Virus record (IMG/VR): IMGVR_UViG_3300028008_000005
Coordinates: 32,001-96,000 of that record
DNA from: a virus
Reading direction: 5' to 3' (one strand)
Length of the DNA: 64,000 nucleotides
Shown here piece by piece: positions 1 to 64,000 of the stretch; position 1 is the first letter of the stretch, and each line of letters begins with the position of its first letter. The position numbers and the translations under genes are program-made. Below the pieces are notes generated by a model. It saw nothing but the letters and a program-made list of their open reading frames with translations, was not told the origin of the DNA and searched no databases.

Positions 1-2
1 AG

Positions 3-680
3 AGTGGTGGAATAGATAAAGCAGCATTTCTTAAGATTGCTGCTATGATCGATGGTTCTGAATCAAATGCAAAGATTCAATCTGCTCTACAGAAGATGGA
101 TACAGATCCAAGAGATTGGGTTATTAAAACTCTAGACGACAGCGGATTCATTAAAGGCGGTAAAGTTCGAGTAACAGAGTCAGCAGACCTAGACGAAGAT
201 GTGGATTTCCATGTTCGTATGGATTACCTAAAAGATGCAGATGCAAAGAAAGTTGCTGCTGTCTTACAAAAAGCAGTAAAAGGTAAAACTATCCAGTTTA
301 AAAACGAAACAGATAAAGGAGCAACGTTTTCTGCTAAATCAAGCTCTGACGTTACAAGAATTACTAAAGATATAGCTAAGATATCAAGAGCAGCTAATAT
401 AGAGATCATGGAGAAATTAGAAGTTTCAGATGGTCTCGATGCATGGGTCAAAGAATTCCAGGCGTCAGATGCACCACAGTTTCAAGATCAAGACAAAGAA
501 GAAATTCGCAATATGGCAATTGCAGCTTACCTAGCAGCTAAGCGTAGAGCAAAGGGTAGCACTGATACTAAGGAGTCTACTAAAGCTTACGGTAAGTCTA
601 TGGATGATATTAAAAAGAAAAACATCTCAAAAAAAGATAAAGACAAGCTGAAGAAATTAGCGGACCTAATGAAAAAATAA
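3..680 (+). CDS. hypothetical protein, 5'-truncated by window (possible internal head protein)
   Basis: Frame is open from nt 3; charged K/D/E-rich protein; its stop abuts the next start. Confidence 0.55.
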   Translation, partial: SGGIDKAAFLKIAAMIDGSESNAKIQSALQKMDTDPRDWVIKTLDDSGFIKGGKVRVTESADLDEDVDFHVRMDYLKDADAKKVAAVLQKAVKGKTIQFKNETDKGATFSAKSSSDVTRITKDIAKISRAANIEIMEKLEVSDGLDAWVKEFQASDAPQFQDQDKEEIRNMAIAAYLAAKRRAKGSTDTKESTKAYGKSMDDIKKKNISKKDKDKLKKLADLMKK

Positions 681-1213
681 TGATATCATTTAATCAGTAC
701 CAAAAAGACCCTGTTGTTAATTTAGACTACCATCTAGACAACAATATACCTTTGCATGAAAACGTATTTCGTGTAGGATCCGAATCATACTATGACCTTT
801 TTAATGAAGCTCGTCGACGAGCGGCAACAGGCACATATTTGCCTGAGGGTATCGATAAGGTATTGTTAGAGACAGATATTGGGCAGTATGACATGTATGA
901 GGGTAATCATATACCCCTAGACTGCCCAATGATAGAAGAAGAAAAAGATGTAGAGCTTAACCAGCCTAAAAGAGGCGGTAGTAAAAAGTTCTATGTCTAT
1001 GTAAAGAATGATAAAGGCAATGTTATTAAGGTTTCTTTTGGTCAACCTGGTATGTCTGTTAATATAGATGATCCTGATGCTAGGAAATCTTTTGCAGCTA
1101 GACATCAGTGTGACCAGAAAAAAGATAAGACCAAGGCCGGTTATTGGTCTTGTAGATTACCATATTATGCTAAGCAACTCGGTTTATCAGGAGGTGGAAA
1201 TTTCTTTTGGTAA
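680..1213 (+). CDS. conserved hypothetical protein of marine T4-like phages
   Basis: 177 aa; C-terminal KKFYVYVK...SFAARHQC...GYWSCR motif. Confidence 0.6.
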   Translation: MISFNQYQKDPVVNLDYHLDNNIPLHENVFRVGSESYYDLFNEARRRAATGTYLPEGIDKVLLETDIGQYDMYEGNHIPLDCPMIEEEKDVELNQPKRGGSKKFYVYVKNDKGNVIKVSFGQPGMSVNIDDPDARKSFAARHQCDQKKDKTKAGYWSCRLPYYAKQLGLSGGGNFFW

Positions 1214-1458
1214 AACCATATAAGCAGAATGGTGACATTAGAACTTTTTCCTCTAAAATATCTGAATCTGAGCTAGTTTGGCACAGGGACAAAGAAGATA
1301 GATTAGTGGAGGTACTAGAAGGGTTCGGATGGAAATTCCAATATGATGACTGTTTACCATTTGAGTTAGTTTTAAATGATAAAGTACTCATTGAAAAAAT
1401 GAGATATCACAGAATACTGAAAGGTATTACTGACTTAAAAATTAAAATAGTAAGGTAG
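1207..1458 (+). CDS. small cupin-like protein
   Basis: LVWHRD...E...YHRILKG cupin-type His motifs. Confidence 0.5.
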   Translation: MVKPYKQNGDIRTFSSKISESELVWHRDKEDRLVEVLEGFGWKFQYDDCLPFELVLNDKVLIEKMRYHRILKGITDLKIKIVR

Positions 1459-1467
1459 GGTATTGGA

Positions 1468-1794
1468 ATGGCAGCAAGAAAACCCACAGCTGATTTACAG
1501 TTGAAAGAACATATTGCTAACGAAAGTAGTAGACTAGATCGTATAGAAAGCAAGATTGATAAGCTTGCCGAAACAATGATTTCTTTGGCAAGAGCAGAGG
1601 AAAAACTCATTAGCTTAGATTCAGATCGCTTTCAGATGAACGAAAGACTCAATAGGCATTCAGAAAAGCTTGATACAGTCGAAGTAAAAGTAGAAAAAAA
1701 TACTATTACCTTATCTGTTATAACTAAGATATTCTGGATAAGTCTTACAGCAATTGCCGGCGCTGCAGCTGTGCAATATTTAATGGTAGGTTAA
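1468..1794 (+). CDS. coiled-coil protein with C-terminal TM helix
   Basis: Heptad-like body and hydrophobic C-terminus (IFWISLTAIAGAAAV). Confidence 0.55.
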   Translation: MAARKPTADLQLKEHIANESSRLDRIESKIDKLAETMISLARAEEKLISLDSDRFQMNERLNRHSEKLDTVEVKVEKNTITLSVITKIFWISLTAIAGAAAVQYLMVG

Positions 1795-1803
1795 GGAGAT
1801 AAA

Positions 1804-2424
1804 ATGAACAATTATAAAGATAATCCAATAGCTGCAGCATACGTAGCTATGAATGAAAAGAAAGTAGTAGAGCGCGCATCTTGGGTACCTGAAGAGATTA
1901 CTGATGAGGGTGCTGCTGAGTTTATGGGTGCTGCTGCAAACGCTGCTAAAAAAGGCGACAAGACCTTTAAGTTTGGCGATAAAGAATATAAGGTCACTAT
2001 GAAGAAAGACACCGTTGATGCTATTACTAAGAAAGAATCAGTAGAAGAAGTAGAAGAAGTAGCTGAGCCAGAAGCAAAGGGTGAAAAAGACTTTAAAGAT
2101 ATGCATACAAAGAACACCAAGAAGTCTGGCGAAAAAGACGACGGTACAGTTGTTAAAGAAGATGGAGAAGTTAGCGAAGTCTCCAGTAAAACCCTAGCAA
2201 ATTATATTAAAAAATCAAGTAAAGACGCTGACGTACAAGATAGAAGATCCCGCGGATCGCATAGCATGCCTGATGTCAATAAAGACGCTAAGCGGCGGGG
2301 CTCTTCGCGAAGAGCGGGTATGAATGTGGCAATTAAAAAGCTTGTCAATAAAGAAGCAGACAAGAATATTGAAAAAAAGAGAGTTAAAAGACCTTCTAGC
2401 TATCCTAAAGAAGAAACTAAGTAG
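1804..2424 (+). CDS. hypothetical protein (possible head-internal protein)
   Basis: AGGAG RBS; E/K-rich 206 aa. Confidence 0.55.
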   Translation: MNNYKDNPIAAAYVAMNEKKVVERASWVPEEITDEGAAEFMGAAANAAKKGDKTFKFGDKEYKVTMKKDTVDAITKKESVEEVEEVAEPEAKGEKDFKDMHTKNTKKSGEKDDGTVVKEDGEVSEVSSKTLANYIKKSSKDADVQDRRSRGSHSMPDVNKDAKRRGSSRRAGMNVAIKKLVNKEADKNIEKKRVKRPSSYPKEETK

Positions 2425-2441
2425 GTAATAAGGAGTAACAA

Positions 2442-2660
2442 ATGAAAAAGACAGGTTATTTAAAAGATTCAATTGCAAAGGCAGATGGTTATTTCTCTGC
2501 TAAAGGCGAAAAGCTAAAGGGTGGAACACTTACTCAAGCTCAGCAAGATGCCTGGAACGGTGTTGTTAAGAAAAAAGAAGTAAAGGTCGAAGTCGAAGAA
2601 GTTGTTGAAACGGTCGCCGAAGAGCCTGAAGTTTCTTTTTTTAAGAAAAAGAAGAAGTAA
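2442..2660 (+). CDS. hypothetical protein
   Basis: AGGAG RBS; 72 aa. Confidence 0.55.
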   Translation: MKKTGYLKDSIAKADGYFSAKGEKLKGGTLTQAQQDAWNGVVKKKEVKVEVEEVVETVAEEPEVSFFKKKKK

Positions 2661-2709
2661 TATCTTTAATAAATAAAGTTAATAATACTTTATTTTATTA
2701 AGGATAACC

Positions 2710-3078
2710 ATGAAGCTTTTTGAAACTTTGAATGATGATAATTTTCTTCTGTATGCTGCACACAATTATACCAATAACCAATGTGTAGATGCAGAAGAAT
2801 TTTATGATGACCTAAATAGGTTTAAGTATATTAAAAGGCTTATAAGCCGATATGAGCAAACAGGTGATATTCAGGAAAGATTACTTATTAATCACATTGT
2901 AATTATCTTTAACCTGTTTGGTATTGAAGCAGCTAAAAGAATGATGTGGTATAAGATTAAAGAAGATCATTGGGATATTATTAAGCCAGTACTTCTTTAT
3001 CTAAATTATATAACAGAATCAGAAAAAATAGAAATAGGACTAGATCCTTTAATTGTTGAGAGACTGAGAAACGTATGA
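2710..3078 (+). CDS. conserved T4-like hypothetical protein
   Basis: NFLLYAAHNY...EEFYDDLNRFKYIKRL...ERLLINHI motif. Confidence 0.65.
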   Translation: MKLFETLNDDNFLLYAAHNYTNNQCVDAEEFYDDLNRFKYIKRLISRYEQTGDIQERLLINHIVIIFNLFGIEAAKRMMWYKIKEDHWDIIKPVLLYLNYITESEKIEIGLDPLIVERLRNV

Positions 3079-3659
3079 GCATTATATCAAGAACAGGTGA
3101 TTTGTTTTATGCTTATAGATTCATTAAGCTTCTTGTTACCTCGTGGGAAAAGACCGACGCATTTAAGCTTGGTATTGTTGACGAAGACGGTAAAATACTT
3201 AAAAAATCGTCCCAGCTTAAAACCTCTGACGAAAAGTCTGCATATACTGTATTCCATCGTCTCGTGTTTAATATTAAACGTCTGCTTAATAAACTTCCAT
3301 TCGGAAAAAGCAAATTAGCATCTTGGGCAACTGCTCTTTTCTTAATTAAAGAAGAGACTGGTATGTCAGAAGAAGCTATGAAAAAAGTACTAAAGAAGAT
3401 GGATGTTGATTTTGACGATACACTGTTTGAATCAACTTGGTACATGGAAAACACTGTATTACACCCTGGCGTATACACTCTTCAATACGAAGCTATATCT
3501 CCTAAGACCGGAGAGATAATCGGCTCAAAGAATAGCAAGATTTTAGTTCACGAGAACTGCACCCCTGTTGGGGAAGTCATAGGCTCACCTATATACGAAG
3601 TAACACATGTAAAGACAAAGCAAAAGATATTCGTAAATCCCGGAGAAATAAAAAGATGA
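3075..3659 (+). CDS. conserved T4-like hypothetical protein
   Basis: YRFIKLLVTSWEKTDAFKLGIVD...FHRLVFNIKRL; ATGA overlap with upstream gene. Confidence 0.65.
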   Translation: MSIISRTGDLFYAYRFIKLLVTSWEKTDAFKLGIVDEDGKILKKSSQLKTSDEKSAYTVFHRLVFNIKRLLNKLPFGKSKLASWATALFLIKEETGMSEEAMKKVLKKMDVDFDDTLFESTWYMENTVLHPGVYTLQYEAISPKTGEIIGSKNSKILVHENCTPVGEVIGSPIYEVTHVKTKQKIFVNPGEIKR

Positions 3660-3853
3660 TCCCCTTTAAGGATTACGTAGAAGAAGAGGTTGCTGCTAAC
3701 TCTGTTGCTGGAGGTGGTGTAGATCTTAGCCCGAACGGCATGCCTAAAAACGATAAAAGAAAAAAGAATAGCATTACGGCAATGTACCGTAGATCCTTAG
3801 GTCTTGGCCATATTAATGGCATTATAGAAAGGAGAAAAAAAGCTAGTGCTTAA
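3656..3853 (+). CDS. hypothetical protein
   Basis: Overlaps both neighbouring genes. Confidence 0.5.
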   Translation: MIPFKDYVEEEVAANSVAGGGVDLSPNGMPKNDKRKKNSITAMYRRSLGLGHINGIIERRKKASA

Positions 3854-4262
3854 ACTTTACGCATTTCTTTTTATCTTTGGTATTATAGGTGGTGCTATCT
3901 TTGGGGCTAAGTACTATTATGATTCCACCCAAGCTACCATCCAAAGGTTATCAGCAGAAAAAGCAATACTGGATACTGCATTAGAGCAACAGACAGCTTC
4001 TATAAACGCAATGCAGGAACAGATGGAGAGACAGAACGAATTGAACACTGAGCTTCAGGCAAATCTTCAAGAAGCGAATTCAGGATTAAATGAGATGAGA
4101 AGCAAGTTTGCTCGTCATGATTTAACAAGATTAGCTATAGCAAAGCCTGGATTAATACAGACAAGAATAAACAATGGTACTGATGAGGTATTTAGAGAAA
4201 TTGAAGAAAATACAAACAATAAGCCTGTTAATACTATCGAGCCTGTTGCTGAGCAGCTGTAG
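3846..4262 (+). CDS. inner-membrane spanin (Rz-like)
   Basis: N-terminal TM helix plus coiled coil; overlapped by a lipoprotein gene. Confidence 0.7.
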   Translation: MLKLYAFLFIFGIIGGAIFGAKYYYDSTQATIQRLSAEKAILDTALEQQTASINAMQEQMERQNELNTELQANLQEANSGLNEMRSKFARHDLTRLAIAKPGLIQTRINNGTDEVFREIEENTNNKPVNTIEPVAEQL

Positions 4263-4599
4263 TCTACTTGGATTTAACAAACCTGATCCAGAACCACGTA
4301 TAGTAACAGTTACAAAGATTGAATATCCAATCATTAATACCCCAGCTCGTCCTGAGCCAGTAGGACTAGACGACGTTAAGTTCTATGTTGTTACCCCAGA
4401 TACTTTAGACGAATTTCTAGAAGAATTCGAAAAAGACAATGGTCAAATTGTCTTTGTTGCTACAAGTGTACCAAGCTACGAAAATCTATCTATAAACCTA
4501 CAAGAGTTACGTAGGTATATATTACAGCAAAAGGAAATTATTCTATATTATGAAAAAGCTGTAGACTTTGAAAAAAAAGATGAATTACCTGCAGAATAG
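4174..4599 (+). CDS. outer-membrane spanin lipoprotein (Rz1-like); true start may be TTG at 4201
   Basis: Lipobox LLSSC followed by a Pro-rich segment; overlaps the 3' end of the i-spanin. Confidence 0.7.
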   Translation: MVLMRYLEKLKKIQTISLLILSSLLLSSCSLLGFNKPDPEPRIVTVTKIEYPIINTPARPEPVGLDDVKFYVVTPDTLDEFLEEFEKDNGQIVFVATSVPSYENLSINLQELRRYILQQKEIILYYEKAVDFEKKDELPAE

Positions 4600-4602
4600 G
4601 GG

Positions 4603-4632
4603 TTTACGAAACCCCCGATTATAATATATAAT
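4603..4632 (+). promoter_or_regulatory. sigma70-type early promoter for nrdA
   Basis: TTTACG-N18-TATAAT; the -35 lies inside the hairpin GGGGTTT-ACG-AAACCCC. Confidence 0.5.
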
Positions 4633-4668
4633 AGTACTCTATTAAAAAAACATGAGCGGGATATACGA

Positions 4669-6471
4669 ATGGCAAAAACAGAATACATGGGTATTCAGAT
4701 AGATTACTCGCGCGACGAACTATTTGATAAGTTAGGTAAGCAAAGACTACAAGAAAGTTACATGAAGGAGGATGAAGAATCACCGCAAGAACGCTTTGCA
4801 TTTGTTAGCTCTGCATTCGCATCTAATCCAGAACACGCTCAAAGATTATACGATTATTCAAGCAAGCATTGGCTATCATATTCTACGCCAATACTATCTT
4901 TTGGTCGCTCATCTAAAGGTATGCCTATATCCTGTTTTCTTAACTATATTAACGATACAGCAGAGGGATTAGTTGAAAACTTATCTGAAACAAATTGGCT
5001 TTCTATGCTTGGCGGTGGCGTTGGGATTGGTTTTGGTATCCGTTCCTCTGATGATAAGTCTGTGGGTGTTATGCCTCATCTCAAGACTTACGATTCATCG
5101 TGCCTCGCATATCGCCAAGGTCGCACTCGACGGGGCTCTTACGCTACTTATCTTGACATATCTCACCCAGACGTGGTAATGTTCCTTGAGATGCGAAAGC
5201 CTACTGGTGATCCAAACGTTCGTTGTTTGAATCTGCATCACGGCATTAACATCTCTGACAGGTTTATGGAAATTGTTGAGCGAGCCATGACAGATCCGGA
5301 GGCTGACGATGGTTGGAATCTGGTTGATCCGCACTCTGGCCAGATTAAAGATACCGTATCAGCTAAAGCTTTGTGGCAAAAGATTATTGAATTGCGTATG
5401 GAAACTGGCGAACCATATATTCATTATATCGATACTTCTAATCGCCATCTTCCGCAATTCCAAAAGGATATGGGACTTAAGGTTCATCAGTCTAATCTTT
5501 GTTCAGAAATCATACTTGCCACAAACGAAGAAAGAACCGCTGTTTGTTGTCTGTCTTCCGTAAACCTAGAGCATTATGATTCCTGGAGTAAGAATGGATT
5601 ATTCCTTAAAGATATGGCAGAAATGCTTGATAATGTTCTTCAGTACTTTATAGATAATGCACCTGATCAGGTATCCCGCGCTAAGTTCTCTGCTTCGAGA
5701 GAAAGAAGTATTGGTGTTGGAGCCTTAGGCTTCCATGCATACCTACAAAGTAAAAACATGCCATGGGAAAGTGCCATGGCAACCGGTGCTAACATAAGAA
5801 TGTTTAAGCACATTAGGAGTAAATTAGATGAAGCAAATCTCGAAATTGGTAAAGCCCGTGGAGAAGCACCAGACGCAGCCGGAACAGGACAGAGATTTAG
5901 CCACGTTATGGCTGTTGCTCCTAATGCCTCTAGCTCTATTATCATGGGGAACACTAGTCCTTCTATTGAGCCTTTTCGAGCTAACGCGTATCGGCAAGAT
6001 ACGCTATCTGGATCCCATCTTAACAAAAATAAACACCTGGTTAGAGTCTTAGAGGGTAAGATCGAAGATAAGAAAACAAAGTTAAGTATGGATGAGATCT
6101 GGTCTTCGATCATTTCAAGTGATGGATCAGTTCAGCATCTAACTTTTTTAGACCAATGGGAAAAGGACGTATTTAAGACTGCTATGGAAATTGATCAAAG
6201 ATGGATAATCGATCATGCTTCTAAGCGCCAGGAATATATTGATCAGGCACAATCCTTAAATTTATTCTTTCGACCTGATTCTAACATTAAGTATATCCAT
6301 GCAGCTCATTATCTTGCATGGAAGCAGGGGCTTAAATCGTTATACTATTGCAGATCTGAAAAGCTAGGTAAAGCGGATAGAGTATCAAACAAAATAGAAA
6401 GACAGATTATTAAGGAACTAGATATGACAGCATTAGTAAACGACGAGCCTTGTCTCGCTTGTGAGGGTTAA
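4669..6471 (+). CDS. nrdA: ribonucleotide reductase class I alpha subunit (no ATP cone)
   Basis: SCFL, GGGVG, SNLCSEI, VCCLSS, APNASSS, LKSLYY and C-terminal CLAC motifs. Confidence 0.97.
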   Translation: MAKTEYMGIQIDYSRDELFDKLGKQRLQESYMKEDEESPQERFAFVSSAFASNPEHAQRLYDYSSKHWLSYSTPILSFGRSSKGMPISCFLNYINDTAEGLVENLSETNWLSMLGGGVGIGFGIRSSDDKSVGVMPHLKTYDSSCLAYRQGRTRRGSYATYLDISHPDVVMFLEMRKPTGDPNVRCLNLHHGINISDRFMEIVERAMTDPEADDGWNLVDPHSGQIKDTVSAKALWQKIIELRMETGEPYIHYIDTSNRHLPQFQKDMGLKVHQSNLCSEIILATNEERTAVCCLSSVNLEHYDSWSKNGLFLKDMAEMLDNVLQYFIDNAPDQVSRAKFSASRERSIGVGALGFHAYLQSKNMPWESAMATGANIRMFKHIRSKLDEANLEIGKARGEAPDAAGTGQRFSHVMAVAPNASSSIIMGNTSPSIEPFRANAYRQDTLSGSHLNKNKHLVRVLEGKIEDKKTKLSMDEIWSSIISSDGSVQHLTFLDQWEKDVFKTAMEIDQRWIIDHASKRQEYIDQAQSLNLFFRPDSNIKYIHAAHYLAWKQGLKSLYYCRSEKLGKADRVSNKIERQIIKELDMTALVNDEPCLACEG

Positions 6472-6474
6472 TAG

Positions 6475-7458
6475 ATGTCACCCAAAACAAAGATAACCGA
6501 CGAGCGCGCTTACTTTAAACCATTTAACTATGCTTGGGCATATGACGCATGGCTTAAGCATGAGCAAAGCCATTGGTTACATACAGAAGTACCTATGTCA
6601 GAAGACGTTAAAGACTGGCAGACAAAGGTGAGTGATGGAGAGAAAGGATTCTTAACAAACATCTTTCGTTTCTTTACACAGGGTGATATTGATGTAGCTG
6701 GTGGCTATGTTAACAACTACCTCCCGCACTTTCCCCAGCCAGAAGTACGCATGATGCTAATGGGGTTTGCAGCCCGTGAGGCGCTCCATGTGGCCGCCTA
6801 CAGCCATTTAATTGAAACTTTGGGTATGCCTGAGTCTACATACAACGAGTTCCTAGAATACGAAGCTATGGCCAATAAGCATGAGTACTTCTTGAACCTA
6901 TCTAACGATACACAAGACAAGGGTACAATTGCTACTAACATTGCAGCCTTCTCAGCATTTACCGAAGGCATGCAACTGTTCTCTTCTTTTATTATGCTGC
7001 TTAACTTCCCCCGACATGGCAAGATGAAGGGTATGGGCCAGATCGTTACTTGGTCGATTGTTGATGAGACTATGCATGCCGAGAACATGATTAAGCTATT
7101 CCGAACCTATGTTGAGGAGAATCTGGAATTGTGGAATGACGATCTTAAAGGCAAGATCTATACCATTGCAGAAAGAATGGTAGAGCTTGAAGACAAGTTT
7201 ATTGACCTTTCTTTTGCTATGGGAGATATGGAAAATCTAACACCTGAAGACGTTAAAAAGTATATTCGATACATCTGTGATCGACGTCTAATTAGCTTAG
7301 GTCTAAAAGGCATATTCAAGATTAAAAAGAACCCATTACTTTGGGTAGAAGAAATGATTAACGCTCCTACACATACTAACTTCTTTGAGAACAGAGCAAC
7401 TGATTATGCCCGCGGGGCTACAACTGGAGATTGGAAAGATATTTGGGGGAGTGCATAG
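6475..7458 (+). CDS. nrdB: ribonucleotide reductase class Ia beta subunit
   Basis: FFTQGD, REALHVAAY (radical Tyr), EGMQLFSSF, DETMH, NFFE. Confidence 0.97.
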   Translation: MSPKTKITDERAYFKPFNYAWAYDAWLKHEQSHWLHTEVPMSEDVKDWQTKVSDGEKGFLTNIFRFFTQGDIDVAGGYVNNYLPHFPQPEVRMMLMGFAAREALHVAAYSHLIETLGMPESTYNEFLEYEAMANKHEYFLNLSNDTQDKGTIATNIAAFSAFTEGMQLFSSFIMLLNFPRHGKMKGMGQIVTWSIVDETMHAENMIKLFRTYVEENLELWNDDLKGKIYTIAERMVELEDKFIDLSFAMGDMENLTPEDVKKYIRYICDRRLISLGLKGIFKIKKNPLLWVEEMINAPTHTNFFENRATDYARGATTGDWKDIWGSA

Positions 7459-7595
7459 TGAAGATTACCTGTAGTTCGTGTAATTTAACATATAGAGTGA
7501 TATCAGACGAGGCGGAATATGATGGTATTGATCCTGAATTCTGCCCATTTTGTTCAGAAGAAGTTTCAGAAGATCTAGATTTTAACGAGGAATAA
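7458..7595 (+). CDS. small CxxC...CPFC zinc-ribbon protein (45 aa)
   Basis: Manual translation from GTG: MKITCSSCNL...FCPFCSEEVSEDLDFNEE. Confidence 0.6.
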   Translation: MKITCSSCNLTYRVISDEAEYDGIDPEFCPFCSEEVSEDLDFNEE

Positions 7596-7600
7596 TGTTC

Positions 7601-7608
7601 TATAAATA
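7601..7608 (+). promoter_or_regulatory. T4-type late promoter TATAAATA
   Basis: Exact gp55 consensus upstream of 7637. Other copies at 16172, 48446 and 61537 (+), and 22412, 26361 and 36968 (-). Confidence 0.65.
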
Positions 7609-7636
7609 GTTCATATAACACCTATATGAGCTAATT

Positions 7637-8080
7637 ATGAACCAGTGGTTAATAGAAGAAAAGATATCAGGCTTACCGCCTAGGACAATATCATACGAAC
7701 CGGAAGATTTAGATCCAAAGGTAATTTACGGTTTTGTATATTTAATTGAGAATCTAGAGACCGGAAGGAAGTACGTTGGTAAAAAGTTCTTCTGGTCAAT
7801 GAAGTCCAAACAGGTAAAAGGAAAAAGGAAAAAATATAAAGCTGAATCAGATTGGAAAAAATATCACGGATCTTCTGGAGAGCTAACAGAAGACTTGGAA
7901 AAATACGGTAAAGATAAATTTAAAAGAACTATTCTACACCTCTGTAAAACAAAAGCTGAATGCGCATATATGGAGTTAAAAGAACAGATTGAAAGAGATG
8001 CTCTTCTTCGCGAAGACTATTATAATGGATGGATCCAAGTCCGTGTTCGTAAAGCCCACTTAAAGCATATACACAAATGA
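7637..8080 (+). CDS. GIY-YIG endonuclease (endonuclease II/Seg-like)
   Basis: GFVYLIENLETGRKYVGKK, E and YYN motifs. Confidence 0.8.
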   Translation: MNQWLIEEKISGLPPRTISYEPEDLDPKVIYGFVYLIENLETGRKYVGKKFFWSMKSKQVKGKRKKYKAESDWKKYHGSSGELTEDLEKYGKDKFKRTILHLCKTKAECAYMELKEQIERDALLREDYYNGWIQVRVRKAHLKHIHK

Positions 8081-8427
8081 CCGATAATGTTATACAGTTT
8101 CCGAAGCCTAAGCCTAAAAAAGAAACAAGAAGAGGCATAGCAACTGATATAGATGAAAATCTTTCAGGCCTTATGTCTGTTTCGGCAGATGCTCTTGATA
8201 TGCTTGTTGCTTCTCTAGTAGAAGAAGGCTACGATCCTCTTAAAAGCCCTGAAATGATTATGGACCTAGGTATAATACTTAATGCCACTTATGCTATGCT
8301 TTTAAGGGATCAGGGAATATATCATGTTCTTCATGATCATATGGAAGAGATGCAAGGTACCCTAGAGGAACTAACCCGGATGATGAAAGCAAACAAAGAT
8401 ATATTCGATCCTGATGGGGAAAGATAA
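8077..8427 (+). CDS. hypothetical protein
   Basis: 116 aa; NVIQFP N-terminus; ATGA overlap. Confidence 0.55.
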   Translation: MTDNVIQFPKPKPKKETRRGIATDIDENLSGLMSVSADALDMLVASLVEEGYDPLKSPEMIMDLGIILNATYAMLLRDQGIYHVLHDHMEEMQGTLEELTRMMKANKDIFDPDGER

Positions 8428-8675
8428 TGGGCATAAGAAATTGGTGGTATACCCTAATAAAAGAAGAATGGGAGCTTAAGATATCCGTTCCTGCCGCAGA
8501 GATAGAAATACTTGTAGACGGTACTCGTATTCAGCACACCATAGAAAAAACTTTTATGGTTAAAAAGATTATAAAAATAAAGCCTACCCAATTCATCTTT
8601 GTAGATACCGAAGACCACCGACAAGAAATTAACCTAATATCTCCCGTTTCATATAGCATAAAGAAAATCTATTAG
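8427..8675 (+). CDS. hypothetical protein
   Basis: TAATG overlap. Confidence 0.5.
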   Translation: MGIRNWWYTLIKEEWELKISVPAAEIEILVDGTRIQHTIEKTFMVKKIIKIKPTQFIFVDTEDHRQEINLISPVSYSIKKIY

Positions 8676-8678
8676 GGG

Positions 8679-8707
8679 TTTACAACTCGTAATAAGTGTG
8701 ATATAAT
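8679..8707 (+). promoter_or_regulatory. early promoter
   Basis: TTTACA-N17-TATAAT with extended -10 TG. Confidence 0.75.
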
Positions 8708-8738
8708 GTATTATTAAATCGTTAAAAGTGAGTGACAG

Positions 8739-9587
8739 ATGATTATCCTAGATTATAATGCTATTGCCATAGCTAACATTGTTGTACAAAGAATAGAGAT
8801 TACAGAAGATATGATTCGTCATATGATACTTAATTCTATTCGGATGTATAATAAAAAGTTCCGTGACGAATACGGTCAAATGGTTATAGCAAATGACTCC
8901 TCTAATTGGCGCAAAGAAGCCTTTCCCCAATATAAAGCAGCCCGTAAAAGTAACAGAGAAGATTCTCCCCTCGATTGGCAAGAAATATTTAGAATCATTA
9001 ATTTAGTCTTTGAAGAGATCGGGGATAACCTACCATACAAAACAGTTCGTGTAGAAGGCTGTGAAGCAGATGACGTCATAGGCCAATTAGTAGAAATGAC
9101 CCAGGAATTTGGTCAGCATGACGAAGTTATGATTGTATCTGCAGATAAAGACTTTATCCAATTACAAAAGTATAACAACGTTAAGCAATTCTCCCCTATG
9201 ACTAAGAAGTTTATTACCGATCCCAATCCTACCAATTATCTCTTTGAGCATATTCTCAAAGGTGATTCCGGAGATGGAGTACCTAATGTTCTTAGCCCTG
9301 ATAATACTTTTACTGATAGTATTAGGCAATCGCCAATGACCAAGAAAAAGATTGCTGAATTCTCTGTGCCAGAAGAACAGCTTCCAGAGGTTATGGGAGA
9401 GGAGATATATAGAAACTACTGCCGTAATAAAACAATGATTGACCTAAACAATACTCCTACGGGATTAAAAGAAACAATCATTGATACTTACAATAAGCAA
9501 AAAACGGCACATCCATCTAAGGTACTAAACTACCTAATTAAAAAGCGTTGTAAGATGCTAATTGAATCAGCAGGGGAATTCCTATAA
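8739..9587 (+). CDS. rnh: T4-type RNase H / 5'-3' exonuclease
   Basis: YKAAR, EADD, SADKDFIQL, GDSGDGVPN. Confidence 0.92.
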   Translation: MIILDYNAIAIANIVVQRIEITEDMIRHMILNSIRMYNKKFRDEYGQMVIANDSSNWRKEAFPQYKAARKSNREDSPLDWQEIFRIINLVFEEIGDNLPYKTVRVEGCEADDVIGQLVEMTQEFGQHDEVMIVSADKDFIQLQKYNNVKQFSPMTKKFITDPNPTNYLFEHILKGDSGDGVPNVLSPDNTFTDSIRQSPMTKKKIAEFSVPEEQLPEVMGEEIYRNYCRNKTMIDLNNTPTGLKETIIDTYNKQKTAHPSKVLNYLIKKRCKMLIESAGEFL

Positions 9588-10036
9588 TGGCTGCATATGT
9601 TTACGAAATATTAGAGAAAGCCTCAACGGCTAAAACAAAAGAGGAAAAGGTCCAGATCCTTAAGGATGGAAACTCTTTTGCTTTGCGAACAGTATTACAA
9701 GGTGGCATGGATTCTTCAATTGAATTCATTCTTCCTGAAGGTGCACCACCATATAGTTCAGAGGATGCTGGTAAGTGGGGATATACCCCTTCTTCTATAC
9801 AAAGAGCAGCTAAGAAATTTAGATTCTTTGTTAAAGGAGGCCCTGGTGAAAAAATGAAAGCCGTTAAGCGGGAAAAGATGTTTATTGATCTGCTAGAGAC
9901 CATGCATCCAAAAGAAGCTGAGCTACTGGTTCTAATGAAAGATAAAGGACTTATTAAAAAGACTGGAACAGCCCACTATAAGGGTGTTACTAAACAACTA
10001 GTCCTTGTGGCATTTCCGGACCTAATTAAAGAGTAA
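9587..10036 (+). CDS. conserved T4-like hypothetical protein
   Basis: LPEGAPPY...KREKMFIDLLE motif. Confidence 0.65.
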   Translation: MAAYVYEILEKASTAKTKEEKVQILKDGNSFALRTVLQGGMDSSIEFILPEGAPPYSSEDAGKWGYTPSSIQRAAKKFRFFVKGGPGEKMKAVKREKMFIDLLETMHPKEAELLVLMKDKGLIKKTGTAHYKGVTKQLVLVAFPDLIKE

Positions 10037-10194
10037 ATTTTCATAAATATTATTATGAGTACAACATTTATCTCATAAACCGAAGGATCTAGTTTCTCTG
10101 AAGCTATGATCCTTTTTTACTTTTAAAACTACCAAAAGGAGAAATCTGAAAAAAACTTTCATCCAATTATAAACAAGCAATTAGAGGTACATCT

Positions 10195-10371
10195 ATGTCT
10201 TATGGCCCACAAGTTGAGCGTTTGAAAAAAGATTCGAGAGAATTGGGATATTTTATGAGAAAGTTACAGAAATCCGGAAATACACAAAAGGCATATATTA
10301 TACAAAAAAAGATGGAGTATTTAGACAGTAAAATCCAAGAGATGAAAGAGGATCTTCTTACCTTACACTAA
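10195..10371 (+). CDS. hypothetical protein (58 aa, not in ORF track)
   Basis: GAGG RBS; MSYGPQVERLKKDSRELGY... Confidence 0.55.
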   Translation: MSYGPQVERLKKDSRELGYFMRKLQKSGNTQKAYIIQKKMEYLDSKIQEMKEDLLTLH

Positions 10372-10386
10372 GATAAGACGCTTTCC

Positions 10387-10418
10387 GAGGGGGATGGTGA
10401 TCCCACCCCCTCATTTAT
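10387..10418 (+). terminator. GC-rich hairpin, probable terminator
   Basis: GAGGGGG...CCCCCTC followed by an AT-rich tract. Confidence 0.5.
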
Positions 10419-10521
10419 TACGATTTGTTACGATTTAGTTTTCCTATATAAATCAATCACTTATAACCCCCGAAGCTATAACCCCTTGTTTTTATTAGAG
10501 TTTTTATTTGTGCCTAAGGGG

Positions 10522-10550
10522 TTTACAAGACCCTGATATAGCGGTATAAT
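10522..10550 (+). promoter_or_regulatory. early promoter
   Basis: TTTACA-N17-TATAAT; leader shared with the promoters at 26403 and 26660. Confidence 0.75.
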
Positions 10551-10581
10551 ACTCGCATAAATTAAACAAAGGGCTAAGATT

Positions 10582-10905
10582 ATGAACTACCAAGAAGCTA
10601 TGACAGACCTTATATCTCATATTAAAGAAGATTTTGAATCAAATGGTTACACCCACCTTTTAGTAGAAGATATTGATATTGAGGTATTATCTGGCTCTAA
10701 GTACGACAAGATTATCGAGAACGGTAGACACGGTGGACGCGTTATTGGGTTTGTGTGCAAAAAGGACAATCCTAAAAAAGGGTTCAATATTGGTGATATC
10801 TTAATGGCAGCAAGCTACAATGCTCCCTCTACTAATTTTGCTCGAGGCTCAATCTTTGACCCACAAACATACCGTGCACGAGTTCGCTTCCACGGTATAG
10901 TTTAA
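10582..10905 (+). CDS. early hypothetical protein
   Basis: KYDKI...GDILMAASYNAPSTNFARG motif. Confidence 0.6.
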   Translation: MNYQEAMTDLISHIKEDFESNGYTHLLVEDIDIEVLSGSKYDKIIENGRHGGRVIGFVCKKDNPKKGFNIGDILMAASYNAPSTNFARGSIFDPQTYRARVRFHGIV

Positions 10906-10919
10906 TAAAGGAAAAAAAT

Positions 10920-11111
10920 ATGAAGATTACACGTACTAATATTCTCAACGGCGAGGTTAACACCCTGGATCTGGATATTACTCCAGACCAGGTTTCTACG
11001 TATGAAGCTGGTGCTTTGCTTCAAGACGCATTTCCCCAGCTAAGCGTAGACGATCGCGAGTTTTTCAAGACTGGCATTACCGCTAAAAGCTGGGAAATGC
11101 TCGTAACGTAA
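10920..11111 (+). CDS. hypothetical protein
   Basis: LLQDAFPQLSVDDREFFKTGIT; AAGGA RBS. Confidence 0.6.
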   Translation: MKITRTNILNGEVNTLDLDITPDQVSTYEAGALLQDAFPQLSVDDREFFKTGITAKSWEMLVT

Positions 11112-11127
11112 TATTACGAATTAGGGG

Positions 11128-11157
11128 TTTACATACCCCCAGCCTATATGGTATAAT
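11128..11157 (+). promoter_or_regulatory. early promoter
   Basis: TTTACA-N18-TATAAT with TG. Confidence 0.65.
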
Positions 11158-11168
11158 GATTAAACAAA

Positions 11169-11759
11169 TTGGAGATTAAATTGAAAGAAAAAGTTATATT
11201 AGTTGACTGCGATGGCGTCCTACTCGACTGGGAGTACCACTTCCACCGTTGGATGGCAAACAAAGGATTTATTAGAAGTAGCGTAATTAGCTACAATGTT
11301 GCAGAGGTATACAACCTAGAAAAAACAGAAGCTAAGCACATTATTAAGCATTTTAACGAAAGCGCACAAATCGCTTTTCTATCACCTCTTCGTGATGCTG
11401 TTAAGTACGTTCGTAAGCTTCAAGAAGAACACGGTTACGTGTTCCATTGCATTACTTCGCTTAGTAATGATCCTGCTGCTCAAGAGCTTCGAAAGAAGAA
11501 CCTAGAAACTGTGTTTGGTAAAACCATCTTTGAAGATTTTATTATTCTTGGATGTGGATATGATAAAGACGAAGCTCTTGAGCCTTACCGTGATACTGGC
11601 TGCTTTTGGGTAGAGGATAAAATCGAAAATGCTGAGCTCGGTCTAGAACTTGGACTAAGCTCTATTCTTATTGCTCATAACCATAACAGTCATTATGATG
11701 GTAAAGTAAAAAGAATTAGCAACTGGAAAGAAATCTACAATGAAATTACTGGAGTATAA
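11169..11759 (+). CDS. HAD-superfamily 5'(3')-deoxyribonucleotidase-like protein
   Basis: DCDGVLLDW motif I, ITS motif II, WVEDK motif IV. Confidence 0.75.
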   Translation: MEIKLKEKVILVDCDGVLLDWEYHFHRWMANKGFIRSSVISYNVAEVYNLEKTEAKHIIKHFNESAQIAFLSPLRDAVKYVRKLQEEHGYVFHCITSLSNDPAAQELRKKNLETVFGKTIFEDFIILGCGYDKDEALEPYRDTGCFWVEDKIENAELGLELGLSSILIAHNHNSHYDGKVKRISNWKEIYNEITGV

Positions 11760-11761
11760 TT

Positions 11762-11965
11762 ATGCTTATTGAAAATGGTAAAATCGATCCACGCGTTCAC
11801 AATTTACTTAGGAGCATGCTTAATCCTGAAAAATATGGCAACTCAGTAAGCCCTGAGATTCGCGATGAAGTACGGGCATTGCTTGGTATGAATCGAGTAG
11901 AGCAAAGACTATATGCTCCTAATATTAAAAACGTAAAGATAGATCAATTTGGTAATTATTGCTAA
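11762..11965 (+). CDS. hypothetical protein
   Basis: 67-aa ORF with GGAG RBS. Confidence 0.5.
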   Translation: MLIENGKIDPRVHNLLRSMLNPEKYGNSVSPEIRDEVRALLGMNRVEQRLYAPNIKNVKIDQFGNYC

Positions 11966-12032
11966 CATATTACCAAATATCATAATGTTACATAAGGTAA
12001 CACGTATATATAGTATCGTTAAAGGAAAAAAT

Positions 12033-12416
12033 ATGAAAAAGCTTCTTTTTATAGCTTCATTGTTACCGGGTATTGCTTTAGCTGATGTGGTTGTTGTTGG
12101 TACTACACCGCGTTATGTTACGATATACCAAAAACAATGTGAGGTAAAAGATATCTTTATTCAGAAATCTTCTTCCTCCACCTTAGTTGGCGGGGTGATT
12201 GGTGGTTTGTTAGGACATCAAGTTGGTAACGGATCTGGTAAAACTGCAGCTACAATTGCTGGAGCTATTATAGGTTCTGATATAGCAAATAAGAATTCTG
12301 AACCAAAGCTAATTCAAAGAGAATATTGTACTGAAGTACCTATTCAAGTACAAAAAGGTGAAACAGTTACCTTTGAGTATAAGGGTAGAATATTTAGACA
12401 AACCTTTGACAACTAA
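12033..12416 (+). CDS. exported glycine-zipper 2TM protein (YcfJ-like)
   Basis: AAGGA RBS; signal peptide MKKLLF...ALA; GGVIGGLLGHQVGNGSGKTAATIAGAIIG. Confidence 0.8.
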   Translation: MKKLLFIASLLPGIALADVVVVGTTPRYVTIYQKQCEVKDIFIQKSSSSTLVGGVIGGLLGHQVGNGSGKTAATIAGAIIGSDIANKNSEPKLIQREYCTEVPIQVQKGETVTFEYKGRIFRQTFDN

Positions 12417-12417
12417 G

Positions 12418-12725
12418 AATTCGTTGAAGCATGTAATAGGAAGTTTGGACTCGGGTGCAAATCCCGATAGCTCCACCAAAAGAACACTGTCGGTGCTGTT
12501 GGGAAGCGCAGATGGACAACACTAGGACGCCGTTCGAATCGGAGCAGTGTTCTTCTGATGGGGCTATTCATAGATTCGACAGACAACTGAAAGCATGTGG
12601 AGAATAGGTGCGGGAGCTACCTTAAATGCAACAAACTCTATAAATGCAAACGATGAAGCATTTGCTCTAGCCGCATAGGTTAGATGAGGTATGGGCACCG
12701 CCTTATAATCAAACGGGCCTAAAAT
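12418..12725 (+). ncRNA. ssrA: circularly permuted (two-piece) tmRNA; acceptor piece ends CCA at 12478, coding piece starts at 12560, tag ANDEAFALAA at 12646-12678
   Basis: GGGGCTA/TAGCTCC-ACCA acceptor stem with G3:U; T-arm CGGG-TGCAAAT-CCCG; GATTCGAC D-loop; TAAAT-GCA resume context; tag ending ALAA-stop. Outer ends are approximate. Confidence 0.92.
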
Positions 12726-12791
12726 TCTCACATCAGAGAAACCAAAACTAAATATCCTCACAAGGGATTAATCGGAGATATAAGAAAGCTA

Positions 12792-12899
12792 ATGAACAAA
12801 AGAGAACTTACCTTTGAGGTAATATGTAATTTATTATTACCTGTAACAACCATGGCATTGATCGTTGTTTTGCCATTTATTACTAGTGGATTAATCTAG
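12792..12899 (+). CDS. small hydrophobic protein (35 aa)
   Basis: Manual translation MNKRELTFEVICNLLLPVTTMALIVVLPFITSGLI. Confidence 0.35.
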   Translation: MNKRELTFEVICNLLLPVTTMALIVVLPFITSGLI

Positions 12900-12935
12900 T
12901 ATACAATCTAACTGAAATGCGGTATAATATATATT

Positions 12936-13502
12936 ATGAATTTATTTGTATTAGACGAAAGCCCAGTCGTGTCAGCTCAACAACAGTGCGATAAGCACGT
13001 AGTAAAAATGATCGTTGAGTCTGCACAGATGCTCTCAACTGCCCATCGATACCTAGACGGGCAGTTAACCTCTATCCCCTCAAAGTCAGGCAAGACCAAT
13101 GTTAAGTATTGGAAGCTTGATGATTATAGAGAACCGTACTTATATAAGCCGGTTCATGTAAACCATCCTTGTACAATATGGACAAGAGAAAGTGTTGCTA
13201 ATTATATGTGGCACTATCGACACTTCTTAGCCCTATGCTACGAATATCGATATCGATATGGCAGAATGCATAAGACTGAAGAGGTACTATCAGACGTCTT
13301 GTCCTTTCTCCCATATAACATTCCCGCCGGTAAACTAACACCATTTCGATTAGCTATGGGTTCTAATCCAGAATGTATAGATAATAATGACGTAGTAGGA
13401 TCATATAGAAAATACTACAAAAGCAAGCAGTCCCAGTTTAATATGAGATGGACTAAAAGACAAACACCATCTTGGTTTAGCGAGGTAATAGGCAATGCAT
13501 GA
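12936..13502 (+). CDS. pyrimidine-dimer DNA glycosylase (DenV-like family)
   Basis: MNLFVLD...DKHVVKMIVESAQMLST...HVNHPCTIW; promoter TATACA-N17-TATAAT at 12900-12928. Confidence 0.75.
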   Translation: MNLFVLDESPVVSAQQQCDKHVVKMIVESAQMLSTAHRYLDGQLTSIPSKSGKTNVKYWKLDDYREPYLYKPVHVNHPCTIWTRESVANYMWHYRHFLALCYEYRYRYGRMHKTEEVLSDVLSFLPYNIPAGKLTPFRLAMGSNPECIDNNDVVGSYRKYYKSKQSQFNMRWTKRQTPSWFSEVIGNA

Positions 13503-13592
13503 GGGTCAATTCTGGTGTCCATTCCGTCAAGCTTTCTTTCAGTGGGATGAATTTATTTCCTATTATAGAGAGAAAGATAAAGAGAATGCAAT

Positions 13593-13796
13593 GTGAGTAT
13601 ACCAGCAAAGATAAAAGAACGTATGGATAACCTCCAGAATATGATGGAAAGCAACAATCATATAGATAATAAGAATAACGCTTTAGATGCGGTATCTCTT
13701 ATTACTAAATTCTGGCAAGCACTAAGCGAAGAAGATAAGGATTACGTTCAGGTAGCTCAGCATGCTATTGAAGAACAAACCCCCTGGAATATATAA
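13593..13796 (+). CDS. hypothetical protein
   Basis: 67-aa ORF coupled to the next gene. Confidence 0.5.
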   Translation: MSIPAKIKERMDNLQNMMESNNHIDNKNNALDAVSLITKFWQALSEEDKDYVQVAQHAIEEQTPWNI

Positions 13797-14050
13797 TGCC
13801 TACATATGACTACCACTGTAAATCCTGTGGGAATACGTTTACAAAATTATTAAAAATAGCTGATAGGAATTCCCCATCAGAAGTACCGTGTGAAGAGTGT
13901 GGTAATCTTGAAGTAGCTCAGAAGATTAGCGCACCTTTAATATCATATCAAGTTGGCGGGATATTGTCTAAGACTGATGGTGGTTGGAATGATACCCTTA
14001 AGAAAATAAAAGACGGAGCGGGACGGAATAATACAATTAATGTCAAATAG
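13796..14050 (+). CDS. FmdB-family zinc-ribbon protein
   Basis: MPTYDYHCKSCG...CEECG. Confidence 0.8.
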   Translation: MPTYDYHCKSCGNTFTKLLKIADRNSPSEVPCEECGNLEVAQKISAPLISYQVGGILSKTDGGWNDTLKKIKDGAGRNNTINVK

Positions 14051-14759
14051 CAACCAGCGCAATATGAAGACACTTAAGTTAAAGCTAGAAAATCTCCGAG
14101 AGCTGGAGCCAATAACAAAAAATCAAGAGAGGGTTTTTAAATCATATGAGGAAGGATTTAATCTTTGTTTATCTGGTTCAGCTGGATCTGGAAAGACTTT
14201 CTTGGCATTGTATCTTGCTCTAGAGGATGTGCTATCAAAGGAAACACCATATGAAAGGGTTGTTATTATTCGATCTGTAGTACCTACTCGCGACATCGGC
14301 TTTCTTCCTGGCAATGAAGATGAAAAGCTAGATGCCTATGCAGGACCTTATAAAGGTATTACCTCTGAGCTATTTGCGGACTCACAAGCCTGGGAAAAGC
14401 TGGGTAATCAAAGCCTAATTGAATTTACGTCTACCTCCTTTATTCGTGGTATAACTATTTCAAATGCTATTGTAGTGGTTGACGAAATGCAGAATCTTAA
14501 TTTCCACGAACTTGATTCTGTTATAACACGACTTGGCGAAGGCACAAAACTATTATTATGCGGAGACTATTACCAATCTGATTTTGATAAAGAAAGGGAT
14601 AGATCAGGCATTCTTAATTTCCTAAATATTGTTCAGAATATGAAGTACTTTGATCATATCGAATTTTCTTGGGAAGATATTGTTCGTAGCGGACTTGTTC
14701 GTGAGTATATTATGACTAAGGAGCAGATGGTAGAAGATGGCCAAGTTCAAAAGATTTGA
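14040..14759 (+). CDS. phoH: PhoH-family ATPase
   Basis: GSAGSGKT, IGFLPG, FIRGITI, DEMQN, GDYYQSD, IVRSGLV. Confidence 0.93.
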   Translation: MSNSNQRNMKTLKLKLENLRELEPITKNQERVFKSYEEGFNLCLSGSAGSGKTFLALYLALEDVLSKETPYERVVIIRSVVPTRDIGFLPGNEDEKLDAYAGPYKGITSELFADSQAWEKLGNQSLIEFTSTSFIRGITISNAIVVVDEMQNLNFHELDSVITRLGEGTKLLLCGDYYQSDFDKERDRSGILNFLNIVQNMKYFDHIEFSWEDIVRSGLVREYIMTKEQMVEDGQVQKI

Positions 14760-14862
14760 TCCTAGAAATAAAAAGGCAAATAAAAGCAAATCTTCTACAA
14801 AGCAAGATACCGACAAGCGTAAGCAACGTATTGTCAAACAGGGGTATACAAACGATCCCTAA
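14737..14862 (+). CDS. small basic protein (41 aa)
   Basis: MAKFKRFDPRNKKANK...; overlaps the phoH end. Confidence 0.45.
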   Translation: MAKFKRFDPRNKKANKSKSSTKQDTDKRKQRIVKQGYTNDP

Positions 14863-14899
14863 TGTGGTATAATATTTAATTATAATTGAAAAAGAGCTT

Positions 14900-15577
14900 A
14901 TGATGTTTCAACACGCTGACTTTAAACTAGACTATGATGACCTTACAGCTAAATCTGTTAAGAACGAACGTCGTTATGAAACCCCTGATGGTAAGTCCTA
15001 TCCTTCCGTTACTACAGTACTATCCATTCTTTCAGAAGACTTTATTCGAAAGTGGCGAAAAAGGGTAGGAGAAGATGAAGCAAATAAGGTTTCACATCGT
15101 GCATCTACACGCGGCACTGCAGTACATTCTATTATAGAAAAATACATCGACAACGATGAAAACTTCACAGAAGGTTTTATGCCTAATATTGTGGACAACT
15201 TTCTTGCTGTTCAAAAGGTACTAGATAATGGTATTGGCAAGGTATACTCTCAAGAAGCAGCTTTATATTCTCACCATCTAGGATTAGCAGGTCGTGTTGA
15301 CTGCGTTGCAGAATGGAATGGTAAGCTATCAATCATTGACTTTAAAACATCTAAAAAACTTAAAAAGAAGGAGTGGGTAGAGAACTACTTTATACAGGAA
15401 TCAGCATATGCTATTATGTGGGAAGAAAGAACTGGCATGCCTATTACCCAGCTAGTTACTATTATTGCAGTAGATAACGAAGAACCACAGGTGTTTATAG
15501 AACATCGTGACAATCACACAGAAAAGCTTTTAGCTACAATTAAAGAATATAATCGCCGTAAGATGTTCGGCAGATAA
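14900..15577 (+). CDS. PD-(D/E)XK exonuclease
   Basis: YPSVTTVL, RGTAVH, AGRVDC, IIDFKTS, QESAYA; promoter TATACA-N17-TATAAT at 14845-14873. Confidence 0.85.
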   Translation: MMFQHADFKLDYDDLTAKSVKNERRYETPDGKSYPSVTTVLSILSEDFIRKWRKRVGEDEANKVSHRASTRGTAVHSIIEKYIDNDENFTEGFMPNIVDNFLAVQKVLDNGIGKVYSQEAALYSHHLGLAGRVDCVAEWNGKLSIIDFKTSKKLKKKEWVENYFIQESAYAIMWEERTGMPITQLVTIIAVDNEEPQVFIEHRDNHTEKLLATIKEYNRRKMFGR

Positions 15578-15586
15578 GGATTTAAC

Positions 15587-16171
15587 ATGGCAGAATTAAC
15601 AGATCTATTTAGGAATAAAGAGAGTTTTACTGATAAGCCATTAAGTAGAATGTCAGACTATTATCTGTCTGGCCATTTAGATCGTCCAGAGGAATACATT
15701 GAATGGTTTGATCAAATTCGAAATGCGGGTGCTAACGATGTTATTGTTTTGCACATTAATTGCTTCGGTGGAGATCTTTATACGGCAATCCAATTTATTC
15801 GTGTATTGCAAGAATGCCAAGGTATTGTTGTAGCATCTGTAGAAGGTGCTTGCATGTCAGCTGCGACAATGATCTTTCTACAAGCTGATGAGGTAGAGAT
15901 ATCAAATCACTCTGCGTTTATGTTCCACAACTACTCTGGCGGAACAATCGGCAAGGGCGGGGAAATGATCGATCAGTTAACCTACGAGAGATCATGGTCA
16001 GAGAAACTTCTTAAAGAGGTTTATGCTGACTTTCTAAATGAAAAAGAAATAGAATCAATTCTTAATGGTAAAGATCTTTGGATGTCATCAGATGAGGTTA
16101 CAAAGAGAATGGACAGTAAAGCTAAAAAGATTAATAAGGAAATTTCTAAGAAAAGTAAGGCTATAAAATAG
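15587..16171 (+). CDS. ClpP-like serine protease
   Basis: INCFGG, GACMSAATMI (catalytic Ser), FMFHN (His), KDLWM. Confidence 0.8.
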   Translation: MAELTDLFRNKESFTDKPLSRMSDYYLSGHLDRPEEYIEWFDQIRNAGANDVIVLHINCFGGDLYTAIQFIRVLQECQGIVVASVEGACMSAATMIFLQADEVEISNHSAFMFHNYSGGTIGKGGEMIDQLTYERSWSEKLLKEVYADFLNEKEIESILNGKDLWMSSDEVTKRMDSKAKKINKEISKKSKAIK

Positions 16172-16207
16172 TATAAATAGTATTATATCAACTTGGTAGA
16201 GAATACT

Positions 16208-16876
16208 ATGCTATCTTTCAGCGATTATATTACCGAGGGTGTTAATGATCCTTCTATCTTTAAAGCTGTTTTCCTAGCCGGCGGACCAGGTTCTGGTAAG
16301 TCCTTTATGGTTGGGAAAACAGCTTTAACTGCTTTAGGCTTTAAGCTGATCAACTCTGATCCAGCATTTGAAGCTGCTCTTAAAAAAGCTGGCTTAACTA
16401 CTTCTGCAGACGATATTGCTTCTCCAAAAGGACAAGAACTCCGCGGCAAATCAAAGGTTTTGGTTGGTAAGCAATTAGATCTAGCCATTGATGGCAGGCT
16501 TGGATTAGTAATAGACGGTACAGGCAAAGACTTCGGTAAGATTAAACAGCAGGGAGATGCTCTAAGAGCTATCGGTTATTCTGTTGCTATGATCTTTGTT
16601 AATACTGATCTGGAAACTGCTCTTGCAAGAAACTCTAATCGAGATCGATCATTACCAGACGACATGGTAAGTAAGATGTGGAAAGATGTTCAGAATAACA
16701 TCGGCAAATTTTCTAATTACTTTGGTACTACCTTTATAGTTCTAGATAACTCTGATGGTTCTAATGCAGAAGGTGCAGCAATGGGAGCATATAAGAAGAT
16801 TAAAGCTTGGGCTAAGAAGACGCCTACAGAGAATCCGCGAGTTAAAAAATGGATTGATCGACAAAGAGGTTTATAA
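16208..16876 (+). CDS. P-loop kinase (zeta-toxin/AAA_33-like)
   Basis: AVFLAGGPGSGKS, INSD, VIDGTG; late promoter at 16172. Confidence 0.7.
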   Translation: MLSFSDYITEGVNDPSIFKAVFLAGGPGSGKSFMVGKTALTALGFKLINSDPAFEAALKKAGLTTSADDIASPKGQELRGKSKVLVGKQLDLAIDGRLGLVIDGTGKDFGKIKQQGDALRAIGYSVAMIFVNTDLETALARNSNRDRSLPDDMVSKMWKDVQNNIGKFSNYFGTTFIVLDNSDGSNAEGAAMGAYKKIKAWAKKTPTENPRVKKWIDRQRGL

Positions 16877-17136
16877 TGGACGATATATTTGATTTTGGTT
16901 TTACCGCCGTAGACGAAGCAGAACTTGAAGCAGTACAACAAGCATCCTCACAGCTGCAACAAACTTCCTCAGATGTGCAAGTCCTACAGGCTAAGATAGA
17001 TAAGCTATATAATTCTATTACGCCGCTTTTAACAAACCTAAAGAATAACCCAGAAAAAGAGTACATCCTCTGGCCGAAAAGACTAGAAAAAGTTGAGCAG
17101 TTTGAAACACATTTGCAAAAAATATATATGGAATGA
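16876..17136 (+). CDS. conserved hypothetical protein
   Basis: FDFGFTAVDE...NPEKEYILWP. Confidence 0.6.
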   Translation: MDDIFDFGFTAVDEAELEAVQQASSQLQQTSSDVQVLQAKIDKLYNSITPLLTNLKNNPEKEYILWPKRLEKVEQFETHLQKIYME

Positions 17137-17402
17137 TTATGACTAATCAGTGGCATGGTGGTAAAGGCGATAAAGTACGTAAGGTAAATCAAGCTAAATT
17201 TGATTCTAACTGGGATGCTATTTTTGGAAAGAAAGAAGATAAAAACTTTAAAAGAACCCAGCAAGACCTAACAGAATTAAATGGAGATGGTAATCGTCAA
17301 CGAGGTCATTACGGTGAAGACGAAAGCAACCCCGATGAAGATAAAGATCTTAAGTTTATGACAGCTAAAGACTATGTTAGTGGAACAGATAAAGATGAAT
17401 AG
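17133..17402 (+). CDS. hypothetical protein
   Basis: WHGGKGD...NWDAIF motif. Confidence 0.55.
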   Translation: MIMTNQWHGGKGDKVRKVNQAKFDSNWDAIFGKKEDKNFKRTQQDLTELNGDGNRQRGHYGEDESNPDEDKDLKFMTAKDYVSGTDKDE

Positions 17403-17856
17403 AGAAGCTGTCTACGAACAACTAAAAATTGATGAGGGAGTAGTATATGACATCTATCTCGACCATCTCGGCTATCCAACCTTCGGAGTTGGTCATCTTA
17501 TCCGAGAAAGTGATGAGGAATTCGGCAGGGGAGTTGGTACTGGAGTCAGTGAAGAACGAGTCAGGGCGTGTTTCGAACGTGACCTTGACATTGCAATCAG
17601 CGAATGCTGCACTCTATACGGCGAAGGGAGCTTTGGAGCATATCGAGATGAGGTCCAGCAGGTTCTGGTCAACATGATGTTTAACATGGGCCGACCGAGA
17701 CTCAGTAAATTTAAGAAATTCAATGCTGCTATTGCTAAAGGTGATTGGTTAGAAGCAGCAAAGGAAGGTAGAGACTCACGGTGGTATAATCAAGTTACTA
17801 ATCGTGCAGAAAGATTAATGATAAAACTTGAAATTTTAGAGAGTTTAGATAGATAA
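17395..17856 (+). CDS. GH24 T4-type lysozyme (endolysin)
   Basis: DEG...YLDHLGYPTFGVGH catalytic E-D-T; NMMFNMG; SRWYNQVTNRA. Confidence 0.9.
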   Translation: MNREAVYEQLKIDEGVVYDIYLDHLGYPTFGVGHLIRESDEEFGRGVGTGVSEERVRACFERDLDIAISECCTLYGEGSFGAYRDEVQQVLVNMMFNMGRPRLSKFKKFNAAIAKGDWLEAAKEGRDSRWYNQVTNRAERLMIKLEILESLDR

Positions 17857-17872
17857 TAATTGGAGAATAATA

Positions 17873-18352
17873 ATGGCTAAATTTAATAGATTGCTTGACG
17901 CAGACTTTCAACCACCAAGGACTTGGATTCTTGATCTATCTCTATCTTATGATTCAGATTGTCTAAGCGAAAACGAAGCGAGTTCGCTTAAAGCAGTTGG
18001 TGTAAAAATTAACAAGAATATGAAGATTACCGTACCAAAGAAGTTTAAGACTGATTTGGCCTCTGTTCCCCGTTTCGGATGGATTTTTGTTGCCCCTTTT
18101 GATATTGCCAGAGCAGGTGTAGTACATGATTATATGTATTATTGCATTCGACAATATCGATCTAGTATGGATGAAGCTGGCATTCCAGAAGATCCTTATT
18201 TAATCTCAGAAGCCAAAACTGTTGCTGATAAGGTATTTAAAGAAGCAATGGACGTTTCAGCAGATCATGTTTCTGGCTGGAAAAAATGGGTAGCTTGGAA
18301 AACAGTATCATTGTTTGGATGGAGCTCAATTGTTCCAAGAGACGAACTATAG
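17873..18352 (+). CDS. DUF1353-like protein
   Basis: VPKKFKTDLASVP, VVHDYMY, ADKVFKEAM. Confidence 0.75.
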   Translation: MAKFNRLLDADFQPPRTWILDLSLSYDSDCLSENEASSLKAVGVKINKNMKITVPKKFKTDLASVPRFGWIFVAPFDIARAGVVHDYMYYCIRQYRSSMDEAGIPEDPYLISEAKTVADKVFKEAMDVSADHVSGWKKWVAWKTVSLFGWSSIVPRDEL

Positions 18353-18669
18353 TGTGGATACTGCTAATTAGAGCAGCCATTACCGGCATATTTGGTTCTG
18401 CATTTGGTAAATGGTTTCTTTCTACCCGCATGGGAATGTGGTTTCAAAAGAAACTAAATGCCTTTATGGAATATCTTGCAGTCAAGTATGATATACAGAT
18501 TGCTAAGAAAGAAGCTAAATGGCGTTCTGATTACCCTCTTTTAGCAGAAAGAATTGATAAGCTTGAAGCTTGGACGCATCCTCCAGTAGCACCCGGTGGA
18601 GCAACAGAATTAGTTAAAGAGATAGAAACTCTAAAAAAAGAAATAGATTTATTAAAACGAAAGAAATAA
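18352..18669 (+). CDS. hypothetical protein with hydrophobic N-terminus
   Basis: Probable GTG start overlapping the upstream stop. Confidence 0.5.
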   Translation: MWILLIRAAITGIFGSAFGKWFLSTRMGMWFQKKLNAFMEYLAVKYDIQIAKKEAKWRSDYPLLAERIDKLEAWTHPPVAPGGATELVKEIETLKKEIDLLKRKK

Positions 18670-18680
18670 AGGAGGATGTT

Positions 18681-19976
18681 ATGAGAAAGTTACTTACAAT
18701 GATTACATTTTTTCTTGTTGGCTTTGTTGCTGGCGGAGTTAATGGTCAAACATATACAGAAGAAGTAGCAAGCATTATTAACGAAAACTGCGTGGTCTGT
18801 CACAGAGCAGGCGGCATTGGACCTATGAGCTTTGAAACATATGAGCAAGTAAGACCATGGGCACCACTTATCCAAATGAGAGTGGCTAACCGTGAAATGC
18901 CTCCCTATGCATACGATCATGGAATTGGTATTCAAGACTTGCAAGGTGACTGGCGACTATCACAGGATGACATAGACACTGTTGTTGCGTGGGTCAATGA
19001 AGGATCTCAATACGGCAATCCAGACACAGTATTACAGTCAGTTGACCTAGGCGATCCAGAAGCATGGAGCTTCGAAGGAGACTTTGGAGTACCAGATGCA
19101 ATCATACCAAGTGTAGCAATCGATATTCCGGCAAACGGTAACGACCTATGGCATAAGCATTTAGTACCTACAGGCCTTACTGAAGATCGCTGCATTAAAG
19201 CAGTACAGGTAAAGCCTCGTGGTGATGCAAAAGCAGTAGTGCATCACGCTAACTCCAATGTTGTTATTGACGGAGGTCGTGAAGGTATGCTCACGGAGTA
19301 TGCTATGGGAAAGTGGGGAGAGATCGTCCCAGAGGGAGTATGCAGGCTACTTCCAGGAAACGCAGAAATCAGATGGGATATTCACATGTTCCCGGGTGGA
19401 CTTGGAGCAATGGCACCCGGATCAGTTATCAAAGACAACGTGGTAGAGATTGGTCTTTGGTTATATACCGAAGAGGAAAGCCAAGGATTGAAATACAAAC
19501 AAGATTTGAGTCTGTATCGCCTAGGCAACCAGGACGATATTACGATACCCCCAAATGGTTACTACATGACTCAAGGTTTACACAGTTTTGATCATCCAGT
19601 TAGACTAGATAGTTTTCAACCACATGGACACTTGCGTATGAACGCAGCAAGTTTGGAAATATTCTATCCAGAGACAGGACGCACAGAACAGATTAGCCAA
19701 GTAAGTAATTGGAGTGCAACATGGCATCACAGTCATTTATATGACCCAGATGTAGCACCACTCTTACCAGCAGGCGCAGTGATTGTTCTGAAGCAATGGT
19801 ACGATAACACATCAGACAATCCAAATAACCCAGATCCAGATATGTGGGTAATGGGTGGCTCAAGAACAGGCGATGAGATGACGCACGCGTGGCTTGCTAT
19901 TACGCATCTAGATGACGAAGGATATAATAGGCTAAAAGATGAAAGAAATGAAAGAGTTGAGCTTGCTAATAGATAA
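18681..19976 (+). CDS. exported cytochrome c / copper type II (PHM/DBH-like) monooxygenase, paralog A
   Basis: GGAGG RBS; signal peptide; CVVCH; VVHH, DIH, PHGH and DEM ligand motifs. Confidence 0.8.
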   Translation: MRKLLTMITFFLVGFVAGGVNGQTYTEEVASIINENCVVCHRAGGIGPMSFETYEQVRPWAPLIQMRVANREMPPYAYDHGIGIQDLQGDWRLSQDDIDTVVAWVNEGSQYGNPDTVLQSVDLGDPEAWSFEGDFGVPDAIIPSVAIDIPANGNDLWHKHLVPTGLTEDRCIKAVQVKPRGDAKAVVHHANSNVVIDGGREGMLTEYAMGKWGEIVPEGVCRLLPGNAEIRWDIHMFPGGLGAMAPGSVIKDNVVEIGLWLYTEEESQGLKYKQDLSLYRLGNQDDITIPPNGYYMTQGLHSFDHPVRLDSFQPHGHLRMNAASLEIFYPETGRTEQISQVSNWSATWHHSHLYDPDVAPLLPAGAVIVLKQWYDNTSDNPNNPDPDMWVMGGSRTGDEMTHAWLAITHLDDEGYNRLKDERNERVELANR

Positions 19977-20089
19977 TCGCAATAGGTTAGATATAGATAG
20001 GGATTGGGAAGAATACCAAGAACTAACTGAAGAGATCCAACTTTTACAAAATGATTTAGTAACACTATCAATTATGGGAGAAGATTTAA

Positions 20090-21334
20090 ATGAATAAAAT
20101 AAACGCTGCGGCAGGAACATTAGGTGTTCTATTGCTAATGCTTGGACTTAGAGCAGAAGCGCATGACGATGTAAAGATCGACTACGCAGAGAACGTAGCC
20201 CCTATCTTTGTAGAACAATGTCAAAGCTGCCACCGTGAAGGTGGTATTGCACCGTGGGCAATGAGTGACTTTAGAATGTTGCAAGCATTCGCCCCTGCAA
20301 TCCGTGAAGCAGTTACAACATTAGAAATGCCACCCGGGCAGATTGATCGCAAATATGCAAAGGATATTATCAATCATCGCACACTCAGTCATACAGAAAT
20401 GGAGACTATTGTACAGTGGATTGATGCAGGCGCTCCTGTCGAAGGTGACAGAGATCCGCTAACAGAAACTGTATACTCAACATCAGAGTGGGTACACGGT
20501 GAGCCTGATATGATTGTCTATGTACCAGCACAAGAAATTCCTGCTGGTCCTTCTGCGATTCCATATCGTTATGTTGGTGTAGACTTAGGACTAACTGAAG
20601 ACAAATGGCTTCGTGGTTCAGAGTTTTTGCCTTCAGAGCCTACAGTAATGCATCACATGCTAAACTCAGTAAGTGTACCGGGAGAGCGTAATGGCAACAT
20701 CTTAGGCACACAAGGTGGCGGACAAGAAGAAATGAACTACGCTAGTGTGAGTGCATATGTACCAGGAGGCGATCCAGAATTTTATGACGAGAACACTGGT
20801 GGTTTGTTAAGAGCAGGTTCAACAGTAAACTTACAGTTACACTACACACCAGACGGCAGAGCAAGAACTGACGAAGCAAGAATTGGTTTGTACTTTCACG
20901 ATGAAGGTGTAGTACCAGAAGAGAGAATGGCAGGCGACTGTGCTTGTATCTTCCCTAACAACTGGACAACTATCCCTGCATTTGATCCTAACTTTGTACA
21001 AACAGCAGAAGTAGTTCTAAAGCAAGATGTAATGCTGCACACATTCTTACCACACATGCACTTCCGTGGCAAGAGTATGAAAGCAACTGCATTCTATCCA
21101 GACGGCACTGTAGAAGAACTAATTGATGTACCAAGATATGAATATGCTTGGCAACTATCATACACGTGGAGAGAGCCTAAGTTCTTACCTGTAGGTACAA
21201 GACTGTTTGTAGAGGGAGCATTTGACAACTCAGCAGAGAATAAAATGAATCCCGATCCTAGCAGAGACGTACCGTGGGGTCAGATGAGCGAAGATGAAAT
21301 GTTCTTTGGAGCATTTACTTGGAAAAACCTATAA
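20090..21334 (+). CDS. exported cytochrome c / copper type II (PHM/DBH-like) monooxygenase, paralog B
   Basis: Signal peptide ending AEA; CQSCH; VMHH, QLHY, PHMHFRG and DEM motifs. Confidence 0.82.
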
Positions 21335-21344
21335 GGGGACTAAT

Positions 21345-21416
21345 ATGTGGACTAAACCAGCTTATGAAAATATAAGACTTGGATTTGAAATCACTATGTA
21401 TTTTAGTGTTAGATAA
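21345..21416 (+). CDS. pqqA: PQQ precursor peptide PqqA (23 aa, not in ORF track)
   Basis: [23 protein letters not shown]; W-x-K-P...R-x-G-F-E-x-T-M-Y signature with ExxxY; AAGGGG RBS. Confidence 0.93.
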
Positions 21417-21445
21417 TCTATAACTTGTCAAACTAGGAAAAATAA

Positions 21446-21775
21446 ATGTCAGAAGCAGAAATAAAAAAATCTGGTCATCATCCTGCCGATACAAATGGTG
21501 ATGGTAAAGTAAGCCCTAAAGAACAAGATATGTACATGGAATTTAGGCGTAAAGAGCTTGAAGACCAAGATGCAATGCGGGATGCACAAAGGAAGATGGC
21601 ATGGTTTGCTTTAGGTGGTATGCTTCTTTATCCTTTTGCAGTTGTAGTCGCATCCATTGCAGGATTAGACCAAGCTCAGGCAACTCTCGGTGATATGGCA
21701 CCTACATATTTTGTTGCTGTTGCTGGTATTGTTGCTGCCTTTTTTGGGGCTCAGGCATTTGCTAAGAAACCATAA
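21446..21775 (+). CDS. membrane protein with EF-hand-like loop and 2 TM helices
   Basis: DTNGDGKVSPKE loop; two hydrophobic helices. Confidence 0.6.
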   Translation: MSEAEIKKSGHHPADTNGDGKVSPKEQDMYMEFRRKELEDQDAMRDAQRKMAWFALGGMLLYPFAVVVASIAGLDQAQATLGDMAPTYFVAVAGIVAAFFGAQAFAKKP

Positions 21776-21779
21776 TAAG

Positions 21780-21820
21780 ATTAATACGGGTAGATTTGCC
21801 TTGAATCTACCCGTATTAAT
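21780..21820. terminator. perfect 17-bp inverted repeat between convergent operons
   Basis: ATTAATACGGGTAGATT-N7-AATCTACCCGTATTAAT. Confidence 0.75.
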
Positions 21821-21850
21821 AATTAACGGGTGATTTTCTTATGTTTTTCC

Positions 21851-22327
21851 CTAAGGGGTGTTAGACACTAGTAAGCCAATCATAACCGCGATTATCATAG
21901 TTCCTATTATACAAACTGCCCCTATAGTAATTACATCGGACCAGAACTTTTTATTTTCTGCTTCCGCCTTTGCTTTCGCTGCTCGTGCATTCATAATTCT
22001 TCTACGCTCCGCCATCATATCTTCATAAAATGCACCCTGTCCTGACCATATCAAATATTCTCGCAATTCTTTTTCAAGTTGCATGATTTTATGTTTTGCG
22101 GCTGTTGCTTCAAGTGCTTGTGCTTCGACACTAGTACCAGAAAGAAGTTTAGATGCAATTGGCGCATTTTGACTCAGATGGTTGGCTTTAATAATATTAT
22201 CTTTGGCATCAAAAAACTTGCCAAACATCTGCGCCATGTCTTGCGCTTCTTTTCCGGCATCCATTGCCTTTCTAATGGTTTTATAGGCACCGTTTGCTAT
22301 AGAGACTGCTGCTGCGATTTCTATCAT
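21851..22327 (-). CDS. hypothetical protein with C-terminal TM helix
   Basis: 158 aa; late promoter at 22412-22419 (-). Confidence 0.6.
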   Translation of the reverse strand: MIEIAAAVSIANGAYKTIRKAMDAGKEAQDMAQMFGKFFDAKDNIIKANHLSQNAPIASKLLSGTSVEAQALEATAAKHKIMQLEKELREYLIWSGQGAFYEDMMAERRRIMNARAAKAKAEAENKKFWSDVITIGAVCIIGTMIIAVMIGLLVSNTP

Positions 22328-22422
22328 AAACGATCCATTTGAACTGATAGCATAACAAAGAGATATAGGCGTTTCATTTGCTACTCCCTTATAAGGTAAG
22401 AACTATATCTTTATTTATATAA

Positions 22423-22926
22423 TTACTCTGAGTCGTTCAGGGGGTTATCGAGTATACGCTCGATTTTATCTTCTAGTTCATCACGCATTTCTCGCAACTC
22501 TTCATCTAGATCTCTCAGACGATCATTTAACTCTGTCTCCATACCATAAACATCGTTGCGTAAGTCTCTTTGTGTCTCATTTGTAGACTCGTCAATTGTT
22601 CTTACGAATGTATCCATCTCGTCTACGTCTTCACGAACACGGTCTATGTCTTCTGCTATACTTTCAAATAAGGTTGTTACAGTATTAAACTGCTGAGATA
22701 TATCTTCTTGCAGCGAACCGACTGTCTCTGCCTGTACTGCTAACTGCTGATTAATACCAGACATATCAGGAGCAACATATTCTGTTACCGCTTGTTCTGC
22801 ATCGAGCAATCTCTGATACAGTTCAAAGCCTCCCCACATGCCACCAAGTATAGTGCCTAGTAATGGGATAAGAATTAGTGCCTTTCCGCCTGATACTTTC
22901 ATTTGTCCTATTTCTACTTCAGCCAT
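22423..22926 (-). CDS. membrane-anchored coiled-coil protein
   Basis: N-terminal TM helix; acidic heptads. Confidence 0.6.
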   Translation of the reverse strand: MAEVEIGQMKVSGGKALILIPLLGTILGGMWGGFELYQRLLDAEQAVTEYVAPDMSGINQQLAVQAETVGSLQEDISQQFNTVTTLFESIAEDIDRVREDVDEMDTFVRTIDESTNETQRDLRNDVYGMETELNDRLRDLDEELREMRDELEDKIERILDNPLNDSE

Positions 22927-23191
22927 TTGAAAATTTCCTTTGAATCCATTTAAATGTGTAGTAAATTGTAAGACCGTAACAAGCCAATACGCTCATAGGC
23001 ATCGCTATGTATATTAGCTCCCACGGGGATAAGAATAATATTTCCCATGTAAAGTTTGCTACTGCTTCAGCATCGCCTATAGGATGTTTAGGTATAAAGG
23101 CTTCTGCATCGTCAAATTCAACGTAGTTATGGAACTCTATCCATTCGTTATTTGTAAAACATATTTCAAATTCTTCTGGACACTCTGTCAT
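22919..23191 (-). CDS. small membrane protein
   Basis: C-terminal TM helix; overlaps the downstream gene. Confidence 0.5.
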   Translation of the reverse strand: MTECPEEFEICFTNNEWIEFHNYVEFDDAEAFIPKHPIGDAEAVANFTWEILFLSPWELIYIAMPMSVLACYGLTIYYTFKWIQRKFSNG

Positions 23192-23193
23192 AA

Positions 23194-25290
23194 TTATCTC
23201 CCGTATTGTAAGGATATTAATTCTTTGTATTTCTTATCTGTGCCAATCATTCGCAGCATAGAGTTTCTATCATTCTGTACACTGCTCGTCGGCATACCTC
23301 TGTCAGTGTAAAAGCTAACATCTTGTAGTTGTCCGCTGTATTGTGAAAACGCACTGTTACGACCCATTAAGAATACAGTCAAGCTTTGATCTGTGAATCC
23401 GCCAGAGTCTTGCATGTTACTAGCAAACTCGTCCAAGTTTTGTTCTAGTTGTTCGTCAGACATATTTTCAGCTTGTGCGTTTGCTTTGTCTGTAGTCTCC
23501 TGTTCTTCTTGACTTGGTGGCGCAACATTAAAACGTGAGAAATCAGGTGGTGCTGTTGAAGTTAGAGCATCGCTTATCGATCCACCACTAGAGAAGGCTT
23601 GATTAGTTTGACTACCAAAGTTCTGGTCTGAAGTTGTTACACCAGATGACGATAAAGTGTCTGTGAAATCTTGGGTATCAGACTGTTGATTAGTTGCCTC
23701 AATTGATAGTGCTGAAAATATTATAGAAGGCCCTCCAAAGCTAAAATCAAGGTTAGTCTCTTCGCCGAAAGATTGTTTCCCGCCGTTAAAAGTTTGACCG
23801 CTATCTCCCATGCCCATACTACCTGAGTTTTGTTCTATTAAGTCTTCAACAATGCTTTCTTCGGTTATTTCACTAAAGCTTTGAATTTGGGATTGTTGCT
23901 GTGCCTGTGTTATGCTGTTTAAAGCGAACTTGTTGCTTGATGTTATCGATGACTGAACTAAGTTTGCACTAGATTGTATCTGGTTCATAGCAATGGCCAC
24001 AGCGTCTACTCTTCTAGCTGCGTTTTGCCTTGTTGCTACTGGACCAGATCGACTATTAACAGGTGCTGCTTTGACTACAGCGACTTCAATCATGTCTTCT
24101 CTTATGAGTAAATTGTCATCAGAATTACTCATAACTTCGGGTTGCGTGTAATTTTCTTCTTTTTTTACATCTACAATTTGCTTTTCTATTTCAGGTGTAA
24201 ATTCTTCATATGTTTCCTCTATCTCTGGTACAACTACCTCATCGAACTCTTGCTCCATCATGTCTAGTTCTGGTCCACCACCAAAGTCATCCAGAGAAGA
24301 ACCACCATTAAAAAGATCAGGTGTTGATCCATCAAATGTATCAGCTACCATTCCGTTAAAGTCATCCAGAGAAGAACCACCAAAAAACTCCTCTTGAGTT
24401 TGACCAGCTGTCAATGTATCTTGATATGTATCAAAAGGATCCGGGCCGAAATTAAGTGAAGGATCATCAACAAAATCAAATACATTATCACCAAAGACTT
24501 CAGTACCATCAAAGGATCCTACAGGATCAAAAATGCCACACGACTGTGGATTGTCGTCACATTCATCTACAGCTACGTAATTAGATAGAGTGGAGTTTAC
24601 AGTATCTAATACTGAATCAACACCGCTCGCATTCTCATACGCACCTGTTACTGTATTAAACTGCATTGTAAATGGAATATTAGAAACCCATTTATTCTTT
24701 TTATATTCAAGAACATTATATTGACCAATACTCAAATCACCTGCTGTACCTACCGTAGTGTTGTGCGACTTTATCTTTATTTTATCGTATCTAAATTTAA
24801 TATCACCTGTGTCAAAAATCTTTACTTCAAAGCTATTTAATCTATTAACATTATAATATTCTGGTATATCGTACCAGCCAAACGTGGCAGTATTGCTTGT
24901 TGTTTTATACCAAGGGTTAGGATTATATTCTACTGCTAAGTCTGTCCAAAGACCGAAAATAGAATAACTCAATGCATCCGCTTTGCTACCGTTTCTCCAT
25001 TGCTCGGTATTGTACATTTCAGCTTCTAAGTCGTATCCACTACAACAAAAAGTATGTCCCTTAACACCATTATCTTGGAAGTTCACTACACCGTTGTAAG
25101 TGACCCATGCTTTGTCGTATGTGTTATCATAGAAAGGAAAGTCAAACCCTAGATCAACTTGAGCTTGTTGGAGGTCATCGATATCAAGCTTTACTGCTGA
25201 GTTATCATTTCTTAAGTCTACAAGCACAGACGGATATTGCCCATAAGCAATTCCGCTCAATAGCATTAAGGCTATAAATAACTTTTTCAT
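23194..25290 (-). CDS. exported protein with NIDO/nidogen-like N-terminal domain and acidic low-complexity tail
   Basis: Signal peptide; LGFDFPFYDNTYDKAWVTYNGVVNF, FGLWTDL, FEVKIF. Confidence 0.6.
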   Translation of the reverse strand: MKKLFIALMLLSGIAYGQYPSVLVDLRNDNSAVKLDIDDLQQAQVDLGFDFPFYDNTYDKAWVTYNGVVNFQDNGVKGHTFCCSGYDLEAEMYNTEQWRNGSKADALSYSIFGLWTDLAVEYNPNPWYKTTSNTATFGWYDIPEYYNVNRLNSFEVKIFDTGDIKFRYDKIKIKSHNTTVGTAGDLSIGQYNVLEYKKNKWVSNIPFTMQFNTVTGAYENASGVDSVLDTVNSTLSNYVAVDECDDNPQSCGIFDPVGSFDGTEVFGDNVFDFVDDPSLNFGPDPFDTYQDTLTAGQTQEEFFGGSSLDDFNGMVADTFDGSTPDLFNGGSSLDDFGGGPELDMMEQEFDEVVVPEIEETYEEFTPEIEKQIVDVKKEENYTQPEVMSNSDDNLLIREDMIEVAVVKAAPVNSRSGPVATRQNAARRVDAVAIAMNQIQSSANLVQSSITSSNKFALNSITQAQQQSQIQSFSEITEESIVEDLIEQNSGSMGMGDSGQTFNGGKQSFGEETNLDFSFGGPSIIFSALSIEATNQQSDTQDFTDTLSSSGVTTSDQNFGSQTNQAFSSGGSISDALTSTAPPDFSRFNVAPPSQEEQETTDKANAQAENMSDEQLEQNLDEFASNMQDSGGFTDQSLTVFLMGRNSAFSQYSGQLQDVSFYTDRGMPTSSVQNDRNSMLRMIGTDKKYKELISLQYGR

Positions 25291-26324
25291 TAATTAGGCA
25301 TGTTAGGTGAGGAGGTCATTTTCCTAACACTGCGTTTGGTTACACCAGGCACATCTATAAGATTCTCTTCCCATGCAACGCCCGCCTCTTCGCCAATCAA
25401 ACCTTGGTAAGGGCATGGAGTTCCTGCCATCTTCATAGCAGTCCATACACGCTCATCTTGACACATTAAAGATACAGCAGCAACTCTCATACCCATATCG
25501 TATATTGTCTTAGCAAGTTTAATTCGTTCACAGTTTGTATCTGTAACCGACTTGCCTGCCGACAAACCAAATATTTGAGTTTGAACAGCACCTGCTACAC
25601 CTGTAGTACACAAGTCTTGTGAGAATGAAGCACCTATAGAAGGAGCAATAGCAGATGGCGGAGGTGACTCTATTTTCTGAGTCACGGTTTGAGTTGATTG
25701 TGATTGATTAATGTTCTGGTTTACATTATTGTTTGTGTTATCAGTTGTTACCTCACTAACGCTGTTGTTATTATTAGATGACGAAGATGTAGAAACGTTG
25801 ACGTTTGTATTGTCACTAGTTGATGATGACACATTGGTGTTATTACTAGTACTAGAATTGTTACTGGTAGAAGTATTAACATTGGTGTTGCTATTTGTAT
25901 TGGTGTTTGTGTTGGTATTCACATTGGTATTACTGTTTGTATTGTTACTTGTATTGTTGCTTGTATTATTTGAGGTATTGATATTAGTATTCACATTAGT
26001 ATTACTAGTGCCACCACTCATCACGTTATTGTTAGTATTAACATTAGTGTTGCTACTTGTGCTAGTACTGGTATTTGTATTGTTGTTAGTATTTGTGTTT
26101 GTATTATTATTGGTAGCAGTACTAGTGTTGGTATTTGTATTGTTGTTAGTATTTGTGGTAGTTGCAGTCGAGGTCGATGTTGAAGTCGACGTGATATCAG
26201 TTTCCGCAGTGGATCCTTCGCAGTATTGGGTTCCAGCAGTACAAGTGCCAGTTGCTTGTGCCAATACAGGGTTAGACAATATAGGAGTCATCAAAAGCAT
26301 AGCAAAGAGATATAAACGTTTCAT
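25290..26324 (-). CDS. exported protein with Asn/Thr repeat stalk and Cys-containing C-terminal domain
   Basis: Signal peptide; (NT)n tract; PPPSAIAPS...DLC...NCERIKLAK...CQD...TPCP; late promoter at 26361 (-). Confidence 0.7.
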   Translation of the reverse strand: MKRLYLFAMLLMTPILSNPVLAQATGTCTAGTQYCEGSTAETDITSTSTSTSTATTTNTNNNTNTNTSTATNNNTNTNTNNNTNTSTSTSSNTNVNTNNNVMSGGTSNTNVNTNINTSNNTSNNTSNNTNSNTNVNTNTNTNTNSNTNVNTSTSNNSSTSNNTNVSSSTSDNTNVNVSTSSSSNNNNSVSEVTTDNTNNNVNQNINQSQSTQTVTQKIESPPPSAIAPSIGASFSQDLCTTGVAGAVQTQIFGLSAGKSVTDTNCERIKLAKTIYDMGMRVAAVSLMCQDERVWTAMKMAGTPCPYQGLIGEEAGVAWEENLIDVPGVTKRSVRKMTSSPNMPN

Positions 26325-26402
26325 AGTTAATTCTCTTTAGGGGGATAGTTATTGCCTATCTATTTATAATAATTTACGTTACGAACTATGACGATTTGGG
26401 GG

Positions 26403-26431
26403 TTCACAAAAGGTATTTTTTAGGGTATAAT
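26403..26431 (+). promoter_or_regulatory. early promoter
   Basis: TTCACA-N17-TATAAT plus conserved leader ACTCACATAAATT. Confidence 0.7.
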
Positions 26432-26462
26432 ACTCACATAAATTAAATAAAGGACCAAACCT

Positions 26463-26648
26463 ATGTCAAAGATGGGCCAGTACATCCAAGAGTTTAATGA
26501 CGACCTAATTAATATGTCGTTCCACGATTTTTGTTTAAAGCATGCCAACGACTATCCAAATAAGGCTAAGGACGAGAACAAGCTAAAGGAGCTCAAGGAT
26601 GAGTACAACTCTATGAAAGATGATTTGCTAACAAGTTACGAACTGTGA
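26463..26648 (+). CDS. early hypothetical protein
   Basis: AAGGA RBS; MSKMGQY. Confidence 0.6.
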   Translation: MSKMGQYIQEFNDDLINMSFHDFCLKHANDYPNKAKDENKLKELKDEYNSMKDDLLTSYEL

Positions 26649-26659
26649 CGAATTAATTG

Positions 26660-26689
26660 TTTACAAGACCCCCTGTTCTAGTGTATAAT
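26660..26689 (+). promoter_or_regulatory. early promoter
   Basis: TTTACA-N18-TATAAT plus leader ACTCACGTAAATT. Confidence 0.7.
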
Positions 26690-26720
26690 ACTCACGTAAA
26701 TTAGGAAAAGGACAAAGATT

Positions 26721-26810
26721 ATGGAAAAGGTTAAATACGTACTTACTGAAATAGCTATTGCAGGTTCGGTTGGTTTGGTTATGGGAATTATTTTTGGATT
26801 AGGGGTTTAA
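26721..26810 (+). CDS. small hydrophobic early protein (29 aa)
   Basis: AAGGA RBS; MEKVKYVLTEIAIAGSVGLVMGIIFGLGV. Confidence 0.5.
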   Translation: MEKVKYVLTEIAIAGSVGLVMGIIFGLGV

Positions 26811-26812
26811 TT

Positions 26813-27001
26813 ATGAATATTGATAAGAAAATGGTTACAGATATAAACGTTGCTTATAAGCAGTTCTTAAATCTTGTCGAAGAAGGTGCGGGTGATTTCA
26901 CAACCCATAAAGCACTGTGCAATATGATAGATTACGCACACTCTCTTCAAATGGAAATAGATCCAGACCCTCGAGCCATTTGCCGGAGGGAGGGGCGATA
27001 A
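26813..27001 (+). CDS. hypothetical protein
   Basis: 62 aa, in the early operon. Confidence 0.5.
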   Translation: MNIDKKMVTDINVAYKQFLNLVEEGAGDFTTHKALCNMIDYAHSLQMEIDPDPRAICRREGR

Positions 27002-27279
27002 TGAATAGGATCGAAATGATTAAGAATGCGGTTCATAAGATTCAGGGCAATCCAGAATTTAAGTCTACTATGCAAAAGGCTAACGCTAGGTTTATTAAAG
27101 ATTGCCAAAAGAAGATCGATCGCATTCGAGCTAAGCAAGAGCGTCAGGCAGAGAAAGAGATACAGGAGCTTGACGAAAACTATAACCATCTTGAACCAAA
27201 GGTTGCTCGCCAAATCGCAGATTCTGTTGTTGGTGAGATATATCGCGAAACTACTAGATTTGATAATGAGTGGAATTAA
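27001..27279 (+). CDS. hypothetical protein
   Basis: GAGG RBS; ATG overlaps the upstream stop. Confidence 0.55.
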   Translation: MNRIEMIKNAVHKIQGNPEFKSTMQKANARFIKDCQKKIDRIRAKQERQAEKEIQELDENYNHLEPKVARQIADSVVGEIYRETTRFDNEWN

Positions 27280-27280
27280 T

Positions 27281-27643
27281 ATGGAAACATTTGTTGTAAC
27301 AACACAGATCCTTGAAAACTACGGATCGCATACCACCGACGGGGAATTCTCTTCGGGCAATGCCTACTGGAAGTTTAAGGGTGGATCAACGTATATCGTT
27401 AAAGGATTATCCCGTAGCCAGGACGCTATGGCTTATGTTGCTGGACCTAATATCGAGAATACCGTTAACTGGAAAGAGTTTCCTATTGAGGTTATGACCA
27501 TGGATGAATTTGAATCTAGGTTTCCAGAAGCTTCTGATCTCCTAGATTTTGAATTGAGAGAAGCTATTACTTTAGATGCTAGCGTTGAGATACCTACTAA
27601 GCCCAAAGGCAGATTTCATCTGCGTGGGTCCTTGGGACTATAA
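27281..27643 (+). CDS. hypothetical protein
   Basis: TQILENYG...YWKFKGGSTY motif; start reassigned to 27281. Confidence 0.6.
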   Translation: METFVVTTQILENYGSHTTDGEFSSGNAYWKFKGGSTYIVKGLSRSQDAMAYVAGPNIENTVNWKEFPIEVMTMDEFESRFPEASDLLDFELREAITLDASVEIPTKPKGRFHLRGSLGL

Positions 27644-27975
27644 TGTCTACACCTCGTCGCTTAAAAGAAGCAAGAATGGAAGCTCACCGCCAAGAAAAGA
27701 TTGAGAAGGAACGTAAGAAGTTGTTTACGGTTAATTCAAATAAGAAGGAGTTTATACCCTATGTCCCGAAACCGATTTATCGCAAGGAGGAACAGAAGTA
27801 TGAAAGTGCAGTCAGCAGCAAACTCGAACATTCGGCGGCAGCAACAGCAAAGCCAAGAAGAACAGAGTACTCCGGTGACTACGTCACAGGAATCGCAACA
27901 ATGCACAAATCAAATCTCGTCCCTGTCGGAAGGGGAGATAATCCGCAAGATTATGCAACAATGAGGAGAAGTTAA
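27643..27975 (+). CDS. hypothetical protein
   Basis: GIATMHKSNLVPV motif. Confidence 0.6.
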   Translation: MSTPRRLKEARMEAHRQEKIEKERKKLFTVNSNKKEFIPYVPKPIYRKEEQKYESAVSSKLEHSAAATAKPRRTEYSGDYVTGIATMHKSNLVPVGRGDNPQDYATMRRS

Positions 27976-28223
27976 TGAACCGCAATAAAATGATTGAAAT
28001 GCTACGTGATCAGGTGTGCGTAGTTAAGTTTACTAAGGTAAACGGGGAATCTCGCGAAATGGCATGCACTTTAAATGAGAATGCTATTCCAGATACAATG
28101 AAGCCTAAGGATTCATCTACAGCTTGGCCGGAAGAAGTTATTCGGGTCTTTGATGTAAACAAATCCGGTTGGCGTTCTTTTAAGGTTGATTCAGTTCAGA
28201 CGTTTGATTTTCTACTTCCATAA
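27975..28223 (+). CDS. WYL_2/Sm-like small protein
   Basis: VKFTKVNGESREMACTL...FDVNKSGWRSF. Confidence 0.7.
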   Translation: MNRNKMIEMLRDQVCVVKFTKVNGESREMACTLNENAIPDTMKPKDSSTAWPEEVIRVFDVNKSGWRSFKVDSVQTFDFLLP

Positions 28224-28286
28224 ATATGTTTACTTTTTTAGAAAAGTGTGATATAATGATTTTATTATTAACAAAAGGAGGTTATT

Positions 28287-29420
28287 ATGGCAATAGGTAG
28301 AAAGCAATTAAAGAAGACAGTCAGGGTAAGACCTAAGACTGGAATCCATGCTGCTGAGACCATTGTTGATTTCTATAAGCTTAAGTGGTACTTCCACTAT
28401 GAAATAGAAGTAAAAGAAATATCTTCTGTTGTTAAGCCCTGGATCAAAGAAACCTTTTCTAAAGAAGAAGCAAAGGCTATTCTAGCTAATCCCGAATATC
28501 ACTTTACGATGTATCCACACTTTGCATCGTGTATATTTTGGGCTAAGAAGAATATGCCTTATCCTGAACCATATGCTAATTGGTTTAATATTGTTAAGGA
28601 TTACTATACCAGCATTATTGAAATCGGTCAATCTATTGTTAAGGAAAAAGCTGAGAACAAAGATAATGCTGGAACAAACGTAGTAACACTCAGTCCTCAG
28701 CAAAGACTAATCAATAAGATTAACGATACAGTTATGCAGGATATTCTTGATCTTGAAGATAAGTGGATAGATGGTGACAATAAAGCTACTATCGATCTCT
28801 ATACCCAGTTTAAGGTACACGGCCTATCTGGCTCTGCTGCTGATCACGTTCGTAAGGTCCTTAGTGTATGGTTGGATGAGTACACAGAAGCTTATAGCGG
28901 AACGTGTGAGCAGCTTAGCGAGGCGTATTCACATGTCTCTAAGCCTAATCTTAAGCAAAGGATTAAGACCTGCGAAGCTATGCTATCTGATCTTGATAAG
29001 ATTAAGAGTGCAGCTAAGGCAGTTCGTAAGACTCGTATTAAGAAACCTAGAGCTGCTGATAAGCAAGTAAGTAAGTTAAACTACTGCAAAGAGAATAATG
29101 AATTTAAAATTGTTTCAATATTCCCTATACAGATTGTTGGCTCTATGAGGTTATATGTATTTAATGTTAAAACCAGAGAGTTAACTGAATTCATAAGTGA
29201 ATCGGTTAATGGCTTTGAAGTGAAAGGGACTTCATTGCAAAACTTCGCGGGAGGATCACGTAAGGTTAGATTACGTAAACCAGACGAGTTCCTATCAATT
29301 GTACAGTCTAAAACACCGAGGCAAATTGATAACGAATGGCAAAAATTAACTACAAAGACAAGCGAACCCAACGGGCGAATCAACAAGGACTGTGTCTTGT
29401 TACGTGTATCGGACTCTTAG
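28287..29420 (+). CDS. conserved T4-like hypothetical protein
   Basis: GGAGG RBS; promoter TTTACT-N17-TATAAT at 28229-28257; C-terminal LRKP...NGRIN. Confidence 0.7.
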   Translation: MAIGRKQLKKTVRVRPKTGIHAAETIVDFYKLKWYFHYEIEVKEISSVVKPWIKETFSKEEAKAILANPEYHFTMYPHFASCIFWAKKNMPYPEPYANWFNIVKDYYTSIIEIGQSIVKEKAENKDNAGTNVVTLSPQQRLINKINDTVMQDILDLEDKWIDGDNKATIDLYTQFKVHGLSGSAADHVRKVLSVWLDEYTEAYSGTCEQLSEAYSHVSKPNLKQRIKTCEAMLSDLDKIKSAAKAVRKTRIKKPRAADKQVSKLNYCKENNEFKIVSIFPIQIVGSMRLYVFNVKTRELTEFISESVNGFEVKGTSLQNFAGGSRKVRLRKPDEFLSIVQSKTPRQIDNEWQKLTTKTSEPNGRINKDCVLLRVSDS

Positions 29421-29950
29421 CAGTTGTAGCTCGATGGGATTATTCAACCCCTGTAAAAGCTGAGCCAATTGTAATTCCTGAGGTAGTAGAAAAACACACA
29501 CCTTATGAAACTGTCTATGCTACTGATATATTCGTAGAGAAAGACTTTGAATGCTTAGTTTTAAATAGCTATTATGAAGCTAGGAATCAGAACGAAGATG
29601 CTATTATGGCAGTTGCCATGGTTACTTTAAATAGAACCCAAGATAGTCGTTATCCTTCTACAATATGCGAGGTTATTAAGCAAACTAAGTATGATAGACT
29701 GGGTAGGATACTGCTTAACCAATGCCAGTTCTCTTGGTATTGCGACGGTAAGTCCGATAGACCCAAAGATAGAAAGGCATATAAGTATGTACAGTATATA
29801 ACAGAGAAAGCTATTGTTCTCTGGTATACTAATCAGGACATTACAAAAGGTGCAACACACTATCATGCACGCTATGTAAAACCTGATTGGGCATCATCAC
29901 TCGCTTACATTGATGATATAGGCGATCATAGATTTTATAAATGGAACTAA
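29336..29950 (+). CDS. SleB-like cell wall hydrolase (Hydrolase_2); start uncertain
   Basis: CLVLNSYYEAR, VTLNR, CQFSWYCDGK, GATHYHA, HRFY. Confidence 0.85.
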   Translation: MAKINYKDKRTQRANQQGLCLVTCIGLLAVVARWDYSTPVKAEPIVIPEVVEKHTPYETVYATDIFVEKDFECLVLNSYYEARNQNEDAIMAVAMVTLNRTQDSRYPSTICEVIKQTKYDRLGRILLNQCQFSWYCDGKSDRPKDRKAYKYVQYITEKAIVLWYTNQDITKGATHYHARYVKPDWASSLAYIDDIGDHRFYKWN

Positions 29951-29968
29951 TGACTGAGGAGTATAGCT

Positions 29969-30148
29969 ATGCCAACGAAGTTTAAACCGTCTACATATAA
30001 GAGGGTTGGGGGTGTTAAAGTAGGATCTCATACCTACATGTCCGGGGTATCTGTTAAAGCCCTGCAAGACGTATTAGAGTCTAATTCAGCAAAGCCTAAG
30101 ATGAAGAATAAGGTTCGAAAAGAGCTTGTCCGACGAGGCGTTGTATGA
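29969..30148 (+). CDS. small basic protein (59 aa)
   Basis: GAGGAG RBS; MPTKFKPS...ELVRRGVV. Confidence 0.55.
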   Translation: MPTKFKPSTYKRVGGVKVGSHTYMSGVSVKALQDVLESNSAKPKMKNKVRKELVRRGVV

Positions 30149-30387
30149 TAGAACCTAAAATCTTAACTAAGAAAAGGTTTTCAGAGGAAGTAGAAAACAG
30201 GATGGCAAAAGGCTTAGAGAGTAGCTACATTGACGCCTGTGTTCAAGTCTGTGAGAACCACCAATTCCCTCCAGAAGAAGCTGGTCGGCTTATCTCTCCC
30301 TCTTTATACTCTAAGATTGAGGCAGAAGCTGCTAGGGTAAATTTAGTAAAGGTTCCCTCTCATAATACAACCATGCTTCCTATATGA
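30145..30387 (+). CDS. 33: late transcription coactivator gp33
   Basis: SYIDAC...LISPSLYSKIEAEA; gene order 33-59-32. Confidence 0.8.
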   Translation: MIEPKILTKKRFSEEVENRMAKGLESSYIDACVQVCENHQFPPEEAGRLISPSLYSKIEAEAARVNLVKVPSHNTTMLPI

Positions 30388-30974
30388 GACAAATGGAACC
30401 TTTCCAAGCCTTCAGTCTATATCAAGCTATTAAGCTACACTTCGAAAGTGATAGCTACGATGCAGTAAAGTATAACTACAAAACGTCTGCTAAGCCACAG
30501 TCTTTCTGGAAAAGAAAGGATAAGTATTTCTTTGCTAAAGTTGGTAAAAGGTTTGAAACAGCAGAGCAGTTAAAGTTCTATTACATCTCCCACTTCATTA
30601 AAGACAATAAGTGGATAGGTGATATGATCTCAAACGAAGGTCCTTATGATGACTGGATTAGGATAAACGAAAGTCTTGGCTATATCTTTGAGCAAGACCT
30701 ATATAAACTATCAGAGGAGATAAGCTCGTTTGACGACTTGTTTAAGATTGATGTACATCCTAAGATTGTAGAAAAATACATGCAGGATGAGATATCATTA
30801 GAAACAGTTGTTATAATAAATAAATTAGTCGGCTTTATGAATAAGGCTGATAAAGAAATTACGGAAACTATCGTGTGGCCTGACATCTCACGAAAGATTC
30901 GTAAGTATACCCCTTTTGTTATGGCGAACCCTGAAAGAATGAAAAAAATTATTCTTAAGGTGTTTACATCATAG
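30384..30974 (+). CDS. 59: helicase loader gp59
   Basis: YQAIKLHF..YDAVKY, RKDKYFF, ISLET; gene order. Confidence 0.85.
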   Translation: MRQMEPFQAFSLYQAIKLHFESDSYDAVKYNYKTSAKPQSFWKRKDKYFFAKVGKRFETAEQLKFYYISHFIKDNKWIGDMISNEGPYDDWIRINESLGYIFEQDLYKLSEEISSFDDLFKIDVHPKIVEKYMQDEISLETVVIINKLVGFMNKADKEITETIVWPDISRKIRKYTPFVMANPERMKKIILKVFTS

Positions 30975-31056
30975 CAAAAGTATGGTATAATGTAGTCTAT
31001 ATTATGGGAAAGTGGATAATTCAGTAATACTAATACAAACTATATGGAGTAATAAT

Positions 31057-31968
31057 ATGTCATTCGCAGACCTCAAGCGTAACCGTTCATCAGCAATCTC
31101 AGCTCTTACTGCAGCAGCAGAATCAGCTGGATCTGGTCAACAACAAACTAAAAGCTATGTAGACGATCGATTCTGGAAGCCAACATCTGATAAAGCAGGT
31201 AATGGTTATGCAGTAATTCGATTCTTACCTGCCCCATCCGGTGAAGAACTCCCTTGGGTTCGTTACTGGGATCACGGCTTCCAAGGTCCTGGTGGTCTTT
31301 GGTACATCGAAAGCTCACTCACCTCGATCGGACAACAAGATCCAGTATCTGAAATGAATACTGTACTTTGGAATACCGGCAGGGATGAGGATAAGCAGAT
31401 CGCTCGCGATCGTAAGCGTCGTCTACATTATGTAGCGAATATTCAAGTTATCTCAGATCCTTCTAAGCCAGAAAACGAAGGTAAAGTATTCCTTTACAAG
31501 TTTGGCAAAAAGATCTTTGATAAAGTTATGGATGTTATGCAACCTCAGTTTGCAGACGAGCAACCAGTTAATCCTTTTGATTTCTGGGAAGGTGCAAACT
31601 TTAAGATTAAGATTCGTAAGGTAGATGGTTGGGTTAACTATGACAAGTCAGAATTTGATGGCATGTCAGCAATCTCTCAAGATGAAACTGAAATCGAAGC
31701 AATCTATAATAAGCTATATAGTCTACAGGATTTTATGGATCCTAAGAACTATAAGACCTATGAAGAACTTAAGCAACGCCTAAACAAAGTATTGGGTGAA
31801 GCACAAGTTATGACTACTGCAGAATCTATCTCATTGGACGAATCTTCTGATTCAATCCCATGGTCAGCAGAACCGGCTCCAGTTCCAGCTCCGGTTCAGG
31901 CTTCTGTTGATAATGATGACACAGAGGATACATTAAGTTACTTTCAGAAGTTAGCAACGCAAGGGTAA
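31057..31968 (+). CDS. 32: single-stranded DNA-binding protein gp32
   Basis: DDRFWKP, GYAVIRFLP, YKFGKKIF, NYDKSEF, acidic tail; promoter at 30963-30991; GGAG RBS. Confidence 0.95.
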   Translation: MSFADLKRNRSSAISALTAAAESAGSGQQQTKSYVDDRFWKPTSDKAGNGYAVIRFLPAPSGEELPWVRYWDHGFQGPGGLWYIESSLTSIGQQDPVSEMNTVLWNTGRDEDKQIARDRKRRLHYVANIQVISDPSKPENEGKVFLYKFGKKIFDKVMDVMQPQFADEQPVNPFDFWEGANFKIKIRKVDGWVNYDKSEFDGMSAISQDETEIEAIYNKLYSLQDFMDPKNYKTYEELKQRLNKVLGEAQVMTTAESISLDESSDSIPWSAEPAPVPAPVQASVDNDDTEDTLSYFQKLATQG

Positions 31969-31984
31969 GAACTTAGCGTTTTTT

Positions 31985-32008
31985 GGGAGACTTCGGTCTC
32001 CCTTTTTT
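31985..32008 (+). terminator. intrinsic terminator with CUUCGG loop (T-tract on the + strand)
   Basis: GGGAGAC-TTCG-GTCTCCC-TTTTTT between convergent genes. Confidence 0.9.
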
Positions 32009-32016
32009 ATGTGTGG

Positions 32017-33960
32017 CTAGAAGGGGTTTATAAAGTCCAGACGTTGAAGGTCGTCAGCTGATATACCCTGTGATATATTATTAGTTATAGCTGTAGCTGA
32101 ATTAATGTTGCCACCTGATCTACCACCACCTCCACCGCTTGAAGCTTGAATAATAGTCATATTAGTTTGTGCAGCTGCTTGCGCTTTATTGTCCATCATA
32201 GTATTAGTAGATGAGAGTACTGCTCCAGGTGTCGTAGCGGGCTCTATACGAGGTGCTAGAGGGGTAGGTTCACTGCCTTGTATAAGATTATTAGATTGGT
32301 CTTCATCAGATCCTCTGATCATTGACCTCGTTCTGGTCTCTATAGTAGCTATAGCATCTTTCTTTTGTTCTACTAGCTTATTGTATTCTTCGGCTTCATC
32401 TCCAAAGAATCCTGCATTATCTTTTGCTTGAGCTCTTAGTTGTTCGTCGTTTGCGGTTGCAACGTTAAACTCAGGCTCTTCACCACCCAACCAGGACGGC
32501 AGTATAGATTTAAGTTTAGCACTGATCTCGTCGAGAGACGGGAGGAAGTCAAACAGTTCTGAAAAGAAGTTTATAACATTATCAACTACACCGCCAATCA
32601 TTTCGCGTAGGGAGAAACTTTCTTCTGGTGTCTCAAAGGCAAACATACCCATGATCCAGTTAATAGCCATATCAACAGGAGCAAAGAGTATATCAAATAA
32701 GCCACCTTCACCTACTAGTCCTTCCCATAGGGCTTGCATTGTTTCAGCAATATCAAAGTTAGAGAATACTCCCTTTACCCAATCAACTGCTGAACCTACA
32801 ATTCCGAATATACTATCAAACATTGAGGTAAACAATTCAGAGAATGAAAATGATTCTAGCATCTCTGCAGCGTTTTCAAATCCTAGCTTACCCAATACCC
32901 AGGATACTATATTTTTAATAAAATCGAGGGGAACAGCAACAAGATTATCAAATAGGTTTGTTATCGCCCCTTGGATACCACCTATTAAACCACCTTCTTT
33001 AAATCCTTCGATAAAGCCAGTAATAGCAGAAAATGCACCCAAAGCAATTGTAAAGGGCAGAAAGATTTTTCCAAAGATTTTTCCGACCTTACCCAAGGTT
33101 TGACCAAAAGATCTAGCCATTTTTAGTAAAGAAGAAAATCCTCGTATAATAGATCCGCCAAATATAGCAAAGAATCCTGCTAAGGCAATACCTATACCTT
33201 TAATATTTTCTCCTATAAGGACTTTTGCTGTTTCCCAATCGCCACCAATAATAGCTTGGATGGTCTTGTACATACCATCAAAGAAGTTAATAACAGAATC
33301 AATTATCTTATATAATGTTTCCGGAGAGAATAGCATTAGGCCAATAGCACCAAGAGCGCCAATTAGTCCTGCACCTTTCTTAAAGTTATCTGAGAACTTA
33401 TCAAACTTATCCCCTACATTATCAAGACCGTTAGACATTTGAAGCAGGCGAGAGTTACCTTCTTCTGATAGTCTTCGATTCTCGCGAATAGTCTCTTCGT
33501 CGTCTGCAGATGATTTAATTGTTTCTATCTGCTTAAGCAATAGATCCTTTTCCTCAGAGCTTATATCAGGATTCTCTAAACGCTCTGATGTTTCTTCAAA
33601 CGACTTCAGTAATGCCTTAGAGTTATCAGTAGATGATAATAGCCCATTTAAAGACTCAAGCTTATTACCAAGCTGCGCAACAGTCTTATTTGCTAAAGTA
33701 TCTTTCTTTTCTACTTTCATGTCTTCCACAAGCTTTGGAAGGCCAGTAAGATTAGCTAACTTATCACTTAGCATTTTCTTAGTACTATTTAATGCTTCTA
33801 GTTCTTTAGAGTGCACTCTAAGCTGATTAGTCAATTTCTTTTTGTTGTTTTTCCCCTCTGCAGACTCTCTGGCTTTTGAGATCCTACTTTGCTCATCTGT
33901 CGCAGCGGCAAGTTGATCTGTAACCTCTTTTAGTTGACTACTTAAACTATCTTCAGCCAT
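32017..33960 (-). CDS. tape-measure / baseplate hub gp29-like protein
   Basis: Coiled-coil N-terminus, amphipathic G/F-rich repeats, position after gp26/gp51. Confidence 0.6.
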   Translation of the reverse strand: MAEDSLSSQLKEVTDQLAAATDEQSRISKARESAEGKNNKKKLTNQLRVHSKELEALNSTKKMLSDKLANLTGLPKLVEDMKVEKKDTLANKTVAQLGNKLESLNGLLSSTDNSKALLKSFEETSERLENPDISSEEKDLLLKQIETIKSSADDEETIRENRRLSEEGNSRLLQMSNGLDNVGDKFDKFSDNFKKGAGLIGALGAIGLMLFSPETLYKIIDSVINFFDGMYKTIQAIIGGDWETAKVLIGENIKGIGIALAGFFAIFGGSIIRGFSSLLKMARSFGQTLGKVGKIFGKIFLPFTIALGAFSAITGFIEGFKEGGLIGGIQGAITNLFDNLVAVPLDFIKNIVSWVLGKLGFENAAEMLESFSFSELFTSMFDSIFGIVGSAVDWVKGVFSNFDIAETMQALWEGLVGEGGLFDILFAPVDMAINWIMGMFAFETPEESFSLREMIGGVVDNVINFFSELFDFLPSLDEISAKLKSILPSWLGGEEPEFNVATANDEQLRAQAKDNAGFFGDEAEEYNKLVEQKKDAIATIETRTRSMIRGSDEDQSNNLIQGSEPTPLAPRIEPATTPGAVLSSTNTMMDNKAQAAAQTNMTIIQASSGGGGGRSGGNINSATAITNNISQGISADDLQRLDFINPF

Positions 33961-33971
33961 TACCGTCTCTC

Positions 33972-34100
33972 TCATCGACTTTGTTGTTTTATTCTTTGGT
34001 TCTCATCTTCGATATACTGATGTAATAACATAATATAAATCTCTCTTTCCCAAGGTAGCATATCATCTAATTCTGTTAATGAGTACTTGTGGTGCTGCAT
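33972..34100 (-). CDS. gp51-like baseplate hub assembly protein (frame open upstream to about 34165; see frameshift finding)
   Basis: MQHHKYSLTELDDMLPWEREIY...; not in ORF track. Confidence 0.75.
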   Translation of the reverse strand: MQHHKYSLTELDDMLPWEREIYIMLLHQYIEDENQRIKQQSR

Positions 34101-34150
34101 TAATGCAAAATTAGTCTTATAATGGTTCTCCAATGAATCATGAGAAAGAC

Positions 34151-34867
34151 TTACGAGAAAAAATTCTGTAAGCCCTCGATCTCAATATCATTCTTTACTT
34201 TACAGCTTTGACACTGAAAAGATACTTTATGCTTAAGCTTAGGCATATCGTCAAAAAACGACGTAACCTTTTTAAACTGATCAGAAGTTAATGAATCAAT
34301 AAACTCCATTAGACTCTCATCCGTTTCATTTTCTGATGCATAAACGTTCTCAGCATCGTAGATAGATTCAATTGAAGAGATAACAGCTGACATTGCTGAG
34401 TCTGTATCATTGCTCTTCTGAAGCTGTCTATATAACCCTTTAACAGTCGGATACTTAACCATTAGACCAACTGTATCTGTTAGCTCAATCTTGGCAGATG
34501 GTTTAATATCTCCTTCAACCTCGACGTCGTTTAAATTTATTTCCACCTGACTTGTCTTAGAACAGTCTGAGCATTTAATACCGAGGGTAGATGTCTCTCC
34601 CACTGACTTAGACCGAAGCTTAAGGAAGATGTACTCTAGATCAAAGATAGTAAGGTTATCAACCTTTACTTTACCCTCTGTACAACCTGCGATTGTATCA
34701 CGAAGAGCTGATATCATTTGAGATTGGTCTTTTGTCTCAAACGCCATCATTAAGATCTTTTCTTCTTTAACTAAGTACGGCCGATATTCTACTACCTCCT
34801 TTGTACTCGGTACTTCTAAACTATATTTAGCTGCGACCAGCTTGGGTAATGCCATAATATTCTCCAA
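34151..34867 (-). CDS. baseplate hub assembly protein gp26-like
   Basis: MALPKL, YRPYLVKEEKIL, DLEYIFLKLRSKSVGE, two CxxC. Confidence 0.85.
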   Translation of the reverse strand: MENIMALPKLVAAKYSLEVPSTKEVVEYRPYLVKEEKILMMAFETKDQSQMISALRDTIAGCTEGKVKVDNLTIFDLEYIFLKLRSKSVGETSTLGIKCSDCSKTSQVEINLNDVEVEGDIKPSAKIELTDTVGLMVKYPTVKGLYRQLQKSNDTDSAMSAVISSIESIYDAENVYASENETDESLMEFIDSLTSDQFKKVTSFFDDMPKLKHKVSFQCQSCKVKNDIEIEGLQNFFS

Positions 34868-34894
34868 TAATTATATAACTTACACGTCTAACGA

Positions 34895-35812
34895 TTAACC
34901 AGATAAACCTTTAACGGCTGAAGATGTTCGAGAGATAACAGCTTGTGATGCAGTACTTGCTGCTTCATTAACCGTTCCTCCTAGACCAGCACCGAATATA
35001 TTTGTAACCTTTCCAGATATTTGTGAGATAACAGATCCAAGTGATCCTTCATATGGTATTGTTATAGATGCGGAATTACCAAGTATCTTATCTCGAATTT
35101 GTGATGTAATAGAGTTAAGAGCAGTTGTCATCTCTCCAGCTAATTCTGATTTTAAACCTGCTAGAAGTGTTTCAGCCTGATCTCCCAAATCCCCAAAAGG
35201 GAAGAAGGGGAGTGAAGGCATAAGTGGGTTAGGGAATGACAATGAGTTCTTAAACTCTGCTAATGATGATGCCAAAGTGAAGTATGTAGTGTTACTTTTA
35301 AAGTTATCATAGGTCATTGTAACAGTAAATTTCATGACCTGGCTTTCAGCGGTATTAGATAGCTCCATAGCACTAAATGAAATAGGGAATGCTTTTTCTA
35401 GATTTACCCTATGTACCATTTTGCCATCAAGAGATAGCATTGTTATAGTCATATCAGAGGCATACTGCGATTTATAGTATATCTTACCGTCTTCGTCGTT
35501 TATAACGTGCTTCATCCACTTCTCAAATAGATTCTTAATATAGAAATCATTTGTAACTAAGAAGGTAAGAGTTACATCGTCGTTTATAAACGTATAAGGT
35601 GTTTTAGTAGAATGCTTAGTGGTTACATGTTCGTTAGTAGATATAGAGCGACCAGGTAATGATGCAGACTCGCATATAGCGTTAACAAGAAACATATCTG
35701 GATTAATAGAAGCTGGACCATTAAACGTAATAGCAAAAAGATTAGGACGGGCTAATCCGCCACGCTCTGATATTCTTGAAGATAAATCCTGGACTGGAGA
35801 ATCAAAAATCAT
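34895..35812 (-). CDS. tail tube-like protein (gp54/gp19 family) with C-terminal extension
   Basis: GLARPNLF, CESASLPG, AFPIS, FTVTMTY. Confidence 0.7.
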   Translation of the reverse strand: MIFDSPVQDLSSRISERGGLARPNLFAITFNGPASINPDMFLVNAICESASLPGRSISTNEHVTTKHSTKTPYTFINDDVTLTFLVTNDFYIKNLFEKWMKHVINDEDGKIYYKSQYASDMTITMLSLDGKMVHRVNLEKAFPISFSAMELSNTAESQVMKFTVTMTYDNFKSNTTYFTLASSLAEFKNSLSFPNPLMPSLPFFPFGDLGDQAETLLAGLKSELAGEMTTALNSITSQIRDKILGNSASITIPYEGSLGSVISQISGKVTNIFGAGLGGTVNEAASTASQAVISRTSSAVKGLSG

Positions 35813-35814
35813 TG

Positions 35815-36402
35815 TTATACCTTTTGTCTTGAGTCTTTCCAGACTGTTCTCTTGCCTGATTTACGGAATTGCTCTGTTGGTAAGAACACTGCTATTTCCC
35901 ATTCTGTTGCCTGTACCATAGCAGCTTGTCCTTCTACATGCTTATATAGATATCTTTTAAAACAAGGAGCAAACCATTTTAATTTAGATACACTTTTTAA
36001 TAGATTGTAGTTTAGTTTAAAACGTGTTGACTCGTCGTATCTCTTATTGTTTGTTATATCCATAAGACCATCGAGCATCTTAGCGCGAAGCGGCGGTGGG
36101 AGATAATGTAGGTTTAAGCCATAGAATCCACCAGGTGCTGCTTCTACCATAACAACTAAAGGAAATGCGTCATAGTACGGTAAGGTCTCTCGATTCTTAG
36201 GATCATAGAAATACATGTACATTGATCCAGAGCGTAAACGTTTTCGTTCTATTACATTCGGATCTTTTAAAAGACCACGACGGCTTACACCTTGCATTGT
36301 TTTAAGCTTATCCTGGAACCAAGCACGAGAACTATCTGTACGTGGAGTTATTCCAGCTTTAAAAGCTTGCGCTTGATACTTGTCGAATAGAGAATCTGCC
36401 AT
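35815..36402 (-). CDS. 2: DNA end protector gp2
   Basis: YDPKNRETLPYYDAFPL, GLNLHYL, CFKRYL. Confidence 0.9.
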   Translation of the reverse strand: MADSLFDKYQAQAFKAGITPRTDSSRAWFQDKLKTMQGVSRRGLLKDPNVIERKRLRSGSMYMYFYDPKNRETLPYYDAFPLVVMVEAAPGGFYGLNLHYLPPPLRAKMLDGLMDITNNKRYDESTRFKLNYNLLKSVSKLKWFAPCFKRYLYKHVEGQAAMVQATEWEIAVFLPTEQFRKSGKRTVWKDSRQKV

Positions 36403-36483
36403 AGTACTATTTATGCTATTTTGTTTACATTCCTATGAATATATGATATAATAAGAGAGTCTTCTCTGAGGAGGGATGATATA

Positions 36484-36936
36484 CTACCCAGTCAAGAGTC
36501 TTATTCCTAATGATTTTAAGGTGTCTTCTGTCCATATCTCAAAATGATATCCACGGTTAGATGCGTACTTCTCAGCAGCTTTCCATTTTGATTCATTCTT
36601 AATAAAGGTCATGACCTCTGAGATATATCTTTTAGTTTGTCTGGCAGGCTTCTTAGGAGGTGCGCATTGTGATTTAGGTTTAATCTCTACAAGGACTATT
36701 CTTCCATCAGAGAATTTTACTTTTAAATCAATAAAGTACCTATGAGGCTTATTGTCAGTCCTACAGATATAAGGAACAATTACTTCCTCAGAAGACCATC
36801 CGACAACTGCATCTTGGTCTTCACACCAGCGAAAAGCCTGGCGCTCCCATAAAGACCTATATGTTACTTTGGATGGATCACCCAGATACTTCTCGGGTTT
36901 CTTTAATTTATATTTGCCTTTATAAGTCTTTGCCAT
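36484..36936 (-). CDS. 4: head completion nuclease gp4
   Basis: YRSLWE, WSSEE, HRYFIDL, EIKP, KWKAA. Confidence 0.9.
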   Translation of the reverse strand: MAKTYKGKYKLKKPEKYLGDPSKVTYRSLWERQAFRWCEDQDAVVGWSSEEVIVPYICRTDNKPHRYFIDLKVKFSDGRIVLVEIKPKSQCAPPKKPARQTKRYISEVMTFIKNESKWKAAEKYASNRGYHFEIWTEDTLKSLGIRLLTG

Positions 36937-36985
36937 AACACCATAAATAGATAGAGTACTTCTAATTTATTTATAAGGTCACGAT

Positions 36986-37774
36986 ATGCCTCGCGAATAC
37001 ATATATCCATCTCATCTGGCCGGAGCCAACGTCCCTTTTATGAGAATAACCGCTAACCGCTATAAGTACGGTGGTGGAGGACAGCCTCGAGGCCACGTGA
37101 CTCTATATCAACCGCCAGGTGTTTCTTTTTCAGACGGTGCTGGTTTTGGGTCTATGGATATGGGACCAATTGGCAATCAGCTTATGGAAGGTGTTCAATC
37201 AGGTAGGTCTGGTGTAGAGATAGCAAAGCAAGCAAACCAACAGATCAATGGTGAAGGATCTAATTCTGATCTTCGATCCATGATGAGTTTAAAAATAGCA
37301 AAAGATTCTGGTCTAGGAAATTTAGTACCTGGAGCTGAGAACCTTTCTGATATGTATGGTATGTCTAAAGGTGTAGCTACTAACCCTAATACTGTTGTAG
37401 CATTTCAGAATATGACACTACGTTCGTTTAGCTTTAACTTCTCCCTTGTTGCAGAAGATCCATCTGAGTCAGATGAGATTCGTAAGATCCAGGAATTCTT
37501 TCGCTCTGAAATGTATCCAGAGGCCGGAGTAGGTTCTTACATTCTAACCTATCCCTCTACCTTCTCAATTAAGTTCTATACACAGAATGGTCAGGAGAAT
37601 CCATACTATCCTAGAATATTTGAGTGCAACCTAACTAATCTTCAGACTAATTTTAATGAAAGTGCCCATATGCATTTTGATGGAGGTGCACCTATATCGG
37701 TAGGCGTATCTCTTACTTTCCAAGAGACTCGTGTTCTTACTAAAAATGATATTGGTGCTGATGTGCCGGAGTAA
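36986..37774 (+). CDS. baseplate tail tube cap gp48-like
   Basis: NPNT..FQ...RSFSFNF, LTFQET; gene order. Confidence 0.75.
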   Translation: MPREYIYPSHLAGANVPFMRITANRYKYGGGGQPRGHVTLYQPPGVSFSDGAGFGSMDMGPIGNQLMEGVQSGRSGVEIAKQANQQINGEGSNSDLRSMMSLKIAKDSGLGNLVPGAENLSDMYGMSKGVATNPNTVVAFQNMTLRSFSFNFSLVAEDPSESDEIRKIQEFFRSEMYPEAGVGSYILTYPSTFSIKFYTQNGQENPYYPRIFECNLTNLQTNFNESAHMHFDGGAPISVGVSLTFQETRVLTKNDIGADVPE

Positions 37775-37779
37775 GCTTA

Positions 37780-38553
37780 ATGCTAAATTTCTTTAAATCG
37801 TTCCCATTAGTTCAGTATCAGTTTGATGAAGAATCAGACGAAAAGAACGTTATTATTGATATAAGTCGTAATGTTCGTGCATATCTAAGCGAGATGGATA
37901 ACGCAAATGCCTATCGCTACTTCGAGGTAAATGACGGGGCAAGACCCGATCAGGTATCAATGAAGCTATATGGTACTCCAGCATACTATTGGACATTCTT
38001 TGTAGTCAATGAGGATCTAAGCAATGGATTACATGAATGGCCTAAGTCTTCCCAGGAATTAGCTAACTTTGTCGATGAGACCTACTTCCGTACTGCTCTT
38101 ACCTTGGAATCTAAGCTTGGGGTATCAAGTAATTCACATCATCTATATAATTATCCTACTCTCGTAATAGGAGAGACTGTTAAGGGTCTTACATCAGATG
38201 CAACTGGTAAGATAGCAAAAATAAATTATTCTACAAACAGCCTTATACTTTCCAATGTTACTGGTACGTTTATAAACGAAGACTTTATTACTCTAACTTC
38301 TGAATTAGCATTTGCAAAGGGCGCACAATTTAACCATTTTATTACAAAGGAAAAGGATGCGCCACATCATTATGTAGACTCACAGGGAAGAGAAATAGAT
38401 CGTTTAAACTTTAACGTCTCTGATAACCAGTTACCTGTGACTAACTTTGAGCACGAGGTAGAGGTAAACGAAGCTAAGCTATCAATTAGGGTTATTAATC
38501 CTGCTGCTATAGATACTTTTGCCACTCGTTATCGCAAACTCATTAATTCTTAA
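37780..38553 (+). CDS. 53: baseplate wedge gp53
   Basis: RPDQVSMKLYG..YYWTFFVVN, WPKS. Confidence 0.85.
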   Translation: MLNFFKSFPLVQYQFDEESDEKNVIIDISRNVRAYLSEMDNANAYRYFEVNDGARPDQVSMKLYGTPAYYWTFFVVNEDLSNGLHEWPKSSQELANFVDETYFRTALTLESKLGVSSNSHHLYNYPTLVIGETVKGLTSDATGKIAKINYSTNSLILSNVTGTFINEDFITLTSELAFAKGAQFNHFITKEKDAPHHYVDSQGREIDRLNFNVSDNQLPVTNFEHEVEVNEAKLSIRVINPAAIDTFATRYRKLINS

Positions 38554-38562
38554 GAGTAGAAT

Positions 38563-39867
38563 ATGCCCCTCCAAAAAGGTTTACATCCTACAGATCTTTC
38601 TGCTATATCGCCTGATTCTTTTAGGCTAACAGTAACGATCGAGGGAGCAAACGGTAAAGAAAGAGACATATCACAGCTTGTTACATCAATGAGAGTATAT
38701 GAATCAATCTTTCAACAAACTCTTATGGCAGAATTTGATATATCAGACGGTATATCACTCTTTGAAGATTTAAACATATCAGGTAATGAAAAGATAGTAT
38801 CTGTTGTGCGTAAGCAGAATGATAAGAGTTCTCCCCCAATCGACATACAAAATGATTGGCATGTTCTTGATATACCTATATACGGTAAGCCTAAACCAGA
38901 TCTTGCTACATATCGTATAAGATGCATTACTCCCTTTGGACTAGTATCTAAGTTTCGCCGTATCTCTTCTCCTTTATCTGGTACCTCTATTGAGATAATA
39001 GAAGAACTATACAGACAAGTAGGGGTAACAATAGATAAGCAAGAGACACAGAGTCTAGGCACAATGAAGTTTATTCCGCCTAAGCTAACATATTCCGATG
39101 CTATATCAAATGTACTGCAGAAGAGTATGACTCCTAATGGTTCGCCACTCTTTACATATCAGACCTTTCATGACTCTGCATTTGTTTTAAACTCTTATAA
39201 TAAAATGATTACGTCTGACATAGTTGATAACTATTCCCAAGGTTATTTTTATACACAAGAGTCACAGACAGAAGGTTCATTTGAGGAAAAGAGACTACGT
39301 ATACTCGAATCAGCATCAAACATAGGCTTTTCTCCATATAAGTCTATGAAGAATGGATCATATGTTACGCGTACGCATAAGCTCGATATATCAAATAAGA
39401 CATATGAGCGAATAGATTTTAATGCCTATGAAGACAAGGTCCCACTTATAGATGGGGAGGAATCAGATCCAGTCTGGAATAGATCGTTTACAGTATCTGG
39501 TGTAGGTCCTACGACACTCAAAGAGACAAGTAATATCTTTATAAACCAGAACTCACTTGCCATGGCAGAGACTGGCGATATAAACTATCATCAATTCGGT
39601 GCATATAAAGAAGCAACAAAGAGATCAGTCTATTCTAATTTAGAACAGCTAGAGCATTCAATTAAACTATATGGTGATTCGCGATTAAAACCCGGATCTA
39701 TAATCAATTTAAACTTTCCTAAGACAGGACAGGTAGAAGGAGCAGGAAGACAGAACGATGAGTTTATGTCTGGACGCTATCTAATAGTGTCAAGCACACA
39801 TACCTTTAATAGTCTTGGTTACTTTACACAAGTGAAGGTACGTCGCGATTCGGTGCACAAACGATGA
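38563..39867 (+). CDS. baseplate hub protein (gp27-like)
   Basis: YESIF, SGNEKI, SGRYLI; lies between gp53 and gp5. Confidence 0.6.
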   Translation: MPLQKGLHPTDLSAISPDSFRLTVTIEGANGKERDISQLVTSMRVYESIFQQTLMAEFDISDGISLFEDLNISGNEKIVSVVRKQNDKSSPPIDIQNDWHVLDIPIYGKPKPDLATYRIRCITPFGLVSKFRRISSPLSGTSIEIIEELYRQVGVTIDKQETQSLGTMKFIPPKLTYSDAISNVLQKSMTPNGSPLFTYQTFHDSAFVLNSYNKMITSDIVDNYSQGYFYTQESQTEGSFEEKRLRILESASNIGFSPYKSMKNGSYVTRTHKLDISNKTYERIDFNAYEDKVPLIDGEESDPVWNRSFTVSGVGPTTLKETSNIFINQNSLAMAETGDINYHQFGAYKEATKRSVYSNLEQLEHSIKLYGDSRLKPGSIINLNFPKTGQVEGAGRQNDEFMSGRYLIVSSTHTFNSLGYFTQVKVRRDSVHKR

Positions 39868-41189
39868 ATAAATTTATGGATACAAAGTTTGTTTGGTTTC
39901 ATGGTGTTGTGGAAGACCGAGCAGATCCTCTCTATTTAAACAGAGTACGTATACGTGCCTTTGGTTATCATACTCCAAATAAGGAGTTACTGCCCACTGA
40001 AGACCTTCCATGGGCAACTATAATGATGCCTACAACTGATTCAGGCACATCTGGTGTCGGTCGCAGTCCCCATGGATTAGTTGAGGGATCGTGGATAGTT
40101 GGATTCTTCCGTGATGGCACAGACGCGCAAGACCCTATCGTTTTAGGTTCTATTGCAGCACTGAATACTACTGAAGCTGATACAACTATAGGCTTCTTTG
40201 ATCCTGCTGGTCTTTACCCTAAGAAGACAGATGATGTAGAGACAAACTATTTAAACGAGTCTGATGTTAATAAAGCTGCTCGTGGATTAGCTACACAGGC
40301 CAATTTAAATCAGGAGTCTATCCGAGTAGGTAAGGTAGCTAACTCAGATGCGAATACCGATCTAGGATATGTTGAATCTAAATCAAAGGCAGAACCGTTT
40401 GCATTAGAGGCAGAAGAGGACACCGATCCTGTTAACATATTTCAGTTTGACGAGCCGCCTTCACCATCTAAACCCCAATATCCGTTTAATAAGGTTACAG
40501 AGTCTGAGTCAGGACACGTATTCGAAGTAGATGATACTGCAGACTATCAGCGTATTAAGGAGCATCACCGATCTGGTACATTCTATGAGATACATCCAGA
40601 CGGATCACGTGTACTGAAGGTTGTTAAAGACAACTATGAAGTAACATTGGGTGATGAGTATGTAAATGTAAAAGGTACATCCCGTGTTACAGTCGAGGGT
40701 GACTGCAATCTCTTTGTTGTAGGTAACTGTAACACTGAGATACAAGGTAATAAGGAAGAGCACATATACGGTGACTCTACCCAGGTTATACATGGCTCAG
40801 AGTTTAAAACGGTTAAGAAGAACGTTATTGAGAAGATTGAAGGCTTTATGACTCTGGACATAACAGAATACTTAGCTCAGGGTATAGGCACTTACATGAC
40901 TCTTACTACTGGGGATTACTTTACACAGACAATAGCAAAAGATATGACTCTTGAAGTATCAGGAGCATTAACAGAGACTATATCTGGTGCACAATCAACA
41001 ACTGCATCTGGCAATACATCGATTAACAATAATGTTGCTATCTCTGGTCTACAAACTGTGGGTTCTACAATCAATGCTGGTGGTATTATTACATCTACAT
41101 CGGATGTTAAGACCGGTTCGATATCTCTTAAGGATCATAAGCATACTTCTAACCAACAGGGCACACCAACCTCTAAACCGATTGGCTAA
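39864..41189 (+). CDS. 5: baseplate central spike gp5 (no lysozyme domain)
   Basis: OB-fold WFHGVVEDRADP..RVRIR, ESESGHVFEVDD, beta-helix repeats, C-terminal HKH. Confidence 0.88.
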   Translation: MNKFMDTKFVWFHGVVEDRADPLYLNRVRIRAFGYHTPNKELLPTEDLPWATIMMPTTDSGTSGVGRSPHGLVEGSWIVGFFRDGTDAQDPIVLGSIAALNTTEADTTIGFFDPAGLYPKKTDDVETNYLNESDVNKAARGLATQANLNQESIRVGKVANSDANTDLGYVESKSKAEPFALEAEEDTDPVNIFQFDEPPSPSKPQYPFNKVTESESGHVFEVDDTADYQRIKEHHRSGTFYEIHPDGSRVLKVVKDNYEVTLGDEYVNVKGTSRVTVEGDCNLFVVGNCNTEIQGNKEEHIYGDSTQVIHGSEFKTVKKNVIEKIEGFMTLDITEYLAQGIGTYMTLTTGDYFTQTIAKDMTLEVSGALTETISGAQSTTASGNTSINNNVAISGLQTVGSTINAGGIITSTSDVKTGSISLKDHKHTSNQQGTPTSKPIG

Positions 41190-41207
41190 AGGACATAAAT
41201 AGATACT

Positions 41208-41651
41208 ATGAGTAATCAAATCCTATCAGATAAAAGTTTAGAACTTACACGAGCTTCAGTTGTTGCTCGTTCACGTGACTTCTCTGATCTTGATCTCCGA
41301 TTTAAACCCCATCCGAACCTGGGTGATCTGGTACCATTGCGAGACATAGCTGCTATTAAGAACTCTGTAAGAAATCTTATTCTTACAGGATATGGCGAAA
41401 GACCTTTTCAGCCATCCATTGGTTGTGCTATTACAGATCAGCTATTTGAAAACTTTACCCCAATTACAGTTGCAGCTATGCAGGAATCAATAAGTCGTAC
41501 TATTAGCTTTCATGAACCTCGAGTATCACTTGCAGGTATATCAATAAGTGATAAGTCTGACGAAAATGCTGTGTTTGTTTCTGTAAAAGTTTCTATAATA
41601 AACGTACCTGATCTAGTGGATATAGATATTTACTTAGAGAGAATTCGATAA
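41208..41651 (+). CDS. 25: baseplate wedge gp25
   Basis: DLDL, IKNSVRNLILT..GERPF, EPRV. Confidence 0.9.
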   Translation: MSNQILSDKSLELTRASVVARSRDFSDLDLRFKPHPNLGDLVPLRDIAAIKNSVRNLILTGYGERPFQPSIGCAITDQLFENFTPITVAAMQESISRTISFHEPRVSLAGISISDKSDENAVFVSVKVSIINVPDLVDIDIYLERIR

Positions 41652-43495
41652 TGGCGAACATTAAGAACGTAACTGAATTAGACTTTGATCAGATTAAGGT
41701 CAATCTAAAAGCTTATCTGCAAGGACAAGATAAGTTTGCTGACTATGATTTCGATGGATCAGGTATGGCAGTCTTACTTGATATCCTTGCATATAATACC
41801 CAATATAATGCTTTACTAGCTCACACTAATGCAAATGAGGCGTTCTTAGATACAGCACAGATGCGTGCGAATGTAGTATCTCATGCTAAAAGCCTAGGAT
41901 ATGTACCAGCTTCTTCAAAGTCATCTGAGGCTAAAATTGATGTTACCGTTATAGGCGCAGCGGGATCCAATACCTTTGCAACTATACCCCGAGGAACAGT
42001 ATTCTCTGGTCTAATTGGATCTAAGCAATTTACCTTTATAACTAACGAATCCTATATTACTTCTAAGAATATTTTAAATCGTTATGTATTTGAAAATGTT
42101 TCAATCTTTGAGGGTGAGATCGAAACGTTTACCTATCGTGTAAACGGACAAATAGAAAATCAGAAGTTTAAAATACCAACAAACAAAGTTGATACCTCTA
42201 CTCTTGTTGTTGCCGTACGGGATTCAGCTACATCTGAAACGTCTGAGATCTACACCCACTTTAACAACATCCTTGATGTAAAATCTGACTCTCGTGTGTA
42301 TTTCTTACAAGAGGGATATGGCGGTGAGTACGAAGTATACTTTGGAGATGGTATTATAGGTAGTAAGCCAACAACAGGTCAGGTAGTAGACATAGCTTAT
42401 ATTAAGACCAATGGTGCTGAAGCGAACGGTGCATCATCGTTTACTACTGACGCTACTATTGGGGGATTTTCTGGAGCAACAGCTGCTCTTTCGACAGGAT
42501 TTATTAAAACATTTTCTGGAGCAGATAAAGAAGATATAGATTCAATTAAGTTTAATGCACCTAAGGCCTTTCAGAGTCAGAATCGTGCAGTAACATCTAT
42601 TGACTATAACGCTATACTTAAGTTAGAATACGATTTTATTGAAGATATATCTGTATGGGGTGGTGAGGTAAACGATCCACCAACGTATGGTAAAGTGTTT
42701 ATATCAATTAAGCCTACAACCGGGGACTATTTATCGACTACTACTAAAAGTATAATAAATCGATTTCTCTCTACTAAAAACGTAGGATCAATTACAACTG
42801 AAATCGTTAACCCCGACTTCACCTATATTACAATGGAAGTGTTCTTTAAGTATGACGCAGATAATACAGCGAAATCTAAGGCTCAGTTAGAGCTAGCGGT
42901 TAAGGATGCTATAATAAATTATAACGATGTTAATCTAGAGAAATTTGACGGCGTGCTTCGATTCTCCAAGTTATTAAAAGCAATTGATAATGCTGATAAA
43001 GGCATTTTAAACTCTACAGTTCGTTTAAAGATGCACAAGCACGTTTCTCCTATAACTGGTGAGATACGCGACTATCCTATTAAATTCTCTTCTCCGATAT
43101 ATAGGACTTCAAGTACAGAACAAACGCTTTCTTCTTCGAAGTTTACTTATGCTGGACAAGAGTGTGAGCTATCTGATATAGCTTCTGATACATACCCAAA
43201 TAGAATCGTGCAGATACGTAATGCTTCAACAAAAACCATTGTAAATTCTGCAGCAGGAACAATCACACCTACTACTGGCATGGTTAATCTAACACAGATT
43301 CAAATAGATTCAGTAGCGACTCTACTCATTTTTGTAGATCCAGACTCAAATGATATAGCACCTAAGTTTAATCAGCTAGTATCGATTGAAAAAGACCAGA
43401 CTCCTGGCATTGTTATAACAGGCGAAGCAGATAGTATTGCTGCTCTCGGCTCAGTCGGCGCATCCTCATATACAACCTTTAGCAGACACGAATAA
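41651..43495 (+). CDS. 6: baseplate wedge gp6
   Basis: LDFDQIK, DYDFDGS, FGDG, QNRAVT..DY. Confidence 0.92.
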   Translation: MANIKNVTELDFDQIKVNLKAYLQGQDKFADYDFDGSGMAVLLDILAYNTQYNALLAHTNANEAFLDTAQMRANVVSHAKSLGYVPASSKSSEAKIDVTVIGAAGSNTFATIPRGTVFSGLIGSKQFTFITNESYITSKNILNRYVFENVSIFEGEIETFTYRVNGQIENQKFKIPTNKVDTSTLVVAVRDSATSETSEIYTHFNNILDVKSDSRVYFLQEGYGGEYEVYFGDGIIGSKPTTGQVVDIAYIKTNGAEANGASSFTTDATIGGFSGATAALSTGFIKTFSGADKEDIDSIKFNAPKAFQSQNRAVTSIDYNAILKLEYDFIEDISVWGGEVNDPPTYGKVFISIKPTTGDYLSTTTKSIINRFLSTKNVGSITTEIVNPDFTYITMEVFFKYDADNTAKSKAQLELAVKDAIINYNDVNLEKFDGVLRFSKLLKAIDNADKGILNSTVRLKMHKHVSPITGEIRDYPIKFSSPIYRTSSTEQTLSSSKFTYAGQECELSDIASDTYPNRIVQIRNASTKTIVNSAAGTITPTTGMVNLTQIQIDSVATLLIFVDPDSNDIAPKFNQLVSIEKDQTPGIVITGEADSIAALGSVGASSYTTFSRHE

Positions 43496-46392
43496 TGACT
43501 ATAAGATCTAATATAGAATCGAGTAAACTCGAATCGTTAATCCCGCGTCAGTTAATAGCTGATGCAGGAGGACTAATTGAGTTTATAAAAGAATATTATA
43601 GATTTATGCACGAGGAGCAAGGACCTTCCTATGTAATAAACAACATTCTTGCAAATAAAGATGTTGATACAGTTGTAGATACCTTTATATCTTTGGTAGA
43701 AAAAGAAATTGGAGCTGGATTTACTACTAATCTAGCAGCCAATAAGACTAATCTCTATAAAAATATAGTTCAGTTTTATCAGGCAAAAGGTTCTGAAGAA
43801 TCATTTAAACTTCTTTTTCGACTTCTATATGATACAGATATTGATATATCGTTTCCTAAAGAAAAAATCCTTGTAGCTTCAGACGGGCGTTGGATCCAGC
43901 AGAATTCAATCTTTATTGAGGTTACAGAAGGTGATCCATTTGACCTTTTTGCTAACATTACAGATGTAACCACAACTGATAGGGTTGTTAAGGTTGAAGT
44001 AGAAAGAATACGGCGTGTCGAAGAAACTGCTTTTTATGAGATCTTTATAACAAAGGATAATAACACTCGGCGAGTTACTACTGGAGCAACGATAGATCAG
44101 TATGGTGTTAAGGCTACTGTTGTCGAGTCCTTAAACAAGTATGAGATCTATCATCCAGGTACAGGCTTTGGAATTGCACAGTTTGTCGACGTTACACAAT
44201 CTCAAGATTTAGAATATAATTCCGGCGATTTAATCGCTATAACCTCTATACCTTCTGCTACCTTTATAGGAAAAAACGTAACGGTTGCTACAGGTACTAA
44301 CGCCTATGGTACAGGAAATAAGTTTTATATTGACGGATTATCAGGTGCAAGCCCTGACCTAGATTTGGTGGAAGAAAGAACCTATAGACTCGATCAATCA
44401 GATTCAAGTAATTCATTCCATCCAATTAAATTTTCAGAGACGGCAAACGGTACCCACGGTACCGGAACAGAGTATACTACGGGTGTAACATATGTAGGAA
44501 CACCCGGTACAGCAGGAGCATATACACAAATTGTTCTTACTGCAAATACTCCTGCCCTATATTACTATTGTGCTAATCACTCTGGTATGGGAGGTACTGC
44601 AAATACAATTGCTGGAGCTACTGAGAACTTCTTTCAGAAAGAACTTACAGTAAACGGCATTCGACTCGTATCAGCTGGCGCTGTTGGCGGTCAGGATTCT
44701 GTACCAGACGAATGGGTTAAGAAGACAGCAAGAGTTATTGAGCTACTGACAGATCCGACAGGTGCTGGTATTAATGAGGCTGATCAAAGAAACTTAATTA
44801 AAACCCTTTCAGGCGATTCTGGCACACTTACACACCCGGGAGTTCCAACACTACAAAGAATTGCATATGGTGGTGGATCAGAGTATACCCCAGCTTTCTT
44901 AACTGATGCTGGTACTGAATATTGGAACCTAAATGGTTTATATGATACCCATGTCCAAGATGATATGGTATGGTATAAGAATGTTTCAGGACCAGATCCC
45001 TCAACAAGTGATCGAGACATTGAAGAAATTATGGAGCACGTGTTCCATACTATTCATAACTTTGGTATTCCAGGTGCAGTGGCTGCTTCACAGGCTGAAG
45101 TACCAATGGCTTATCTGACGACACTCCTTCAACAGAGTCCTGCTTTCGATTGGCAAAACACAGCTCTTCACCTTGCTATGAAGGAGGTAATCGACGCAGG
45201 CTTATTTGATCCCTCCGGCTATGCTGTAGATTGGGACACAGATCCAGAAGCAGCAGTTGTAGCATATAAGGAATATGCGTATCTTCTTAACTGGTCAATG
45301 TGGGACATGAAAGAGTTCTGGGAGAACGAATCTCTAGCCCCAGAGTGGAGCGATACACTCAGAACACCTGCATTTATGCTGGCAAACAACCCTTTAGGTT
45401 ATGCCTTATTCAATACCTACTTTGCCCCAGTATTAAGCAAGCCAGACTTTGCTGTATTAAAAAATATTTTTCAAGCAAATGATGCTGGTGAATCAGGATA
45501 TAACGCTAACGACATATCAGATGGGGATGGCGTTAAGTTTAAAGTAACTAAGGTAGATGCTGGAACAGGTGCTCTAGAAGAAATTAAATTTATAAACTTT
45601 GGTGTAGGATACTCTTCGGAGTTCTATGCTATGATCATTCCTCGATCAGAAATAGTTGGCGGGGTTGATCTTATTATATCACAAAACCCTGCAGGGGATA
45701 AGATTACATATCCATCACGAGCAATTATAAAATTCTCTGAGTCAGTTCTTGCAGAGTATCGTGGGGAATATTCTACAAATAATGGTTTTTTATCTGACGA
45801 TATATATCTACAAGACAACTTCTTTTATCAGCAGTTCTCTTACCTTATTCGATCATCCCAGCAGTTTGATAACTACAAGGATATTGTTAATAAGACAGTT
45901 CACCCAGCTGGCATGGCTATGTTTGGTGAGTTCGAGATTAATAACTCTTTTGATATGTCTCGTGCGTTCGAGCTCTTACGTCGTTACTTCACTAACCGTG
46001 AAGAAGATGTTATCGATACAATTGATCTAAATTTTTGGACACTGTATAAGCCACGTGAAGATGTAGCCTATGCTTCAACTACTGATTGGTTCTACGATTT
46101 CTATAAGAATGTTTCAGAGATTGTAAACGTTCCAGATCCAGAATATAAAGACTTCTTTAAAGTTCTTGGAGATACAGCACTTAGTACCGATGAATTAACA
46201 TACGCAATTACTAAGATGAAGGAGCTGGTAGAGAATTTAGCTATATCAGAACTTGCTATAGTTAGTTACGCAAAACCGCTTACAGAAGTCATAAATAGTA
46301 ATGATTCAGGCGTTATAGAGATATTAGGTGATATCTACGCCGAAGATTATTTTGCTGAAGATTATTCCGAAGGATTAACTTCATTTACCTAG
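43495..46392 (+). CDS. baseplate wedge gp7-like protein with inserted domains
   Basis: FYQAKGSEESFKLLFRLLY and LQDNFFYQQFSY...VHPAG flank about 430 aa of inserted sequence. Confidence 0.75.
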   Translation: MTIRSNIESSKLESLIPRQLIADAGGLIEFIKEYYRFMHEEQGPSYVINNILANKDVDTVVDTFISLVEKEIGAGFTTNLAANKTNLYKNIVQFYQAKGSEESFKLLFRLLYDTDIDISFPKEKILVASDGRWIQQNSIFIEVTEGDPFDLFANITDVTTTDRVVKVEVERIRRVEETAFYEIFITKDNNTRRVTTGATIDQYGVKATVVESLNKYEIYHPGTGFGIAQFVDVTQSQDLEYNSGDLIAITSIPSATFIGKNVTVATGTNAYGTGNKFYIDGLSGASPDLDLVEERTYRLDQSDSSNSFHPIKFSETANGTHGTGTEYTTGVTYVGTPGTAGAYTQIVLTANTPALYYYCANHSGMGGTANTIAGATENFFQKELTVNGIRLVSAGAVGGQDSVPDEWVKKTARVIELLTDPTGAGINEADQRNLIKTLSGDSGTLTHPGVPTLQRIAYGGGSEYTPAFLTDAGTEYWNLNGLYDTHVQDDMVWYKNVSGPDPSTSDRDIEEIMEHVFHTIHNFGIPGAVAASQAEVPMAYLTTLLQQSPAFDWQNTALHLAMKEVIDAGLFDPSGYAVDWDTDPEAAVVAYKEYAYLLNWSMWDMKEFWENESLAPEWSDTLRTPAFMLANNPLGYALFNTYFAPVLSKPDFAVLKNIFQANDAGESGYNANDISDGDGVKFKVTKVDAGTGALEEIKFINFGVGYSSEFYAMIIPRSEIVGGVDLIISQNPAGDKITYPSRAIIKFSESVLAEYRGEYSTNNGFLSDDIYLQDNFFYQQFSYLIRSSQQFDNYKDIVNKTVHPAGMAMFGEFEINNSFDMSRAFELLRRYFTNREEDVIDTIDLNFWTLYKPREDVAYASTTDWFYDFYKNVSEIVNVPDPEYKDFFKVLGDTALSTDELTYAITKMKELVENLAISELAIVSYAKPLTEVINSNDSGVIEILGDIYAEDYFAEDYSEGLTSFT

Positions 46393-46404
46393 GAGAAGAA
46401 AAAA

Positions 46405-46860
46405 ATGCCATTAATGAACGAGCAAGTTAGCCCCAAGGGTCAAGTCTCAATTGAGATATTTAGCCCAGACGGCAAGCTTAAGGATAAGGTAAACATTCCA
46501 AACCTAGTCGTACAGACTGGTAGGAACTATATTGCCTCGCGTATGAACGATACAGCACAGACTGACGTAATGACTCATATGGCAGTTGGTTCTGGTTCAA
46601 CTGCAGCTACATTAAGTGACACAGTTCTAGGAACTGAGCTTACTCGTGTTGTTCTTGATTCAGATAATACTGTTGATAACGTTATTACCTATATTGCTAC
46701 CTATGCTCCTGGAGTTGGTACTGGTGCGATCACTGAAGCTGGTATCTTTAATGATGCTGCAGCGAACACAGGTGATCTACTTTGTCGAACGACTTTCCTT
46801 GTCGTAAATAAAGCAGTAGATGACTCTATGGTTATCACTTGGACAATTACAATATCTTAA
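46405..46860 (+). CDS. putative baseplate/tail structural protein
   Basis: NLVV, HMAVGSG, ITEAGIFN, ITWTIT. Confidence 0.65.
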   Translation: MPLMNEQVSPKGQVSIEIFSPDGKLKDKVNIPNLVVQTGRNYIASRMNDTAQTDVMTHMAVGSGSTAATLSDTVLGTELTRVVLDSDNTVDNVITYIATYAPGVGTGAITEAGIFNDAAANTGDLLCRTTFLVVNKAVDDSMVITWTITIS

Positions 46861-46878
46861 TAGAATAGAGACTACCTT

Positions 46879-48444
46879 ATGTCTGCTGTAATTAGACCTA
46901 ACTTTCATCATACGATGGCTGAATCGATTTACGATAAGATTCAGAATAGATCGGCGAACTATCATTACTACCTTGGTAAGGTTTTACCATGGCAGTTTGA
47001 AGGAGCTATTGCAGATGCACCTAATCCATCCAATAATATGGATGAAGAGAACGATTCCCGTAATAATATGATCGGGATTAAGCAAATAAACATTAATGAC
47101 GTATCTTTTATTACTCGTCGAATTGATTGGTCTTCAAGGGTATTTGATGCCTACGATGATTTAGATACTGTTATGGTAGAAGAAGATTTCTACGTATTAA
47201 CAGAGGATTTTAATGTTTATAAGTGCATAGAAAATAACAAGGGTGCTGTATCCACGGTTAAGCCAACTGGTTTTGATGTTGGTTATACCTCTACAGCTGA
47301 TGGATATATTTGGAAGTTTATGTACTTTATGCCGCTTGCATTGCGAAATAAGTTCTTAACACCTAACTATATGCCAGTGATTAAGAAAGTTAAAAACCAG
47401 TACTACTCAGCTGGAGTTATTGAAAACTACGTTCTAAACGACTCTGGCCAAGACTATGATCCTGATGAGACATATGCAGTTATTCAGGGTGATGGTGCAG
47501 ACGGAGCAGCATCTCTTACAATAGAGAATGGCCAGATTACTGCAGTCACAATTGATAATCCTGGTACAGGTTATACTATTGCTTATCTAACTGTAACAAA
47601 AGGTGCACTCGATCCAGGTACTGGTGCTGATATTGATCTAGTCCTTTCTTCTCCGGGAGATCTAGATTCTCAGCAAGCAGATGTTGAAACCCTTACAGTA
47701 GATGGCGACATATCACAGATTGTTGTTACAAGATCAGATAATTCTTTTACAAGCGTGCCAGCTGTGACTATTACGGGTGATGGCACAGGAGCAACAGCAA
47801 CAGCAACACTAGATGTAAATGGCGCAGTTTCTCAGATTATTCTAAATAATAGGGGATCAGGATATACCTATGCGGATATATCAATAGCAGCGGAATTAGA
47901 TGGTCTTAGAAGTGCTACAGCTCGTGCGGTTATATCACCCCAATATGGGCATGGATTTAACGCTCCTCGTGAGTTAATCGCTGATACGCTTTGCTTCCAT
48001 ACTTCTTTCGAAAATGAATTAAATCAAGGTGTGTTAGTAAATAATCAATATAGACAGTTTGGGATTATTAAAGACGTCGAGATCTTTGATGCTAAGAGGT
48101 ATTATATTACTGATTCTGGATCAGCATGCTATCTCGTAGAAGGGACATTGGTTGGTGATTCGTTTCCAGAGGATCAGCTTGTAGCTACAGCGGGTAGTGT
48201 TAAGATATTAAGAACTGTAACAAGCGAAGATAATAAATTACTTGCTCAGTCTCTTGATGGAACAATACCGGCAATTGGTGATATCTTTTTTAATGCTGCA
48301 GAGACTGCTTACTTTACAGTTACAGCAGTTACTAATCCTCAAATAAACAAAAAGACTGGCGAAATACTGTTTATTGATAATAGACTAGCATTTACATCTT
48401 CTGAGGAACAAACTGTAACATTCAGATCATTCATCAAATTTTAA
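46879..48444 (+). CDS. baseplate wedge gp8-like protein
   Basis: FYVLTEDFNVYKCIENN, DGYIWKFMY, GHGFN, YRQFGII. Confidence 0.8.
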   Translation: MSAVIRPNFHHTMAESIYDKIQNRSANYHYYLGKVLPWQFEGAIADAPNPSNNMDEENDSRNNMIGIKQININDVSFITRRIDWSSRVFDAYDDLDTVMVEEDFYVLTEDFNVYKCIENNKGAVSTVKPTGFDVGYTSTADGYIWKFMYFMPLALRNKFLTPNYMPVIKKVKNQYYSAGVIENYVLNDSGQDYDPDETYAVIQGDGADGAASLTIENGQITAVTIDNPGTGYTIAYLTVTKGALDPGTGADIDLVLSSPGDLDSQQADVETLTVDGDISQIVVTRSDNSFTSVPAVTITGDGTGATATATLDVNGAVSQIILNNRGSGYTYADISIAAELDGLRSATARAVISPQYGHGFNAPRELIADTLCFHTSFENELNQGVLVNNQYRQFGIIKDVEIFDAKRYYITDSGSACYLVEGTLVGDSFPEDQLVATAGSVKILRTVTSEDNKLLAQSLDGTIPAIGDIFFNAAETAYFTVTAVTNPQINKKTGEILFIDNRLAFTSSEEQTVTFRSFIKF

Positions 48445-48486
48445 TTATAAATATTTGGTATAAGACTTAATTTTAGGAATAAGTTA

Positions 48487-51400
48487 ATGGCAATAAATCT
48501 AAACACTGATCCGTATTATGACGACTTTGATAATACCAAAGGGTTTCATCAAATACTCTTTAAGCCAGGTGTTGCTGTACAAGCGAGAGAATTAACCCAG
48601 ATTCAATCTATTCTTCAGAATCAGATTAAATCTTTTGGTGATAACATCTTCAAAGAAGGTGCTCTTATTCAAGGTGGTCATCAATCTCTAGATACCCAGT
48701 ATCACTCAGTTAAGCTAACTGCCGCTGCGGATTCAATTGTATTGTCATTAATTGATCAAGAGGTATATGGACTAAAATCCGGTATTAAAGCTAAGGTTGT
48801 TAATGCTACCCAAGCGACCGCGGCAGGCGATCCGCCAACTATCTTTATTAAATATCTAAACTCAGGTAAAAGTAAAGAAAAATCCGGATTTGCTCAGTCT
48901 GAGATAATATGGAACGAGGCTAAAACTGTCTCCGTTACTACTGCGGCTACTTCTGTAAATTCAGTTGGAACAGCTTATACCATGACAAACGGTATCGTAT
49001 ATGCTGGAGGATTCTTTGTATACTTTGCTGATCAGACAGCTATCCTAAACAAATATGGTCCAATCACCAACATTATTGTTGGATTCGATGTTAAGCAAAC
49101 GATTAAAGATTTTACAGACGACTCTAGCCTAAATGATCCAGCTAACGGATCATTTAACTATGCTGCTCCTGGTGCTGATCGTCTTCAAGTAGCTCTTACA
49201 CTTACAAATAGACCTTGGCAAGCTGATAATGTAGTTGATCCCGATTTTATAGAAATCGCTAGAATACAAAATAAAAAAGTTATATCTGCTGTAACAAGCA
49301 CTGCATATAATATTCTAGGTGATACCCTTGCTCGTCGCACATATGACGAGTCAGGCGATTATGTAGTTCGTCCATATGATCTTTCAATGGTAGAGCATAA
49401 AAGGACATCGCTATCTGTAAACGATGGATACTACACTGCTGCCGAAGGTGGTGATGCTAATAAGTTTATTAATAAGATCTCCCCTGGTAAAGCTTACGTT
49501 AAAGGGTATGAGATTGATAACGTTAAAAGCGCAGCTATAGCTGGAGACAAGGCAAGAGATACAGCATTAGTAGAATCAGGATCGGTGTACACCCCATTTG
49601 GTAACTATGTTCGTGTTACCAATATTAATGGTGTATCAGAAGAAATAGACAATCTTCCTGAAGTACAGATATACAGCCAATTTACTTCTACCCCGGGTGT
49701 ACCAGAAGGAATAGCAATCGGTACTGCTCGTATTCGTCATACAGAATTCTTTTCTGGTACACCAGGAACAACTACTGCCCAGTATAACGTTTACCTCTTT
49801 GATATTAAGATGAGGACTGGATTTTCGTTTACAAACGATGCCAAGCAAATAGTCTATATTAATTCAGTATATTCTTCTGACTTTACTGCTGATGTTGTTG
49901 AAGAACTATCTAACCTAACAGGTACTATATCAACCGTTGGAGCTTCCCAAACAATACAAGGTATTGGTACACGATTCCTTACAGAATTGAGTATAGGCAA
50001 CTATATCAATATAGATGGGGATACACATCGTGTTACTACAATAATTGATGATACAGGAATTGAAGTATCACCAACGCCCACCCAGAGTCGGTCAGGCTAT
50101 GTATTCTCATCTGTAAAGTCTAAACTATGGAATACCGATAGGAATTCATACATATTCCCCTTACCAGTTAATATTGTTAAGTCAATTGATCCAAGTGGAG
50201 TAGATACGGTATACGAGACTCGAAGAATATTTGAAAGAACTTTAACAGCAGGTGTAGTTCAAGTAGATGCAGGCGTTAACGAAAGCTTCTCATCCGAATC
50301 ACTTGATAATATGCAGCTATATGTTTCTAATGGAGATGTTGTAGATATAACTGGCGACGTAACAATATCTGGTGCAGCAAATACAGTACTCACAATAGAC
50401 ATATCAGGTCAAGGATATACAACAGAAACAGTTATGCTAATTGCTACTGTTTCAAAAAATGGTTCGGCTGCTGACAAAAAGACTAAGTCTCTGCAAGCGA
50501 ATCAACAGCTTGACATCCTAACAGAGGCAACATCGACTGCTCAAAGCATCTCTTTAGGTAAGGCAGATATTTATAGATTAGTCTCTGTTAAGATGACAAC
50601 AACCGGTGTATTCGGTGATGCATCGTATAACAGTACAACAGAAGTTGATATTACTAATCGTTATACCCTTGACAACGGTCAAAAGGCAACATACTACGGA
50701 TTAGGTTCTCTTCGACTAAAAAGTGGATCAAATGCACCTACAGGGCCAATCCGTATTACCTTTGACTACTTTACACATGGAACAGGCGACTACTTCTCTG
50801 TTGATTCATATACTATTGACTATAAGGATATTCCAACTCTTATTCTAGGTGGTAACGAGTACGTACTTCGAGACTGCTTAGATTTCAGACCTAAGATTAA
50901 CGATGCTGGTACCGGCTTCTCTGGTGCTGGATCAAGCGTTGGTGAATTCCCAGACTTTGAAAACGATATTACTACATCATACGAGTATTACTTACCACGA
51001 ACAGATAAGATTGTTATCAATCGCGATGGTCGTATTAAGGTAATTAAGGGTGAAAGCGGATTCGAGGCAAAAGAGCCTACCACACCTGAAGACTCAATGG
51101 CTTTGTATATCCTTAAACAAAAGCCATATGTCTTTAATATATCTACAGATATTGATATTGTTAAAATTGACAACCGACGCTTTACTATGCGTCAAATTGG
51201 CAAGTTAGAAAATAGAATTAAAAATATCGAATACTATACTTCTCTTAACCAGCTTGAGGTTGATACCCAGAACTATCAGATTAAGGATATTAATGGATTT
51301 GATAAGTTTAAGAATGGCTTTGTTGTAGATTCATTCCAAGGTCACGGGATAGGAGACGTATATAACCCCGACTATGGTGTTGCAATCGATTATGATAAGA

Positions 51401-53727
51401 GAGAACTTAGACCTCTATGTAAGACTGAGGCATTTACCCTAAAAGAAGTTGCAACCACAGACGCTGAAAGAGCTGCAGCTGGATATGCTAAGACTGGGGA
51501 TTTGTACACTCTTCCATATACAGAAGAGAGACTAATCTCAAATAATAGATCTTCTAAAGTAGAGAATCTAAACCCATATGACGTGGTATCTTTCCGGGGT
51601 AAGATGAAAGGTAAGCAATCCGACATATGGATTGATACGATTCGTCTTCCGGATCTTCCAGTATCTGTTGACAACTATTCTTCTCTTACTGCTGATGCAA
51701 AGGCAAAGGGAACATATGGCACAGTTTGGGGAGCATGGGAAACAGTCCATTTTGGTACATATCAAGGAACACAAGAAATTGGAACCCGAGTAGGTACTGA
51801 AACAACCTACACTGAAGAGATTACAACAGAAACAAAACATGATATAGTAAGATCTTCTTCTGTTATAGCTAAAATGAGAGATGTTTCTATTAACTTTGAG
51901 GCAGAGGGCTTAATGCCTGACACCAGAATGTACATCTTTATGAATAATCAAGATGTTACTGCAGATTGTAAATCTACTTTGTTATACGATCATGATCTTG
52001 TAGCTGGTGATTCTAATACAACTATTAATGCTTTTGGGCAGCAAGGGAAAATGCTTGCTACAGATGATAACGGAAAGCTAAAAGGTACATTCCATTATTC
52101 TGCAGAAAAGTATAATTGGAACACCGGATCATATATTATTCGAATGACCGATGATTTTGAAAATAATCCAACATATGAGTTTACTGCTGCAGAAATGACG
52201 TTTACCTCTTCGGGAGAACTTCATAATATACAAAATGAAATCGTATCAACACGAAATGCTATTGTTACTTCTAAGCCTGTTATTGAAAAGTCATCAAGAA
52301 CAGACTATTTTGAAAGCGGTAAGCTTAAGAGCAAGTCTTGTAAAGGATTTGATCTATATGAAGAAAAATACGACGGGTCTGGCGGTACATACGAAGTCCT
52401 TATAGATGCAAAGAATATTGGTGTATGTGGATATGTTAAGCCTATTATAACCCCTACCCCAATCGAGCCAGATAACCCTGTAGTTGTACAGACATGTCCG
52501 GCCGGTGGAACAATACTTGATACCTATTGTGATGCTGTTACCTTTAATCTTATGGCAACAGTAGCTGCAGGACCTGATGGTAATGGGAATTGCACAACAA
52601 CAACAGTTATTACCGAAACTGGTTCTACCCAATGTACACCAGTTAGCCCGTGCGATGTTGCTGGAACCCTAGCTCAGACGTTCTGTAAGAATCAAACAGA
52701 TCTATGGGGTCAATACTTTGACGGTACATACAACTACGTTACTGGGGATTGCAACACTTACCAATCCTTAATAGAAGCGAATAATGTTGAAGACTGTAAA
52801 TATATACTTCATACTGCTTATGGTGTACCTACTGGTAACACTGAATGCTACCAGCCTGGATTTATTAAGTATGTAGAATATCACGATGGACTTGGTGGAA
52901 CATATAAGAACATTGAAGAATACGGTTCAGTAGAATGTGGATATGTAACTCCGGCAGTAATCGCAGCAGCTGAAGCTGAGGGCGAAGTTGTTACACAGGA
53001 AGAAAAAGATCTTGCTGAAACATATGATCCTGCTGATCCTATTGCAGCTGGTACACATAATCGTTATGAGTGTCGCGGCGTTGATTACTATGAAATGATA
53101 GCTGATGGAAACTGGGGAGAAACTGCAGTTCTAATTGAAGCTAACTCTGAGTTCTACTGTAACTATACAGTTCCTAAAGATACAATCTTTATTGAAACCT
53201 TTGTCGATCTAGATCCAGACGACGATGATGACGGCGACTTAGATCCTCCACGAGCTCAAGTTGTAGATACCGTTGGATTTATAGGTGGTGTATTTAACTA
53301 TGCATTTGGTAGAAACCTTACAGAAGCAGAAAGAGGAGAAGCTCAGGCTTATTTCGATGCTAACGGTATTACAGCAGACACCCTAGCAAATGCAACAACG
53401 TCTGGCTCTAACATTACTAATGGATATATTGATGCTGACGTTGTCCCTGATGCTTATAATGCAGACGCAGAAAAAGTAGCACTTGCAGTAAAAACCATGA
53501 TTGAGGTTGGTGTAGCTAGGGGATATGGAAGTGATTCAGATGCATCTGTAACCAATTATCTAAATACTGTTGAAGGTGCAAATGTAGAAACTCTTTCAAA
53601 CCAAATTGCTATTCAAGCAATTACAGCTGCTACACACATAGATAACCCTGCGATAGACGAAAGCTGGGCAAAAGAGGCTGTTAGGCTTCTTATAAATAAT
53701 ACTGAAACTGGCGGAAGCCTGGTATAA
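48487..53727 (+). CDS. large virion structural protein (DUF4815/VrlC-like), N-terminal part
   Basis: PYYDDFD, VQARELTQIQ, ARRTYDESGDY, RFTMRQIG, FKNGFVVD. Confidence 0.8.
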   Translation: MAINLNTDPYYDDFDNTKGFHQILFKPGVAVQARELTQIQSILQNQIKSFGDNIFKEGALIQGGHQSLDTQYHSVKLTAAADSIVLSLIDQEVYGLKSGIKAKVVNATQATAAGDPPTIFIKYLNSGKSKEKSGFAQSEIIWNEAKTVSVTTAATSVNSVGTAYTMTNGIVYAGGFFVYFADQTAILNKYGPITNIIVGFDVKQTIKDFTDDSSLNDPANGSFNYAAPGADRLQVALTLTNRPWQADNVVDPDFIEIARIQNKKVISAVTSTAYNILGDTLARRTYDESGDYVVRPYDLSMVEHKRTSLSVNDGYYTAAEGGDANKFINKISPGKAYVKGYEIDNVKSAAIAGDKARDTALVESGSVYTPFGNYVRVTNINGVSEEIDNLPEVQIYSQFTSTPGVPEGIAIGTARIRHTEFFSGTPGTTTAQYNVYLFDIKMRTGFSFTNDAKQIVYINSVYSSDFTADVVEELSNLTGTISTVGASQTIQGIGTRFLTELSIGNYINIDGDTHRVTTIIDDTGIEVSPTPTQSRSGYVFSSVKSKLWNTDRNSYIFPLPVNIVKSIDPSGVDTVYETRRIFERTLTAGVVQVDAGVNESFSSESLDNMQLYVSNGDVVDITGDVTISGAANTVLTIDISGQGYTTETVMLIATVSKNGSAADKKTKSLQANQQLDILTEATSTAQSISLGKADIYRLVSVKMTTTGVFGDASYNSTTEVDITNRYTLDNGQKATYYGLGSLRLKSGSNAPTGPIRITFDYFTHGTGDYFSVDSYTIDYKDIPTLILGGNEYVLRDCLDFRPKINDAGTGFSGAGSSVGEFPDFENDITTSYEYYLPRTDKIVINRDGRIKVIKGESGFEAKEPTTPEDSMALYILKQKPYVFNISTDIDIVKIDNRRFTMRQIGKLENRIKNIEYYTSLNQLEVDTQNYQIKDINGFDKFKNGFVVDSFQGHGIGDVYNPDYGVAIDYDKRELRPLCKTEAFTLKEVATTDAERAAAGYAKTGDLYTLPYTEERLISNNRSSKVENLNPYDVVSFRGKMKGKQSDIWIDTIRLPDLPVSVDNYSSLTADAKAKGTYGTVWGAWETVHFGTYQGTQEIGTRVGTETTYTEEITTETKHDIVRSSSVIAKMRDVSINFEAEGLMPDTRMYIFMNNQDVTADCKSTLLYDHDLVAGDSNTTINAFGQQGKMLATDDNGKLKGTFHYSAEKYNWNTGSYIIRMTDDFENNPTYEFTAAEMTFTSSGELHNIQNEIVSTRNAIVTSKPVIEKSSRTDYFESGKLKSKSCKGFDLYEEKYDGSGGTYEVLIDAKNIGVCGYVKPIITPTPIEPDNPVVVQTCPAGGTILDTYCDAVTFNLMATVAAGPDGNGNCTTTTVITETGSTQCTPVSPCDVAGTLAQTFCKNQTDLWGQYFDGTYNYVTGDCNTYQSLIEANNVEDCKYILHTAYGVPTGNTECYQPGFIKYVEYHDGLGGTYKNIEEYGSVECGYVTPAVIAAAEAEGEVVTQEEKDLAETYDPADPIAAGTHNRYECRGVDYYEMIADGNWGETAVLIEANSEFYCNYTVPKDTIFIETFVDLDPDDDDDGDLDPPRAQVVDTVGFIGGVFNYAFGRNLTEAERGEAQAYFDANGITADTLANATTSGSNITNGYIDADVVPDAYNADAEKVALAVKTMIEVGVARGYGSDSDASVTNYLNTVEGANVETLSNQIAIQAITAATHIDNPAIDESWAKEAVRLLINNTETGGSLV

Positions 53728-53748
53728 TACAAAGAGGCTAGTTAATAA

Positions 53749-55548
53749 ATGTCATATAATGTCGTAGATCCTTTAGCTCAATCTTTTCTTGTTGAGGATA
53801 CCTGTGTAGTTACTAAGGTAGAATTATTCTTTAAGAATATAGACAGAAAGACCCCTATGAGGATTCAGTTAAGGGATATGAAAGACGGATTCCCCGGAGA
53901 TTATATTATTCCTCTTTCAGACAAGTTTGTATATCCTAAAAATATATCTACCTCAGCTGACGGGTCCAAGGGTACTATAGTAAGATTTGATAGCCCTGTG
54001 TTTTTAAAGAAAGGCGAATATGCTCTTTGTCTCGGTTCTGATTCAAAGAAATATACCGTGTTTATATCTGAGCTAGACACTACAGATCTGATTACTGGTA
54101 AAAGAATTATTAAGCAGCCTTATCTAGGATCCCTGTTCAAGTCCCAAAATACCTCAACTTGGACACCCGAGCAAATGCAGGATCTTAAGTTTAGTATTTT
54201 TAAAGCTAAATTTGATACAACTGCAGCTGGTAGTATTGATTTCAATGTTAACAATTCCCTTATGGAAACACAAGTCCTAGAAGAAGATCCTTGTCAGACC
54301 TTCTCAGGGTCTACCACAATGAGGGTAAACCATTTTAATCATGGTATGACTGATGGATCCTATGTTAAGTTATCTGGTATTGCAGAAGTAGATAAGGTAT
54401 TCGGAACAACTGGAACTATACATGGTGTAGACTTTACAAATGTATTGAATACAGCTCTAGTAATAGCAAACGCTAGTCTTAACGGATATACTGTTACACT
54501 CCCTACTGCAGCAAATGCTGATGCTAGATTTGGAGGAACTCGAGTAACCGCTACGGAAAACATTGTAGTAAATGCTCTATACCCTATTACATCTAAGATT
54601 GAAGAAACAACTACACAGGTCCAGCATTTATTTAAAGGGACTTACTCTGATTACTCTCAGGATCTAGCCTACACTGTTCTTGAACCTGGCACAACTGAAT
54701 TATCTAAGTCTAGAATTATTACTAACTCGACTACTAAAGCAGAAAACCTATCAGGAGCAGATTCGTTTAGTTATAGAATTGGTTTAAGCTCTCAGAATAC
54801 TAGACTATCTCCCGTAATCGATCAGCAGCAGCTTGGGGTATTAACAGCACAAAATTTAATAAACAACCCAGACGAATCAACTGAAAATCCATTAACAGAA
54901 GACCTTATAAACTTTATGACTTCTGTGGCTTCTGTAACATTTACAGCTGTTACAACAACTTCCGGAATACTTACGGTACCCCTGGCACAACAAGATGCTG
55001 CACTTAAATTGATACCAGGAACAACAGCATATATTACTGATTCTAATACTACCAATACTGGGACTTATCGTATATCAAATATCGCATCTAATGGTGATGA
55101 GATATTATTTACTAAGATTTCAGGTACATGTGCTACTAATACTGGAACATATACAATTTCAATTGGTAGAAACTTTGTTGCTGAAGAAGCTCCTTCTGGC
55201 GGTTCAGTATACTCTAAGTATATTACTCGTAAAATTGACTTTGCTAATCCGTCTACGTCGATTAACCTTAGATTAGATGTTAATCGGCCGGCGGGATCAA
55301 ACATTAAAGTATTCTATAAGTCAAGCCTAGTTGGTGAATCTGATGATATTGCAGAGAACGAATTCAAACACATTGATGCCTTAATACCTATTCTGCCGGT
55401 ATCTCTAGACAAGAAATTCCAAGAAGTAGAGGTAGAGCTACTTGATCTTCCTCCTTTTGAAAGCATCGTATTTAAGATTGCATTTACATCAACAGATTCT
55501 GCTAGTGTACCTAAGTGTAAGAATCTAAGGATCATAGCGTTAGCATAA
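53749..55548 (+). CDS. virion structural protein (C-terminal part of the DUF4815-like family)
   Basis: DPLAQSF, LGSLFKSQN..TW, SKYITRK, LRIIAL. Confidence 0.75.
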   Translation: MSYNVVDPLAQSFLVEDTCVVTKVELFFKNIDRKTPMRIQLRDMKDGFPGDYIIPLSDKFVYPKNISTSADGSKGTIVRFDSPVFLKKGEYALCLGSDSKKYTVFISELDTTDLITGKRIIKQPYLGSLFKSQNTSTWTPEQMQDLKFSIFKAKFDTTAAGSIDFNVNNSLMETQVLEEDPCQTFSGSTTMRVNHFNHGMTDGSYVKLSGIAEVDKVFGTTGTIHGVDFTNVLNTALVIANASLNGYTVTLPTAANADARFGGTRVTATENIVVNALYPITSKIEETTTQVQHLFKGTYSDYSQDLAYTVLEPGTTELSKSRIITNSTTKAENLSGADSFSYRIGLSSQNTRLSPVIDQQQLGVLTAQNLINNPDESTENPLTEDLINFMTSVASVTFTAVTTTSGILTVPLAQQDAALKLIPGTTAYITDSNTTNTGTYRISNIASNGDEILFTKISGTCATNTGTYTISIGRNFVAEEAPSGGSVYSKYITRKIDFANPSTSINLRLDVNRPAGSNIKVFYKSSLVGESDDIAENEFKHIDALIPILPVSLDKKFQEVEVELLDLPPFESIVFKIAFTSTDSASVPKCKNLRIIALA

Positions 55549-55799
55549 TGTCATTAGTTAAAGTAAAACCATTTGACGGTTATGAACATCTTCTAAAGGA
55601 TACTCGGAATAAAGCTGTGATTAACCAAGACGATAAGGCTTTTTCTGATTATGTTTCAAAAAGAAATAAAATCAGAGAAGAGGAAGCTTTTAAATATAAT
55701 ATGGAAACCCAGATGCAAGATGTTGAATCGGATATAAATAATATTAAGTCCGATTTATCTGATATTAAGAATCTGCTTACTGCATTAGTAAATAAATAA
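55548..55799 (+). CDS. small coiled-coil protein
   Basis: TAATG overlap; C-terminal heptads. Confidence 0.6.
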   Translation: MSLVKVKPFDGYEHLLKDTRNKAVINQDDKAFSDYVSKRNKIREEEAFKYNMETQMQDVESDINNIKSDLSDIKNLLTALVNK

Positions 55800-55810
55800 T
55801 AGGAATCACA

Positions 55811-56767
55811 ATGTCTGTAGCACTCACACTTCGTAGTGTAAAAGGTACCCGACTAACTAATACAGAAGTCGATACTAACTTTAGTAATATTAGCACAGAA
55901 CTTGATCTTAAAGCACCTATTAATAATCCGGTCTTTACTGGATCAGGTCAATTTACTGGTGCTTTAACTGTAGACGGCGATCTAGAAGTATCAGGTACAA
56001 CCACCTTTGTTAACGTACAGAATCTTGGTGTTGCTGATACCATGATCTATGTTAACCAACGAACAGAGGGAACACTAACTGCTGCTTCTGGTGATGGAAC
56101 CAATGTAACATATACAGTTGATAATAACTATGTTGTAGGGGACTTCCTCGTTGTACAGGGTGTTACCCCAGCGTCTTTTAATGTTAACGGAGCATTGATT
56201 ACCGCAACTACAGAGACATCAGTTACAATTGCTTCAACAAATACAGATACATATGTGTCTGGTGGTTCTACCTATGCTAAGACCTATGTTAATCTAGATC
56301 TTGGTTTAGCAGGGGGATATAATTCAGACGGTACAGCAGGCGGGTATGCACACACTGGCGTATTTAGAGATGCTACTGACGGCGGAACTTGGAAGTTCTA
56401 TCAGGGATATACCCCAGAGCCTTCAGCTGGTGTTGACATTAATACGAGTCACGCTAGCTTTGCTCTTGCGCCAATCGCTGGATCAACAATATCAGCAACA
56501 GACTTTAATTCAACGTCTGATATTAGTTTAAAGAAAAACGTGAGAGTTATAGAAAATGCTTTAGATCTGGTAAACAGACTAGAAGGCGTAAACTTTGAAT
56601 GGAAAGATTCCTCCAAAGCTGCTATAGGTGTAATTGCTCAGCAGGTAGAAGAGGTAGTTCCAACTATTGTTAATACAGGTTCAGATGGAATTAAGAGAGT
56701 ATCATATGACTCGCTTATTCCTATACTCATCGAGGCAATTAAAGAGTTATCAGCTAAAGTCAAATAA
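55811..56767 (+). CDS. tail fibre protein with C-terminal peptidase S74 chaperone domain
   Basis: LTNTEVDTNF; SDISLKKN, GVIAQQVE, LIEAIKEL. Confidence 0.8.
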   Translation: MSVALTLRSVKGTRLTNTEVDTNFSNISTELDLKAPINNPVFTGSGQFTGALTVDGDLEVSGTTTFVNVQNLGVADTMIYVNQRTEGTLTAASGDGTNVTYTVDNNYVVGDFLVVQGVTPASFNVNGALITATTETSVTIASTNTDTYVSGGSTYAKTYVNLDLGLAGGYNSDGTAGGYAHTGVFRDATDGGTWKFYQGYTPEPSAGVDINTSHASFALAPIAGSTISATDFNSTSDISLKKNVRVIENALDLVNRLEGVNFEWKDSSKAAIGVIAQQVEEVVPTIVNTGSDGIKRVSYDSLIPILIEAIKELSAKVK

Positions 56768-56801
56768 GACCTTCAGCCGAGTTTCTCTAGGAGATACGAA
56801 G

Positions 56802-57182
56802 ATGGCAATAAAGGTATCAGGCACTACGATTATTGATGATAATCGTAATCTTGTCGACGCCAATGTCAGGGGTAAAAAACAGGATCTAGGTAGCATCTCT
56901 GGTGTAATATCACTAGATATGAATGATGGCGAAACTGTTACAGCAACCATTACTGGCAATACTACATTCACTGCTACAAATATTGTTAGCGGTTCTGTAA
57001 ACACTATTTTCTTTTATCTAACTAATCCTGGGACAGGAACAATTACCTGGCCACCAACTACTACTTGGGACAAAGGAAATTATCCAGTACTTAATTCCTC
57101 CGGTAAGACTCTGATTATTCTAGAATCATACGATAACGGATCAAATTGGTTAGGTGTTCAGGCTTGGCGTCAAAACGCATAA
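56802..57182 (+). CDS. tail-fibre-associated protein
   Basis: AGGAG RBS; MAIKVSGTTIIDD; ITWP..W. Confidence 0.6.
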   Translation: MAIKVSGTTIIDDNRNLVDANVRGKKQDLGSISGVISLDMNDGETVTATITGNTTFTATNIVSGSVNTIFFYLTNPGTGTITWPPTTTWDKGNYPVLNSSGKTLIILESYDNGSNWLGVQAWRQNA

Positions 57183-57191
57183 GGAAATATA

Positions 57192-59156
57192 ATGTCACGT
57201 AGATTCTGGTTAGGTACTCCAAAAGGGCAGTACACGTCAGCTGTTACTAGCTTTCTTACATCTAGACTGACTAATACAACTTTTAATACTTCAGCTCCTA
57301 CGCTAACTCCTACTACTTTTATAACACAGTGGTATACACCTACACCTACGTCAAATTTAACGACTACAACCTATAACACCTTATTTACTGATCCTGGTAT
57401 TGATACTGAATACTCAAGCTCTTTTATAACAAATTATATTACTAACTTTGCGAATGTTGTACCAACTGCGTTTGCTGAAACCACAATATATTCCCCGACT
57501 AGTAATCAAACGTTTAAGGGTAATTATAACACAGATATTTCTACAACTATAAGTCCTGGCACAACACAATATACTGTGCCTACTACATCTACTAGTTTTA
57601 CATCTGGCACAACACAATATACTGTGCCTACTACATCTACTAGTTTTACACCTGGTACAACACAATATACTGTGCCTACTACATCTACTAGTTTTACACC
57701 AACGGCAACTGTGTACACTAGTTATACGCCAACGGCAACTGTGTACACTAGTTATACCCCAACTCCAACTAATTATACTTATTTTTATACCTATCCCACT
57801 CAATATTTACAACCAACTAGTCATCCTACAATTAGCACTACTTACGTTACTCAGGATATTTATCAGCCCACAGAATATTCACAAAATACGACTGTTGCTG
57901 GATATTTCTATACTACATTTACAACGACAACAACATCATATACATATCCCGATTCTGCATCCGGATGCTACCTATATAATGTAGACGGATCGCCGGCCGG
58001 TACATCAGGAGACACGGTACCAAGTAACTGCTCTATTGTATCTTGTACTCCGGCCCCCAACGGCGATACATATTCTACTGGAAATGTATTTACTGATTAT
58101 CCTTATTCTCAAGCAACCTTTTATGTGTCAACATATATTTCTACACAAACAACATATACCACAACATCTTCAAACACTTACGTGGGAAACGGCCTAGGTG
58201 CTCCCCCGTTTGGGGGTTGTTATCCAGAAATAGATGCAGCCGAATATTGCGCAAGTCCTGAGTCTAACTGTTATCCTTGTGCGATCTATGAGGTTACTTC
58301 CACAATCGCCACGTCATATGCTAATTACCCTGTTAGTGTTACAGTATATTATAATTCAGGTTATACCCTTCCTCAGTATACACAAGTTACTTATTTATCA
58401 GCATCTTGTCTAGATTGTAGTTTAACGTGTAATACCACTGAGGAGATTATCGCTGCTAATCCAACTGGAGGATACGTAGCACCTAGCTCTAGAAATACAT
58501 CTTATAATGTAAATACAGTTATCGGTAACACAATTAATACTAATTTAACGCCCACTGAAACATACTATGATTCCGGTTATTATGTTAATACCCAGGGTGA
58601 GGGATATAATGTTACTTCAACGCAGTATACCAGCTTTACCCCAGGTACAACGCAGTATACTAACCTTACACCAGGTTCAACGCAGTATACTAACCTTACA
58701 CCAGTTCAAGAAACAAGGTTTGATCCAACAACATATACTAGTTTTACAACAGTTCAAGAAACAAGGTTTGATCCAACGACATATACTAACCTTACACCAG
58801 TTCAAGAAACAAGGTTTGATCCAACGACATATACCAGTTTTTCTACTACTGTTAGCTCCTTATTGGAAACTACTACATATCAAACTGAAACAGGTATAAC
58901 AACGTCGTTTAGAGATACTGATTATCCTACTAGTAATCCTACTTCAAAAACGACTACAACTACTTTCTTACAGAATACAGGTGCTACTTCATATGAGGTT
59001 CCAACGTCGAATCAGACTACAACTACATATGATACCGATACTTTAACCCAGCAAGAAACATCAAGAGATACCGAGGTTATTACAACTTGGTTAACAGATG
59101 ATGACATAACAACATCATTTACGACTTCTAGGTCTACGACCTGGTTCACGCAATAA
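57192..59156 (+). CDS. Thr/Tyr-rich repetitive fibre-like protein with Cys-rich centre
   Basis: 654 aa; 16- and 10-aa repeats; lies in the fibre cluster. Confidence 0.7.
   Translation: MSRRFWLGTPKGQYTSAVTSFLTSRLTNTTFNTSAPTLTPTTFITQWYTPTPTSNLTTTTYNTLFTDPGIDTEYSSSFITNYITNFANVVPTAFAETTIYSPTSNQTFKGNYNTDISTTISPGTTQYTVPTTSTSFTSGTTQYTVPTTSTSFTPGTTQYTVPTTSTSFTPTATVYTSYTPTATVYTSYTPTPTNYTYFYTYPTQYLQPTSHPTISTTYVTQDIYQPTEYSQNTTVAGYFYTTFTTTTTSYTYPDSASGCYLYNVDGSPAGTSGDTVPSNCSIVSCTPAPNGDTYSTGNVFTDYPYSQATFYVSTYISTQTTYTTTSSNTYVGNGLGAPPFGGCYPEIDAAEYCASPESNCYPCAIYEVTSTIATSYANYPVSVTVYYNSGYTLPQYTQVTYLSASCLDCSLTCNTTEEIIAANPTGGYVAPSSRNTSYNVNTVIGNTINTNLTPTETYYDSGYYVNTQGEGYNVTSTQYTSFTPGTTQYTNLTPGSTQYTNLTPVQETRFDPTTYTSFTTVQETRFDPTTYTNLTPVQETRFDPTTYTSFSTTVSSLLETTTYQTETGITTSFRDTDYPTSNPTSKTTTTTFLQNTGATSYEVPTSNQTTTTYDTDTLTQQETSRDTEVITTWLTDDDITTSFTTSRSTTWFTQ
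57555..57758 (+). repeat. 3x48 nt then 2x30 nt tandem repeats
   Basis: PGTTQYTVPTTSTSFT x3, PTATVYTSYT x2. Confidence 0.9.
58641..58844 (+). repeat. 2x30 nt then 3x48 nt tandem repeats
   Basis: PGTTQYTNLT x2, PVQETRFDPTTYTSFT x3. Confidence 0.9.
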
Positions 59157-59166
59157 GGAGCATTAA

Positions 59167-59676
59167 ATGTTATATGCAAGAATAAACAAAGAAACTGACG
59201 AGGTCTTAGAGTTTCCCATAACAGAAAAAGAGCTTCGCAATGCTCTTTTAAACACCTCTCTGCCATCTAAAATTACCTCAATGACCCTAGCTGGTACTGC
59301 TTATGTATTGGTTCCCCCGATTCATCCAGATCAGCTTACTGTTCAGGCAACTGCTGAAATGGCTATTGAGCCTGTTGGTTGTTCAAAAGATCCTGAAACA
59401 AAAGTCTGGATAAGAGAATATGGATTGGTAGAAGTACCTGAAGGTGGTCGTTTACAAAGGCTTGCCGGCCGATGGAATTATATACGAACAAGAAGGGATA
59501 GAGTTCTTAGGGCTATCGATTGGAGAGTAATAAGAAACCAAAGAGAGATTGCTTTAGGCCTTACTCCTACAGACGATATAGATACTCTATATGCTAAGGC
59601 ACAAGAGATGGCTGATATTACAGATTCACATGAAGATCCGTTCTTAATTGATGCTAGTACTATAACTATAGAATAA
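59167..59676 (+). CDS. tail fibre assembly chaperone-like protein
   Basis: WNYIRTRRDRVLRAIDWR...DIT motif. Confidence 0.65.
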   Translation: MLYARINKETDEVLEFPITEKELRNALLNTSLPSKITSMTLAGTAYVLVPPIHPDQLTVQATAEMAIEPVGCSKDPETKVWIREYGLVEVPEGGRLQRLAGRWNYIRTRRDRVLRAIDWRVIRNQREIALGLTPTDDIDTLYAKAQEMADITDSHEDPFLIDASTITIE

Positions 59677-59710
59677 AAATACTTTTTGTTATTTTTGATA
59701 AGGTAATACT

Positions 59711-60754
59711 ATGGAAGTAAAAACAAATATGGACCCGTATGCGGCTTATTCTCCTGCAAAGGAAGAAAAAAAGCCTAAGATTGAACCTAAAATTGCCCCT
59801 CGATTATCTGATCAGCTTATGTCTGACGAAAAGACGTTCGGTTCTGGTAAGATAGGTCCATATATCTCAAGATCTAAAAGAAACAATTGGGCTACTGATC
59901 AAGAAGCTACTCTTCGCGAAAAGTGCCCAGATTTCTATTATATCTCCTATGATGTTTCAGCAAATCAACCTAACAACTTCTCAGAATATTGCTACACTGA
60001 ATTCCCAGCTGGTGGACTTTATAGTTCCACACAATCACGCGAGATTAATTGCAGATTAATTGATTTTGCATCTAAGGAAGAATCAGGTTTAAAAGGAGAA
60101 GAAGCCCTTACTCATTTTATTGATTCCCTGTCTGATAAATACGATCTTCTTGATATAGAAGAAAAATATCAAGGTATAAATCATGTTGTCTTTATGCCAG
60201 GTCATAATCTTTTAGACTTAGCTGATGTTGACTATGTCCTAAGACTTATAAATGAAACCGATGATGTATATCTTAAGCCACACCCTCTAACTGTAGGTGA
60301 TGCAGTTCACGGTTTAGCCGGTAGAGTTGGATGGAATAAAATCTTGCCAAAGGATGCTTCTGGTGTAAAGTTACTTCAAAACTGTACCCATGTTTATACA
60401 ACAACTGCATCTGAATTCTCTATTACTGGAGCTGCTCTTGGTAAGGCTGTTATTAATATCTCTAAATATCAATCAGAGGGAGCTGGAGTATATCAACCAT
60501 TCTCGAGAGTATTAACGATTGCCCAAAGACGTCATGGCACTGAAGAAGCAAAAAGGTTACTAGGTAATATACTGGCATGTAAGTGGTCTGGCCTCTATTT
60601 TGAGTGGCAGGATGATGTCGAGGAAAGAATGGATGCTTACTTTACTAAAACCCAAGAGCTTCGCGAGCTGTACCGCCCATTAGCACAGGGTCGTGGCGAT
60701 ATTGATAAAGGTGCTAAAAAAGTCCCAGTTAAGGCTGTAGCTGGAAAGAAATAA
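59711..60754 (+). CDS. putative GT-B / capsule-synthesis-like glycosyltransferase
   Basis: VYLKPHP and VYTTTASE...AALGKAV resemble KpsC/KpsS-type motifs. Confidence 0.45.
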   Translation: MEVKTNMDPYAAYSPAKEEKKPKIEPKIAPRLSDQLMSDEKTFGSGKIGPYISRSKRNNWATDQEATLREKCPDFYYISYDVSANQPNNFSEYCYTEFPAGGLYSSTQSREINCRLIDFASKEESGLKGEEALTHFIDSLSDKYDLLDIEEKYQGINHVVFMPGHNLLDLADVDYVLRLINETDDVYLKPHPLTVGDAVHGLAGRVGWNKILPKDASGVKLLQNCTHVYTTTASEFSITGAALGKAVINISKYQSEGAGVYQPFSRVLTIAQRRHGTEEAKRLLGNILACKWSGLYFEWQDDVEERMDAYFTKTQELRELYRPLAQGRGDIDKGAKKVPVKAVAGKK

Positions 60755-60783
60755 ATCATAAATACATGTAAGGAGTCTCCTCC

Positions 60784-60984
60784 ATGTCAATAGTGGAAGG
60801 TAAAGGACACCCAGAAGTAGCAAGACGAATTGCTCTTTGCGGAAGATGTGTTCATCTTATACCTCATATGAACGTATGTAAAAAGTGCGGATGCTTTATG
60901 CCCGCCAAGACAAGATTATCCGGAGCTCGATGCCCAATAGGTAAATGGGAAAAAATCGAGATAAAAGATATAACAGAAGAATAG
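60784..60984 (+). CDS. small Cys-rich protein (DUF6171-like)
   Basis: CxxC...CKKCGCF...CPIGKW. Confidence 0.65.
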   Translation: MSIVEGKGHPEVARRIALCGRCVHLIPHMNVCKKCGCFMPAKTRLSGARCPIGKWEKIEIKDITEE

Positions 60985-60993
60985 GTAATAGCA

Positions 60994-61530
60994 ATGGCAG
61001 CAAAGATTATACTTAAGAAATCTAATACGCCTACTAGTCAACCAGGTGTATCAGATCTTGAATATGGTGAGCTTGCTATTAACTATGACGATGGCATACT
61101 GTATTATAAAAATAATGCAGGTGCAGTTGATATTATTGCACGTAAAGCCATTGGTGGTGCATCTGGTATATCAATCACTAGGATATCTACTAGCTATACT
61201 GCAAGTGGCGGTGATTTCCTCCTTGCCGATACTTCTCTCGGTTCATTTACTCTAACCCTACCATCCGCTCCTACAACAGGATCTTTTGTTACTATATTTG
61301 ACGGTGGGTCTTGGACATCTGATCCTCTTATTATAGATCCAGGCCTTCTTAGTATAGATGGTGGTGCAGGCGGAAGTACCATTAATCTAGAGGTAGGCAA
61401 CGTAAGGGTAGACTTAGTTTATAATGGGACAACCTGGAAAACCCACATACCAGTTGATCGCCAGTGGGTAGAAAATAGATTAACAGCATTTGAGGATGAT
61501 GTTATAACTTATGCTATAGCTTTAGGTTAG
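60994..61530 (+). CDS. tail fibre-related protein
   Basis: LEYGELAINY, FTLTLPSAP, LVYNGTTW. Confidence 0.65.
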   Translation: MAAKIILKKSNTPTSQPGVSDLEYGELAINYDDGILYYKNNAGAVDIIARKAIGGASGISITRISTSYTASGGDFLLADTSLGSFTLTLPSAPTTGSFVTIFDGGSWTSDPLIIDPGLLSIDGGAGGSTINLEVGNVRVDLVYNGTTWKTHIPVDRQWVENRLTAFEDDVITYAIALG

Positions 61531-61577
61531 AATACGTATAAATAGTAACTATATACTAAGAATCTTAAGTAGAATTT

Positions 61578-61895
61578 ATGTCATCATTCTCTAACATTTC
61601 ATCATCAGGAATTGGCACTACGCCAACGACCCTATTTACAGCTACAGAAAAAACTGTAGTGATTGGCTGTAATATGTCAAATGTTATTAATCAGATCGTT
61701 CCAGTTAGCGTTATATTAAATGATGGTAGTAACGACGTATACATCAAGAAAAACTTTAGAATAGAAAATGGTTTTAATGATGAAATTATGAAGGGCAACA
61801 AAATAGTATTAGAGATAGGCGATTCAATTAAAGCTTCAGCTGCTGTTGATTCGTCTGTTGATGTAGTTCTATCCCTATTAACAGGAGTTAATTAA
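61578..61895 (+). CDS. virion structural protein
   Basis: Late promoter at 61537; beta-rich GNKIVLE. Confidence 0.6.
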   Translation: MSSFSNISSSGIGTTPTTLFTATEKTVVIGCNMSNVINQIVPVSVILNDGSNDVYIKKNFRIENGFNDEIMKGNKIVLEIGDSIKASAAVDSSVDVVLSLLTGVN

Positions 61896-62152
61896 TGGCT
61901 GGAATCGAAGGCGCAGATGACTATCCCGAAGGGTTAGATCTTGCTAATAAAACCTTTTATGGATTTAAACTAAATCCTGACAATGGCGGACTAGATGTTC
62001 AGCTTATAGACGATGATACCATGGCGGTTTCACTTCCTAACCTACAGGATAAAATCATCGATAAATACGCATATAAACATTGGGTTTGGTCACAAAATTC
62101 CCTTCAGTTCCAGTGGAGCGATAACGGACATTTACAGGTTAAAATAGTATGA
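61895..62152 (+). CDS. hypothetical protein
   Basis: TAATG overlap. Confidence 0.55.
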   Translation: MAGIEGADDYPEGLDLANKTFYGFKLNPDNGGLDVQLIDDDTMAVSLPNLQDKIIDKYAYKHWVWSQNSLQFQWSDNGHLQVKIV

Positions 62153-64000
62153 CACAGTTAATAGATTTAGGTAAATTAAGATTTCACTTTGCGGGTGACT
62201 GGGCTTCTGGTACTACCTACGAATCCAATGACATTGTAAAATACGGTGGTAATGTATATGTTTATACGTATGCATTAAAATCTGCTGGTGTTTTACCTAC
62301 AGATGACACTCGCTGGGCCTTAATGGTTGAAGGCTTTAGATTCCAGGGTGAATTTGATGTTACTGTTGACTATAAAGTCGGCGATACAGTAGCACATGGT
62401 GGTGTTGTTTATGTTGCTATTGCTGATTCTGTAAACACTACACCACCCAATGCTACATACTGGAGCAAATTCCTTGATGGTATTCAATATGAGGGAATTT
62501 ATGATCCGGTAGGTGTATACCAAAAGAGCGACGTAGTTAACTACGGTGGTTCAATATACATTGCTACACAAGATACATCTGGTAATTTACCAACAGATGC
62601 TACTTTCTGGAATAAGTTCGTAGAAGGTGTAAGCCCACAAGGCGTATATAACGACGCTACAGCATATGTACCAAACGACTTGGTAGCATACGGCGCTAAC
62701 ATCTACCGAAATAAAATCGAAAGTACTGGCAACGTTCCTTCTAATGTAACATATTGGGAACTTTACATTGGTGGTATTATCTTTACGGGTACATTTAATC
62801 CCGTTACAGAGTACTTTGTAAATGACTTGGTTATTTACGGTAACACAATTTATCGATCACGCCAAACTCAATCTGCTGTACTTCCTACTGTTACAGCTAA
62901 CTGGGAATTGCTAACTGGCGGTGTTAACTACTCCGGTAACTGGGACGTTGCTACACAGTATTACATCGGTGATATTGTTGTATATGGTAATAACTCTTAC
63001 CGTGCTACCGTAACTACACTTGGTGCTAATCCAACTGATCTGGTTGATTGGGTATTACAAGCTGGTGCAACATCATATCAAGGCGTATATTCTAACGCGA
63101 CTACTTACTATATTGGCGACTTAGTTAACTATGGTGGTAACGTATATCTTAACATAGCAGAATCAGTTGGCGATGTACCGACAGATACAAGTCATTGGTC
63201 ATCATATTCTGCTGGATTCTCCTATCAAGGAGTGTGGTCAAGCGCTACTCAGTATTACATTGCTCAAGTGGTTAACTACGGTGGATCGCTATACCAAGCT
63301 GATGTTGATAATAGCAATACTAATCCTACAGACACAGCGTCATGGAGTAAGATCGTACCAGGCATTAAATCGCTAGGTCCATGGGCAACGCTAACAGAAT
63401 ATGCTACAGACGAAGTGGTTACATATGGCGGTAACACGTTTATCGTTCTATTACCACACGCTGCTGGTTCAGACTTTAATGTTGATCTCGCTGCTGGTAA
63501 ATGGCAAAAATTTAACTCTGGCATTCGTTGGAGAGGCATTTGGTCATCAGCTACACAATATCTAAAAGATGATGTAGTAAAGGCTGGTTCATCCTCCTTT
63601 ATTGCAGGCGAAGATGTAATCGGCGGTAATTCCCCAGCAAGTGATCCTGTTCCACCAGAATGGCTTGGCTTTGCAACAGGTGCTGAAGGATTCCTATCAA
63701 AAGATGGCGATACAATGTTGGGTTTCCTTACATTGGATGCAGATCCTACTGACGCTTTACATGCGGCAACTAAAGCATATGTAGATCGCTTTGTTAATGC
63801 TACAGATGGTGGTACAGTTGAAGGCCCATTAATATTCGACAACACTTCCTCGGGTGGTGCTGGACTTACCCTGCAGAATGGTGCTGATCTTACTGTTGAT
63901 GGTGGTACTGTTACACTTGAAAACGGTGCTACACTTTCAATTGACTCAGCATCAACCCTTGCAGAAGTTACTGTAGACGGTGATATTAATCTAAATGGCG
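62149..64000 (+). CDS. long tail fibre/structural protein with about 45-aa CBM5/12-like repeats (3'-truncated)
   Basis: MTQLIDLGKLRFHFAGDW...; repeated Y-x3-D-x-V-x-YGG-x2-Y...W units; no stop seen before the window end. Confidence 0.75.
   Translation, partial: MTQLIDLGKLRFHFAGDWASGTTYESNDIVKYGGNVYVYTYALKSAGVLPTDDTRWALMVEGFRFQGEFDVTVDYKVGDTVAHGGVVYVAIADSVNTTPPNATYWSKFLDGIQYEGIYDPVGVYQKSDVVNYGGSIYIATQDTSGNLPTDATFWNKFVEGVSPQGVYNDATAYVPNDLVAYGANIYRNKIESTGNVPSNVTYWELYIGGIIFTGTFNPVTEYFVNDLVIYGNTIYRSRQTQSAVLPTVTANWELLTGGVNYSGNWDVATQYYIGDIVVYGNNSYRATVTTLGANPTDLVDWVLQAGATSYQGVYSNATTYYIGDLVNYGGNVYLNIAESVGDVPTDTSHWSSYSAGFSYQGVWSSATQYYIAQVVNYGGSLYQADVDNSNTNPTDTASWSKIVPGIKSLGPWATLTEYATDEVVTYGGNTFIVLLPHAAGSDFNVDLAAGKWQKFNSGIRWRGIWSSATQYLKDDVVKAGSSSFIAGEDVIGGNSPASDPVPPEWLGFATGAEGFLSKDGDTMLGFLTLDADPTDALHAATKAYVDRFVNATDGGTVEGPLIFDNTSSGGAGLTLQNGADLTVDGGTVTLENGATLSIDSASTLAEVTVDGDINLNG

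Follow-up and report, generated by a model that had tools for sequence, protein, structure and literature searches.

A stand-alone pqqA gene behind an oxygenase pair in a T4-like phage: a probable source of PQQ precursor for the infected host

The pqqA locus

The window analyzed here is the whole stretch of 64,000 nucleotides that corresponds to bases 32001-96000 of a 114,689-bp IMG/VR virus record (IMGVR_UViG_3300028008_000005), which has a CheckV completeness of ~64%. Within it lies a tightly spaced, co-directional block of four genes, in which the paralogous genes A and B are followed by pqqA as the third gene and by a gene for a small membrane protein (Table 1). The hairpin behind the last gene is likely a bidirectional terminator that ends the block.

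Table 1. Features of the pqqA locus and its surroundings, in window coordinates
Feature	Position	Strand	Description
Permuted two-piece tmRNA	12419-12678	+	Rfam RF04321, 97.3 bits; ARAGORN tag ANDEAFALAA
Genes just upstream of the oxygenase island	14040-17856	+	PhoH, PD-(D/E)XK nuclease, ClpP-like protease, zeta-toxin/AAA-type kinase-like protein, lysozyme
Paralog A, 431 aa	18681-19976	+	Signal peptide, CxxCH heme-c motif, PHM/DBH-like copper monooxygenase body
Paralog B, 414 aa	20090-21334	+	Same architecture as A
Shine-Dalgarno-like AAGGGG	21333-21338	+	6 nt before the pqqA ATG
pqqA	21345-21416	+	23 codons and TAA; PQQ precursor peptide, Glu15 and Tyr19 in E-x-x-x-Y
109-aa protein	21446-21775	+	One EF-hand-like loop, two predicted membrane helices; last gene of the co-directional block
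17-bp-stem hairpin	21780-21820	.	Between convergent genes; found by terminator scan

The pqqA reading frame extends from the ATG at 21345 to the TAA at 21414-21416 and encodes a peptide of 23 residues, [23 protein letters not shown]. Re-reading of the sequence reproduced the coordinates, the peptide, and the AAGGGG ribosome-binding site given in a preliminary description of this DNA, and the PqqA identity proposed there was borne out by profile scoring, with 41.2 bits against the Pfam family PqqA (PF08042; gathering cut-off 21.1, E = 1.5e-10) and 49.1 bits against the NCBIfam equivalog TIGR02107 (cut-off 20, E = 3.4e-13). These matches are far beyond chance, with scores about twice the curated cut-offs, and window positions 21345-21416 were the sole PqqA match when all six frames of the 114,689-bp record were searched (E = 1.8e-10). 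All of the family-defining positions are present, namely the leader W-x-K-P (W2, K4, and P5), R11, G13, E15, T17, and Y19, and both the length (~22-24 residues in PqqA, longer in some species) and the spacing of E-x-x-x-Y are those of the family. The leader W-x-K-P ... R-x-G, a putative recognition element for PqqD, is likewise retained in the phage peptide, which has no export signal. The ORF in the window is a genuine and intact gene of the PqqA family.

The AAGGGG motif overlaps the TAA stop (21332-21334) of the upstream 414-codon gene B. An alternative in-frame ATG at 21294 would yield a form of 40 residues; this start codon lies inside the upstream gene and has no Shine-Dalgarno sequence, and the HMMs align to the last 23 residues only, so that the longer product is not credible. 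The 23-residue form is taken as the product because the start at 21294 lies inside the upstream gene and lacks a ribosome-binding site. No unusual RNA fold was detected around pqqA (z-score 0.22), and no Rfam family, structured RNA, or riboswitch was matched near the gene.

The products of A and B share 27% identity over ~400 residues (E = 1e-34). In an alignment of 89 sequences, the conserved residues of B comprise C44, C47, H48, an M-P-P motif, H188, H189, H251, H322, H324, and M404, and the conserved His/Met set has the pattern of the copper ligands in peptidylglycine alpha-hydroxylating monooxygenase (PHM) and in dopamine beta-hydroxylase (DBH), with three His for a predicted CuH site and two His and one Met for a predicted CuM site. 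An AlphaFold2 model of B (mean pLDDT 89.1) retrieved PHM and DBH first in a Foldseek search (E ~1e-12, target TM-score ~0.6), and the Pfam family Cu2_monoox_C scored below threshold in the viral protein and weakly in cellular homologues. A and B are read as exported heme-c/copper monooxygenase paralogs with a predicted two-domain beta-sandwich of the PHM/DBH fold and the corresponding predicted ligand set. The B family comprises 11,112 representatives at E up to 0.001, and its cellular members usually carry an additional N-terminal AhpC/TSA redoxin domain. No PHROG match was found for A or B, which occur in at least 113 IMG/VR contigs, with A always upstream of B wherever the viral locus has enough sequence. 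The 109-residue protein matches EF-hand_5 weakly (E = 0.0055); it contains a canonical-looking EF-hand loop (D-T-N-G-D-G-K-V-S-P-K-E), followed by its two membrane helices. A metagenomic protein of 1064 residues (P0135) consists of two cytochrome-c/copper-oxygenase units fused with EF-hands, a fusion that hints that A, B, and the 109-residue protein may work together.

The carrier phage

T4-like replication and baseplate genes flank pqqA on both sides. The window encodes a ribonucleotide reductase, a gp5-like hub/lysozyme, and gp6- and gp7-like baseplate wedge proteins, together with gp59-like, gp32-like, and baseplate hub proteins. The nearest cultured relatives of the gp6-like protein, at ~38% identity, are those of the OM43 myophage Melnitz and of the pelagimyophages HTVC008M and Mosig. 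The carrier is a T4-like myovirus that stands at some distance from other members of the marine T4-like group. Immediately 5' of the oxygenase island lies a typical accessory region of marine T4-like phages. No tRNA genes were found in the window. The permuted tmRNA of the window is of a kind that Melnitz and other marine T4-like phages reportedly carry as well, and it gives no clue to the host because this kind is common in marine T4-like phages.

The remainder of the PQQ pathway was searched for in the whole record. Profiles for pqqB, pqqC, pqqD, and pqqE (TIGR02108, TIGR02111, PF05402, and TIGR02109, respectively) found no match in the 114.7-kb record, which is ~64% complete, and neither did tblastn of the same record with a set of PqqBCDE proteins from Acinetobacter. 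The earlier statement that the window contains no pqqB-E therefore holds, and it extends to the rest of the record. A PQQ-repeat dehydrogenase was not found in the record either. Hence, pqqA stands alone in the 114.7 kb at hand, from which about a third of the genome is missing. Judged by sequence and setting, pqqA is a host-type gene in a bona fide viral genome with viral genes on both flanks, and it would be classed as a viral auxiliary metabolic gene.

Viral pqqA genes in other phages

Stand-alone pqqA is common among viral contigs. A degenerate DNA pattern for the conserved PqqA core, run against IMG/VR, retrieved at least 120 contigs, and a complete Met-started frame of 23-24 residues is present in all but one of the matches listed. 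No pqqB-E gene was found in the fetched flanks of the listed contigs. A Shine-Dalgarno-like core lies 4-12 nt upstream of the start codon in 93 of the 96 distinct viral copies among the matches listed, compared with 11% of random ATGs in the same contigs. Pooled pairwise differences among the viral copies gave a pS of 0.70 and a pN of 0.19, with an in-frame ratio of 0.27 against 0.46-2.7 in the other five frames, a measure inflated by ascertainment, since the pattern used for retrieval itself holds the conserved residues constant.

Clustering of the neighboring genes placed pqqA directly 3' of a major capsid gene in many of the matches listed, with 32 loci of the T7-like type and 18 loci with T4 gp23, a placement that suggests strong late expression. 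Capsid-adjacent copies of pqqA (e.g., in loci L119, L113, and L066) precede tail genes. In related T4-like contigs, pqqA occupies several other positions, for example beside endolysin-like and gp59-like genes. The carriers of viral pqqA are bona fide phages of several types. PqqA-like frames are also found in cultured phages in GenBank, all of them phages of methylotrophs, namely Venkman, P19250A, MEP301, MEP401, MEP402, and four Melnitz isolates, where they are mostly unannotated or lie under a gene call on the opposite strand. The best tblastn hits among phage records, two matches under the name 'Acinetobacter phage MD-2021a', were rejected, as they represent a bacterial ppk-pqqABCDE operon and not a stand-alone phage gene. 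One of these records (L240, CAKLQF020000010.1) reads ppk-pqqA-pqqB-pqqC-pqqD-pqqE and looks bacterial or like a prophage flank.

The phages of OM43/LD28 methylotrophs (Venkman, Melnitz, P19250A, MEP301, MEP401, and MEP402) resemble the phage studied here in carrying intact PqqA-like ORFs without pqqB-E, but their PqqA peptides are 54-63% identical to the present one and are encoded at other genome positions. Viral pqqA has also been published before. A virus from Lake Baikal with a predicted Methylophilaceae host was found to carry a PqqA gene, for which an auxiliary metabolic role was proposed (Coutinho et al., 2020; PMC7678222), and pqqA has been listed among virus-encoded genes in reservoir sediment (PMC13188868, 2026); in the Melnitz paper, PQQ is mentioned only as a medium supplement (PMC9004378). 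The Baikal virus VP_266 is similar to the present case in having a stand-alone PQQ precursor gene on a viral contig that would support PQQ-dependent metabolism of the host (PMC7678222). It differs in having a predicted Methylophilaceae host and in that related populations also carry a methanol dehydrogenase, whereas the record analyzed here has no PQQ-repeat dehydrogenase, encodes a peptide of a different subtype ([10 protein letters not shown]), and places it in an oxygenase island. Viral pqqA is thus already published and common, and the interpretation given below matches the published one.

Bacterial relatives of the phage peptide

The phage peptide shares its length, leader, and E-x-x-x-Y core with bacterial PqqA (PF08042/TIGR02107), which is encoded both in operons and as orphan copies. 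It differs from the operon gene in its surroundings, as bacterial operon pqqA is followed by pqqB (e.g., in L240) and no gene of the pathway lies close to the phage copy. In a sample of 401 species of Gammaproteobacteria, the class of the MAGs that bear B homologues, a PqqA match was found in 70, a tally that includes four unpublished genomes (G301, G044, G313, and G146) on which none of the specific statements here depends, and the best matches are 73-79% identical to the phage peptide. One of these genomes (G082) shares the exact core R-L-G-F-E-I-T-M-Y. By its sequence, the phage peptide is of the gammaproteobacterial type and distinct from the subtype found in the cultured OM43 phages. The two genomes with the best PqqA that were tested (G199 and G082) also encode PqqC, and they are considered real PQQ producers because PqqC is present. 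Some of the sampled bacterial genomes contain 6-8 dispersed copies of pqqA. The suggestion in the preliminary description of a PQQ-producing proteobacterial host gains partial support from the type of the peptide and from pqqC in both of the best-match genomes tested.

The cellular relatives of the oxygenase genes point elsewhere. In gammaproteobacterial MAGs, one of which is assigned to Pseudohongiella, B homologues are single-copy with no pqqA within 6 kb; pqqA was not found in any of 5 MAGs with B homologues, nor pqqC in the 3 of those MAGs that were tested, and no B homologue was found in the 5 genomes with the closest PqqA. On the basis of these genomes, the idea of PQQ-making cellular donors for the oxygenase genes was rejected. 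A 7-kb contig of the MAG Pseudomonadales bacterium HM.19 (L123, JALRBG010000283.1) encodes A and B at ~75% identity and falls among the viral sequences in the B tree; probably of viral origin and wrongly binned with the MAG, it offers at best a weak hint on host range.

Distribution of pqqA among oxygenase loci

Through protein B, and thus independently of pqqA, 80 viral loci were retrieved, 77 of which include downstream sequence. Of these 77 loci, 17 contain pqqA, always in the slot right after B, and all 17 copies are intact and keep both E15 and Y19. The order A-B-pqqA occurs in 7 distinct viral lineages, across which B is 80-100% identical. The slot after B is variable in content. For example, two loci (L189 and L198) run from B straight into the EF-hand gene without pqqA, and another (L171) has nearly the same junction and ribosome-binding context as the window, with a different small ORF in place of pqqA. 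Small conserved hydrophobic ORFs follow B in L171, L205, L228, L230, and L123, one of which begins M-Y-G-G-I-P. The sequence G-F-A-I-T-L-Y behind B in L205, L230, and L123 was considered as a decayed pqqA and rejected, since these residues close a small hydrophobic membrane ORF that is itself conserved and shows synonymous changes from locus to locus. The closest relatives of the present locus (L160 and L161, with B 93% identical) lack pqqA. In the pqqA slot of L160 (positions 1600-1760), an ORF of 35 residues starts M-K-N-G-K-P-K-I-R-L and reads G-I-D-F-S-H-L where PqqA reads G-F-E-I-T-M-Y, which could be due to chance or could mark a strongly diverged PqqA relative without the Tyr. Because pqqA is present in 17 of 77 related islands and missing from the closest relatives, the gene appears to be dispensable and subject to fast turnover.

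Such a distribution raises the possibility that pqqA is near-neutral hitch-hiking cargo, that is, a tiny gene, often multicopy in the host, which is repeatedly gained by illegitimate recombination with little or no effect on fitness. In a quick maximum-likelihood tree of B, the 7 pqqA-positive lineages are scattered and require at least 5 changes, a number as low as that needed by 114 of 500 label shuffles. The lack of pqqA in the nearest relatives, the other small ORFs in the same slot including the preserved junction of L171, the several genome positions in related T4-like contigs, and the dispersed copies in some bacterial genomes point in the same direction. However, no decayed copy was detected by blastn-short or low-stringency tblastn in the 60 loci without pqqA, and the copies seen are all intact, with start codon, Shine-Dalgarno sequence, and catalytic residues. 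In addition, synonymous differences among the viral copies are near saturation with the peptide kept, and pqqA is found again in phages of unrelated types, where a capsid gene often precedes it. Neutral carriage is accordingly regarded as an unlikely explanation.

A second possibility is that the phage peptide acts as a decoy or inhibitor, occupying PqqD and PqqE of the host and lowering or redirecting PQQ synthesis. Conservation extends to the leader residues that PqqD presumably reads, and a peptide in large excess could titrate this chaperone. The cross-linking Glu and Tyr would not be needed for such a function, yet they are kept in all 17 copies that were retrieved independently of the motif; moreover, all positions at which viral and cellular peptides differ are variable within bacteria as well, and a benefit to the phage from less PQQ is not apparent. 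An inhibitory function is therefore very unlikely.

The position of pqqA could also reflect a functional module with its neighbors, in which the peptide is a substrate of the PHM-like oxygenases, or the PQQ derived from it feeds electrons through PQQ dehydrogenases to their cytochrome c domains. This arrangement would agree with the four co-directional, tightly spaced genes that end at one terminal hairpin, with the recurrence of the A-B-pqqA order in lineages with highly similar B, and with the activity of PHM, the closest solved fold, on peptides, but it is most improbable, as 60 of the 77 A-B loci lack pqqA, more than 100 viral pqqA loci among the matches listed have neither A nor B, A and B are predicted to be periplasmic (signal peptide and heme-c motif) whereas PqqA has no export signal, and the searched cellular genomes with B have no pqqA or pqqC, just as those with the closest PqqA have no B. 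It is equally hard to credit that pqqA is one of several interchangeable accessories of a phage periplasmic redox island, made up of the two heme-c/copper monooxygenases and the EF-hand membrane protein, with PQQ driving electrons to the cytochrome c domains or the peptide as substrate. The patchy occurrence, the variable slot, the scattered tree, the pqqA loci without A or B, the cellular genomes, and the difference in export together argue against a common pathway with the oxygenases and for pqqA as an independent mobile cargo that came to occupy a slot for accessory genes.

Proposed role in precursor supply

PQQ is a cofactor of periplasmic dehydrogenases that oxidize methanol, other alcohols, and sugars in methylotrophs and many Gram-negative bacteria. 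During its synthesis, PqqE together with PqqD cross-links the Glu and the Tyr of PqqA, and one peptide is consumed per PQQ. The favored reading, with a probability of roughly 60%, is that the phage gene is host-derived cargo that would keep this consumed precursor supplied to the PqqB-E enzymes of the host during infection. It starts from direct observations, namely the family membership of pqqA, its intactness and translation signals, its conservation in numerous viral lineages, and the lack of pqqB-E in the phage record, and expression of the gene, processing by host enzymes, and a benefit to the phage may be extrapolated from them. The gene would be translated in the cytoplasm of the infected cell, most likely from a transcript that it shares with the oxygenase pair upstream, and the 23-residue peptide would be passed to PqqD and PqqE of a host that is assumed to encode pqqB-E. 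After cross-linking of Glu15 and Tyr19, the peptide would be converted to PQQ through PqqB and PqqC of the host. Following the takeover of transcription by the phage, the pqqA mRNA and peptide of the host should fade and the PqqB-E enzymes should persist. As every PQQ made uses up one peptide, and as the peptide is the component with the short life, the phage copy would allow PQQ synthesis to continue during infection, and sustained PQQ would let the periplasmic PQQ-dependent dehydrogenases keep feeding the respiratory chain.

Precursor supply is a plausible role in light of the conserved Glu15 and Tyr19 and the conserved ribosome-binding site, and it agrees with the published reading of the Baikal gene (PMC7678222). 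The patchy presence in 17 of 77 islands and the lack of pqqA in the closest relatives speak against it. The need for extra PQQ synthesis within one infection is also not obvious, because PQQ is a tightly bound cofactor that is not consumed by catalysis. A parallel may be drawn with psbA of cyanophages, where the phage likewise carries only the fastest-used-up component of a host machine. Unlike pqqA, psbA specifies a subunit of a complex, and experiments have demonstrated both that it is expressed and that it benefits the phage, whereas the product of phage pqqA is a consumed biosynthetic substrate that is known from sequence.

Implications

The published concept of viral pqqA is left unchanged by the present analysis, which adds several points to it. 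Stand-alone viral pqqA is far more common than one would expect from its two brief appearances in the literature, and gene callers systematically miss it because it is only 72 nt long. Its range includes a marine T4-like lineage beyond the known phages of methylotrophs. The gene behaves like a small mobile cassette, gained and lost at slots for accessory genes, and its place next to the PHM-like oxygenase pair is not fixed. If the proposed role is true, a phage that re-supplies the sole consumed ingredient of PQQ synthesis would exert a compact form of viral control over the energy metabolism of its host.

Follow-up and report, generated by a model that had tools for sequence, protein, structure and literature searches.

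A candidate phage fibre protein with mirror-matched arms that may fold out and back

How a fibre-like polypeptide comes to carry two sets of tandem repeats in mirrored order is the question raised by one gene in a 64,000-nucleotide stretch of DNA (the window; positions 32,001 to 96,000 of IMG/VR record IMGVR_UViG_3300028008_000005) from an uncultured marine T4-like myovirus. A single ORF on the plus strand (57192–59156), with an AAGGA ribosome-binding site 7 nt 5' of the ATG, encodes a 654-aa protein, here called Q, which consists of 28% Thr, 10% Tyr, and 7% Pro, with prolines every 8–10 residues in both arms and a single His (0.2%). An earlier interpretation made without database searches, the sequence-only reading, proposed that the chain runs out and back as one long hairpin, such that any change in fibre length would need matched duplications in both arms. 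We consider it likely that Q belongs to the tail-fibre (host-recognition) module as a late protein of the virion, a fibre or needle folded out and back; it reads as one long hairpin because, across the family, gains and losses in one half of the protein are matched in the other half at mirror-image positions.

The gene neighbourhood points to Q being a fibre on the virion. Upstream are the T4-like baseplate genes gp5, gp6, and gp8; by gp6, the closest isolates are HTVC008M, Mosig, and Melnitz (38% identity). The Q gene itself is situated 1.6 kb downstream of VrlC-like genes and is flanked by fibre-like genes. The gene block is preceded by TATAAATA (55733–55740, plus strand), a T4-type late-promoter-like site; the next one on the same strand is at 61537, and the site is only a lead because the motif count in the window is not above chance. 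The first gene after it encodes a 318-aa fibre protein (55811–56767, plus strand) with a C-terminal Peptidase_S74 chaperone domain (PF13884, E 4.6e-14) and matches to many PHROG tail-fibre families, whereas Q has no PF13884 match. A 126-aa fibre-like gene (56802–57182, plus strand; phrog_7760 "tail fiber protein", E 1e-10) ends 9 nt before the Q gene. Downstream, a 169-aa gene (59167–59676, plus strand) is a possible fibre assembly chaperone on weak matches to phrog_8716 (E 6e-5), phrog_4912 "tail fiber assembly" (E 7e-4), and PF16778 (E 0.16, below the curated cut-off). The 126-aa and 169-aa genes keep their positions beside the Q homologue in the relatives L001 and L006, with the gene order unchanged. 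In most pelagimyophage genomes, the tail fibres are the genes downstream of VrlC, in a "host recognition cluster" (PMC7029224) that is hypervariable, with many structural variants in long-read metagenomes (PMC7029224, PMC12379486). Q has this position downstream of VrlC-like genes in common with the clusters of pelagimyophages and cyanomyophages, but the papers on the cluster describe collagen-like, YadA, concanavalin, and Mtd-type domains and not the Q family (PMC7029224, PMC12379486).

Q matched no family in Pfam, PHROG, or NCBIfam, even at E up to 1, and the family profile matched no PDB sequence. Searches of 50,697 phage records with tblastn and megablast returned no homologue, with the low-complexity filter on and records of its own or near genomes possibly excluded, and we found no description of the Q family in the literature. 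Among 1.84 billion cluster representatives searched with a profile, just 8 matched and every one belonged to the family, which leaves co-evolution methods without a deep alignment. One further length class, the 588-aa L001, came from scanning viral and metagenome contigs. The family is tiny and comes from metagenomes only.

Four tandem arrays were called in the Q gene with Tandem Repeats Finder (TRF). In the N arm, a 48-nt array (57555–57700, 3.0 copies, 96% matches) is followed by a 30-nt array (57687–57770, 2.8 copies), and in the C arm a 30-nt array (58618–58704, 2.9 copies) is followed by a 48-nt array (58696–58841, 3.0 copies, 89% matches). The arrays agree with the unit order first noticed, in which 16-aa units precede 10-aa units in the N half and follow them in the C half. 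The mirrored unit counts hold, with three 16-aa units in each arm, but the 10-aa array of each arm contains about three copies and not the two originally counted; similarly, the units of the two arms, described as different in sequence, are not wholly so, since a PGTTQYT core is common to the N-arm 16-aa unit and the C-arm 10-aa unit. The idea that the C-arm repeats are reverse complements of the N-arm repeats was rejected when the TRF consensus units were compared by eye. The mirrored order is beyond chance and recurs in relatives of different architecture: outward from the centre, both arms read 10,10,10,16 in P0003, 10,10,10,10 in P0007, and an interleaved 10,10,10,16,10,16 in P0002.

Arm lengths were measured from two invariant anchors, G266 and C413, in 50 unique full-length relatives (407–655 aa). 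The part before the central domain ranges from 142 to 265 aa and the part after it from 116 to 241 aa, and N minus C stays at 22–27 aa, mostly 23–24, in 40 of the 50. When relatives were compared with one another, the length changes were equal in both arms, within 2 aa, in all 12 comparisons (N/C: +16/+16, +11/+10, +10/+10, +16/+16, +32/+32, +16/+16, +42/+42, +33/+34, +33/+32, +8/+7, −42/−44, and +3/+4), which are not all independent because several use one common reference sequence. Permuting the C-arm changes never matched all 12 (0 of 1,000,000 permutations). Phylogenetic contrasts of the arm lengths, for which the tree was made from the central domain only, gave r = 0.999 without ten rare one-arm variants, an exclusion chosen on the trait itself; with all 50 sequences r was −0.415, dominated by the zero-length branches to these variants.

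The ten rare variants are near-identical to common forms, from which they depart by one or two repeat units in a single arm, with (N,C) counts of 16-aa units such as (3,2), (2,3), and (1,3); in three repeat-bearing clusters, one-arm variants make up 12 of 72 contigs. They represent either intermediates of slippage or short-read assemblies in which repeats collapsed, and their existence means that strict arm matching is not obligatory, unless the assemblies collapsed. Such variation was seen in rare near-identical variants only and is absent between lineages. The requirement for matched duplications, and the co-variation of repeat counts between the arms by which it was to be checked, thus stood between lineages (12 of 12 comparisons), but not within the three repeat-bearing clusters, where rare near-identical variants changed their arms independently.

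One-arm differences of this kind, together with the Thr and Pro content of Q and the low model confidence of its arms (pLDDT ~25), would also suit arms that are flexible, low-complexity Thr/Pro-rich linkers, perhaps mucin-like and O-glycosylated, which drift freely by slippage around a folded Cys-rich domain and look mirrored only incidentally. Linkers of this sort leave unexplained why N minus C stays at 22–27 while each arm varies by more than 120 aa, and why matched insertions fall at mirrored sites. Moreover, conservation along the protein is highest in the terminal segments, whose invariant Thr residues are in register, and some relatives carry mirrored Cys pairs inside the arms. For mucin-like linkers in particular, sequence-family and PDB-sequence searches gave no support for the 347-aa neighbour being a glycosyltransferase. 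We therefore regard flexible linkers as improbable.

The positions of the insertions agree better with paired arms. Seven clean insertion pairs were located: residues 121–168 and 499–546 in Q, 121–162 and 490–531 in P0002, 120–135 and 469–484 in P0003, 73–88 and 448–463 in P0014, 44–53 and 482–491 in P0015, 123–136 (14 aa) and 465–480 in L001, and 148–157 and 455–464 in P0007. Six of the seven occupy mirrored positions (i+j ~ L+14, with L the protein length); those of Q, P0002, P0003, and P0014 are 1–2 residues from i+j = L+14, those of P0015 and L001 are 6–7 off, and that of P0007 is 20 off, its gaps lying within tandem 10-aa arrays that leave their placement ambiguous. The insertions occur at several depths; in six pairs, P0007 excepted, distance from the centre in one arm follows that in the other, the signature of antiparallel arms.

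The threonines tell the same register. Conserved N-side Thr residues are mirrored by conserved C-side Thr residues at sum 668 in 11 of 17 cases (Thr 15, 19, 23, 27, 33, 37, 45, 49, 53, 80, and 92), and an irregular 6-residue Thr step is likewise mirrored, whereas the best parallel offset gives only 7 matches. In scans for Thr that used no alignment, 9 of 17 sequences had their peak at L+13 or L+14. The resemblance of the termini that had been pointed out, TSFLTSRLT at residues 19–27 and TSFTTSRST at 641–649, is borne out, and the two TSFxTSRxT motifs are exactly opposed at sum 668, with F21 facing R647 and R25 facing F643. Column identity is also symmetric about the centre (0.89 vs 0.90 in the terminal segments, 0.59 vs 0.59 in the arms, and 0.74 vs 0.77 in the inner strands). 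Residue-property co-variation across the mirrored columns showed no peak at 668 among 22 sequences, which are too few for such a test.

Mirrored cysteines, which would form disulfides in the family, are nested in the same sense. In P0049, the pairs (204,342), (209,337), (250,296), and (267,279) all sum to 546, and random Cys placement put at least four pairs on one line in 0.33% of trials; its arm pairs (136,385) and (171,349) sum to 521 and 520. P0013 has an extra pair (221,308) with a sum of 529, on its own line of 528–530, and an equivalent pair exists in P0014 and P0047. Cys259 and Cys406 are jointly lost in P0049, P0051, and P0052. The pairing register varies along the chain, from L+14 at the termini to L+10 or L+11 at the arm Cys pairs.

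Parallel trimers account for most of the phage fibres characterised so far, and fibre shafts typically contain tandem repeats of 10–16 residues. A conventional fibre of this kind (triple beta-helix or beta-spiral), its N terminus proximal, its C terminus distal, and the arrays serving as independent shaft segments, would fit that precedent. However, a parallel shaft predicts neither equal changes in two segments, nor mirrored unit order, nor nested Cys pairs. The distal receptor-binding ends of fibres are usually their variable part, whereas the C terminus of Q is as conserved as the N terminus, and the Pfam and PHROG scans found no S74 or other known fibre domain in Q. A parallel fibre is very improbable on these grounds.

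Structure prediction had been named as a check on the hairpin. In the AlphaFold2 monomer models of Q and P0051, the boundaries of the confident central strands are mirror-symmetric, the outer arms have a pLDDT of ~25, and the expected anti-diagonal was checked indirectly. In Q, the strand limits 196 and 472 sum to 668, and the strand breaks 236/237 and 430/431 sum to 667. In P0051 (407 aa), the pLDDT is 71–91 across residues 126–293, and the strands 161–209 and 237–285 give 161+285 = 209+237 = 446, equal to its Cys-pair sum; its low-confidence outer strands 99–110 and 307–318 sum to 417, as does the Cys pair (91,326). Arm lengths, mirrored insertions, Thr residues, nested Cys pairs, and AlphaFold2 strand boundaries all support a chain that runs out and back.

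These features demand only antiparallel pairing of an N arm with a C arm, and phage fibres are usually oligomers, so the N arm could instead lie against the C arm of a different chain in a head-to-tail or domain-swapped oligomer with no self-folding. In the AlphaFold2 models of both members, however, the chain reverses at the mirror midpoint with long strands on both sides, the midpoint is Gly/Pro-rich and turn-like, and the reversal contains a Cys-closed loop of 9–11 residues (C343/C353 in Q and C217/C229 in P0051). In addition, a rod of two straight antiparallel chains would be double the length and have equivalent ends, a poor fit with one conserved attachment end. Pairing between different chains is thus unlikely, and we infer that the arms pair within one chain.

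The ESM Atlas model of Q (pLDDT 0.33) gave no usable neighbours, and with both models the Foldseek (PDB and BFVD) and wide VIA-align searches stayed within noise (best Z 4.5 and 3.9). A needle-like trimer would be unrecognisable in fold searches because the models are monomers with low-confidence arms. The best weak Foldseek matches to the confident part were lysenin, aerolysin, anthrax protective antigen, and the phi29 tail knob (E 0.005–0.05), and VIA-align placed residues 182–264 of the P0051 model on the lysenin hairpin (Z 2.0). Like the Q model, these proteins have two-stranded antiparallel hairpins of tens of residues, but the likeness is one of shape only because the scores are far below significance. 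Hairpins of the pore-forming-toxin type have 40–50 residues per strand and assemble into membrane barrels; nothing in Q suggests such membrane insertion.

With the chain running out and back, the whole plus-strand gene (57192–59156) of this Thr-rich candidate hairpin fibre protein can be divided as follows. Residues 1–13 (MSRRFWLGTPKGQ; 57192–57230) are an N-terminal overhang without a mirror partner, exactly the segment that the register i+j = L+14 leaves unpaired; with a mean column identity of 0.97 in the long clade and 0.87 family-wide, it may be the attachment peptide. A Tat signal peptide has an S/T-R-R-x-F-L-K motif followed by a hydrophobic h-region. At the N terminus of Q, SRRFWLG is present and is followed by TPKGQYTSAVTSF, which is not hydrophobic, and a Tat signal was therefore rejected.

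From residue ~14 to ~262, the chain would run outward. Residues 14–110 (57231–57521) constitute a conserved outgoing strand, with Thr at each fourth residue and the first TSFxTSRxT motif. The three N-arm 16-aa modules (122–169; 57555–57698; TRF 48 nt, 3.0 copies) correspond to a 48-aa N-arm insertion relative to P0005, which is mirrored by the 48-aa insertion at residues 499–546. About three 10-aa modules follow (170–199; 57699–57788), as delimited by TRF (30 nt, 2.8 copies) and the protein sequence. The inner end of the outgoing arm (200–262; 57789–57977) terminates at Cys259, and AlphaFold2 strands 196–235 and 238–262 have a pLDDT of 49–85 there.

A 17-residue bulge in the outgoing strand (263–279; 57978–58028), which contains the invariant G266 and across which the register shifts from ~668 to ~694–696, would form the junction together with a cluster of six Cys. 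Past it, a further hairpin, residues 280–343 against 353–413, would be stapled by cross-strand disulfides: the inner Cys pairs of Q sum to 693–696, and relatives show extra mirrored Cys pairs. Its outgoing strand (280–336; 58029–58199) carries Cys280 and Cys285 and coincides with AlphaFold2 strand 280–336, and its returning strand (364–413; 58281–58430), with Cys406, Cys409, and Cys413 in nested Cys pairs, lies within AlphaFold2 strand 361–429. Between the two is the tip loop (337–363; 58200–58280), with Cys343, Cys353, and a CxxC (Cys360 and Cys363), which occurs in two distinct sequence types across the family. The inner-register midpoint is near residue 348, where AlphaFold2 places a turn and a short helix (346–353); the inner hairpin would end in a tip loop there, with the true tip near residues 337–360 as the putative distal, receptor-facing end. 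The Cys-rich knob that had been proposed at the tip holds in so far as the centre is Cys-rich (10 Cys within residues 259–413), but in place of a separate knob there is the junction and a disulfide-stapled hairpin.

Residues ~406–654 would return antiparallel to the outgoing arm, residue i facing residue 668−i (L+14−i). They include the inner end of the returning arm (414–473; 58431–58610; AlphaFold2 strand 432–472), about three C-arm 10-aa modules (474–503; 58611–58700; TRF 30 nt, 2.9 copies), three C-arm 16-aa modules (504–551; 58701–58844; TRF 48 nt, 3.0 copies) that overlap the 499–546 insertion, and a conserved returning strand (558–654; 58863–59153), which again has Thr at each fourth residue, contains the second TSFxTSRxT motif, and ends in a near-invariant TTWFTQ. 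The mean column identity of this last segment is 0.90, against 0.89 in its N-terminal partner.

In an out-and-back fold, both chain ends would therefore be phage-proximal, and the middle of the sequence would be the distal tip, which presumably binds the host. Each 10- or 16-residue module of the N arm would face a C-arm module of the same size, and changes in length would therefore need matched changes in both arms. Only equal changes at mirrored sites of both arms would lengthen or shorten the fibre durably; slippage of the tandem repeats during replication would supply one-arm variants, and between lineages only the matched forms would persist. Q is probably a trimer. The physical pairing may not be a simple ribbon, since the proline density is odd for continuous beta strands. 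That the whole polypeptide is one giant modular beta-hairpin, alone or in a trimer (a six-stranded needle), with both termini anchored on the phage, a mid-gene receptor-binding tip, and two-hit length evolution, is a tentative proposal to which we give slightly less than even chances.

The architecture was at first thought unlike that of usual fibres. Out-and-back fibres are not unheard of, because the needle stem of T4 gp37 consists of two 50-residue arms (residues 882–931 and 960–1009) with the receptor-binding tip (932–959) inserted between them (PMC6957217). The collar is split in the same way (811–881 and 1010–1026), and the needle (domains D10 and D11), for which the paper cites a crystal structure, has seven iron atoms coordinated by His along the stem, on the trimer axis (PMC6957217). 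The T4 gp37 needle, part of a chaperone-dependent fibre protein of a T4-like myovirus, appears to be the closest known analogue, with a nested out-and-back topology, equal arms, and a mid-sequence tip in common with Q as read from the comparative evidence. There is no sequence, profile, or fold match between them in Pfam, PHROG, PDB-sequence, Foldseek, and VIA-align searches, the fold searches using monomer models. The hairpin of gp37 is a C-terminal domain only, whereas in Q it would be the whole protein, with arms of 116–265 aa across the family and about five times longer in Q than the 50 aa of gp37. In place of His-coordinated iron, Q has a Thr ladder and Cys pairs. We know of no description of gp37 as built from 10- and 16-aa modules whose copy number evolves.

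An extended beta strand rises 3.3–3.4 Å per residue. If the giant hairpin is correct, the family would form ~170–310 residue pairs, 55–105 nm when fully extended, and fibre length would be tuned in 3–5 nm steps, with one-arm slippage first giving a mismatch that is tolerated until the other arm undergoes a matching, compensating change. Neither such a fibre architecture nor such a mode of evolution is, to our knowledge, described for a phage, and the out-and-back principle, known from the 50-residue arms of gp37, would then cover an entire protein whose arms reach 265 residues. That the arm difference stays fixed while total size varies 1.6-fold makes the family an unusually clean natural experiment, which reveals the fold topology, the pairing register, and a likely disulfide map where structure predictors fail. 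Because candidate one-arm intermediates occur in environmental assemblies, compensatory length changes could be studied directly. Finally, the predicted receptor-binding site lies mid-gene, near residues 337–360, a prediction that bears on how host range is read from the metagenomes of abundant marine myoviruses.

The 654-residue Thr-rich protein considered here, termed the hairpin protein after its proposed fold, is encoded by a single ORF on the plus strand (57192–59156), which is preceded by the ribosome-binding site AAGGA and starts 9 nt from the stop of the upstream gene. The protein contains 27.8% Thr, 10.6% Ser, 9.6% Tyr, 7.2% Pro, and a single His. Tandem Repeats Finder located 16-aa repeats (57555–57700, 48 nt × 3.0) followed by 10-aa repeats (57687–57770, 30 nt × 2.8) in the N-half, and 10-aa repeats (58618–58704, 30 nt × 2.9) followed by 16-aa repeats (58696–58841, 48 nt × 3.0) in the C-half. 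The sequence-only reading had proposed that the chain runs out and back as an antiparallel β-ribbon with repeats in reverse order; the mirrored order is borne out by these four arrays, and we also recovered the alike termini (TSFLTSRLT at residues 19–27 and TSFTTSRST at 641–649) and the Cys-rich center (ten Cys within residues 259–413). Two of its details need correction: each 10-aa array holds nearly three copies instead of two, and the units of the two arms are not wholly different in sequence, as a PGTTQYT core is common to the N-arm 16-aa unit and the C-arm 10-aa unit. Residues 2–8 (SRRFWLG, 57195–57215) resemble the twin-arginine export motif S-R-R-x-F-L-K; an export signal was rejected because no hydrophobic region follows, and the likeness is read as a coincidence or a binding peptide.

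The hairpin protein had no match in Pfam, PHROG, NCBIfam, or PDB sequences, and no homologue was found in the phage record collection searched. A search of 5.8 billion clusters yielded 17 relatives, and a profile search of 1.84 billion representatives returned only eight matches, all of them family members. With cluster members and contig scans added, the family set comprised 50 unique full-length sequences of 407–655 aa, all of which share an N-terminal MSRR/K start and a C-terminal T(S/Q)xxTxW(F/Y/L)T ending.

Using two invariant residues, G266 and C413, as anchors, we found that the stretch before the central domain (N part) spans 142–265 aa and that after it (C part) 116–241 aa in these 50 sequences. 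The difference, N minus C, is 22–27 (mostly 23–24) in 40 of the 50, a constancy that extends to the most divergent members (25% identity), and 22 of 23 representatives of database-defined clusters obey the same rule. The co-variation of the two arms expected of a hairpin is thus present in 40 sequences and broken in ten one-arm variants. Both arms change equally, within 2 aa, in 12 comparisons between relatives (+16/+16, +11/+10, +10/+10, +16/+16, +32/+32, +16/+16, +42/+42, +33/+34, +33/+32, +8/+7, −42/−44, and +3/+4), several of which have a common reference sequence and so cannot all be counted as independent; in 1,000,000 permutations of the C-arm changes, this match never recurred.

The positions of the paired insertions follow a mirror rule, i + j = L + 14, where i and j are residue numbers in the N and C arms and L is the protein length (a sum of 668 in the hairpin protein). 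The deviation is 1–2 residues at most in the hairpin protein (121–168 with 499–546) and in its relatives P0002 (121–162 with 490–531), P0003 (120–135 with 469–484), and P0014 (73–88 with 448–463), and 6–7 residues in P0015 (44–53 with 482–491) and L001 (123–136, 14 aa, with 465–480). The pair in P0007 (148–157 with 455–464) is 20 off, the gaps lying inside tandem arrays where their placement is ambiguous. These insertions occur at several depths, and, except in P0007, their N and C distances from the center rise together, which is an antiparallel signature, since the trend would be reversed if the arms ran parallel. Outward from the center, the two arms also show the same succession of unit types in four architectures: 10,10,10,16,16,16 in the hairpin protein; 10,10,10,16 in P0003; 10,10,10,10 in P0007; and the interleaved 10,10,10,16,10,16 in P0002.

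In each of the ten variants, the arm-length rule fails because a single arm has gained or lost one or two whole units. Written as 16-aa unit counts (N arm, C arm), the hairpin protein's own cluster has (3,3) on 37 contigs and (3,2), (2,3), and (1,3) on one contig apiece, five in total; in the P0007 cluster, 16 contigs carry matched and six unmatched forms, and in the P0002 cluster seven and one, respectively. Compared with the dominant form, nine of the ten variants have lost units, and no one-arm variant was found in clusters lacking tandem repeats. The ten reflect either the collapse of 30- and 48-nt repeats in short-read assembly or genuine slippage that is then purged or compensated by selection; a matched-arm constraint is consistent with either reading, and free drift with neither. 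Contrasts on the central-domain tree gave r = −0.415 with the ten variants, owing to the zero-length branches leading to them, and r = 0.999 without them, an omission based on the trait itself.

The mirror rule also relates single residues. The conserved N-side Thr residues 15, 19, 23, 27, 33, 37, 45, 49, 53, 80, and 92 pair with conserved Thr 653, 649, 645, 641, 635, 631, 623, 619, 615, 588, and 576, each pair summing to 668, and the lone irregular six-residue Thr step is likewise mirrored. This amounts to 11 of 17 N-side Thr, versus at most seven for any parallel offset, and alignment-free Thr scans peaked at L + 13 or L + 14 in 9 of 17 sequences. In the L + 14 register the two TSFxTSRxT motifs lie exactly opposite each other, with F21 against R647 and R25 against F643, which would explain why the same motif occurs at both ends. 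Conservation is symmetric about the center as well (terminal segments 0.89/0.90, arms 0.59/0.59, and inner strands 0.74/0.77).

Cys pairs obey similar sums. Four pairs in the relative P0049, (204,342), (209,337), (250,296), and (267,279), each sum to 546, and two others have sums of 521 (136,385) and 520 (171,349). When Cys were placed at random, four or more pairs shared a line in 0.33% of trials. P0013 has an additional pair, (221,308), with a sum of 529, on that protein's own line of 528–530; equivalents of this pair occur in P0014 and P0047, and the extra pair of P0050 is at most 3 from its line. C259 and C406 are jointly lost in P0049, P0051, and P0052, which carry in their place a mirrored Cys pair further out in the arms. 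The inner Cys pairs of the hairpin protein sum to 693–696, so that the turn falls at about residue 348, flanked by C343 and C353. All family members retain the CxxC of Cys360 and Cys363 (58269–58280) on the returning strand, the sole Cys pair that lacks a mirrored counterpart; in an oligomer, this motif could link chains or bind a metal. The presumed tip loop, residues 337–363 (58200–58280), falls into two clearly distinct sequence classes in the 554–655-aa clade, GAPPFGGCYPEID..AEYC and DPDNG..DCYPSSDP..AYC, the second of which is also found in the short clade, and this loop is a possible host-range switch region.

The AlphaFold2 model of the hairpin protein has a mean pLDDT of 43.7, with ~25 in the arms and 55–87 over residues 210–460. 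Its confident part consists of very long strands (196–235, 238–262, 280–336, 361–429, and 432–472), whose boundaries fit the mirror rule: 196 and 472 add up to 668, and the strand breaks (236/237 and 430/431) to 667. In P0051 (407 aa; pLDDT 71–91 over residues 126–293), the 49-residue strands 161–209 and 237–285 sum to 446 at both ends, the Cys-pair sum of P0051, and the lower-confidence outer strands 99–110 and 307–318 sum to 417, as does the arm Cys pair (91,326). These predicted boundaries lend indirect support to mirrored pairing. Fold searches recognized no known fold for either model, giving only weak matches to long-hairpin proteins (lysenin, aerolysin, and anthrax-toxin pores; phi29 knob).

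The gene lies in a 114,689-bp IMG/VR virus record, downstream of T4-like baseplate genes (gp5, gp6, and gp8-like) and VrlC-like genes; the closest isolates by gp6 are pelagimyophage HTVC008M, Mosig, and the Melnitz methylophages, at only 38% identity. In most pelagimyophage genomes, the genes that follow VrlC encode the tail fibres and make up a "host recognition cluster" (PMC7029224), which has many structural variants in long-read metagenomes (PMC12379486). Two adjacent ORFs 21 nt apart, 48487–53727 (1746 aa) and 53749–55548 (599 aa), match consecutive parts of phrog_358 (positions 4–1241 and 1420–1603 of 2056), so that the VrlC-like baseplate protein is encoded in two pieces; the split looks native and not broken, since ORFs of matching size occupy the same position in the relatives L001 and L006. 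The gene block, whose order is identical in L001 and L006, runs from a 318-aa fibre protein with a Peptidase_S74 domain and a 126-aa fibre-like protein directly before the hairpin ORF to a 169-aa protein directly behind it (59167–59676), a 347-aa protein with no assigned function (59711–60754; phrog_26179, function unknown, E 3e-54), a 66-aa Cys-rich protein (60784–60984), and a 178-aa protein. The 169-aa protein, whose place behind the hairpin gene is kept in relatives, weakly resembles tail-fibre assembly proteins (phrog_4912, E 7e-4; PF16778, E 0.16, below cut-off) and is a candidate dedicated chaperone. Pfam, NCBIfam, and PDB sequence searches gave no glycosyltransferase support for the 347-aa protein. 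The 66-aa protein has a sub-threshold DUF6171 match (E 3.3e-4, 21.4 bits versus a cut-off of 27). The T4-type late-promoter-like motif TATAAATA flanks the block at 55733 and 61537, its count in the window being not above chance.

The closest analogue of the hairpin protein is the T4 gp37 needle, whose two stem segments, residues 882–931 and 960–1009, enclose the inserted tip (932–959) and whose histidines coordinate seven iron atoms (PMC6957217). The topology proposed here from sequences and models is the same. However, the hairpin protein shares no sequence similarity with gp37, lacks the iron-binding histidines, and shows no recognizable fold match in monomer models; its hairpin would take up the whole protein, its arms would be several times as long, and its length is modular and evolving. 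We therefore do not place it in the gp37 family.

In the proposed fold, the chain would start at the phage-proximal end, run outward for ~250 residues, cross a junction that is rich in Cys and bears a 17-residue bulge, and continue as a disulfide-stapled hairpin as far as the tip near residue 348, from which it would come back in register and finish next to residue 14, every 10- or 16-residue module standing opposite an equal-sized module of the other arm. Conservation is highest (0.97) in the 13-residue N-terminal peptide, which lacks a mirror partner and is the likely attachment point. By the textbook rise per residue, a fully extended ribbon would measure ~55–105 nm across the family, the true geometry being uncertain because of the regular prolines. 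Analogy and context suggest that the protein trimerizes and binds a receptor at the tip. That the whole protein is one giant hairpin is a serious but still tentative proposal, to which we give slightly less than even credence, and it would be new as a fibre architecture.
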